From a virus, in IMG/VR virus record IMGVR_UViG_3300045988_025132, positions 1 to 36,089 of that record: DNA of 36,089 bases; one strand, given 5' to 3'. Below the pieces are notes generated by a model. The model saw only the letters and a program-made list of their open reading frames with translations. It searched no databases and was not told the DNA's origin. This document shows, one piece after another, positions 1 to 36,089 of this stretch. The position numbers and the translations under genes are program-made. The stretch's first letter is position 1, and every line of letters starts with the position of its first letter.

Positions 1-119
1 ATGCATACGCAATACATTGCGGTTGCTTGTAGTTACTGTGAATGGTTTTTTACTGATTTCTGGGATTTTAATAGTTCTGATTTCCATTATGGTCTTACTC
101 CTTTTAAAAAAAAAAAAAT
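1..119. repeat. Terminal overlap identical to 35971-36089 (circular-assembly redundancy)
   Basis: Direct comparison: the first 119 nt (ATGCATACGCAATACATTGCGG...CTTTTAAAAAAAAAAAAAT) reappear exactly at the window end. The repeat begins inside the 117-aa tail chaperone ORF, so it is not a packaging end. Confidence 0.95.
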
Positions 120-147
120 AGAGGCCAGGCCATAAGCCTGACCTCTT
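106..147 (-). terminator. Rho-independent terminator/attenuator downstream of the major tail protein gene
   Basis: Minus strand reads AGAGGTCAGGC-TTATG-GCCTGGCCTCT (one mismatch) followed by AT13. It lies between the major tail protein stop (164) and the chaperone gene across the circular junction. Confidence 0.7.
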
Positions 148-163
148 TGCGAATTATGATGTG

Positions 164-772
164 TTAAACTGCTGTAGAAGTTAGTGTATATCCACCAAAA
201 ACTTCTTTGTGCATATTAGCTTTATCAAAGCCAGATGCACCTGAAAAGTATTTCTTGATTGGCTCACCGCCAAAAGCAATCGCTGACAATGCGTTATATG
301 TCAAGTGGTCGTCTTGACGGGTTTGAGCGGTGTCTGTATCTGTACCTACGTTCTGTGCTGACTCTTGGAAAATACCATTAGCAAACCCAAAATAAACTGA
401 GTTTTTACGGTCAAGCGTTTGTGACTCAATCAATACTGCAACGTGTGGTTTTTCACCTTGGTACACATATCCACCTTTTTTATCCGATTTGAATCCAAGG
501 ATTTTTTGTTTGATATCAAAATCAAGGTTGTTAAAATCAAAAGCCACGGTTGGTGAACCGGGTCCAACCATAACATCTTGCACTTCGTTGTTTCCTGGTA
601 CTTTAGTCGCTTGACCTTCCAAGTTTGAGATGTTAGCGGTACGAGTACCAAGCATTTTAGAATCGATTTCGATTACACCGTCAGTTGAAAGGCCTTCTAC
701 ACCTTTAATAAGTTGTTGAGTTTTTGGGTCAACCAAAGCAAGTTTCACCAATTTCAAACCTACAATTGCCAT
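164..772 (-). CDS. Major tail protein (phi13/Sfi21-like family)
   Basis: 202-aa ORF with RBS AAAAAGGAGAAAATATAT-ATG. It sits after the connector genes and before the chaperones and tape measure. The N-terminus MAIVGLKLVKLALVD is typical of streptococcal siphophage major tail proteins. Confidence 0.8.
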   Translation of the reverse strand: MAIVGLKLVKLALVDPKTQQLIKGVEGLSTDGVIEIDSKMLGTRTANISNLEGQATKVPGNNEVQDVMVGPGSPTVAFDFNNLDFDIKQKILGFKSDKKGGYVYQGEKPHVAVLIESQTLDRKNSVYFGFANGIFQESAQNVGTDTDTAQTRQDDHLTYNALSAIAFGGEPIKKYFSGASGFDKANMHKEVFGGYTLTSTAV

Positions 773-793
773 ATATATTTTCTCCTTTTTTTG

Positions 794-1165
794 TTAAATA
801 AATCTATCGAAAGCAACATAAAAGACCGCTGTTAACTGTAAAGTATCAGGGTCTATGCTATGTTCTCTTATATCTGTTATTGAGTAGTGCTCAGATTTTA
901 GGAATTTTATCAATTCCATCTCAAAAGCTTCAATATCAAAATCAATATCGAGTTTATAAAAAATCTGTACTTCTACTCTATCTATTTTTCTGAAAAAGGT
1001 GTTATTCCCACTCAAATCAAGTGAGGGATTGCTTTCTGTGAGCAACACGATTGTCTTATCGGTGTTATCTTCGAGTTCTTTAGGTAAGTTGTTTGCATAT
1101 ACTTCGCTTATTTCACCAAATCCTTTACCCTCAATTAACTCTTTTAGTTTTACGGTTGCTAACAC
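794..1165 (-). CDS. Tail terminator / tail-completion protein (assigned by position)
   Basis: 123-aa ORF with a GTG start preceded by GGGAGGGGAG. It lies immediately upstream of the major tail protein gene, as in SPP1/HK97-like neck modules. Confidence 0.5.
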   Translation of the reverse strand: MLATVKLKELIEGKGFGEISEVYANNLPKELEDNTDKTIVLLTESNPSLDLSGNNTFFRKIDRVEVQIFYKLDIDFDIEAFEMELIKFLKSEHYSITDIREHSIDPDTLQLTAVFYVAFDRFI

Positions 1166-1169
1166 TTAA

Positions 1170-1592
1170 TCACTCCCCTCCCTTCTTGCGAATGAGTTTT
1201 TCATATTCCTCTTTTTCTGCCAATAGCACCTTAGTTTGGACAGCGCTATCGTTTTGTACATTAGTGACGAAATGATCAGCACGATATTTCTTAGTGCCGT
1301 CATTTAATCGTCTAGCGTTTTGGGCGTGGTACCTATTCACCCACCCCACAGTTGACACGCCATTTTTTCTGCCATCCACATTCGTGGATTGGACAGCTAA
1401 GCCGTCAGCCATGTGCCCATACTTCAAGTCTTTCTTCTTTGAATAGTGTTTCTGACGAGTAACTTCTGCCAACTCTTCTTTAAACACTTTCGCTCCAGCA
1501 GTTGTAATTTTAACTTGTTCTGCTGGCGTTAAATCACCAATACTGGCTACCGTTTTAAGCCAACCCTCTAACGCTTCATCAAGACCTGTCAT
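1170..1592 (-). CDS. HK97 gp10-family head-tail joining (neck) protein
   Basis: 140-aa ORF in the conserved neck-gene series. Size and composition match the gp10 family. Confidence 0.55.
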   Translation of the reverse strand: MTGLDEALEGWLKTVASIGDLTPAEQVKITTAGAKVFKEELAEVTRQKHYSKKKDLKYGHMADGLAVQSTNVDGRKNGVSTVGWVNRYHAQNARRLNDGTKKYRADHFVTNVQNDSAVQTKVLLAEKEEYEKLIRKKGGE

Positions 1593-1598
1593 AAGCCA

Positions 1599-1949
1599 TC
1601 ACCCAACTTTCTTACGCTTTTTCAAAGTAAGAAAGTCGTAGTGGTTAAAACCAAAGTTTTCGTCTGGACTGATACGCACGATGTCATATTGAGTTCCGTT
1701 TAAAGTGACAACTTGACCTTCTAATACTTTTGCATTGTGGCGGATGACGATAACTCTTGTATCACTTTCGCCATTTTGTTGAGCCAAATACTCTTGATTG
1801 AGCGTTCTAGTGTGTGGCTTGTAATGAAGCGTAAATTGTTTCACGAACTTTGGCACACTCACACCCGTAAACTTGTTGGGTGTACTTTGATAAGCGCCAA
1901 AATCAGCTTTATAGCGAAAATCTGAGGGTAAATATCTAACTCTAGCCAT
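1599..1949 (-). CDS. Head closure / head-tail adaptor protein (SPP1 gp16-like)
   Basis: 116-aa ORF, second gene after the capsid gene, overlapping the upstream gene by 8 nt. Confidence 0.55.
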   Translation of the reverse strand: MARVRYLPSDFRYKADFGAYQSTPNKFTGVSVPKFVKQFTLHYKPHTRTLNQEYLAQQNGESDTRVIVIRHNAKVLEGQVVTLNGTQYDIVRISPDENFGFNHYDFLTLKKRKKVG

Positions 1950-2259
1950 TAGCCACTACCTCGCTATACGTTGCATATAAGCCCCTTAACTGCCCGATTA
2001 TGCTATTTAAAGTTAGGTTAATCGGATAAGTCACCGTGTCTGTTAGAGCAACTCTATAAGTGAAATATGAGCTTGTGAGGGCTATTACCGCTGTGTCAAA
2101 CAGAGGTTGTACATTTTCAAGGTCGTAGAATTTTGGATCACTGCCGACTGCATTGATGATGTACTGTTGAGCAGATTCAATGTAAGCTGGAATGAGTGCC
2201 GTGTCGTCTGTCTCATCCAGATTGAGGGTCTGCATGATAGTTTCCTTAGATACACTCAT
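1942..2259 (-). CDS. gp6-like head-tail connector protein
   Basis: 105-aa ORF directly downstream of the major capsid gene, the typical position and size for a gp6-like connector. Confidence 0.6.
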   Translation of the reverse strand: MSVSKETIMQTLNLDETDDTALIPAYIESAQQYIINAVGSDPKFYDLENVQPLFDTAVIALTSSYFTYRVALTDTVTYPINLTLNSIIGQLRGLYATYSEVVANG

Positions 2260-2273
2260 AGCTTACCTCCTAA

Positions 2274-3464
2274 TTAGACTGCTGTTGAACCAATGTTACC
2301 TTTTTGGTCAGCAATAGCTTTAAATGATGCTGGCACAAATGCTTCTGTATCAGTTGCTACTACATCGAAACGGTCAATAACACGTACTTTAGTAGTGTCA
2401 GTTTCAAATGCTCCACCACCAATGTTTGTTGAAAGAAGTGACAAGTGTTGACGGTCAAACAATGTTACTGCTTGTTTCAAGTCACCAAAATAAAGCGGCA
2501 TAACTCCTGATGAGGTAGGAAGCCAGCGATCAGAAATTTCTTTAACTGCGAAACCATCGATTGAGTACCCTGTTGGAGATTTTACATCACGTTCCATGAG
2601 GTAGTCACCCAAAGCGTTTTTAACTTTTTTAAGTGCAGTAAACCCTGAAGTGTTAGTTAAGAAGAATGAAGTTTGTTTGATTGCTGGGTCAACTTTAGCT
2701 TCAAGGTCAATAATATCGTCCCATTTAGTCAATGTTGGTTTAGTTGGGAGTTTGTCAACAACACCCAAGATTGCCTTGTTACGAGTAACCACAACTTTTT
2801 TAGCAATCCAACCAGACAACCAAGCAAGAATATTTTCAGCTGAATCAGCAAGCAAGCTGTTAGTAACTGTTGAAATACCAGCATAGCGCTTGATTGCGTA
2901 TTTGATAAGAGAAAGTTTTGGATCATCAATATCGGCAATTTTACCTGCTTCATCATCAATATTAGCAAGGCCTGTAATATCAGTCCATTTTTCATAAACA
3001 CGTGAACCAGTAAGCGTAGTTACGTTTTCAACGTTAACATATTCTTGTAACGAGTCGTATTGACGAACTAATGTATTGATAGCTGTACGGATATCTTGAG
3101 GGATAGTCAAACCTGCATCAGAACCAGAATGGTCTGTTTTAGAATCAAGCAAGTCTTGGTAACGACCACGTACAAGGTTTTTGAAGTCTTTGACAAAGTT
3201 AGCTTTTACTTCTTCTTCACTTTTAGTCAATGGTTTTTTCTCTTCTTCAGACATATTAACCACTTCATTAGCACGAGCTTCTGTGTATTGTTCTTTAAAC
3301 ATATCACGTTTCATTTTGGCAGTGTCACGCTCGTTTTTGATAGCTTGCAATTCTTCAGCAGTAACTGAATCGTCAAGCATAGCTACGTTAAGTTTTTCGT
3401 TCAAGTTTTCGACCTTGTCGCCTTGAGCGATCCAAAGGTCATGCAATTCGTTTGATGTTTTCAT
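2274..3464 (-). CDS. Major capsid protein, HK97 family
   Basis: 396-aa ORF following a ClpP-like prohead protease. It has an N-terminal coiled-coil delta-like region and then a capsid-like domain. Confidence 0.85.
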   Translation of the reverse strand: MKTSNELHDLWIAQGDKVENLNEKLNVAMLDDSVTAEELQAIKNERDTAKMKRDMFKEQYTEARANEVVNMSEEEKKPLTKSEEEVKANFVKDFKNLVRGRYQDLLDSKTDHSGSDAGLTIPQDIRTAINTLVRQYDSLQEYVNVENVTTLTGSRVYEKWTDITGLANIDDEAGKIADIDDPKLSLIKYAIKRYAGISTVTNSLLADSAENILAWLSGWIAKKVVVTRNKAILGVVDKLPTKPTLTKWDDIIDLEAKVDPAIKQTSFFLTNTSGFTALKKVKNALGDYLMERDVKSPTGYSIDGFAVKEISDRWLPTSSGVMPLYFGDLKQAVTLFDRQHLSLLSTNIGGGAFETDTTKVRVIDRFDVVATDTEAFVPASFKAIADQKGNIGSTAV

Positions 3465-3479
3465 TAATTATTTTTCCTT

Positions 3480-4148
3480 TCATTTTTCAAGTAAAATCGC
3501 CAATTTCTGCTCTCGCAAAGAATTGGTTTTAGGTTTAGCAATCATATTTTTAAACTTATTGATTGCTGATTTGCTTGGCATCTGATGTACAGCGTTAGTA
3601 ACCATGATTTGTTCTTCGTCATCATTGAAGAACATGATTTCATCTGCAAAGCCTTTATCAACAGCAGTTTTGGCATTAAGCCATGTTTCTTTTGCCATAA
3701 GCTCTAATAATTCTGATTGTTTAAGACCAGTTTTCATCTCGTAAGCCAAAGCGATAGACTCATCAATACTATTCAATACTACTGATTGATGTTCCAAGTC
3801 ATCACTATTACCGAACGAGCCACTAGAAGCCTTATGTATCATGATATGCGCCGTTGGACTAATGCGCACGGTATCGCCTGCCATAGAAATAACGCTAGCG
3901 GCACTAGCTGCAAGCCCTTGCACGTTGACGACAATACGCTTGCCACTATCTCGAAGCATAGTATAGATTTCACTAGCTGCGAACACATCACCGCCGTTCG
4001 AAGCAATATTAAGCGTAATTTCTTCGTCTTCATCGTTAGCAATGGCATCTTGTACCATCTTAGGATAGGTACTGGTCATGCCGTAGAAATCATAGAATTC
4101 CCTATCGTCATTGCTAACAATATAGCCTTTAATGTCAATCTTGCCCAT
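3480..4148 (-). CDS. ClpP-like prohead (head maturation) serine protease
   Basis: 222 aa with ClpP/S49-like motifs (NGGDVFAASEIY, GLAASAASVI, IMIHKAS), located between the portal and capsid genes. Confidence 0.85.
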   Translation of the reverse strand: MGKIDIKGYIVSNDDREFYDFYGMTSTYPKMVQDAIANDEDEEITLNIASNGGDVFAASEIYTMLRDSGKRIVVNVQGLAASAASVISMAGDTVRISPTAHIMIHKASSGSFGNSDDLEHQSVVLNSIDESIALAYEMKTGLKQSELLELMAKETWLNAKTAVDKGFADEIMFFNDDEEQIMVTNAVHQMPSKSAINKFKNMIAKPKTNSLREQKLAILLEK

Positions 4149-5295
4149 TTATCTCACCTCCTTTCAATGTGGTATGGTTAGGATTTTCACCTTTTGGCAA
4201 CTCTTTAGGTAAAATTTCAGCTTGTTGCAAAATATACAAGCCTTGATTCTGTGCGAGTGTGCCACTTTTAACCATGCTATTAATCCTACTGACACTATTA
4301 GAGCCAGTAGGGTCAACCGCTGGCAAAATATCAGCGTCCACATCACACGAAAGTTTTTGAGATAATTCACTAATAAACGGTCTTAGATAGCGTGAGACTG
4401 CTTTGTTATAGAGATCTAAACTCATTTCCAGCGATGATTGTTGGTCTCCTTGACCTCCAACTACATTCTCTGGGATACCGTAGACCTTAGCAAACTGTCC
4501 AGTTGTCCAGTCCGCTTGCTTAAGCAGTTGAGACACGTTCGACTTAATTTCAAGCGGTGTGAAGTCCTCTAAATCATCCAGCACTAACGGACCGCCTTGC
4601 ATTTGCTTCATCGCTTGCCGTGAGCGTGAGAGTTTTGTTTTGAAATCAAGCAAGCCACCACCCTTAATTTTTAAGATGCCGTTGGCGTTTAAGGCGTTCT
4701 TAAGAGAGTTAAGCGTCAGCTTATCGCTGGCTTTCTGTATATTCAACTCCCTACTAAGAGCCATCAACGGGCTTACACTTGTCAAACCACCATCCACAGA
4801 TAGCAATTTAAAGTGTAAGACGTCACCTTGTGGGACGTGCTGTTTTGGTGGAATGCGTGGGTCGTCAAAAGTGATGTTGTAGTAAATTCCATCTTTATTA
4901 TCTAACCGATTAAATGAGACTTGAGACGGTCTCAAATATTCCCACTTCATATCACGCCCGTTTTCATTTCGCCATCGATACGCAAAAGCTTCACCACCCA
5001 ATAGCATTTGAGCAAAGATAGACTGATAGAAATTAAAGCGGTTGGCATTATTCGATGGATTATCAACGATGCCCTGTAACTGTTTTCGGCTAGTTGTCAG
5101 TTTAACTGTTGCAAGGTCGTTAGATAATTGATTGATGATAGAGAATAAGTCTGAGTTTCTGAGAGCAGTTTCAGCTGATACCCACTCACTACCCTGAATA
5201 GTAGCTAAAAACTCTGGATCAGTAATATCAAAAAAGACACCTTGATTACTAGGTGGACTCTCTGTTGCGAGATTCGTTATATTAAATATTGGCAA
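4135..5295 (-). CDS. Portal protein, HK97 family
   Basis: 386-aa ORF with a TTG start preceded by AAAGGAGGTGA, in the terL-portal-protease-capsid order. Confidence 0.85.
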   Translation of the reverse strand: MPIFNITNLATESPPSNQGVFFDITDPEFLATIQGSEWVSAETALRNSDLFSIINQLSNDLATVKLTTSRKQLQGIVDNPSNNANRFNFYQSIFAQMLLGGEAFAYRWRNENGRDMKWEYLRPSQVSFNRLDNKDGIYYNITFDDPRIPPKQHVPQGDVLHFKLLSVDGGLTSVSPLMALSRELNIQKASDKLTLNSLKNALNANGILKIKGGGLLDFKTKLSRSRQAMKQMQGGPLVLDDLEDFTPLEIKSNVSQLLKQADWTTGQFAKVYGIPENVVGGQGDQQSSLEMSLDLYNKAVSRYLRPFISELSQKLSCDVDADILPAVDPTGSNSVSRINSMVKSGTLAQNQGLYILQQAEILPKELPKGENPNHTTLKGGEINGQD

Positions 5296-5312
5296 TTGTT
5301 ATCACCTCCTTT

Positions 5313-5492
5313 CTAGCCATTTTTTGAGGCTAGTTCACTCACTAGCCCTGCTAATACAAATGTGATAGTCATGCTAATACCAAACCATACATAGCCAAGG
5401 TGGTAAGTGGTTATATTGAGTGAAATTGCAGCTAAAATGAACATTAAAATGTCGAAAATAGCCCAAATTGCCTTAAAAAACTTCAAAATCAT
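5313..5492 (-). CDS. Small hydrophobic protein (59 aa) between terL and portal
   Basis: My translation: MILKFFKAIWAIFDILMFILAAISLNITTYHLGYVWFGISMTITFVLAGLVSELASKNG. RBS AGAGGAG lies 9 nt upstream of the ATG. Two predicted TM helices. It is below the ORF-track size cutoff. Confidence 0.6.
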   Translation of the reverse strand: MILKFFKAIWAIFDILMFILAAISLNITTYHLGYVWFGISMTITFVLAGLVSELASKNG

Positions 5493-5495
5493 ATA

Positions 5496-6683
5496 TTAAT
5501 ACTCCTCTAATAGCCCACTTTCTGGGTTTTTTAGCCATGCTAAAACTGCCTCTTGGCTCATATGTTCGACTTTCCATGTTGGATTGTTTGTGATTGCATA
5601 GTCTTCAAATGCGTACATGGCATCGTAAAAAGCATCGATAAGAGCATCCACAACGTCAATCTTGTAAGTGGATTTCATTTTGTCTACTTGGATACCGATG
5701 TTGTCCTCTTTAATAACTGCATTTATCAAGGCTTTACGCATAATCTCATCATCCAAGCGAGTGATGTTGCCTTCGATAAATAGCGTTTGAAGGAATTTTG
5801 TAGGGTCTTTTAGCTCGCTTGTACGTTGTCTTATTGGCATCAGTGGGAAACTTGTATTAGATTCAAGACTTTTTATTATTTTATCAATCATCATAGCGTC
5901 ATAGCCGAAGAAAACGACATCAAGCGCGTTGTCTTCAACATAATCAATAAACCAGCGATACACTTCCTCTGGGTTTATAAGCCCTTGTGGGTGGCTTGTT
6001 ATAGTACAGTAGCCCTTGGCTTCCAAGTCTCGATAGTTAACACCGTCTTGTTCCATCTTTGCTTCTAACGAGCCCGCTTGTTGCCATGGGATAAAACTGT
6101 GCTGTTCGATATGCCATTTTTGACTTCCATCTTCACCAACGTATGGATAGACGAAGCCAATGGCTGTATTATCGCTGAACATTGATGCATCCAATCCTAC
6201 ATAAACTCGCTTACCACGTATGTCAAACTCAGGAATAACTGCATTTTCGATATCTTTCAAATCAAGAAAGCTGTTACTGTCAGCAAGTAGCCAGCAGTTC
6301 ATGTTTTTAACTTGGAAGTCTGCGAGGTTACCACTTAGCAGGTCGCTATCTCGCTTGTCCATTAACCCTTTCATAAGGTTCTCACGTTCGCTCTCCAAGT
6401 CTAGCAGTGGATTGCTCTTTGCCCATGTTTCTGGTTGGAAGACCTCGTCTAAGTTATCTTGCGACCAAACTAAGCAAAGATACGTATCGGCGTCACGATT
6501 ATCGTCATCTTCCATGGCTTGCTGCAAAATCTTTTGGTCTTCCCTGAAAGGAACTGATGGGTTTGGGTAGGCAGTGGAGATTTGAATGAATTGCCTATTG
6601 GGCACCTTTACTTGCCCAGAAACAATCTTAGAAACCGCATCTCTTGTTTCAATTTCTCCAATTTCATCAAAAATAGCCGTTGT
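5496..6683 (-). CDS. terL: Terminase large subunit, C-terminal fragment (Walker B plus nuclease domain)
   Basis: The frame is open from 6683 (TTAIFDEIGEIETRDAVSKIVSGQVKVPNRQF...), but the first usable start is GTG at 6605, downstream of the Walker B-like AIFDE. See the terL finding. Confidence 0.75.
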   Translation of the reverse strand, partial: TTAIFDEIGEIETRDAVSKIVSGQVKVPNRQFIQISTAYPNPSVPFREDQKILQQAMEDDDNRDADTYLCLVWSQDNLDEVFQPETWAKSNPLLDLESERENLMKGLMDKRDSDLLSGNLADFQVKNMNCWLLADSNSFLDLKDIENAVIPEFDIRGKRVYVGLDASMFSDNTAIGFVYPYVGEDGSQKWHIEQHSFIPWQQAGSLEAKMEQDGVNYRDLEAKGYCTITSHPQGLINPEEVYRWFIDYVEDNALDVVFFGYDAMMIDKIIKSLESNTSFPLMPIRQRTSELKDPTKFLQTLFIEGNITRLDDEIMRKALINAVIKEDNIGIQVDKMKSTYKIDVVDALIDAFYDAMYAFEDYAITNNPTWKVEHMSQEAVLAWLKNPESGLLEEY

Positions 6684-6687
6684 TCAT

Positions 6688-7377
6688 TCAAGTAAAATGA
6701 AAACTATCATATTGCCCACTCTCAGCAGATATAGCTCTCAAAACGTTGTTGTTTGCTTTCATAATAACTTGGTCACTATGCAAGCCCAATTCAGTTTCAT
6801 TTGCCAAACTCTTGAAAGGTTCGTTTTGGATTATTTGCTTCATCATTGATTTGATGTAACCAAGCAACTTGTTTGTTTGTTTGAAGTTGATTGATGTAAC
6901 CAAATAGTCCTGATTGGAAAGTCCGAGGCTTTCAATAAAATACGAATACGCCGTAAGAATAGCCATCAAGTATGTCTTACCTTGACCTCGACCGACTGAA
7001 ACAATCGCACGGCTGAAACGTTTACCACCGTTTGCATTTCTCCATCCGAAAAGCATACATAAGATGAACTTTTGCCATGCCATCAGCTTTGTTGGCTCAC
7101 CAGTGTCTACGTTTGGACAAATTCTAGCGAAGCGCAGTAGCTTAGCTGCTTCGTCCGTGTCATAAGAATACGGAAAGTCGTCGTTACCTTGTCTTTGTAG
7201 GTCTCGCAAGTGGCGGAAACAAGCCAGTTTAATCATATAGCCAGTTGTGATTCGCCCTTCCAAAGCATCAAAACAATATTTTGTTCCATCGTCTTGATAT
7301 TTTTTTGCAATATCGGTGAAATCAAATTCTTTATACGCCGAATCTATATCATGAGTTTTTGTTAGATTTGTTTTCAT
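6688..7377 (-). CDS. terL: Terminase large subunit, N-terminal fragment (Walker A ATPase part), ends at a premature TGA
   Basis: 229 aa with Walker A VGRGQGKTY. It ends ...SGQYDSFHFT-TGA immediately before the expected Walker B. RBS AAGGGGGTGA precedes the ATG. Confidence 0.8.
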   Translation of the reverse strand: MKTNLTKTHDIDSAYKEFDFTDIAKKYQDDGTKYCFDALEGRITTGYMIKLACFRHLRDLQRQGNDDFPYSYDTDEAAKLLRFARICPNVDTGEPTKLMAWQKFILCMLFGWRNANGGKRFSRAIVSVGRGQGKTYLMAILTAYSYFIESLGLSNQDYLVTSINFKQTNKLLGYIKSMMKQIIQNEPFKSLANETELGLHSDQVIMKANNNVLRAISAESGQYDSFHFT

Positions 7378-7417
7378 TTACTATTAATCACCCCCTTTCA
7401 ATATAATAGACATCTTT

Positions 7418-7879
7418 TTATTTCCCTAAAAATTCCTTTAGCATTTCTGCTGTTGAAGCCTTGTTCGTTTCCTCGCCTGCAATTTCCATCAACTCTTGAC
7501 GTCCTTTTGGTGTCAAACCAAGCTGAATACCGATTTTATTTAAAGTGTCTACAGCGTCCTTCATAGTAGCAACCGCTGGATTCTTTTTAAAACCAAGCGA
7601 CTGCTCACCGAGAATTTCACCAGACCCTTGCGCTTGAATCAGCTTCTTCATTTCTTGTTGAATGCCATTTTGTTTAATATCCTCATAAGCGAGTTTGTAA
7701 ATTTCATAATTCGTGCAGTAAGTTTCAACCAAAAACGTATCAATGCGTTGAACCTTATTTGTGCTTTCTAAAAACGGAACGATTTTGCGCCAAACCTCCC
7801 TTGACACTGCCCCTAAGTGGTTTGGCGGGTCGCTGGGTAAACGCCCGTTATTCTGTTGATAGTACGGATTCTTAACCAC
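7418..7879 (-). CDS. terS: Terminase small subunit, P27 family
   Basis: 153 aa with a GTG start after GAGGAG. The P27-type pattern (NPYYQ...PP.HL...REVWRKIVP) is present, and the gene lies upstream of terL and downstream of an HNH gene. Confidence 0.8.
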   Translation of the reverse strand: MVKNPYYQQNNGRLPSDPPNHLGAVSREVWRKIVPFLESTNKVQRIDTFLVETYCTNYEIYKLAYEDIKQNGIQQEMKKLIQAQGSGEILGEQSLGFKKNPAVATMKDAVDTLNKIGIQLGLTPKGRQELMEIAGEETNKASTAEMLKEFLGK

Positions 7880-8060
7880 TCATCGTTTCTCCTCTCTAGT
7901 TGAATCATGACACCTTTTAAAAATCCTCAAAAGTTGCGCGTGACGTAAGAAAACACCTTGTGGTGGCTCTCCTAGGCTCGATATAGGGGGCGGGGGTCAA
8001 TTTTAGACATCACATAGGGTAATTATACCACCCCTTATTTAAAATCGCGCTACGGGCGTT
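7880..8060 (-). other. Non-coding region between the HNH and terS genes; candidate cos site region
   Basis: 181 bp without an ORF. It contains G5CG5 (7986-7996) and a CCTAGG palindrome. This is the usual cos position in HNH/P27/HK97-type packaging modules. The cleavage site itself cannot be read from the sequence. Confidence 0.5.
8022..8030 (-). promoter_or_regulatory. Extended -10 promoter element TGgTATAAT preceded by GGGG (candidate late promoter)
   Basis: Minus strand reads ATAAGGGGTGGTATAATTACCC, upstream of the cos region and terS. There is no good -35, which fits activator dependence. Confidence 0.45.
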
Positions 8061-8585
8061 TTAGAGGGGTTTAACGACGTCCGCCTTTTTACGGGCTATT
8101 AAACCCGCCCACGCTGTCACGGAAAGTCGTAGGTCAGTGTTTTGCTTGGTTCTATTTTGACCAGTACCATAGATTTCTTGTTCTAGAGTCCTCTTCGTGT
8201 TGTCACAACTTCTACAAGTCGCCACGATGTTAGATACGTCAGTTTTAAGTTCAGGTGCAATCTCAACTGGTGTTACGTGGTCGCCTATCCTAGCGTCTGG
8301 TGTGACCACACCCAAAGCCAAGCAGTACTGACATAAATAGTTGTCACGTTCCAAAGCTATCTTACGAATGGATGACCACGTCCTTGACCGATAGAATGCA
8401 TAACGTTCCTTACTCTCATCATCTCGGTTTCTTACTCGTGTGTTGTATCTCGTGCGTGAGTATCTCTGTCTCTCTTGTGTGTATGCTGCTTCCATGTCTT
8501 TATGTGCAGTACAGTAGTGTGCTGGTCTCTCTGTTAAGGAACGGCATCCATCTGCCTTACATCGTCTGACCATTGGCATTGGCAT
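8061..8585 (-). CDS. HNH endonuclease (packaging-associated)
   Basis: 174 aa with Cys-rich motifs (CKADGC, CTAHK, CQYC...DHVTPVE...CRSCDNTK), located immediately upstream of cos/terS. Confidence 0.85.
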   Translation of the reverse strand: MPMPMVRRCKADGCRSLTERPAHYCTAHKDMEAAYTQERQRYSRTRYNTRVRNRDDESKERYAFYRSRTWSSIRKIALERDNYLCQYCLALGVVTPDARIGDHVTPVEIAPELKTDVSNIVATCRSCDNTKRTLEQEIYGTGQNRTKQNTDLRLSVTAWAGLIARKKADVVKPL

Positions 8586-8600
8586 GCCTCCTTTTAGATA

Positions 8601-8630
8601 AAATAAAAGAAGAACACTTCTGTGTCCTTC
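8601..8630 (-). terminator. Hairpin plus U-tract in the leader of the HNH gene (terminator/attenuator)
   Basis: Minus strand reads GAAGGACAC-AGAA-GTGTTCTTC followed by TTTTATTTT, located between the activator-like gene and the HNH start. Confidence 0.5.
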
Positions 8631-8689
8631 TGATTCGATAATACTATATTACCACGCCTAAAGTATTATGCCGTATTAATTGCTATAGG

Positions 8690-9088
8690 TTAATCCAGAT
8701 ATTTCTCAGCTTGTCTTAGTTTAACATAGTAAGTAGCTCTACTAAAGGCTAAGCGGTCACATATCTGCCAGATTCCAAGTTGGTCTACATATACCATTTG
8801 AAGTAGCATTCTAGCTTCTATATCTTTAACGCTAGCTATTTGCTTACGAAACTCTCGACGTTCTTTGATTGCTTCCGCAACGAATTGTTTCAGCTCTTCT
8901 TTTTCCGTTATCAATTCCGTATATAGGTCGTCTTTAGCTTTTCTCTTCCCACCTTGAACCATGTCTATCTGCATAGACCCAGACGTAACTTTCAGCGCTT
9001 GCGATTCGAGTCTCTCAATTTTTTCTAGTTGGCTTTCGATATATCGATCAAGTGCCTTGATTTTTTGAAGCCGTTCAACTGTTCTCAT
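8690..9088 (-). CDS. Putative late-gene transcriptional activator (ArpU/RinA/DUF1492-like, sigma-70 region-4-like HTH)
   Basis: 132 aa with an N-terminal coiled coil and a C-terminal HTH-like segment (LLQMVYVDQLGIWQICDRLAFSRATYYVKLRQAEKYL). It sits just upstream of the packaging genes. Confidence 0.5.
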   Translation of the reverse strand: MRTVERLQKIKALDRYIESQLEKIERLESQALKVTSGSMQIDMVQGGKRKAKDDLYTELITEKEELKQFVAEAIKERREFRKQIASVKDIEARMLLQMVYVDQLGIWQICDRLAFSRATYYVKLRQAEKYLD

Positions 9089-9170
9089 AAATTGTCTTTC
9101 CTTTTTATGGTATAATAATGTTGTCAGATTATTTAAATAGTTCTCGGCAAGCTTTGCCTTGGGCTTTTTT

Positions 9171-9179
9171 TATTTACCA
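9171..9179 (-). promoter_or_regulatory. Extended -10-like element GGGGGTGGTAAATA
   Basis: Same G-rich TGgTAnAnn motif as at 8022 and 15396, about 80 nt upstream of the activator-like gene. Confidence 0.35.
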
Positions 9180-9339
9180 CCCCCTTTATTTTAAATTCCA
9201 GTCTTGCTACCAGCAATGCAAGGCTGGACTAAAAAAAGTATGTATTGGATCCTCCTTTTTATAAAATATTTACTGGGTTTGTGCATCGGTCTGTCAGCGA
9301 TGCGAGTGTCAAAAAAGTTACCTAGTCACGACAGACTAA

Positions 9340-9364
9340 CAGCGAGCGAGGGAGTCGAACCCTC
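9340..9364 (-). other. tRNA 3'-end-like fragment (T-arm plus 3' acceptor strand); not a complete tRNA
   Basis: Minus strand reads GAGGG-TTCGACT-CCCTC-GCTCGCT-G, a canonical T stem-loop followed by a 7-nt acceptor strand. No matching 5' acceptor, D arm or anticodon arm lies upstream. Confidence 0.5.
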
Positions 9365-10073
9365 ACAAGCCCATAGAAATCGCTTTATATAACGCACGTT
9401 TAACACTTTCCTTATTAAGCCCTATATCACCTTTAGTGCGATATTCTAAATAAATTCGATCAACTTCACTATCTAGGCTTTCCGGCCATTCATACTTATT
9501 AAATACATATTTAGCTATTTTGCCAAATAGCTCTCTAGATAGAAGACCTTCAAGTTGGATTACCTTGCGAGGTGTTAAATTGCCAATTTCTGTATATACA
9601 GTGTTAATTGCTGTGTTAATTGTGGTGGCTTGTTGATTTGTACAGCCTTTCACTTCCATTATGTAGTTTATGACGCAGTTAGGATGTGCTGCTCTTAACT
9701 CTTGGATTTCCTTGCGATATTGAAGGAAGAGCTCTCTTGTAAGACCTGCATTAGTTTTAATAGTATCTGGATTAGATGACCCACTTCTGTCAGGGTAGTT
9801 CTCTATCAGTTGCTTTTGTAAATCATTCACGAGACCTTCCGTAAGATACTCACTCATATTTTCCAGCGTTACAGGTGACAGCTTCGAGCGCTCTTTAACC
9901 ACATTATCAAACCTTTGAAAATATTTCCTAGCTTGCAATCGGTCGCACTTCTTTGTTTCCATTATATGTTTAGTGAGTGTTCTGCGATGTTCTTCCCTCA
10001 ATGCATCAAACTCTAGAGTTAACCTTTGATGTAGCTCTTTAGTTAATCCAGCGTATTTGTACTTCCCGCTCAT
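9363..10073 (-). CDS. Hypothetical protein with an internal tandem duplication of about 100 aa
   Basis: 236-aa ORF with RBS GGAGG. The two halves align (AGLTKEL...LREEH...HIMETKKC...LSPVTLENM versus AGLTRELF...LRAAH...YIMEVKGC...LTPRKVIQLE). Confidence 0.6.
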   Translation of the reverse strand: MSGKYKYAGLTKELHQRLTLEFDALREEHRRTLTKHIMETKKCDRLQARKYFQRFDNVVKERSKLSPVTLENMSEYLTEGLVNDLQKQLIENYPDRSGSSNPDTIKTNAGLTRELFLQYRKEIQELRAAHPNCVINYIMEVKGCTNQQATTINTAINTVYTEIGNLTPRKVIQLEGLLSRELFGKIAKYVFNKYEWPESLDSEVDRIYLEYRTKGDIGLNKESVKRALYKAISMGL

Positions 10074-10078
10074 GAATC

Positions 10079-10477
10079 CTACGCCTCCACAACTGGGAAA
10101 TGAATGTCACCAATAACTAGCGAACCTACACTATAGTAAAAACCACCATTACCATCGTTAGCCTCACACTCTGCCAAAGCTACTTGATTTTGATTGTGGT
10201 AAATAGTAACCGTATTATAACTTTCTGATGACCCGTCTTCGCATCCCACTGTTTCTTGTTCACCAATTTTAATGTCAGTGATAATAGCGTCTAGCTTGAC
10301 ATCTTTGAATTTCCCACCAGCAAAGGCACAGCAATCGCTTTCTGACATCTCAATAGTTACCCGAGTACCATCTTCAAGCAGTAGAAAATCTTCATTCCAT
10401 TCAACAATACGTTTGTTGAGCAACAGCTCTTTAAGTTTCTCTAACGAGCCATAATTTACATTTTTCCAATTTGTCAT
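10079..10477 (-). CDS. Hypothetical protein
   Basis: 132-aa ORF with RBS GGAAGAGG, tightly packed with its neighbours. Confidence 0.6.
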   Translation of the reverse strand: MTNWKNVNYGSLEKLKELLLNKRIVEWNEDFLLLEDGTRVTIEMSESDCCAFAGGKFKDVKLDAIITDIKIGEQETVGCEDGSSESYNTVTIYHNQNQVALAECEANDGNGGFYYSVGSLVIGDIHFPVVEA

Positions 10478-10478
10478 C

Positions 10479-10787
10479 TTAATTACCTCTTCCTTTCAAA
10501 TAATTAGGTATGTCATCCCCAACGTTAACACTGTTGTATTGTTCCTTTGTCACTAGAAACTTGCCATACGCCCCACAGTCAAGCGTGTAGAGTTTCCCTA
10601 TCATCTGCTTACCAGTAATCTTTCCATGCATTACAGCGGAATTATCGGCCTTATACACGATAATAGGCTTCAATGGTCTGTTGACTACACTAACTAATGT
10701 ACCGATATTGATAATTAGCGAGGCTAGCAGTAAGGCAATGGCTACGTCTAGCTCTCTATAGGTCGTCCTCTTTAACGAACGTTCCAT
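10479..10787 (-). CDS. Hypothetical protein with an N-terminal TM helix
   Basis: 102-aa ORF with hydrophobic segment VAIALLLASLIINIGTLVSVV. It overlaps the upstream gene by 32 nt, so the start is uncertain. Confidence 0.45.
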   Translation of the reverse strand: MERSLKRTTYRELDVAIALLLASLIINIGTLVSVVNRPLKPIIVYKADNSAVMHGKITGKQMIGKLYTLDCGAYGKFLVTKEQYNSVNVGDDIPNYLKGRGN

Positions 10788-11232
10788 TTACTATCTTCCC
10801 TTTGCGGTTTTTAATTTCCTCGTATGCAATATTTAGACACTCAGTTACATCAAGGTCTAATTGATGTGCTAATACGATAATAGTTACTAGCGTGTCTCCG
10901 ATTGCGTCCTTGAGTGCTATTTGTGGTTCTGTGAATTTAGTTGGTTTCAAGAGTACATCCCGAATTTCACCTACCTCCTCGGTAATACGCATCCACTGAA
11001 TTTTAGGGTCAGCTTGCTTTAAATTGCGTTCGTCTGCCCACTCGTTAATTTTAGTGATTAGGTCAGTTAATGTATTATCTGCTTCCTCTTTCATCTCTAC
11101 TGTATACATTCTCGAATTGCGATATTTAACACCTCTCAAGTGATGCAATCTATTGATCGCTTCATCTTTATTATCGAAAACTTCCACTTCATCTTCCATG
11201 TTGTCAAAATATACGATAACTTTAAATTTCAT
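10756..11232 (-). CDS. MazG-like nucleoside triphosphate pyrophosphohydrolase with an N-terminal extension of about 60 aa
   Basis: The C-terminal 100 aa show the MazG-type pattern (ITEEVGEIRD...KDAIGDTLVTIIVLAHQLDLD...AYEEIKNRKGK). Confidence 0.65.
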   Translation of the reverse strand: MKFKVIVYFDNMEDEVEVFDNKDEAINRLHHLRGVKYRNSRMYTVEMKEEADNTLTDLITKINEWADERNLKQADPKIQWMRITEEVGEIRDVLLKPTKFTEPQIALKDAIGDTLVTIIVLAHQLDLDVTECLNIAYEEIKNRKGKIVNGTFVKEDDL

Positions 11233-11248
11233 AACTCTACCATCTCTT

Positions 11249-11485
11249 TCATTTGCATAGTTCTATCATCTCTTTCAATAATCTCTCATCTGGTAACTGC
11301 TCAAGTGTCAGAATACGATTGAGCTTCTTTATGCTTATGCCTAGTTTATTACTGATTAAATCTATATCTTTGTGGTTTTCCCAGAACCACTTCGAAAACT
11401 CTTGTGTTTGACCTAACACACTTGTGTGGCCGTAACTACCAGGAGCATATATACCGACTAACTTATCTTTGTACTTGCTTTTCAT
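11249..11485 (-). CDS. Hypothetical protein
   Basis: 78-aa ORF with a TAATG stop-start overlap with the rusA-like gene. Confidence 0.5.
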   Translation of the reverse strand: MKSKYKDKLVGIYAPGSYGHTSVLGQTQEFSKWFWENHKDIDLISNKLGISIKKLNRILTLEQLPDERLLKEMIELCK

Positions 11486-11943
11486 TACAGCTCCTTTATT
11501 TCAAATTCAATGCGTGGGTTAGGACTGTACTTCTTGCGAGCTCTTAAATCGCAGACAATACTATCATCAGTCCAAACAATCCCTTTCTTATCGACCTTGT
11601 TGTATCCAGCGTTTGAGATACTGTCAAAGAGTGCTTTGACTAGATTATCAATATCAGGCGTTCTGATATGCCAAAGCGTTTCAGCCATGAATTTCTTGAA
11701 TGCATCCCACGTTTTAGCTCTAGCCTTTGGCGTAGGCTTTTTTGATACGCTCAAGGGCGCTTTCATGTAGAATGTGACATCAACCATTATCGGTCCGTCA
11801 AAGAATTGTCCGTCATACTCTTTTTCGATAAGTTGCGAGCACTGACGACGCCAAGCTTTCATTTTTGGGTCTTCATAAGTTCCAAACTTACTGAATCGTG
11901 GTCTTGTTTGTGATTTAGGCTCGATATTTAAAGTTATTCTCAT
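11485..11943 (-). CDS. rusA: RusA-family Holliday junction resolvase
   Basis: 152 aa with RusA-type motifs (PKSQTRPRF, DIDNLVKALFDS, WTDDSIV). Confidence 0.8.
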   Translation of the reverse strand: MRITLNIEPKSQTRPRFSKFGTYEDPKMKAWRRQCSQLIEKEYDGQFFDGPIMVDVTFYMKAPLSVSKKPTPKARAKTWDAFKKFMAETLWHIRTPDIDNLVKALFDSISNAGYNKVDKKGIVWTDDSIVCDLRARKKYSPNPRIEFEIKEL

Positions 11944-12494
11944 GCTTCACCCACCACAATCTCGTAATTATCGAGCGTTATCCCATTTTTAATAACATTG
12001 CTCAAATAGCTTTTATTTCTCCCAAGAAATACACTAGCCGCTCTTAAACTGTCGAATTTCATTGTTACACCGTCCGCATTGCTTACTAGAGTCACTTTCT
12101 TATTTGTTTGCAACAACCCGTTTTTGAACGCATGTCTCATGTTTTCTGACCTTGTCACCCACTCAAGATTCTCTACTGAGTTGTCTAAAGGGTTGCCGTT
12201 TTTGTGATTGACGTAGCCTTTGTTTTCTGGGTTTGGTATAAAAGTCTGAGCAATCAACCTACTCACTAGGTGAGTTGTCATCTTTTTGTTTTTCCACAAT
12301 TTCACTCGCTTATCGTAGTGATCACTCCTTTGTCTTCTTGCTATCTGAGGTTTTATCTCTCTTTGTTCCCAAACCCTTTTTATTGTCTTTCCCCTTACAA
12401 AGCTATATGTTGTTTTATTTTTGCAAGACCAAATCGTCCCGTCCGAATGTGCTTCATATAGCCCCTCATACCCCTTTATTTCTTTAACATCCAT
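11940..12494 (-). CDS. Free-standing HNH homing endonuclease (NUMOD4 + HNH_3 + C-terminal DNA-binding module)
   Basis: 184 aa with IKGYEGLYEAHSDGTIWS (NUMOD4) and VNHKNGNPLDNSVENLEWVTRSEN (HNH). It is wedged between ssb and rusA with an ATGA overlap. Confidence 0.85.
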   Translation of the reverse strand: MDVKEIKGYEGLYEAHSDGTIWSCKNKTTYSFVRGKTIKRVWEQREIKPQIARRQRSDHYDKRVKLWKNKKMTTHLVSRLIAQTFIPNPENKGYVNHKNGNPLDNSVENLEWVTRSENMRHAFKNGLLQTNKKVTLVSNADGVTMKFDSLRAASVFLGRNKSYLSNVIKNGITLDNYEIVVGEA

Positions 12495-12508
12495 AAACCC
12501 TCCTCAAA

Positions 12509-12955
12509 TTAGAACGGTAGCATATCATCACTGATGTCCATAGGGCTTGAGTTCTCGTAAGGTCCGCTTTCTCTTGCAAAGTTTGGCCCTTGCTGTTGGC
12601 TATAACTGTTGTTAGCATTACCCCCCTCACGCGCTGCACGACTTTCTAGCATTTGGAAATTCTCAGCGACTACCTCTGTCACATACACTCGTTGACCTTG
12701 TTGGTTTTCATAGCTACGGGTCTGAATACGTCCAGTAATTCCAATCAATGCGCCTTTTTTAGCCCAATTAGCCAAATTTTCAGCTTGCTGGCGCCAGATA
12801 ACGCAATTGATAAAATCTGCTTCACGCTCACCATTAGCATCCTTAAAGTTACGGTTAACCGCAAGGCTAAAAGATGCTACTGCGATATTGTTCCCAGTGT
12901 ATTTTAGTTCTGGGTCTTTAGTTAGACGTCCAACAAGTACGGTTGAATTAATCAT
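12509..12955 (-). CDS. ssb: Single-stranded DNA-binding protein
   Basis: 148 aa with an OB-fold N-terminus ([20 protein letters not shown]), a Gln/Gly-rich linker and an acidic tail DISDDMLPF. Confidence 0.9.
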
Positions 12956-12969
12956 TTATTTTCTCCTTT

Positions 12970-13614
12970 TTAGTCCATTCCTTCATAAAAACTCTTTCCA
13001 AGTTGTTCTTCGAAGTCCTTGTCATCAATAGACAGTCTGGATAATTCTGTTATCATTTTGATTTTAGTTTCTCGACATGGCTGGTACCCGTACTTAGCAT
13101 ATTTCATCATTCGGTTAAATGTGCTTACCGGATATATTAAATAGTTATCAATAACTAGACGCTTCGTGTGCAAGTGTTCGAAAAAATCTTCTTGAAATGC
13201 CACTTCGTAAACTGCCATATAATTATCTTCGTCAACGTTGTCGTAATTTTTATAATAAGCGAATTTTGTTATTGTAAAATCAAAATCCGAAATCATGTCC
13301 TTTGGTTTTCCGAAGGTCTTCCTGACTAGCTCTACTCTGACTTTTTCTTTGATGAAATAAACCGCCCAAACATTTTTATTTTTGTAAGAAAATGTTATTT
13401 CGCTAGGTTTTTCTTCAATCTGTTTTTTGAAATATTTTTGAGCGTCCTTGAAATCTGCTTCGCATTCAAAGAACATGTCAATGTCATTAACCTGCTCATT
13501 GTTGAAGATATTCTTGAAACACCCACCTGCTATATACCCTTTATGGCCGATTAAAAATTTATCCAACCACCAAATTTGTCGATAATTGTATATATCCCTC
13601 ACAACTATACTCAT
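12970..13614 (-). CDS. Pol-beta-superfamily nucleotidyltransferase-like protein (resembles the class II CCA-adding/poly(A) polymerase head domain)
   Basis: 214 aa. AGGCFKNIFNNEQVNDIDMFF fits hG[GS]x9-13DhDh, and a downstream SDFDFTITKFAY resembles the RRDFTINA motif. This is motif-level evidence only. Confidence 0.45.
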   Translation of the reverse strand: MSIVVRDIYNYRQIWWLDKFLIGHKGYIAGGCFKNIFNNEQVNDIDMFFECEADFKDAQKYFKKQIEEKPSEITFSYKNKNVWAVYFIKEKVRVELVRKTFGKPKDMISDFDFTITKFAYYKNYDNVDEDNYMAVYEVAFQEDFFEHLHTKRLVIDNYLIYPVSTFNRMMKYAKYGYQPCRETKIKMITELSRLSIDDKDFEEQLGKSFYEGMD

Positions 13615-13653
13615 TGCTTACCTCATTTCATAATTTCATAATTTACAAAGTTA

Positions 13654-14490
13654 TTACTCTCTATTTAATAAATTGTCCAGTGTTAGAACCTCATGTAGTT
13701 TTTTTTGAGACTTGCAATAATCACAATGTCCACACTTCTTAGGTTCTTTGTTTCCAAGCGATACTTGATACACTCTAGGGGCGTGCTCTGTAATGTATTT
13801 AAGCCCTTCTTCCAGCCATTCTTCAGTCAATTCAATAATTTCCTTATCTGGCTGTTTCTCTTTCGATACGGCCACAATAAACGGCTTGAATGTTGGATAA
13901 CCCATTTGTCGCAACAGTTCTAAATAAGTCCCTAGTTGGACATGGTATTGAAACCCTAGAATGTTAATGACTGCCGTTGGTACTTTAGTACGCAATTCCT
14001 CTGACCATTCCTTAGTCCAGATAGATTTCATGGTTTTTAAATCGACCACATAGCCCCTTGAAAAGTTGATACTATCCAACTTCCCTTTGAACGGCACGTC
14101 AGCGATGATTCCAGTGACGATCTTTTCTTTTTCGACTTTGTCACCTTTCTTGCCGTGATATAAGTTATTGAAAAGTGTGTCATCTTTAAGCGTGTCGATA
14201 ACTTTCTCAGCAAATTTGAAATCTGCTAGTAATCCATAAGGTTTGCGACTAGCAAATAGAGATTTCTTGTTGTCATCTTTGAACTTCTCATGTGCTTCCT
14301 CACTCTCGAAATAGCTATGGACATAGTTTCCAAACAGTAGAGGTTTTCGATCTCGTTCATCATCCCAAACACCATCGTCAATAGCTTTAGCTCTAGCTTC
14401 GCATTTCATGTATTCCTTGAAACGACTTACAGACATATAGGTTTTGTCAGAATAATAATTATCATCCGTCAAGATTGTTAGTTCAGTCAT
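13654..14490 (-). CDS. PD-(D/E)XK (Cas4/RecB-like) exonuclease with a C-terminal Cys cluster; partner of RecT
   Basis: Motifs VVDLKT and QYHVQLGTY plus CGHCDYC and an N-terminal Cys. I place the start at ATG 14490 (RBS AAAGAGG, just after the recT stop), not at the track's 14553, which overlaps recT by 62 nt. Confidence 0.7.
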   Translation of the reverse strand: MTELTILTDDNYYSDKTYMSVSRFKEYMKCEARAKAIDDGVWDDERDRKPLLFGNYVHSYFESEEAHEKFKDDNKKSLFASRKPYGLLADFKFAEKVIDTLKDDTLFNNLYHGKKGDKVEKEKIVTGIIADVPFKGKLDSINFSRGYVVDLKTMKSIWTKEWSEELRTKVPTAVINILGFQYHVQLGTYLELLRQMGYPTFKPFIVAVSKEKQPDKEIIELTEEWLEEGLKYITEHAPRVYQVSLGNKEPKKCGHCDYCKSQKKLHEVLTLDNLLNRE

Positions 14491-14491
14491 T

Positions 14492-15310
14492 TTATACCTC
14501 TTTGATTTTGGTTGAATCACCTTCGAATAAGCTAACTTCTTCGATGATTTCACCGGTTTCAGCGTCTACGCTTTTATCTGGTTCAGCTTCATCGCTCATG
14601 AGGTCACCTAAAAGTGTTTGGGTGTTCTCATTTTTGGGTGTAACATCGATAGGGTCAGTCTCAACTTCCTCAGTTTGATTGTCTGAGATAAGCCCTTCTT
14701 GCATTTCAGTTGATAGTGGGGCATACTTGCTCAAAATGCTCTTTAGTACGGTTTTTTGAGCCATTGCATCAAAGTCTGTTGACCACGGCCCTTTTGCATA
14801 GGTCTTTGAAAAGCGTTTTCCGTGGCTTTCTGCTTGCTCTTTCGTCCAGAATGTCAATTTTTTAAATCCATTCACAAGCTCGAATGTGGCAAAATAGCCA
14901 TAAACCTCATCTTCTGGTTGAGTGAAATCAATGTCCAATGTTTCAAATAGCGGGTCATACGATTTGAATTGTGCTTTGTAAACTTTTCCAGAATTGATGG
15001 CCTTAAATTGACCGGAGCGGATAGCTAGCTGAATAAGTCCTTTATAACCCAATTGAAATTGTGCATCTTGCCCGTATGGAACAATATAAGCAAAACCCAA
15101 ACTTGGCTCAATAGGTAGATTTAATACCGCAGCTTTCATCGCTGCCGTCATAATCGAAGTGTTACTTGCTCGTGCTAGTAACTTGTTGTTGTTTACAATT
15201 GACAATAGACTGGCTGTAAATTGTCGTTCATTGCCGTTCAACACCTCTTGAAATTTCTGTTTAACTGCTGGTGTGTTAAAAAAATCTTTGTGTGCTAGTT
15301 GATTTGTCAT
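14492..15310 (-). CDS. recT: RecT-family single-strand annealing recombinase
   Basis: 272 aa with typical RecT core motifs (GFAYIVPYG, QFQLGYKGLIQLAIRSGQF). Confidence 0.85.
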   Translation of the reverse strand: MTNQLAHKDFFNTPAVKQKFQEVLNGNERQFTASLLSIVNNNKLLARASNTSIMTAAMKAAVLNLPIEPSLGFAYIVPYGQDAQFQLGYKGLIQLAIRSGQFKAINSGKVYKAQFKSYDPLFETLDIDFTQPEDEVYGYFATFELVNGFKKLTFWTKEQAESHGKRFSKTYAKGPWSTDFDAMAQKTVLKSILSKYAPLSTEMQEGLISDNQTEEVETDPIDVTPKNENTQTLLGDLMSDEAEPDKSVDAETGEIIEEVSLFEGDSTKIKEV

Positions 15311-15395
15311 GTCTTTGTCTTCCTTTTTTTGTTTTGAATGCCCCTAATTCTCAATTTTAGGGGTCTCTTATCGTTTTTAAGTGGTAACTAGATAA

Positions 15396-15404
15396 TTTAT
15401 ACCA
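15396..15404 (-). promoter_or_regulatory. Extended -10-like element GTGGGTGGTATAAA upstream of recT
   Basis: Same motif class as 8022 and 9171, in the 124-bp gap upstream of recT. Confidence 0.35.
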
Positions 15405-15434
15405 CCCACACTTTTAAATTGATTACAGACGATT

Positions 15435-15632
15435 TTAGGCGTGTTCTCGAACGTTCTGATTAAATACCACCTTCGAGCAGTAGCCAAATGCCATATATTC
15501 ATTGATTTTACTGATGAATGAGTATAAATCTAATTCATCCATCATTTTCTGTTTGTGCTCTTGTGAGACTACAAGCCCATGAATACGCTCGTAGTCCTCA
15601 AAGAGCTTTAGTTTTACTTCTATTTCAGTCAT
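15435..15632 (-). CDS. Hypothetical protein
   Basis: 65-aa ORF with an ATGA overlap with the upstream loader gene. Confidence 0.5.
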   Translation of the reverse strand: MTEIEVKLKLFEDYERIHGLVVSQEHKQKMMDELDLYSFISKINEYMAFGYCSKVVFNQNVREHA

Positions 15633-16411
15633 AGCATCATCCTCTTGTCTTGCTGTGTTTTAAACTTGTAAACGTGTTCGTTAGTAGTTCCAAGTCCTGT
15701 CTTCTTGAAAACCCTCGAATAGACACGTTTACCATATGTGCCCATGATGTCCTGTGGGCTTAGGTTTGTCGTTATGATTGTCTTTGTGCGCTTGTTCAAT
15801 ATGCTGTATAAGACACCGCTAGACCACTCTGTCACTTTTTCAGTTCCCAAATCATCAAGCACCAGCCACTCAGATTCAGATATACGTCTGATGTATTCTG
15901 CTTCTAGGCTGAAATCTTCCTTGATTTTGGCTAGCAAGTCGACAACGTTGATGAATAATCCCATCTTCTTAGTGTGGTCTGATAAGGCCTTAAGCGCTGA
16001 ATAGGCTAGATGACTCTTACCGACACCAGTATCACCGATAAGAACAATGTTATAGTCTTGACCATCAAGATAGCCTTTAAGCTGGCTTCGGACGTTCTTC
16101 AAGTCTTCCTTTTGCTCTTTGGTAACAGCATGGTAAGTTTCAAAGCTAGCACTTTCTAAATCATCATCCATCAAACTGAAATCTTTGAGAAAGAACAAGC
16201 GTTTTTGCTCTTGCTCACGTTCATATTGTTCCTGCGCTTTAATATAATTCAGTTTCTCTTGCTCTTCACGATGGCACGTCTCACATACAGTGTATGGCTT
16301 GCTGTTTGGTAGCTGAATAGTGACAAAGTTTCGATTGTGCTTCTCGCAGTATTTATCACTAGTAGTCATATACATCTGTCTCATTTGCTTAGCTGTCTTT
16401 TCTAAACTCAT
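15629..16411 (-). CDS. DnaC/DnaI-like helicase loader (IstB-like AAA ATPase) with an N-terminal Zn-ribbon-like CxxH...CxxC
   Basis: 260 aa with Walker A GDTGVGKSHL, Walker B LVLDDLG and an N-terminal CEKHN...CETCH. Confidence 0.8.
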   Translation of the reverse strand: MSLEKTAKQMRQMYMTTSDKYCEKHNRNFVTIQLPNSKPYTVCETCHREEQEKLNYIKAQEQYEREQEQKRLFFLKDFSLMDDDLESASFETYHAVTKEQKEDLKNVRSQLKGYLDGQDYNIVLIGDTGVGKSHLAYSALKALSDHTKKMGLFINVVDLLAKIKEDFSLEAEYIRRISESEWLVLDDLGTEKVTEWSSGVLYSILNKRTKTIITTNLSPQDIMGTYGKRVYSRVFKKTGLGTTNEHVYKFKTQQDKRMML

Positions 16412-16422
16412 ATAGAGAACCT

Positions 16423-17229
16423 CTAATATTTACTGCAAGCTGGTCCAAACTTGGGTTTGGCATTGTTTGACTTGTTGAAAAAGTAATCTTTATCTGGTTT
16501 ACTGTTGCTATGCTTACTTTGTCTTTCTTTTGCTTGTTCTAAAGTAGTTATCCCCTCATTTCGCCATGAAGTAAATATTCTTTCAATATACGATGGGTAG
16601 TTAGCTTCGTTAGTCATAGCTAGTTTTAAAGCGTATTGGTAAAGCTCGGTTCCAAATTCATTAATATCTGCAAGGATGTCTTGTTGAATAAATGCGTTTT
16701 TTTGTTGCTTCGGAAAAGCTTCAAAAAACATATCGTAAGATTTACGGATTTCATCAACTTCCTCTTGTTGTTGTTGATTACTTAGTATTGATATATTAGT
16801 ATTGATATTATTAGTATTGATTCCGTGTACTTTGTTCACTTCTTGACGTGTACTTTCTACACTTCCAGCGTGTACTTTGTTCACTTCTTGACGTGTACTT
16901 TTTACACTTCCATTGATATATAAGCGATTTGGCTTATTTACGCCTTGTCTTACCTCTTCCATCAATCCAACTTCAACTAGCTCTTTCTTAGCTTTAACAA
17001 CTGCTTTATTCGAACAGTTGAGTTCTTGCATGAACTGTTCAATTGTAAAATACATGTAAATCTGACCGTCATCGTCATACCATTTATTTTTAATTGATAA
17101 CGTTCTGCGGTCGAACAGCAGCATATACATTAGCTTTGCTTTATCGCCCAAATTCTTGTATGGTTCTTCTTTTAAGAGCCATTGCGGAAATTGGTAGAAA
17201 GCATTGTTTTTTACTTCATTAATATGCAT
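16423..17229 (-). CDS. Replication initiator (RepA_N-like N-terminus + DnaD/DnaB_2-like C-terminus) containing internal iterons
   Basis: 268 aa with a winged-helix-like N-terminus and a DnaD-like C-terminus (YIERIFTSWRNEGITTLEQAKE). The central repeat is GSVKSTRQEVNKVHA/GSVESTRQEVNKVHG. Confidence 0.7.
   Translation of the reverse strand: MHINEVKNNAFYQFPQWLLKEEPYKNLGDKAKLMYMLLFDRRTLSIKNKWYDDDGQIYMYFTIEQFMQELNCSNKAVVKAKKELVEVGLMEEVRQGVNKPNRLYINGSVKSTRQEVNKVHAGSVESTRQEVNKVHGINTNNINTNISILSNQQQQEEVDEIRKSYDMFFEAFPKQQKNAFIQQDILADINEFGTELYQYALKLAMTNEANYPSYIERIFTSWRNEGITTLEQAKERQSKHSNSKPDKDYFFNKSNNAKPKFGPACSKY
16782..16914. repeat. Iteron cluster inside the initiator gene; candidate origin of replication
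   Basis: TTAGTATTGAT occurs three times (16782, 16796, 16811). Two 45-bp direct repeats follow (16825-16869 and 16870-16914). Each contains two sub-repeats of about 22 bp, GTGTACTTTnTnCACTTC. Confidence 0.65.
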
Positions 17230-17348
17230 TAATCTTATCCATCTCTTTCGTTAAAATAGTCGTGTCAGTCGTACGCTAGCCATTTACCCTCTCAAGTTGC
17301 TTTTTTTGTTTAAATGTCATAGTATAATATCATTAGATTTTTTATACG

Positions 17349-17373
17349 ACACGGGCAATTACCCGTGTTTTTT
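17349..17373 (+). terminator. Plus-strand-oriented hairpin plus T-tract
   Basis: Plus strand reads ACACGGG-CAATTA-CCCGTGT followed by TTTTT. On the minus strand no U-tract follows the hairpin. Confidence 0.4.
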
Positions 17374-17376
17374 AGT

Positions 17377-17521
17377 GCTTCAATCCGCACCCAGCCCCCG
17401 ATGTGCTTCGTTAATATTCAATTTCATAAGAAGGTAGTTTTGGCTTTTATTTATATTTATTTTTGGGGTATAAGGTATTTAGTTGCACTCCGCACACCGA
17501 GGGTTGGCTACGGATTGAAAC
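17377..17521. repeat. Imperfect 24-bp inverted repeat flanking an AT-rich core of about 97 bp
   Basis: 17377-17400 (GCTTCAATCCGCACCCAGCCCCCG) against the reverse complement of 17498-17521 (CGAGGGTTGGCTACGGATTGAAAC) gives 19/24 matches by eye, including 9 perfect bp (TTCAATCCG/CGGATTGAA). Confidence 0.55.
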
Positions 17522-17543
17522 CGCTAACGATATTACTTTAATT

Positions 17544-17690
17544 TCAAATTAATGTCTTTCCTAATCCGTGTGCCTTGTTGTATCGGTCACGGCTAGGCTC
17601 AGATGCATTTTTTTCAAAAGTCCACTTTGGGACTTCTACTGTTTCTGTTTTCTTGCTCCAAATCCAGTTAAATAGTTTTGATGGTTTCAT
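17544..17690 (-). CDS. Small hypothetical protein (48 aa)
   Basis: My translation: MKPSKLFNWIWSKKTETVEVPKWTFEKNASEPSRDRYNKAHGLGKTLI. RBS AAAGGA lies 8 nt upstream. It is below the track cutoff. Confidence 0.4.
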   Translation of the reverse strand: MKPSKLFNWIWSKKTETVEVPKWTFEKNASEPSRDRYNKAHGLGKTLI

Positions 17691-17763
17691 AGTATTTTCC
17701 TTTCTGATAAAATATAAGTAAGTTTTTTATGTAAGTCGTTGGTTATTCGGCGGCTTTTGTTTT

Positions 17764-17870
17764 CCAGCTAGGCTTGTATAGCCCTAGCAGACAATCTAAT
17801 GGAGTTCGTTTCATCATGTCAATTATCTATATTTCGGAGGCGTCTGCTAGAGCCGTATCAACCTAGCTGG
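17764..17870. repeat. Long imperfect inverted repeat (29-nt arms, 49-nt loop) just downstream of the antirepressor gene
   Basis: The arms are 17764-17792 and 17842-17870. The outer 9 bp (CCAGCTAGG/CCTAGCTGG) and inner 9 bp (CTAGCAGAC/GTCTGCTAG) pair perfectly, with 6 mismatches in the 11-nt segment between those perfect blocks. Confidence 0.6.
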
Positions 17871-17878
17871 ATATGTGG

Positions 17879-18625
17879 TTAGAACAATTCCACTTGTTCA
17901 ATCAATGGGTAAATGTCATTATCTTTTAACTTTTCATAAATAAATCGTCGTCCAAGCTGTGTCCAAACAGTTGTAATTTTACTGTGAACTTTATTGTCTT
18001 TACCGACATAATCAAATGTTCGACTGGCAATATAGCCTTTACCTTGATATTTCGTGTAAAGAATCCATTGACCGTTAACTTTACGTTGAATACCGACTTG
18101 TTTCAAAATTTTGTTGAACTTATTAGCACTCATACCATAATCTTGCGCTATCTGCGTAGTTGTCAGCATATCTTTGGTTTGCAAAATCAAATCAAGGTAA
18201 TCGGTTTGTTTCCTAGCTTCTTCAAGCTCTAACTGTAAGACCTCGTTTTTATGTTCAAGACTGACAATTTTTCTGTCAGCGATTTTAAGAGCTCGTGCCA
18301 TGATTTTCTCTGGACTATTGAAGTCCTTTTCAACTTGAATGAAGTATTGACGTACTTCTTTTCCTTTGTCGGTTTTAGATACCATTGCTAAATTTTTAGC
18401 AGCATCTAAAGATAGTACATAATCTTGCAATTTTCTATTTGCGCCATTATTTACAACCGTAGTTCCAACTACACTTGTAAAATCATAACCTTCTTCTAGA
18501 ATTTTAAAATTTTGTTCTACCCATTGACTAAAGCGAGTTTTTACCTCTAAGCTCTTATGTAGCTGTCTTGCACTAACTACTGGCTCTTGGTTTTCATTTA
18601 AAGTTACATTGATTAAATTGTTCAT
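17879..18625 (-). CDS. ant: Phage antirepressor (AntA/ORF6N N-terminal domain + KilAC C-terminal domain)
   Basis: 248 aa. The N-terminus (VVSARQLHKSLEVKTRFSQWV) and the C-terminal KilAC-like segment (LTTTQIAQDYGMSANKFNKILKQVGIQ) are typical of this family. Confidence 0.8.
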   Translation of the reverse strand: MNNLINVTLNENQEPVVSARQLHKSLEVKTRFSQWVEQNFKILEEGYDFTSVVGTTVVNNGANRKLQDYVLSLDAAKNLAMVSKTDKGKEVRQYFIQVEKDFNSPEKIMARALKIADRKIVSLEHKNEVLQLELEEARKQTDYLDLILQTKDMLTTTQIAQDYGMSANKFNKILKQVGIQRKVNGQWILYTKYQGKGYIASRTFDYVGKDNKVHSKITTVWTQLGRRFIYEKLKDNDIYPLIEQVELF

Positions 18626-18775
18626 GTATTACCCTTTCTACTCCTCAAATTTTTCAATATTTGCTTGTTCGTTTTGCGAACAAACGAAATTGTAATGATT
18701 GATATATCTGAAGCCTCGTTGTCTTCTGTTGTATGAATTAAATCGCCGTTTTCCGCAGTGTGGGGCTTTTTCATG

Positions 18776-19468
18776 CTATTCATTGTCTATTACACGTTTC
18801 ATTTTACCGCCCAAGAAAGATTCTTTGGCAAGGGTAGTACCGTCTGGTGATTTTACGTAAAGTCTAGGCCCGTATGCTTCATTATAATTGTTTTCTGGTT
18901 TTGCGTTCCATTCTTGGAAATAATTTTCTTTAGCAGAAAGAAGTGTATCTGCTAATTGTTGAATTTGTGGATTCGGTAAGTATTTGTAATTTTGTGGGAC
19001 AACCACATCTATTAAAACTGAACTGTTTGGCATGACAGCAAACGAATCTGTGATACCACTTTGCTTTAAAACATCGTTGATTTTAGTGTTTAATTCAGAG
19101 GCGAATGCTGTATTTGCGGCGTCGTCATAAGTTTTTGAAGTTGAACTTGTTTCTGTGCTAGAAACCGTTTTTGAAGATGAACTTGCTTCTTTCTTACTGC
19201 TAGAAGAAGTCTTAGCGTTTTTCTTTTTTGATGAAGAGGTAGCTGAAGTTTTTTTAGAAGTTTGTTCAGTTTTAGCAGTTTCTACAGACGATTCAGATTT
19301 ATCTGTAGGTGAAATCAAAGCACCTATGAAAAACATAATCATGGCAAGAAGTCCACCGATAAGCGATTTTTTGCGTAGATCTTTATTTTTTTTGATAACC
19401 GACCACAGTAAAGCACCAATATAAACAATAAAACCTAAAAATCCTACTAAGGATAGTAATAACCACAT
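18776..19468 (-). CDS. Membrane protein with two N-terminal TM helices, a Ser/Thr/Lys-rich linker and a C-terminal domain of about 115 aa
   Basis: 230-aa ORF with RBS GGGAGGAG. TM segments are LLLSLVGFLGFIVYIGALLWSVI and LIGGLLAMIMFFIGALI. The low-complexity stretch is TSKKTSATSSSKKKNAKTSSSSKKEASSSSKTVSSTETSSTSK. Confidence 0.7.
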   Translation of the reverse strand: MWLLLSLVGFLGFIVYIGALLWSVIKKNKDLRKKSLIGGLLAMIMFFIGALISPTDKSESSVETAKTEQTSKKTSATSSSKKKNAKTSSSSKKEASSSSKTVSSTETSSTSKTYDDAANTAFASELNTKINDVLKQSGITDSFAVMPNSSVLIDVVVPQNYKYLPNPQIQQLADTLLSAKENYFQEWNAKPENNYNEAYGPRLYVKSPDGTTLAKESFLGGKMKRVIDNE

Positions 19469-19652
19469 TTTTTGTTCTCCTCCCAGCTTTTAACGTGATT
19501 CAGTTTTGCACGTAGTTTTAAATAACGTTTTGCTGAATTTTCCTAAATTCATCTTGTATCATCGCTTCGCCCCAAGTCGTGGAAATATCATAACCTTGAG
19601 CAAAGAGTAGTCAAAATCATTTGTTGCTATTTCGTTCATCTTGTTCCTTTCT

Positions 19653-19673
19653 AACTTGAATTTAATTCAAGTT
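19653..19673. promoter_or_regulatory. 21-bp palindrome AACTTGAAT-TTA-ATTCAAGTT just downstream of the cro-like gene
   Basis: Perfect 9-bp arms are visible in the sequence. No U-tract follows on either strand, so it is more likely a protein-binding site or RNA hairpin than a terminator. Confidence 0.35.
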
Positions 19674-19679
19674 TTAAAA

Positions 19680-19883
19680 TCAAAATCCATACAAATCAGA
19701 CGATTTAAGGTTGTATTTTTTACAAATGGTTACCATGTTTTTAGGAGAAATAGAAAGCACATTCTTCTCCCATGCACTCACCGTTTGAGGTGTAGTACCA
19801 ACGCTTTTAGCAAACTCCTCTTGTGTCAAATTGTGACGTGCTCGGAGTTCTTTGATTGTAATCTTTGGAACTACTTCTGTCAT
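19680..19883 (-). CDS. Cro-like XRE-family HTH transcriptional regulator
   Basis: 67 aa with HTH LTQEEFAKSVGTTPQTVSAWEKN and RBS GAGGAGG. It is the first gene after a consensus promoter. Confidence 0.85.
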   Translation of the reverse strand: MTEVVPKITIKELRARHNLTQEEFAKSVGTTPQTVSAWEKNVLSISPKNMVTICKKYNLKSSDLYGF

Positions 19884-19916
19884 TTTGTTCCTCCTCTCTA
19901 ACTAACTTACATACAT

Positions 19917-19945
19917 ATTATAACTTAAATAAAATTCGATGTCAA
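19917..19945 (-). promoter_or_regulatory. Consensus sigma-70 early promoter (TTGACA-17 nt-TATAAT)
   Basis: Minus strand reads TTGACATCGAATTTTATTTAAGTTATAAT, about 30 nt upstream of the cro-like ATG. Confidence 0.8.
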
Positions 19946-20016
19946 CAGTTTTCTTGGTTTTTTTCAAAGTTTTATTGATTTTTTTATAAATTTACTTGAA
20001 AATTAGTAAAGTCTAC

Positions 20017-20036
20017 TATATATATATATATATATA
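20017..20036. repeat. (TA)10 dinucleotide microsatellite
   Basis: A direct read shows 20 nt of alternating TA between the accessory-operon terminator and the early promoter. Confidence 0.95.
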
Positions 20037-20060
20037 AAAAAGAGAGCGGTAACTCTCTTT
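20033..20060 (-). terminator. Rho-independent terminator ending the accessory (acr) operon
   Basis: Minus strand reads AAAGAGAG-TTACCG-CTCTCTTT followed by TTTTATATA. Confidence 0.6.
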
Positions 20061-20089
20061 CTAATCAATATCTCGTGGTTTGCGATGTT

Positions 20090-20176
20090 TTATATGCCAA
20101 TCTCGCTCTCTAAATAATCAGCAGGTATAGCCTCGTTCTTCAAGACCATGTTTACTCTTGTCGTATTGATTTTCAT
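20090..20176 (-). CDS. Possible 28-aa micro-ORF at the end of the accessory operon
   Basis: My translation: MKINTTRVNMVLKNEAIPADYLESEIGI. It is preceded by a third copy of the AAGATAAAGAGAGGGG leader/RBS. It is too short for any independent support. Confidence 0.3.
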   Translation of the reverse strand: MKINTTRVNMVLKNEAIPADYLESEIGI

Positions 20177-20209
20177 TTTTTTGTTCTCCCCCCTCTCTTT
20201 ATCTTATTT

Positions 20210-20527
20210 TTAAGGAACTAACTCGAGATCCATCATCTCGATAACTTCAGGCTCTTTTTCAGGGATATCCCTTGATTTACCAATACCAAGGTACTCCCTA
20301 TAACCATTCTTTGTCCAATGGCTACGTGGGGAAACTCTAGGGAGGTACCCTTTCACATGGTCATTTGACCAAGAGTTTTTAGGGTTTATAAGCCCCTTAA
20401 TGACTCCATCGGCCCATTCACTTGGGCTGATCATGTAGCCCTCATCGTTATAAAACGATTTACGATTAGCAGTTTTCTGCTGTTTTCGTGCAGCTCTATA
20501 AGTAGAGCTTATTTTGAAATTTTTCAT
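20210..20527 (-). CDS. Uncharacterised 105-aa protein in the anti-CRISPR locus (candidate anti-defence gene)
   Basis: The ORF has its own copy of the acr promoter/operator/leader cassette. The N-terminus is basic (RAARKQQKTANRK) and the C-terminus acidic (EKEPEVIEMMDLELVP). I recognise no family. Confidence 0.7.
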   Translation of the reverse strand: MKNFKISSTYRAARKQQKTANRKSFYNDEGYMISPSEWADGVIKGLINPKNSWSNDHVKGYLPRVSPRSHWTKNGYREYLGIGKSRDIPEKEPEVIEMMDLELVP

Positions 20528-20558
20528 TATTTATTCCCTCTCTTTATCTTATGTGTAT

Positions 20559-20587
20559 AGTATATATCATATATGATAGTTTGTCAA
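20559..20587 (-). promoter_or_regulatory. Promoter P2 (TTGACA-17 nt-TATACT) with a 14-bp palindrome TATCATATATGATA in the spacer
   Basis: Minus strand reads TTGACAAACTATCATATATGATATATACT. The palindrome is at 20565-20578 and abuts the -10. Confidence 0.7.
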
Positions 20588-20615
20588 CACTTTTGATTAA
20601 AAAATATATGTTTTT

Positions 20616-21167
20616 TTATCGGATATTCTCCAAGTTTTTTTCAATCCATTCTAGTCTATTTTGACGACCAGACGGAATAGGTTCTTGACCTTTTGAATAG
20701 TCTTTAAACCTCATTTGGATCATGTAAGAACCACCACCCAGACGGCTAGATTCTAACGCAATTTCTAAATAAGCGTTAGCAATGTAACTACCGCTTGACG
20801 TGTACATTCTACCAGTTCCGCCTATGATGTCTTCGAGGCTAGTTTCAAGCCATTTCATAAGCTGTTGTTTTTTAAATTGATCGTAATAAGTATGGAACGC
20901 CATATTGAACTTAAGGGAATTATCCAAATAATATTCATCTTGAGCCTTACCAATCATAGCAAGCTCGAAATCGTCGAATAGGCAGGAAAGCATGGCATTA
21001 ACTCGTGCTGCTCCCATTTTTTCGATGGAAGTATCACCATTTTTGAATTTTTGCCAATTGGCATCTGTGAACTTGATGCCCGGCAATTTGTAGAAGTCGT
21101 TTTCAAACTTGAAATATCTCCCTACGTATTCCAAGATTAACTCTTTGATGTCTTTGTTGATTTCCAT
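20616..21167 (-). CDS. acrIIA6: AcrIIA6-like anti-CRISPR protein (St1Cas9 inhibitor family)
   Basis: 183 aa, the same length as AcrIIA6. Long stretches match my recollection of that protein (DIKELILEY..RYFKFENDFYKLPGIKFTDANWQKFKNG, KMGAARVNAML.CLFDDFELAMIGKAQ, RFKDYSKGQEPIPSGRQNRLEWIE.NLENIR). It sits between the lysin and the early genes, as in S. thermophilus virulent phages. Confidence 0.75.
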   Translation of the reverse strand: MEINKDIKELILEYVGRYFKFENDFYKLPGIKFTDANWQKFKNGDTSIEKMGAARVNAMLSCLFDDFELAMIGKAQDEYYLDNSLKFNMAFHTYYDQFKKQQLMKWLETSLEDIIGGTGRMYTSSGSYIANAYLEIALESSRLGGGSYMIQMRFKDYSKGQEPIPSGRQNRLEWIEKNLENIR

Positions 21168-21199
21168 TTTGTTTACCTCTCTCTTTATCTTATGTATAC

Positions 21200-21228
21200 A
21201 TTATATATCATATATGATAGTCTGTCAA
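21200..21228 (-). promoter_or_regulatory. Promoter P1 (TTGACA-17 nt-TATAAT) with the same 14-bp palindrome in the spacer
   Basis: Minus strand reads TTGACAGACTATCATATATGATATATAAT. The palindrome is at 21206-21219. Confidence 0.75.
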
Positions 21229-21260
21229 CTGTTTTTATAAAAAAATATATATTTTTTTGC

Positions 21261-21292
21261 AAAACAAAAACCCTGACTAATTCAAGTCAGGG
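21261..21292 (-). terminator. Rho-independent terminator (second of two after the lysin gene)
   Basis: Minus strand reads CCCTGACT-TGAATT-AGTCAGGG followed by TTTTTGTTTT. Confidence 0.75.
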
Positions 21293-21367
21293 CAAGAGAG
21301 AGTTTATCGAAGACTCAGCTTTTAACTGTATCCATTAATATAGTAGCATTTATATTAAAAAAAAGCA

Positions 21368-21398
21368 AACAAAAAAGCCCCAGCATAATGCTGAGGCT
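21368..21398 (-). terminator. Rho-independent terminator after the lysin gene
   Basis: Minus strand reads AGCCTCAGCA-TTA-TGCTGGGGCT followed by TTTTTTG. Confidence 0.75.
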
Positions 21399-21479
21399 TC
21401 GACCACTGCTGCCATGGTATCCCTATTGCAGTGTGAGGGGAGGTGATATACTCCTTTTTTATTTTATAGTTTGCGTGGT

Positions 21480-21729
21480 CTATTGGTAATAGTTTACCAA
21501 ATCATCTTTATTCCAACAAGAGAGCCAAACTGTCCCAAACTGACCAAACTCGAAACGTCGGTAGTAATAGCCACCATAATAGCCACCTTGACCAGTGTCT
21601 GTAATGTTGTTTTCATCACCGGCAAAACTAAAGTACATTCCAGACTTAAAATCTTGGTCTGAACCGTCTGGCAAGTCGTTGCCGTCCTTATCTACCCAGT
21701 TAACCATTGAAACTGGGACACCATTTTCT
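21480..21729 (-). CDS. lys: Lysin exon 2 (C-terminal cell-wall-binding part)
   Basis: The frame is open from 21728 (ENGVPVSMVNWVDKDGNDL...). Joined to exon 1 it gives 846 nt, or 281 aa. Confidence 0.8.
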
Positions 21730-21988
21730 CATTACTACCCACTATTCCTAGTGGGATTAGACTATATCTTACTTTAGATATTTTCTGTCTTTCTAAAGTC
21801 TAAGCACTTCCACTCGCGTACAAATAGTGAGTGTACTCCTCAAAAGGATAGTCGTTACACCTTTCTGATACTATTATACCAGACTTGGCACGGTATTGCC
21901 CGTTCTGGGTGTCCACCGTTAGCCATGCTTTTGCATGACACCGCTTTGTTTGCGTTCACTTAGTTTATACTGAGCCGAAAATTAGTTA
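21730..21988 (-). mobile_element. Group I self-splicing intron (259 nt, no internal ORF) interrupting the lysin gene
   Basis: P1: the exon end ACUGGGU (21995-21989) pairs with intron GCUCAGU (21975-21969), with the conserved terminal U.G pair. P10: intron AUUUUC pairs with exon-2 GAAAAU. The intron ends in G (21730). Splicing restores the reading frame. Multiple internal helices are visible (GGUGUC/GACACC, CAUGC/GCAUG, CCCACUA/UAGUGGG). Confidence 0.8.
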
Positions 21989-22584
21989 ACCCAGTCGAAC
22001 CCAATTGGACATAAATAATCACATTTAATCTGATAAATACCATTAACATATTTGACTTCGTTGGCTTCATAATATGCTTTCTCTTGCGGTTCTACTGATG
22101 TATTGGCTTGATTGTTAGTCTGTGGTGTAGTGTCAGAATAACGCCAAACCTCGATATATGAAGGGTGGTTCGCTGCGTAGTAGTCGTTCCAAGGGTAAGT
22201 ATTGATAGCTTGCCCAGGTGCCCCTTGAGTTGAATAATCGCAACTAATAAAGTATGTAGCATCCATCATGACACCAACGTGCCCTCCAGCTCCGCCAGAT
22301 GTGGACATATCAGCACCCCATGACATCAAAACGATATCTCCTGTCAAGGCGTCCCAATCTTGATTAATACTTACTCGATAGAATCCATTTTTGGCAAGTT
22401 GTTGACCTAGTGTAACAGTAGATGGTAGACCTTGAATACCGATACCAGCTTCTTTTAAGGCTTGTGATATGGAACCAGAACAGTCAGCAGTACCGTCTGC
22501 TCCGTTGCGTGACCCATACATTGAATAGGTCAATTTACCTCTATGGTTAACAAACCAATTTACAGTAGATTGTTGTACACTCAT
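21989..22584 (-). CDS. lys: Lysin exon 1 (Pal-like Amidase_5 catalytic domain)
   Basis: Motifs YSMYGSRNGADGTADCSGS and GGHVGVMMDATYFISCDY resemble those of the pneumococcal phage Dp-1 Pal amidase family. The unspliced ORF stops 7 nt into the intron (21982). Confidence 0.85.
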
Positions 22585-22585
22585 G

Positions 22586-22828
22586 CTATTTTCCTTTCTT
22601 GTCGTCTTGAGGTTGAGTATATCTCAATGCTCGCTCACTATCAGCAATTCCTTTAGTTGTTGGGTCGGTAACGATTCCGAGGATAACCAAAATTGCAACG
22701 AAAGTATTGACAGCGTCTTGGATATTGTGTGGAATTTCAAGCCCGAATTGCTGCAACATAAGGAATACTGCTGAGATAAGAGCTACTAATGTAGCTTTAT
22801 TTTTTAGTCGTAGTTTAAAATTAATCAT
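22586..22828 (-). CDS. Holin, phi LC3 family
   Basis: 80 aa with an N-terminus (MINFKLRLKNKATLVALISAVF) and two TM segments typical of this holin family. It lies directly upstream of the lysin. Confidence 0.8.
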   Translation of the reverse strand: MINFKLRLKNKATLVALISAVFLMLQQFGLEIPHNIQDAVNTFVAILVILGIVTDPTTKGIADSERALRYTQPQDDKKGK

Positions 22829-22835
22829 TTTATTA

Positions 22836-23159
22836 TTATCCTCTCAAGTTTCTATCTACTATTTTTTTAACTTCTTCAATATTTCCTTTTAGCTCTCCAA
22901 TGTTTTCATTGAGATGATCCATTCTTTGGACAAGAGCTAGAATTATTTTTTGGTCTTCTTGATGTTTGTCAAGACGATCATTATGGTTTTTAATAATTTT
23001 CTCGATTTCATGGTCGACGACCTCTAGTTTAGTGATTCTGTGCTCTAATTTGGAGGCGCGTGATTGACTAGAAAAATAGAAACTCGCGCTTGAAATGGAA
23101 ATTGGAAGAATGACAGTTATAAGCCAGTTCATCAAATCTGGCTCGGTTTGATTTACCAC
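22836..23159 (-). CDS. Membrane protein with one TM helix and a coiled coil (possible second holin or lysis regulator)
   Basis: 107 aa with a GTG start after AAAGGAGG. The TM segment is WLITVILPISISSASFYF. Confidence 0.5.
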   Translation of the reverse strand: MVNQTEPDLMNWLITVILPISISSASFYFSSQSRASKLEHRITKLEVVDHEIEKIIKNHNDRLDKHQEDQKIILALVQRMDHLNENIGELKGNIEEVKKIVDRNLRG

Positions 23160-23174
23160 GACATACCTCCTTTT

Positions 23175-23321
23175 TTATTCTTGTGTAAGTTTTGCCAATA
23201 GCTCCTCGTCGTTAACCATAGCTGCGATTAGTTCTTTTACTTTTGGTTTTAATACTTTTGGAACTCGTTTAAATGTGTAGTTGTTATTAACAATATTTAT
23301 TGCGAATAGTTTAGCAAACAT
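23175..23321 (-). CDS. Small hypothetical protein (48 aa)
   Basis: My translation: MFAKLFAINIVNNNYTFKRVPKVLKPKVKELIAAMVNDEELLAKLTQE. RBS AAAGGA. It fills the gap between two tightly packed genes. Confidence 0.45.
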   Translation of the reverse strand: MFAKLFAINIVNNNYTFKRVPKVLKPKVKELIAAMVNDEELLAKLTQE

Positions 23322-23327
23322 ATTTTT

Positions 23328-23744
23328 TTATCCTTTCTCTTTATCATCAGTCAAGTCTTCATCACTCAACAATTTTTTCTCACTAAGTTTTTTAATAATA
23401 CTCATCAATGTCTCTTGTGCGGTGTTTGATGCATCTTGCTGCTTCTTTATTTGTTCTTCCATCTTAGCAATGGTATCAGTAGCTTTTTTACTTAATGCTT
23501 CGTATTCTTTGATTTTTTCATCAAGCTCATTAAATTTTTCATTTTCCGCACGTTGTGGGAAATTTTCCTGATAAATGACTTCTAGCGCTGCATTTAAAAG
23601 TTCGGTATTTGATAAGTCGATTTTATCGACTGGCAAAAAGACGGGTACGTAAGCGCCATCTCTGTTTCTCAAAACTACTTTTGTGGCGTAAGCTGCACCA
23701 CTTGCATCGTATTCTTTTGATTTTGATTCGTATTCAAATTTCAT
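23328..23744 (-). CDS. Conserved streptococcal-phage protein (DUF1366-like)
   Basis: 138 aa, positioned between the tail tip genes and the holin genes. The family assignment is from memory. Confidence 0.5.
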   Translation of the reverse strand: MKFEYESKSKEYDASGAAYATKVVLRNRDGAYVPVFLPVDKIDLSNTELLNAALEVIYQENFPQRAENEKFNELDEKIKEYEALSKKATDTIAKMEEQIKKQQDASNTAQETLMSIIKKLSEKKLLSDEDLTDDKEKG

Positions 23745-23758
23745 TTTTTTCCTTTCAT

Positions 23759-25789
23759 TTATAGCATTATTGTTAGTTGACCTTTGTAAGTTGTGCCATT
23801 ACCAGTATTCAAAACAGTAATAACACTACTACCGTTATCAATTTGTACATGAGAGTCATAACTTGTAAGTGCCGACCAGCTTGCAATTGTAAACATATAT
23901 GATTGTGGTGCTTTAAATACTTCTGGAGGCAATCTAGCTATATCCATATTGTTGCCGTTTCCAGCAAAGTTGTATCTAACTGTAAGAACATCTCCCACCC
24001 GCTTATAAAAGCTGCCTTCATATCCTGCGGGTTGCCACCCAGTGTTGACGAGGTTTGGGTGGTCGTTACTAGTAAATTCCTTCCACGGCTCCCAGTCGTC
24101 GATTATCTTAGACCATCTGTGATGTCTGAAAAACAACCGACCATCATTACTCCAAAAAGTCTGAATAGCTTCTTTATAATCATCAACATTTTTACCATAA
24201 CAACTGTGGTGGAATAAGTACCCCCAATTTCCATTAGGATTTCCTGGTGCATATGATGCAAGGTAATATTGACCAGGTTTATCAAGGAGATTAGCATTTA
24301 TAAAATCTGGGTTTCCATAAATCCAGGTAGGGGAACCGTTATTGTTAGTAATCTGATATTGCTGAATCTGACTGTTGTTAGCGTAGATGTCACCAGCCAC
24401 GTCAAGAGCACCACGCTCTCGGTACTTACCAATCCCAACGCCTTGACGGTCGTAGGTCATAATAACTTCATCTGTTGGAACAGTGACTTGGAATGAAGCA
24501 CTTGTAAACTCGTCTTCTAATTTACCTGTAACTATATATGATGTATCTGCAGGGTAACGATTACCAAGGTTTGCATTAGATGCGTTAAATTCAGAAATGT
24601 TTGACCAATATCCACCGGCTTGGCCATTATCTGGCACTTCGTTATCAGAATCGACTTTTCGTGTGGTGAAAGTCAGTTTCATAGTGTTTTTCTGAACACC
24701 GTTCACAGTCAGTGGTGCTATTTTGGCGAATCTCTTAATAGTTAGTATATCTAACTTCTTATCGCTTCTCTTCACCTCAAATCTTAGAGCTGGACTAAAG
24801 TAGAATAAAAACATTAGTTTCGTCTCTATCCAATCAGACCATATTCCACGACTGTCTTGGACTCTTCCTCTTAAGGTCATTTCAGTGTCTTTGTTAACAG
24901 ACACCTCACGCAACACCCCGCCATTCTCAGTAACAGAATTGTTAGCGCCAACAATTTCAGCATAGTAACCAGCTATGGTAGCCCCGCTCTTGGCTTGCGC
25001 TCCATTAAATGTAACTTTGACAAGCGACATGATGGATACAAAATACTTCTGCTCTGGGATTATTCTTTGAGATACTGGATTAGCATCTGTCAACGTGAAA
25101 CCAGTTAACGACGGCTTCATGTTATTTGTGATAACACTTGCCGTGAACGTTGTCGACTGTGTTTGAATGAAATTTCCATTAATATAAGTATCTACATATA
25201 TAGTACCCCATCCACTTGTTGAATTTGGTATATCGTTAGCGAAATCTTCTGGAATTGTCCATTTATACGACGTTCCAACATTATTGGCAATTTCACCTTG
25301 CTTGTTTCCCCAAGCGTAGCGTAGTGTATGTGTAGCGCCACCTATTTTTCTATCGATAGAAATGTCTACTTGATTGCCAATGAATCCATCAGACACTCTC
25401 ACCGAGCTTCCCCTTGGGATAGTTGTCAGTGTTATTTGCTGATTACCAATATCTAGATTCCCAGGACTCCAACCACCAGAACCACTGAAATGAGCGTATA
25501 CACCGAAGACACCTGAACCATCGTCAGCATGACTAACAGTAATTGTTTGGTCTATCAATTGGATTGTTTGATTCCAGCCCAGCACGCTAGGAGAACCTGA
25601 CCAATTCAATCGTTGACCGTTAAAATCGACAAAAGCACTACATGTGTATTGAGCAAAAGTGGTTGTCGTATTTAATAGTGCCAATCTAATACGAACATCA
25701 CTTGTATTGTTTTGGATATCTTGACCAACCTGGTCGACCCAAAGACGGATACGATATCCACGGTCGTTATTACTCCAAAATTCAGCCAT
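23759..25789 (-). CDS. Baseplate/tail fibre protein (putative receptor-binding component)
   Basis: 676 aa with a TAATG overlap with the Tal stop. It is the last large gene of the tail module. Confidence 0.6.
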   Translation of the reverse strand: MAEFWSNNDRGYRIRLWVDQVGQDIQNNTSDVRIRLALLNTTTTFAQYTCSAFVDFNGQRLNWSGSPSVLGWNQTIQLIDQTITVSHADDGSGVFGVYAHFSGSGGWSPGNLDIGNQQITLTTIPRGSSVRVSDGFIGNQVDISIDRKIGGATHTLRYAWGNKQGEIANNVGTSYKWTIPEDFANDIPNSTSGWGTIYVDTYINGNFIQTQSTTFTASVITNNMKPSLTGFTLTDANPVSQRIIPEQKYFVSIMSLVKVTFNGAQAKSGATIAGYYAEIVGANNSVTENGGVLREVSVNKDTEMTLRGRVQDSRGIWSDWIETKLMFLFYFSPALRFEVKRSDKKLDILTIKRFAKIAPLTVNGVQKNTMKLTFTTRKVDSDNEVPDNGQAGGYWSNISEFNASNANLGNRYPADTSYIVTGKLEDEFTSASFQVTVPTDEVIMTYDRQGVGIGKYRERGALDVAGDIYANNSQIQQYQITNNNGSPTWIYGNPDFINANLLDKPGQYYLASYAPGNPNGNWGYLFHHSCYGKNVDDYKEAIQTFWSNDGRLFFRHHRWSKIIDDWEPWKEFTSNDHPNLVNTGWQPAGYEGSFYKRVGDVLTVRYNFAGNGNNMDIARLPPEVFKAPQSYMFTIASWSALTSYDSHVQIDNGSSVITVLNTGNGTTYKGQLTIML

Positions 25790-28700
25790 TATGCACCTCC
25801 TACGTATCGAATGACATTTCTGTCAGGGTTAATAACGTCTTGCTCTTCACGATATCGTCCGATTTGGATAGTTTTCGAGAAAATACCATTTTCAATATGG
25901 ATCACACCTTGCGAGATATACATTACCTCGTGCCCAGCTGAGAACATTGATATACGCCCATCAGGACTGAAAAGCATAGAACTAGAATTATCTGTTTTAC
26001 CAACAACAAGACCTTCATTCGATGCACTCATGTAGCTATCAATGAAATTCCAACGCTCTGACATATCGTTTAAGTTATTTTCTAGTTTCACTACTCGTGC
26101 ACTAGCATCAGCTAAATCTTTTTCAGCTTGTGCACGATTGGCATTGTTTGCATTAACGAAATCTTGATAGGCTTTCACCCACTGATTGAGTGTATCAAGT
26201 GACGCTTTAGCGTCTAATTCAGCTTTAATAATAGAGTTCGTTTCGTTCAGTCTGTTGAGTTGTGCTTGTGTTAGGACATCATCGGCTTTGGAATCAATCT
26301 CTTCTTGTATGTCCTCGATGGCTGGTGTCCACTGAGTAGGTATGTCACCTTCTTCGAGTTTGATATTCTTAATTATTACCCAATTACCGTTTGTTGTTGG
26401 CATACCTGATAAGTAGACAAATTGAGTTAAATCATCTGGAAGAGTTTCTTTACTTTTCAATACACATGATACTTTAGTCCACTGATTTGCATTAGCTTTA
26501 TTCATAGTAACATAGTCAGTTAACAACCCATTCCAGTCACCTCTTGCTAGCATTGCATAGAAAGTTACATCAGCGCTTGGTTTAACATCGAACGAAAGAA
26601 CATACTTAGTGTTCGGCTGTATGAGTTCACGCAGCAAACCGTTATATGAAATGTAATTCCAACCAGTGTTTGCTGTTGTTGAACCTTTGATTAGTTTTAC
26701 AGCACGAATGCCATCAACATTGACTTCCTCAATGCTCTTGTCACCGTTTTCTAGCGACCAATCCCAATTAGTAATACCTTGATTGGTTTTTACAAGTAAG
26801 TTTCTACCCCCAACTGAAACGCTACCAACCATATCACTCCACTTATAATCTGCTGGGTTTGTGCTGTCTTCTTTTGTGAAGTTGGTTAGCACACCTAAAT
26901 AGCGTTTATTTCCAGTCTGAGTTAAACTGAACCCAGTTTGACCATCGGCGCTATCTGCGTAAGCGAAATGAACATAAGGCGTACGTCCGTCTGCCCCCGG
27001 TTTTCCTGGAATACCGTCTCGTCCATCACTACCTTTCCACTTAGACCAACGATAGTCTTGAGGGTTATTACTATCAACTTCATTGAAGTCTTGGTACATA
27101 CCAATATAGGCTTTGTTGACATCTGTTTGACTAAAGCCACTACCTGAAATTGTGTCAGCGTAAGCGATATGTGTATATTGCGTTTTTCCGTCTGCTCCTT
27201 TAGGTCCAGGAATCCCTTGCTCTCCCCGTGGTCCTTGCGGTCCTTGAATACCTTGTGGACCTTGGTCACCCTTGTCTCCTTTAGGGCCTGTCTCACCCAT
27301 TTTAGAAACTGAATATCCAGTCTCGCTAGTATTGTCTGTATAATTCCAAATAGTCTTAGTCCATAGATATTGACCTGCTGGCACATTCGGCACTTGACTA
27401 TTCCAACCGCTTGTTGGTGGGACAGTTCCAGATGTTCCTTGTGCGTAAGTGATTGTGGTATTACGTATACCAACGCCATCTTTACCCGGAAGGCCATCAT
27501 TACCGTTATTACCATCTTTAGCAATATAAGTCTTTTGATAACCAGTCTCACTTGTACTATCAGTATACGTCCACTGAGTTTTAGTCCATAGGTATTTCCC
27601 TTTAATCAAAGTTGGTGGGTTTGCAGTCCAACTCGTAGGCATGATAGTATCACTGTCAGACATGCCGTAAGTGATTGTGGTAGATTTCAAGCCTATCCCG
27701 TCTTTACCAGGTAAGCCGTCATTACCTCTATCGCCCTTAGGTCCTTGTTTACCATCTGATACATTTACAAAAGTAACTTCTTCTGAAGCTACTTCTTTGT
27801 TATCTACCCACGCAGCAATCGTCAACGTTGTTGGTTGAGTTATCTCTGACGCTACCATATCGTAAGTCATACCTACGTATTTAATAGTTCCGTCAATCAC
27901 AAATCGATAAGTTGCATTAACGATTTTATCGCCTTGTTTCAAAATCGGTTTAACAGTAGAGCGACCAATACCATTCTTAAATACTGTACCATTCGTGGTC
28001 CTTATCTCAACATGATATGGCAATGACTTAGAAACAATCTCGTCGATACGTTGTTGCAAGGCGTCTGTTGGCTTGTTTGCGAGTTTTTTAAAATTAGTAA
28101 AAACAACCGAATTGTTTGTAGGATTGTCGAAGCTGATAATCATTTCAGATACACGCGCTTCGAGGGCTAAACCACCTCTAAAATTATTATCGATGATTTT
28201 AACAGTGTCACCTAGATTAATATCCTTGTAGTTTTCAATGAAACTAGATTGAACGCTGACAGTATATGTCATTAGAGGATAAGCATACTGTTTGATAGTA
28301 CGCAAGGCATAAGCTTTGAGGGAATCAACATCACTGTATTCTGTTTGAAAGTCCCTACGTGTCCATCTATCTATTTCATTAGCACCACCCAATGCAGATG
28401 GATATTTATCTGCTGACAGTGGTGCGTAAATAACAGCGTCGCCTTTAGGAGTATAAAACTCTATCTTTCCTAACTCGTTCTTTTCCTCTAATTCAACACT
28501 TGCAAGGTTTAAGCCGTCTTTTCCGAGAAAATAGCCATAGTTAAAAAGTTGGGTCTTATCGCTAGATACTTGGACGCCTTTCAATCCGTTTTGATAATAG
28601 AGAATGACGTCACCTCGGACCTTACCAATCCCATGGTGGTTTTCATCTGGGCGTTGGTAGATGTCGATGACGAAGCGCTTCAAAGTGCCATCTCGGTTTA

Positions 28701-29229
28701 ATTCGGTACGGAAAATAAACTCAGCACCAAACTGGTTCATTAAACTATGAAGTTGTTCTAGCTTAGTGCCACTTTGTGATTCAAAAGTTAGTGTTCTTGT
28801 CTTGTCAGAGACTTCATTAATACCGATTTCTAGTCCTGCAAATCCCAATAATTCAAGTCTTTGAAGATACCATTCCAGAGTTTTAGCACCGTCAACACTA
28901 GCTAACGGACGTGATATTTCTGCTGCAAGTTCCAAGTTGGTATTATTACAAGTTACTTGAAAACTAAAATCATTTTCAACGAGTTGAGAGACATAGAAAA
29001 CGTGGTATGAATTATCGTAGTAAAATGACACGTACATTTGGTCGTTGATGTATTTGATGTCATCGTGAAGTTTCCCGTTCACAATTTTAGGAATCGTAAA
29101 GTCAAATGTGCTGGTTGAGTATTCAAGGTAGGTGTGCCATTGACTGTTCGTATATGACAACATTCCGGGAATTTTATTATTCAATGCACACACCTTGCGC
29201 ATGCTTTTATCATGAATCCAAATTTGCAT
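25789..29229 (-). CDS. Tail-associated/host-specificity (antireceptor) protein with collagen-like repeats
   Basis: I place the start at ATG 29229 (TAATG overlap with the Dit stop, GAAGGAG upstream). The N-terminus is prophage-tail-endopeptidase-like. The central part has four Gly-X-Y tracts, and a coiled-coil C-terminus follows. Confidence 0.8.
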   Translation of the reverse strand: MQIWIHDKSMRKVCALNNKIPGMLSYTNSQWHTYLEYSTSTFDFTIPKIVNGKLHDDIKYINDQMYVSFYYDNSYHVFYVSQLVENDFSFQVTCNNTNLELAAEISRPLASVDGAKTLEWYLQRLELLGFAGLEIGINEVSDKTRTLTFESQSGTKLEQLHSLMNQFGAEFIFRTELNRDGTLKRFVIDIYQRPDENHHGIGKVRGDVILYYQNGLKGVQVSSDKTQLFNYGYFLGKDGLNLASVELEEKNELGKIEFYTPKGDAVIYAPLSADKYPSALGGANEIDRWTRRDFQTEYSDVDSLKAYALRTIKQYAYPLMTYTVSVQSSFIENYKDINLGDTVKIIDNNFRGGLALEARVSEMIISFDNPTNNSVVFTNFKKLANKPTDALQQRIDEIVSKSLPYHVEIRTTNGTVFKNGIGRSTVKPILKQGDKIVNATYRFVIDGTIKYVGMTYDMVASEITQPTTLTIAAWVDNKEVASEEVTFVNVSDGKQGPKGDRGNDGLPGKDGIGLKSTTITYGMSDSDTIMPTSWTANPPTLIKGKYLWTKTQWTYTDSTSETGYQKTYIAKDGNNGNDGLPGKDGVGIRNTTITYAQGTSGTVPPTSGWNSQVPNVPAGQYLWTKTIWNYTDNTSETGYSVSKMGETGPKGDKGDQGPQGIQGPQGPRGEQGIPGPKGADGKTQYTHIAYADTISGSGFSQTDVNKAYIGMYQDFNEVDSNNPQDYRWSKWKGSDGRDGIPGKPGADGRTPYVHFAYADSADGQTGFSLTQTGNKRYLGVLTNFTKEDSTNPADYKWSDMVGSVSVGGRNLLVKTNQGITNWDWSLENGDKSIEEVNVDGIRAVKLIKGSTTANTGWNYISYNGLLRELIQPNTKYVLSFDVKPSADVTFYAMLARGDWNGLLTDYVTMNKANANQWTKVSCVLKSKETLPDDLTQFVYLSGMPTTNGNWVIIKNIKLEEGDIPTQWTPAIEDIQEEIDSKADDVLTQAQLNRLNETNSIIKAELDAKASLDTLNQWVKAYQDFVNANNANRAQAEKDLADASARVVKLENNLNDMSERWNFIDSYMSASNEGLVVGKTDNSSSMLFSPDGRISMFSAGHEVMYISQGVIHIENGIFSKTIQIGRYREEQDVINPDRNVIRYVGGA
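26983..27753 (-). repeat. Collagen-like Gly-X-Y tracts separating two pairs of duplicated domains (variable region)
   Basis: Gly-X-Y tracts lie at about 27691-27753, 27470-27516, 27190-27298 and 26983-27033. Two domain pairs are each tandem paralogues: ...TITYG...YLWTKTQWTYTDSTSETGY / ...TITYAQG...YLWTKTIWNYTDNTSETGY, and YTHIAYAD.../YVHFAYAD... Confidence 0.85.
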
Positions 29230-30794
29230 TAGACAAAACGCTCCTTCCATGAAATTTCAATCGTTGGGTCGTTTCTTATCCAACTATTTGTATAGATGTC
29301 AATTTCTGTTTCACCAGCTCCAATGCTGAACGGCTCAGACAGGTATGTTAACTCGTTAGATGCTAGCAAATTGTCAATTAAGGTTTTACCATTTGCCATA
29401 TCTATTTCAAGAATAGAACCACTACGGAAACGATTAGGGATGTCTTCCTCTTTGGTAACTTGGTGTTTGGCGTAAACAAAACTATCAAGATAGAGATGTG
29501 TAATTAATGGCCAATCTTTGATACCAAAAATACCAATGTGGATTTTGCCTGATTTTTTGCCTTTAATCTCTGGAACAGTAAACTTAGGATAAGAGCCTTG
29601 CCAGTAGAATTGAAGGACATCGTCAAAACGTTGTACGTCAGACCAACCTTGTGGTTCATTAAATGGGTTAGCCGTTGATACATGAGTTCCATAGAAATGT
29701 TTTCTATCGAGAACTTTATATCCACCTTTCCCATCTGACGCTAAGAAATTATAAAAACAGCCAAAACCATTAGTATGTTTGAGAGTTTCTACACCGTATA
29801 AAAATTCTCCATTGGCATCTGTTACAGATATTTTTATGAAACCAAATTGGTTGGGAGAACCCAACCATAATATTTGTCTCCACCAAAAATATTCATACAG
29901 CGCACCCTTTTCACCGTTGCTATCAGCTGGAATATCCCAAGTCAATGAACCACCTCGTAGATATGTGTCACCACTACCTCTGTTAGCCAAGGCAATGTGT
30001 GGTCTACCCCAAGCATTATCAATCGTAAGCGTTCCATTCAGTGATTGGCTACCATCATTAAAACGCCCTTGGTTTTTAATACCAACTTCAAACCCTTTAG
30101 TAATCCAATTGTTAGAAACATAGTCAAACAGAATTTCAGACTTCTTAACATTTTCCGTATCTGATTCATTAGGATTACCAATTTCATAGCTTTCGGTAGC
30201 GCTTTTGACAATCCCAACCCAGCCATTATCAGAATTAAATTTTAACTTGATGTTTGGGTAAGTTTCAGCTGTACCAAAATTCTTTAGTGTAGCCTTGTAA
30301 TGCCCTGTAGATACTTTCTTAATGCTACCGTACTTGGTTTCGCCGTCGCTACTTACTAGAGCTTGTGCCTTATTTTCGGCATGACTCTTTGGCACATCGA
30401 ACGTAACCGACACCTTTGCTGTAATAGGTGCAGTGTTCTTATCCACCGTTAAGGACACTTGACCAGATGGAATAGCTTCCCAAACTTTGTTGGGTTCGTC
30501 ACCAAAAATCAATGTTTTAGGTTCATCTACGTTGAGATAACCACCAAGTGTTTCAGCTACACTATTAAAATAATCGAAGTTACCAACTAGATTAAAAGAT
30601 ACTTGAATCTGCTTGACTGATAATGTGCTATACAGAAATTGTTGCCCATAACGTCTGTGACCTTGGTCTTGATAGTTATTATTAAAGTTAGATGCCACGT
30701 TTTTGGTGACATCCACTGGAACGGCACGTCCTTGACCTTCATTGAATAATTCGGTTAAGTTCTTGCCGTCATAAGTTACTGACATTCCTATCAA
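29229..30794 (-). CDS. Distal tail protein (Dit), extended form
   Basis: 521 aa immediately after the tape measure gene. The TTG start lies 9 nt after AGGAGG. The size implies an inserted (carbohydrate-binding-type) domain. Confidence 0.7.
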   Translation of the reverse strand: MIGMSVTYDGKNLTELFNEGQGRAVPVDVTKNVASNFNNNYQDQGHRRYGQQFLYSTLSVKQIQVSFNLVGNFDYFNSVAETLGGYLNVDEPKTLIFGDEPNKVWEAIPSGQVSLTVDKNTAPITAKVSVTFDVPKSHAENKAQALVSSDGETKYGSIKKVSTGHYKATLKNFGTAETYPNIKLKFNSDNGWVGIVKSATESYEIGNPNESDTENVKKSEILFDYVSNNWITKGFEVGIKNQGRFNDGSQSLNGTLTIDNAWGRPHIALANRGSGDTYLRGGSLTWDIPADSNGEKGALYEYFWWRQILWLGSPNQFGFIKISVTDANGEFLYGVETLKHTNGFGCFYNFLASDGKGGYKVLDRKHFYGTHVSTANPFNEPQGWSDVQRFDDVLQFYWQGSYPKFTVPEIKGKKSGKIHIGIFGIKDWPLITHLYLDSFVYAKHQVTKEEDIPNRFRSGSILEIDMANGKTLIDNLLASNELTYLSEPFSIGAGETEIDIYTNSWIRNDPTIEISWKERFV

Positions 30795-33700
30795 ATAATG
30801 CTACCTCCTAACAGCGCTTGCCTGCGCTCATATTCGTTAGTTGCTTTTGTCATAAATGGTGCTAATCCGTTTGAAACGCTTCTACCATCAATGATGTTTT
30901 GAATCTCGATTGGCTTAGAGCCATTAGTTACCAATTGACTAAGCAAACCAATCATAACGTCTAGCTTGCTTTCTAGTACAGAAACACGCTCATGGTTTGG
31001 CGTGCTGTCGTGATTGCTTTGTGGGGCATCGCCCGCAAAACGTGCTACTGCTTCGGAAAGTAATCGCCACGCTCGGCCACGTTTTGCAATATCGGTTGGA
31101 ATAACATACTCTGGCATATCGCCCTCAGCGAGCTCATAGACGCCGTTCTTGTGGACTAGGCCACCGTTTGCGTAACCATAAGCAGCCACACGACTAAAGG
31201 CTGCGTCTGACGTTCCATAGCGGTGTTTGATGTAGTTGATTGCAGCGAGCAAGTTATCGTAACCGTTTCGGATATTGTCGTGACCTTTGTGTTTATACGC
31301 ATTGAAAGTAGGCCCGATGGTTTGCATCAAACCAATAGACGGGTGACCAGCTCTTGCGTTGCTGTCCCAGTTGTTTTGAACAGTTGGATTACCACCCGAT
31401 TCACGCTGAATTGTCGCCAAAATTTTAGACACACGGAAATCATTCGGTTCTATGCCGTTAGCTTGCAAGGCCTTGACTACAGTCTCACGCCAACGAGCAA
31501 CCCCAGTCCCTTGTGGATGGTCTTCACCGCCGCCTGCTGGGCTGAGCAACGGACCAAGCGTTTTCTTAATCCAATCGAACATACCACCAACTTGACGTTT
31601 AATCAAAGTTTGAAGTGGGTTGTTGCGATCTTTAAGTGATTTTCCACTATCACCACTACTTCCAAAATCTCGGACACCGAAATCAAGGAATGTAGCAGCA
31701 TTTTTGACATGACGACCAGTAAATTGATGATATTTACCATCACCATTATAGTTATAATCTTCGCCGTCGTAAGTGTCACCGTGTACTGCTGTTACAAAGT
31801 CAACGTGGTTACTTGAAACTGGCCCCCCTGTGTAGACAGATACTACACCAGGTTTTGGTCTACTTAAGTGTGGCACTCTAGCAGATACCCATTGGTTACC
31901 ATTACCTAGGTGACTAAACAAGCTAGGGTTAACACCAAGATTTGCCAAACGACTAGCAATGAACGATACACACTCACGATAGTAGTATCCCCATGGGTCT
32001 GCTCCAGCATCTTTAGCTTTGTCTTTAAAGCGGTAGTCATCGCCTTTAGCGCCTATAGCTACAGTGCCTTCGTCCATTGAAGCGTTAGCCATTGACCAAA
32101 GTTCTTTCCACCAGTTTTTAGCTTCTCCGACAGGTTTCTTATAGAGTGCGTTACCAAGTGGATTGAACATAGCAGCTAGCTTATCAGCATTAGGACTAAA
32201 TTTTTTGGTTAAAGTTCCAACTGGGTCTTTGACAGTATCAGTGATAAACCCAATCATTTTCATGAATTTGTCAACGCCGTTTTTCATACCATCCCAAACT
32301 GATCCGGCAACATTGGTAGCTGTATTCCAAATTTTAGACCAGAAGCCTGTACCTTTTGCAAAAGCTCCACGTTCAACGCCCGTGAGCATAGCCAATTCAC
32401 TGGCATTGATAACTTCCGAACCAGCTGGCAAGAGGTATTCAACGTTTCGACCTTGTGGCAAGAATGACTTTCCATTAGGCAAGATTACCATTTCTTGGTT
32501 ATTCGTCTCTGGACTATCGTTACCATCGTTTAGTGTAGCAAGTGTTGGTCTAGTGATTGGGTTTCTGTATGAGCTGAATAGACCTGTACCATCCGCAAAT
32601 TTAACTTTAGGGATTTTACCGATTGCGTTCTTCGGACCACCGAAGTCGTGGATTAAGCCGTTGATGCCGTCGATACCATCGTTCGGAATTTTGATGACCG
32701 CATTAATACCGTTACCAGCCAAATCTTTCAAACCGTTCCACATGTCACTGAAGCCATTGCGAATACCATTCCAGATGTCTTGAAATTTGCTTCCGATAGC
32801 GTCTAGATTACTGAAGAGTAAACCTTTTAAATCCTTGCCGAATTTCTTCTTAGTGTCAGCATTCATGTCATCCCAGCGGCCTGATAGGAAATCTTTTGAT
32901 TTGTTCCAAGTTTCAGACCACTTACTATGAATTTCGTCATGTTTATCTTTAACACTTTTAGCTAAATTAGAAACACTTTGTTTCGTATTTCCTTTAATAT
33001 CATTCCATGTATCTGAAATAAACCCCTTCATTGATTTCCAAGTTTTATTCCATCTATCGCTTATCTCGTTTCCACGTTGTTTGATGAGTTCTGCGTTTTC
33101 AGATGTGCTCTTTTTGGTTTTGTTTACAATATTGTCCCAAAATTTTGAAGCGCCTCTTTTTAGGTTATTCCAGTTTTTACTCCACAACTTATTCATTTCC
33201 TCGTTGTGTTTTTCGGTGATTTTTAGTTGTTCATCACTACTCTTTTTATATCCTTTTCCAACTTTAGAAAAGAATTTTCCGATTGAACCAAAAACTTTTT
33301 TAAAACTTTTAACTAAATTATCGACTGACTTCTTGAATTTTTCATTATGCTTATACAGCATCACGAATGCAGCGATAGCAGTAGTTATTCCAACCACGAC
33401 TAAACCAATTGGATTGGAAGCCAAAGCTAAATTCAATGCCTTTTGAGCCACTGTCATTCCTGCTGTAGCTGTTTTCCATGCACGAATACCTTTTACAACT
33501 GCTGTGATCCCATTTGCGATTTTAGAGCCCACAAAATATGCAGCAAACAAAGAACCAACCGTTTCAATAGCTGTTTTATGTTTTGCAATACTACCTAAAG
33601 CATTGGATAGTGATGTGACTTGTCCTTTAGCATTCTTACCATTGCCAGTCATTAAATTGAAAGCACCAGCGACACCTTTAATCATGTCAACGGCAACTTC

Positions 33701-35485
33701 CCAAATACCACTAGCAAAGTTTTTACCAATGCTGAAAACAGCACCTAAACTGTCTTTGGTTTCCTTAAAGAAAGCTACAATTTTAGGGGCATTGTTAGCG
33801 ATGCTCTTACTCAGATTATCGACAAACTTATTGAGACCGTCCATTAATCCATTAAGCTTATCTGTACCATTCCCAAGATTAAACACCTTAGAGAAGGAAT
33901 CCATGATAGTGCCTAATCCTTTTGAAACATGCTCTCCAAGCTCTTTGAATTTGCCTTCAGTTTTAGGATCAGCAACCCAATTACCAATCTGTTGCAAGAA
34001 TGGATTTTTCATTTTGTCGATCGGGTCACGGAAGGCAGCTACTACGGAAGGCATACGGGACTGAAGTGTTCTTTCAAGGCCTCCGATAGTCGTTGAGAAG
34101 TTGGTAGTGGCATCCTTGTACTTTTCTTGCAACTCAAACAGGGCTTTTTGTGCCATCTCTGCGGTGATTTTCCCATCACTTTGCAATTGAGCATATTGCT
34201 CTTGAGTCATGTTTGCAATGCCCAGCTCTTGCCCCGCTACTTCTCTAAGTTGGTTCTTCATTTCCGGAAAGACATTGATAATTGACATCATGTCCTGCCC
34301 TTGGACTTTACCGTTGGCAATCATTTGCGCCCACTGTGTGGAGAAGTTTTCAACCGCTGCATCTGTTTGACCAAAAGCGTCTTGTAAGGTCAAAATAGCT
34401 TGAGTCTGCTGTTTGGTTAAATCTACGTTATGGGTGACGGCATAGAATTTTTGGTTCATGCCATCGACCATCTCAGCTGAGTTAGCCGCTGCCTGTGCCA
34501 TTTGATTGGTCATGTCGACCATCTTCTTACCCTCTTCGGCATTACCCGTTAAGGTCAACCAAGTGGCATTCATGGTCTGTTGATATTTAACGTATTCAGC
34601 GCTGGACTGTGCTATCTCGTCAAACTTACCCTTGATAGAGCCCAATGCATTTTGGAAACCAGAACTAATCAAATTAGCAGCAAACGTAGCGCCGAAAACC
34701 CCTTTTAATCGTGAGGTTTTCTTTTCAGTTTCATCAACTTCATTCCCTAAATGTTTGAAGCTGTTTTTTAAACGTCCGATAAGCGTGCTAGACTGTTGAC
34801 TTTGCTTAATCTCATCATTCAGTTTATCAGCGGCATTTCTAGTATGCGCTAGACTCGTCGCTGTTTCGTCTAAGCGTTGCTTTTGCTTACGGTATTCATC
34901 GCTAGTCTTTCCTGCTTGAGTAGCGATACGCTCAAGCATTTCCTTTTGGGTCTCGTATTGCTTATTTAGGTTAGAGATTGCTCCCTTGTATTGCTTGAGC
35001 TGTTCCTGCCTAGCTTCGTCTTCCTTGCCCTCTGCCTTTAAACGCTTGACGTAGGTATCAGATGCCTCGTTATGGGCCTTGTATTCCTTTTGAAGCTCTG
35101 CTAAACCAGATTTATGATAATCTAGACTATTCCTAGCTTGACGCTGTTGATTTTCCAACGCAGCTAAGCGTGTAGTAGCTTGGTCAATCTGTTGTTGGTA
35201 TTTTAGGTATTGTTCAGCGACTTCTACAGTGCTTCCTTTAAGTTGAGACTGTTCTTGTTTCAGTTTCTCAATCTTGTTTTGTTGGTTTTGAATAGAATTA
35301 CCCAAACCGTCATACTTAGCCTGTGCAGCACCTAAGTAGTCACCAGCGCTACGCATTTGGCTCTCTTGTGCCTTCCATGCGTTAGTAGAACTATTGACCA
35401 ACTGAGTTAATCGTTTAATCGAGTTAGCCGCTTGTAGCGTATCCAAGGCGATTTCCGTAGACATGGTAGCTTGTACTTTTGCCAT
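30791..35485 (-). CDS. Tape measure protein with C-terminal CHAP and lytic transglycosylase (SLT) domains
   Basis: 1564 aa with an N-terminal coiled coil, TM segments and Trp-containing repeats. The CHAP-like region is PWGYYYRECVSF...NHVDFV (about 31700-32060). The SLT region is TIQRESGGNP...GLMQ (about 31230-31470). Confidence 0.9.
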   Translation of the reverse strand: MAKVQATMSTEIALDTLQAANSIKRLTQLVNSSTNAWKAQESQMRSAGDYLGAAQAKYDGLGNSIQNQQNKIEKLKQEQSQLKGSTVEVAEQYLKYQQQIDQATTRLAALENQQRQARNSLDYHKSGLAELQKEYKAHNEASDTYVKRLKAEGKEDEARQEQLKQYKGAISNLNKQYETQKEMLERIATQAGKTSDEYRKQKQRLDETATSLAHTRNAADKLNDEIKQSQQSSTLIGRLKNSFKHLGNEVDETEKKTSRLKGVFGATFAANLISSGFQNALGSIKGKFDEIAQSSAEYVKYQQTMNATWLTLTGNAEEGKKMVDMTNQMAQAAANSAEMVDGMNQKFYAVTHNVDLTKQQTQAILTLQDAFGQTDAAVENFSTQWAQMIANGKVQGQDMMSIINVFPEMKNQLREVAGQELGIANMTQEQYAQLQSDGKITAEMAQKALFELQEKYKDATTNFSTTIGGLERTLQSRMPSVVAAFRDPIDKMKNPFLQQIGNWVADPKTEGKFKELGEHVSKGLGTIMDSFSKVFNLGNGTDKLNGLMDGLNKFVDNLSKSIANNAPKIVAFFKETKDSLGAVFSIGKNFASGIWEVAVDMIKGVAGAFNLMTGNGKNAKGQVTSLSNALGSIAKHKTAIETVGSLFAAYFVGSKIANGITAVVKGIRAWKTATAGMTVAQKALNLALASNPIGLVVVGITTAIAAFVMLYKHNEKFKKSVDNLVKSFKKVFGSIGKFFSKVGKGYKKSSDEQLKITEKHNEEMNKLWSKNWNNLKRGASKFWDNIVNKTKKSTSENAELIKQRGNEISDRWNKTWKSMKGFISDTWNDIKGNTKQSVSNLAKSVKDKHDEIHSKWSETWNKSKDFLSGRWDDMNADTKKKFGKDLKGLLFSNLDAIGSKFQDIWNGIRNGFSDMWNGLKDLAGNGINAVIKIPNDGIDGINGLIHDFGGPKNAIGKIPKVKFADGTGLFSSYRNPITRPTLATLNDGNDSPETNNQEMVILPNGKSFLPQGRNVEYLLPAGSEVINASELAMLTGVERGAFAKGTGFWSKIWNTATNVAGSVWDGMKNGVDKFMKMIGFITDTVKDPVGTLTKKFSPNADKLAAMFNPLGNALYKKPVGEAKNWWKELWSMANASMDEGTVAIGAKGDDYRFKDKAKDAGADPWGYYYRECVSFIASRLANLGVNPSLFSHLGNGNQWVSARVPHLSRPKPGVVSVYTGGPVSSNHVDFVTAVHGDTYDGEDYNYNGDGKYHQFTGRHVKNAATFLDFGVRDFGSSGDSGKSLKDRNNPLQTLIKRQVGGMFDWIKKTLGPLLSPAGGGEDHPQGTGVARWRETVVKALQANGIEPNDFRVSKILATIQRESGGNPTVQNNWDSNARAGHPSIGLMQTIGPTFNAYKHKGHDNIRNGYDNLLAAINYIKHRYGTSDAAFSRVAAYGYANGGLVHKNGVYELAEGDMPEYVIPTDIAKRGRAWRLLSEAVARFAGDAPQSNHDSTPNHERVSVLESKLDVMIGLLSQLVTNGSKPIEIQNIIDGRSVSNGLAPFMTKATNEYERRQALLGGSII

Positions 35486-35512
35486 GTTATATTCCCTCCT
35501 TTCCTTAAAAAA

Positions 35513-35716
35513 TTAGAGTAAAGATGTTGGGTCTACCATCCTATCCTCTTCCTCTTTTGCATTCAAGATTTTCATCAATTCATAATAATCAGTGTCGTAA
35601 TACTGATCTAGTGTCCACCCAAAGCCTTGGATTGATTTCTTAGCAATGGTTTTCAAATCTTCAATGCGATTTTCTAAATCAAAAATTTGTTCGCCTTTAG
35701 ATTTTAGTCTTTTGGG
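35513..35716 (-). CDS. gpT-like extension reached by a -1 frameshift (tail assembly chaperone GT product)
   Basis: After the slip the -1 frame is open for about 66 codons (RLKSKGEQIFDLENRIEDLKTIAKKSIQGFGWTLDQYYDTDYYELMKILNAKEEEDRMVDPTSLL) and ends at 35513, just before the tape measure RBS. Confidence 0.7.
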   Translation of the reverse strand, partial: PKRLKSKGEQIFDLENRIEDLKTIAKKSIQGFGWTLDQYYDTDYYELMKILNAKEEEDRMVDPTSLL

Positions 35717-36057
35717 TCAACTTCACCAGAGGCATTTTCAAGTTGTTTGTCTGTCAATCCGTACATATAGCCAACCAATTTTTCGGCGATCTCTTGTGTG
35801 CGTTGATTTTCCAAATCGAGTAACTTGTCATAATCTTCATCATTCAAGTTAAGAACAGCACGGATAAAGCCAAGCATCTCTTTAAGTATTGAGTAACTAC
35901 CTTGAGCCTGCTCTTGTGTGTCGCCATCTTCGATTGTGTCACTGATTTTAAGTACTGCTAACTGATACTCATGCATACGCAATACATTGCGGTTGCTTGT
36001 AGTTACTGTGAATGGTTTTTTACTGATTTCTGGGATTTTAATAGTTCTGATTTCCAT
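35704..36057 (-). CDS. Tail assembly chaperone (gpG-like)
   Basis: 117-aa acidic protein between the major tail protein and the tape measure (across the circular junction). RBS AAAGGAG. Confidence 0.75.
   Translation of the reverse strand: MEIRTIKIPEISKKPFTVTTSNRNVLRMHEYQLAVLKISDTIEDGDTQEQAQGSYSILKEMLGFIRAVLNLNDEDYDKLLDLENQRTQEIAEKLVGYMYGLTDKQLENASGEVDPKD
35710..35716 (-). promoter_or_regulatory. -1 programmed ribosomal frameshift slippery heptamer C CCA AAA
   Basis: This is an X XXY YYZ heptamer in the zero frame of the gpG-like ORF, ending one codon (GAC) before its stop codon. Confidence 0.7.
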
Positions 36058-36089
36058 TATGGTCTTACTCCTTTTAAAAAAAAAAAAAT
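35971..36089. repeat. Terminal overlap identical to 1-119
   Basis: See the feature at 1-119. Confidence 0.95.

What the first reader, a model, noticed from the sequence alone, without database searches (positions are those of the whole stretch)
20090..20615. Uncharacterised 105-aa gene with its own cloned acr promoter, next to an AcrIIA6-like gene: candidate new anti-CRISPR or anti-defence protein
The 105-aa ORF (20210-20527) sits directly downstream of the AcrIIA6-like gene, in the slot between the lysin and the early genes. It is driven by a near-copy of the AcrIIA6 promoter/operator/leader and shares that gene's terminator (20033-20060). I cannot match it to any family. Its N-terminus is strongly basic and its tail acidic (EVIEMMDLELVP), a composition seen in several nucleic-acid- or Cas-binding inhibitors. 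A 28-aa micro-ORF follows behind a third copy of the leader/RBS. By guilt by association, this is the best candidate in the window for an undescribed function.
Basis: inference. Interest (0 to 1): 0.78.

Follow-up and report, generated by a model that had tools for sequence, protein, structure and literature searches.

The report
Known anti-CRISPR AcrIIIA2, rediscovered

Summary
These are the 105-aa ORF (20210-20527), an 80-nt, 89%-identical copy of the acrIIA6 promoter/leader in front of it, a third copy of the leader, a 28-aa ORF, and a hairpin plus U-run at about 20033-20062.

The ORF is not uncharacterised. It is 100% identical over 105 residues to the AcrIIIA2 chain of PDB 9NO4 and 9NQ7, titled "Cryo-EM structure of Csm/AcrIIIA2/enolase" complexes and released 2025-11-12. 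[quoted passage not shown] The same paper describes its internal sigma-A promoter.

The upstream 183-aa gene is AcrIIA6 (PDB 6EYY, E 5e-105).

The 28-aa micro-ORF is not a gene of its own. It is the 5' stub of a 140-aa gene that is intact in phage CHPC663 and 59% identical to the Aca12 reference (the acr regulator, also described as part of AcrIIA36).

So the locus is acrIIA6, acrIIIA2 and a truncated aca12, all known parts. The guilt-by-association inference was right in kind. The claim of novelty is not.

The parts
21270..21400 (-). Two strong intrinsic-terminator hairpins downstream of the lysin gene. They insulate the acr region from late transcription.
   Evidence: The terminator scan found 21400-21374 (12 pairs) and 21293-21270 (9 pairs). 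They fold at -18.5 and -15.5 kcal/mol, z about -5.
21179..21258 (-). acrIIA6 promoter and leader. It contains an A/T-rich upstream stretch, the -35 TTGACA (21228-21223), a 17-nt spacer holding the palindrome TATCATATATGATA (21206-21219), the -10 TATAAT (21205-21200), and the leader ATAAGATAAAGAGAG with the RBS.
20616..21167 (-). acrIIA6 (183 aa), the St1Cas9 inhibitor family.
   Evidence: Full-length match to PDB 6EYY/6EYX 'AcrIIa6', E 5e-105. Also PHROG 4964.
20538..20617 (-). Internal acrIIIA2 promoter and leader, an 89%-identical copy of the acrIIA6 promoter. It has the -35 TTGACA (20587-20582), the palindrome TATCATATATGATA (20565-20578), the -10 TATACT (20564-20559), and the same leader and RBS.
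   Evidence: It is present upstream of acrIIIA2 in all 9 other loci examined. It is described as internal promoter 'd' in PMC13575424.
20210..20527 (-). acrIIIA2 (105 aa), a type III-A anti-CRISPR.
   Evidence: 105 of 105 residues identical to PDB 9NO4 chain R, and 104 of 104 aligned residues to 9NQ7 chain T. Foldseek gives the entry titles as 'Cryo-EM structure of Csm/AcrIIIA2/enolase 3:2 / 4:3 complex'. Also PHROG 25846.
20191..20212 (-). Third copy of the leader and RBS. This is the native leader of the aca12-family gene, and it overlaps the acrIIIA2 stop codon.
   Evidence: The same leader precedes the intact 140-aa gene in CHPC663.
20090..20176 (-). 28-aa ORF that is the 5' stub of an aca12-family (AcrIIA36/Aca12) gene. 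It is cut after codon 27, inside the helix-turn-helix, so it is a pseudogene remnant.
   Evidence: Its first 27 codons are identical to CHPC663_0029 (140 aa). Homology breaks after GAGATTGGCAT. The intact protein is 59% identical to the Aca12 reference WP_231458942.1. A profile of the family hits the AcrIIA15 HTH (E 3e-5) and Aca11 (E 0.008).
20033..20062 (-). Weak hairpin plus U-run, the probable shared terminator for both acr transcripts. A length-variable (AT)n run follows it.
   Evidence: It folds at -12.7 kcal/mol, z -4.7. The consensus scan did not call it. It is degraded in SWK1. The (AT)n length differs between window, SW3 and SWK1.
19680..19945 (-). The cro-like early gene (67 aa, HTH_3) with its own perfect sigma-A promoter (19945-19917). 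It lacks the palindrome and marks the downstream boundary of the variable (acr) region.

Best explanation
The window is a Streptococcus thermophilus cos-type phage (Moineauvirus) read in reverse. Its "variable region" between lysin and cro holds acrIIA6, acrIIIA2 and a truncated aca12.

The 105-aa ORF is AcrIIIA2. It is transcribed immediately after infection from two near-identical host-type sigma-A promoters: its own, and read-through from the acrIIA6 promoter.

[quoted passage not shown] That complex binds the Csm (type III-A) crRNA effector and prevents it from recognising target RNA, which abolishes type III-A immunity.

What is shown here:
- identity to AcrIIIA2;
- the gene order;
- the duplicated promoter and leader;
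- conservation of the family.

What is taken from PDB entry titles and a citing paper: the enolase/Csm mechanism.

What is inferred:
- co-termination of both transcripts at the weak hairpin;
- that the spacer palindrome is an Aca12-type operator left without its cis-encoded repressor.
For: - **Identity.** The ORF is 100% identical to AcrIIIA2 chains of 9NO4 and 9NQ7 (E 2.8e-70). Foldseek returns the entry titles 'Cryo-EM structure of Csm/AcrIIIA2/enolase 3:2 / 4:3 complex', released 2025-11-12.
- **Distribution in phages.** Twenty S. thermophilus phage records carry a copy that is at least 99% identical.
- **Context.** In all 10 loci compared it is the last intact gene before the cro promoter and has the internal promoter. 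In 8 of those 10, acrIIA6 lies in the same region.
- **Family.** It is small and confined to Streptococcus: 57 clusters at 90% identity and 21 representatives among 1.84 billion proteins. Conserved motifs are SSTYRAARKQQ.T, WSN..VKG, PRSH.TK.G and an acidic tail.
- **Distant homologues.** They lie in mobile elements, next to an SSB/PDDEXK/ERF module or next to a primase.
- **Structure prediction.** The AF2 model is confident only for residues 1-60 and below pLDDT 50 from residue 65 on. That fits a protein that folds on its partners.
Against: - The primary papers (Nat Microbiol 2025;10:3162 and CRISPR J 2025;8:333) are not held, so the mechanism rests on PDB entry titles and one citing paper.
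- Nothing in the window shows that this phage's host has a type III-A system.
- Expression, enolase binding and inhibition were not and cannot be tested here.
- The -10 of the internal promoter is TATACT, one mismatch from consensus.
- The shared terminator is weak and is not conserved in SWK1.
Confidence: 0.95

Rival explanations
1. The ORF is a still-undescribed anti-defence or anti-CRISPR protein.
For: Pfam and NCBIfam give no hit and its PHROG 25846 is 'unknown function'. All 20 GenBank phage records annotate it as 'hypothetical protein'.
Against: It is 100% identical to a named, structurally solved protein, AcrIIIA2, and its function is summarised in PMC13575424. The family libraries simply predate the discovery.
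Confidence: 0.02
2. The protein's main role is to take over host metabolism through enolase (glycolysis or RNA turnover), and CRISPR inhibition is secondary. Alternatively, it has a second defence target besides Csm.
For: The partner is a housekeeping enzyme (PDB titles). Homologues occur in S. salivarius elements beside an SSB/PDDEXK/ERF module, and the CRISPR content of those hosts is unknown.
Against: The solved complexes contain Csm together with enolase, and the citing paper attributes loss of type III-A immunity to it. In phages the gene sits only in acr loci.
Confidence: 0.05
3. The 28-aa micro-ORF is a translated, functional micropeptide in its own right.
For: It keeps a strong RBS and ATG. 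It is 100% conserved at protein level in every phage record where the 28-codon stub was found.
Against: - Its 27 N-terminal codons are those of a 140-aa Aca12-family gene, and homology ends abruptly at a deletion junction.
- The cut falls inside the HTH.
- The conservation reflects one recent shared deletion within a stretch that is 96-100% identical in those phages, so it is not evidence of selection.
Confidence: 0.05

Closest known systems
AcrIIIA2 (S. thermophilus phage; PDB 9NO4, 9NQ7; Johnson et al., Nat Microbiol 2025)
   Same: The sequence is identical: 105 of 105 residues against 9NO4 chain R. The genomic slot (variable region between lysin and cro) and the internal sigma-A promoter also match.
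   Different: Nothing detectable. The window phage itself is not in the phage collection. The closest records are about 91-95% identical overall. The acr locus matches SW3 best, with 100% identity over 20020-20215.
AcrIIA6 (PDB 6EYY), the neighbouring gene
   Same: It shares the early promoter, palindrome and leader with acrIIIA2, and sits in the same operon-like unit.
   Different: It is an unrelated protein that inhibits St1Cas9 (type II-A), not Csm. It has no sequence similarity to the 105-aa ORF.
Aca12 / AcrIIA36 (140-aa HTH protein of Streptococcaceae phages)
   Same: The micro-ORF's 27 codons and its RBS are those of a 140-aa gene (CHPC663_0029) that is 59% identical to the Aca12 reference. 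Aca12 binds an inverted repeat in acr promoters (PMC13551039). A 14-bp palindrome sits in both promoters here.
   Different: In the window the gene is truncated after codon 27, so no regulator is encoded. The published Aca12 motif sequence could not be read, so identity of the operator is not shown.
Other type III anti-CRISPRs: AcrIIIA1 (protein-RNA complex, PMC11662646), AcrIII-1 (viral ring nuclease, bioRxiv 10.1101/778746), AcrIIIB2 (PMC10681719)
   Same: All are phage or virus proteins that disable type III CRISPR immunity (abstracts).
   Different: There is no sequence or fold similarity: Foldseek against PDB found only 9NO4 and 9NQ7 at E below 1. Unlike ring nucleases, which degrade cOA, AcrIIIA2 is reported to use a host enzyme as co-factor and to block target recognition.

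Membership tests
AcrIIIA2 | Sequence matches the experimentally characterised AcrIIIA2 protein. | tested here: met
   phmmer against PDB gives 9no4_R E 2.8e-70 with 105 of 105 residues identical, and 9nq7_T with 104 of 104 aligned residues identical.
AcrIIIA2 | [quoted passage not shown] | tested here: met
   Gene order. Promoter TTGACA-17-TATACT at 20587-20559. The same holds in 9 other loci. Description in PMC13575424.
AcrIIIA2 | Binds host enolase and the Csm effector complex. | not testable with these tools
   This rests only on the PDB entry titles 'Csm/AcrIIIA2/enolase' and PMC13575424.
AcrIIIA2 | Abolishes type III-A interference in vivo. | not testable with these tools
   Reported in the literature. 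It needs phage or plasmid challenge assays.
AcrIIA6 (neighbouring gene) | Full-length similarity to the solved AcrIIA6. | tested here: met
   6eyy_A, residues 1-183 against 1-183, E 5.3e-105.
Aca12 (micro-ORF) | Homology to the Aca12 reference protein. | tested here: met
   The stub is identical to codons 1-27 of CHPC663_0029. That protein is 59% identical to WP_231458942.1 over 131 aa, E 2e-56 (sequence from the PMC9765179 supplement).
Aca12 (micro-ORF) | Intact HTH DNA-binding domain and full length of about 140 aa. | tested here: not met
   The ORF stops after 28 codons. The HTH aligned to AcrIIA15 spans residues 12-57. The stub is therefore a remnant, not a functional member.
Aca12-regulated acr promoter | Inverted repeat bound by Aca12 overlapping the promoter. 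| tested here: inconclusive
   A perfect 14-bp palindrome lies between -35 and -10 in both acr promoters and not in the cro promoter.

The most novel reading that the evidence does not exclude
In this phage lineage the two acr promoters keep an Aca12-type operator (TATCATATATGATA) although the cis-encoded aca12 has been deleted to a 27-codon stub. Two consequences could follow.

- **Regulation.** acrIIA6 and acrIIIA2 would be expressed without autorepression. They could still be shut down in trans by Aca12 made from resident prophages such as 5093, 20617, TP-J34 or O1205, which carry the intact gene. That would act as a host-side "anti-anti-CRISPR" effect.
- **Cassette exchange.** The repeated 15-22-nt leader, together with the repeated promoter, would act as a recombination joint through which acr cassettes are gained and lost. 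Phage SWK6 has the same promoter fused through the leader directly to the aca12 stub, exactly lacking acrIIIA2.
Probability: 0.2. Interest if true: 0.45.

Novelty: already known. Interest (0 to 1): 0.12.

Why it matters
For discovery it matters little, because the gene, its structure in complex with Csm and enolase, its mechanism and even its internal promoter are already published.

It is useful as a positive control for the scan. A tool-free reader, using only position and a duplicated promoter, picked out a gene that was experimentally confirmed as a type III-A anti-CRISPR.

The locus also gives a compact example of modular acr evolution:
- two acr genes behind cloned promoters;
- a decayed regulator gene;
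- a sister phage (SWK6) that lacks exactly the acrIIIA2 cassette.

Tried and rejected
- **Family libraries.** Pfam and NCBIfam gave no hit for the 105-aa ORF, and PHROGs only gave an 'unknown function' family. These libraries predate the discovery, so this is not informative.
- **Rfam.** At gathering thresholds nothing was found in 19000-23000.
- **Collection scans.** The IMG/VR scan gave only 1 locus and the GTDB genome scan only 2. The context survey was therefore done on GenBank phage records instead.
- **Structure prediction.** The AF2 model was poor (pLDDT 65, C-terminal half below 50). Its superposition on 9NO4 is bad (TM 0.43, rmsd 15.6 Å), and the match is carried by sequence. No fold inference was drawn from it.
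- **Primary papers.** The Nat Microbiol 2025 and CRISPR J 2025 papers could not be opened by PMC id, DOI or PubMed id, and no preprint was found.
- **Window identity.** I considered that the window was phage SWK1, which has the same length of 36089 bp. I rejected this because SWK1 has two extra ORFs between acrIIA6 and acrIIIA2 and only 97% identity downstream.
- **The 140-aa gene.** I first suspected a new AcrIIA15-like HTH fusion. It turned out to be the known Aca12 family.
- **Aca12 motif.** The published motif sequence could not be retrieved to compare with the palindrome.

Full report
**1. Observation**

The region is coding on the minus strand. Reading 5' to 3' on that strand, the order is as follows.
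- The lysin gene, split by a group I intron.
- Two strong terminators (21400-21374 and 21293-21270).
- A promoter, then a 183-aa ORF (20616-21167).
- An 88-nt spacer with a second promoter, then the 105-aa ORF (20210-20527).
- A third leader copy, then a 28-aa ORF (20090-20176).
- A hairpin with a U-run and an (AT)n run.
- The cro promoter and a 67-aa HTH_3 Cro-like gene (19680-19883), a 230-aa membrane protein, and an antirepressor.

The promoter duplication is real. The 80-nt stretches 20538-20617 and 21179-21258 are 89% identical. Both carry TTGACA, 17 nt, then TATAAT or TATACT (12 of 12 and 11 of 12 consensus positions). Both contain the perfect palindrome TATCATATATGATA in the spacer. It occurs only at these two sites in the window, where 0.26 are expected by chance.

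The leader ATAAGATAAAGAGAG occurs exactly three times in the window, each just upstream of one of the three ORFs. The charge asymmetry of the protein is as stated: +8 in residues 1-25 and -5 in residues 86-105.

The hairpin folds at -12.7 kcal/mol (z = -4.7). However, its G+C core is short, the consensus scan did not call it, and it is mutated in phage SWK1. It is therefore a plausible but weak shared terminator.

**2. What the 105-aa ORF is**

A sequence search of the PDB gives a full-length, 105 of 105 identical match to chain R of 9NO4. Chain T of 9NQ7 matches at 104 of 104 aligned residues. The molecule name in both is 'AcrIIIA2'. Foldseek returns the entry titles 'Cryo-EM structure of Csm/AcrIIIA2/enolase 3:2 complex' and '4:3 complex', both released 2025-11-12. 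No other structure scores below E = 1.

A 2026 NAR paper (PMC13575424) cites Johnson, Goswami, Catchpole et al., Nat Microbiol 2025;10:3162. [quoted passage not shown] The same paper describes the internal variable-region promoter before AcrIIIA2 and its UP element.

The primary paper is not held. The mechanism is therefore taken from these secondary sources and was not tested here.

The neighbouring 183-aa gene is AcrIIA6, with a full-length match to 6EYY at E 5e-105.

**3. Family and context**

Twenty GenBank S. thermophilus phage records carry a copy at least 99% identical, all annotated 'hypothetical protein'. I compared 10 loci: the window, SWK1, SW3, CHPC663, CHPC1156, P7631, 94, CHPC1148, 9A and one IMG/VR contig.
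- In all 10, acrIIIA2 is the last intact gene before the cro promoter.
- In all 10, it is preceded by the internal promoter.
- In 8 of the 10, acrIIA6 lies in the same region.
- In phages 94 and CHPC1148, an IbrA/IbrB-like pair precedes it instead.

More widely, the family is small and confined to Streptococcus. There are 57 clusters at 90% identity, with members 44-99% identical to the query. Only 21 representatives appear among 1.84 billion proteins.

Conserved blocks are SSTYRAARKQQ.T, S.(E/D)WA, WSN..VKG, PRSH.TK.G and an acidic/hydrophobic tail.

Distant homologues sit in mobile elements.
- In S. salivarius-type contigs they lie directly upstream of an SSB / DUF3799-PDDEXK / ERF module, once as two tandem paralogues.
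- In another element they lie near a primase.

AlphaFold2 with this alignment is confident only for residues 1-60 and below pLDDT 50 from residue 65 on. This is compatible with a protein that orders on binding partners.

**4. The micro-ORF**

The 28-aa ORF and its RBS are identical to the first 27 codons and the leader of a 140-aa gene. That gene is intact in CHPC663 (CHPC663_0029), phage 5093 and prophage 20617. In the window, and in every acrIIIA2-bearing locus aligned or searched except CHPC663, homology stops right after GAGATTGGCAT and unrelated sequence follows.

The intact protein belongs to a family of about 700 Streptococcus (pro)phage proteins.
- Its profile hits the N-terminal HTH of AcrIIA15 (8JFR, E 3e-5) and Aca11 (9LX2, E 0.008).
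- It is 59% identical (E 2e-56) to the Aca12 reference WP_231458942.1, whose sequence is given in the AcaFinder supplement.

PMC13551039 reports the following about Aca12.
- It is 140 aa long and exclusive to phages of Streptococcaceae.
- It binds an inverted repeat in the acr promoter in EMSA.

The micro-ORF is therefore a decayed aca12/acrIIA36 gene, cut inside its HTH. It is not a small gene of its own. Its perfect conservation reflects one shared recent deletion within a stretch that is 96-100% identical in those phages.

**5. How the locus most likely works**

*Shown.* There are two strong host-type promoters with identical architecture, no terminator between the two acr genes, and a weak hairpin after the stub.

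*From the literature.* These promoters fire early. AcrIIA6 blocks St1Cas9, and AcrIIIA2 with enolase blocks Csm target recognition.

*Inferred.*
- acrIIIA2 is transcribed both from its own promoter and by read-through from the acrIIA6 promoter.
- The palindrome between -35 and -10 is the Aca12-type operator. Its position matches that shown for Aca11 in PMC12282945. Variants in other phages keep the outer arms: TATCAT[A/C/G]TATGATA, TATCTTATATGATA and TATCATCCACGATA.
- Since aca12 is truncated here, the phage has no cis-encoded repressor.

The published Aca12 motif could not be read, so the operator assignment is unproven.

**6. Cassette behaviour**

Phage SWK6 carries the same internal promoter joined, within the shared leader ATAAGATAAAGAGAG, directly to the aca12 stub. 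It lacks exactly the acrIIIA2 ORF plus one leader copy. In phages 94 and CHPC1148, the acrIIIA2 core promoter is fused to an upstream A/T-rich element nearly identical (39 of 40 nt) to that of the cro promoter. Both observations fit gain and loss of acr cassettes by recombination between the repeated promoter and leader sequences.

**7. Verdict**

The functional guess (anti-CRISPR, to be tested against type III-A) was correct, but the gene is already known, named and structurally solved. The micro-ORF claim is replaced by a truncated aca12.

Novelty is 'already known' and interest is low. The residual open points are modest variations on published themes: the operator and trans-repression by prophage Aca12, and leader-mediated cassette exchange.

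The window itself is an S. thermophilus Moineauvirus that is not identical to any record in the phage collection. The best whole-genome matches are about 91-95% identical.

Noticed in passing
window 20090-20176 (-); L004:2541-2963: The 28-aa micro-ORF is the 5' stub of a 140-aa Aca12-family (AcrIIA36/Aca12) gene, with its first 27 codons and RBS unchanged. The gene is intact in phages CHPC663, 5093, 20617, TP-J34, O1205 and Sfi21. The deletion junction lies right after GAGATTGGCAT.
   Followed up: yes
L018:2565-2717 (phage SWK6) versus window 20090-20617: SWK6 has the acrIIIA2-type promoter fused through the shared leader ATAAGATAAAGAGAG directly to the aca12 stub. It lacks exactly the acrIIIA2 ORF. 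This suggests that acrIIIA2 behaves as a cassette flanked by 15-22-nt leader repeats.
   Followed up: partly
window 20565-20578 and 21206-21219: A perfect 14-bp palindrome, TATCATATATGATA, sits between -35 and -10 of both acr promoters and is absent from the cro promoter. Variants in 12 phages mostly keep the outer arms. It is a candidate Aca12 operator, but the published motif could not be compared.
   Followed up: partly
window 21738-22007 (-): The lysin gene is split into ORFs 21982-22584 and 21480-21707 by a group I intron. The Rfam RF00028 match covers the full model at 40.4 bits, below the gathering score of 50, with E 5.9e-9. SW3 has an uninterrupted lysin, and CHPC663 has an endonuclease ORF at this position.
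   Followed up: partly
L006:6001-6321 and 6334-6702 (S. salivarius CP015284.1); L011:4992-5312; L012:3152-3475: AcrIIIA2 homologues in S. salivarius-type elements lie immediately upstream of an SSB / DUF3799-PDDEXK / ERF module. In L006 there are two tandem paralogues representing the two tail subtypes (EMMDLELVF and FLDIEVVAED).
   Followed up: partly
L015:2501-2590 and L016:2501-2590 (phages 94, CHPC1148): Here the acrIIIA2 core promoter carries the variant palindrome TATCATCCACGATA. It is joined to an upstream A/T-rich stretch nearly identical (39 of 40 nt) to the UP element of the cro promoter, so the promoter is chimeric. An IbrA/IbrB-like (PAPS reductase / ParB) pair precedes acrIIIA2 instead of acrIIA6.
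   Followed up: no
L019:2468-2686 (phage D4276, D4276_033); L021:2501-2695 (CHPC676): Stand-alone proteins of about 64-72 aa are homologous to the N-terminal HTH of the Aca12-family protein only (about 49-58% identity). They lie near the 3' end of the variable regions of D4276 and several CHPC phages. A 78-aa relative lies two genes upstream of the most distant AcrIIIA2 homologue (L007:4563-4799).
   Followed up: partly
L001:2322-2579 (phage SWK1): Between acrIIA6 and acrIIIA2, SWK1 carries an 85-aa ORF that matches only the C-terminal part of PHROG 7237. The 230-aa membrane protein of the window (18776-19468) belongs to the same PHROG family. This looks like another gene fragment in the variable region.
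   Followed up: no
window about 20012-20038: An (AT)n microsatellite lies between the hairpin and the cro promoter UP element. Its length differs between the window, SW3 (longer) and SWK1 (almost absent).
   Followed up: no
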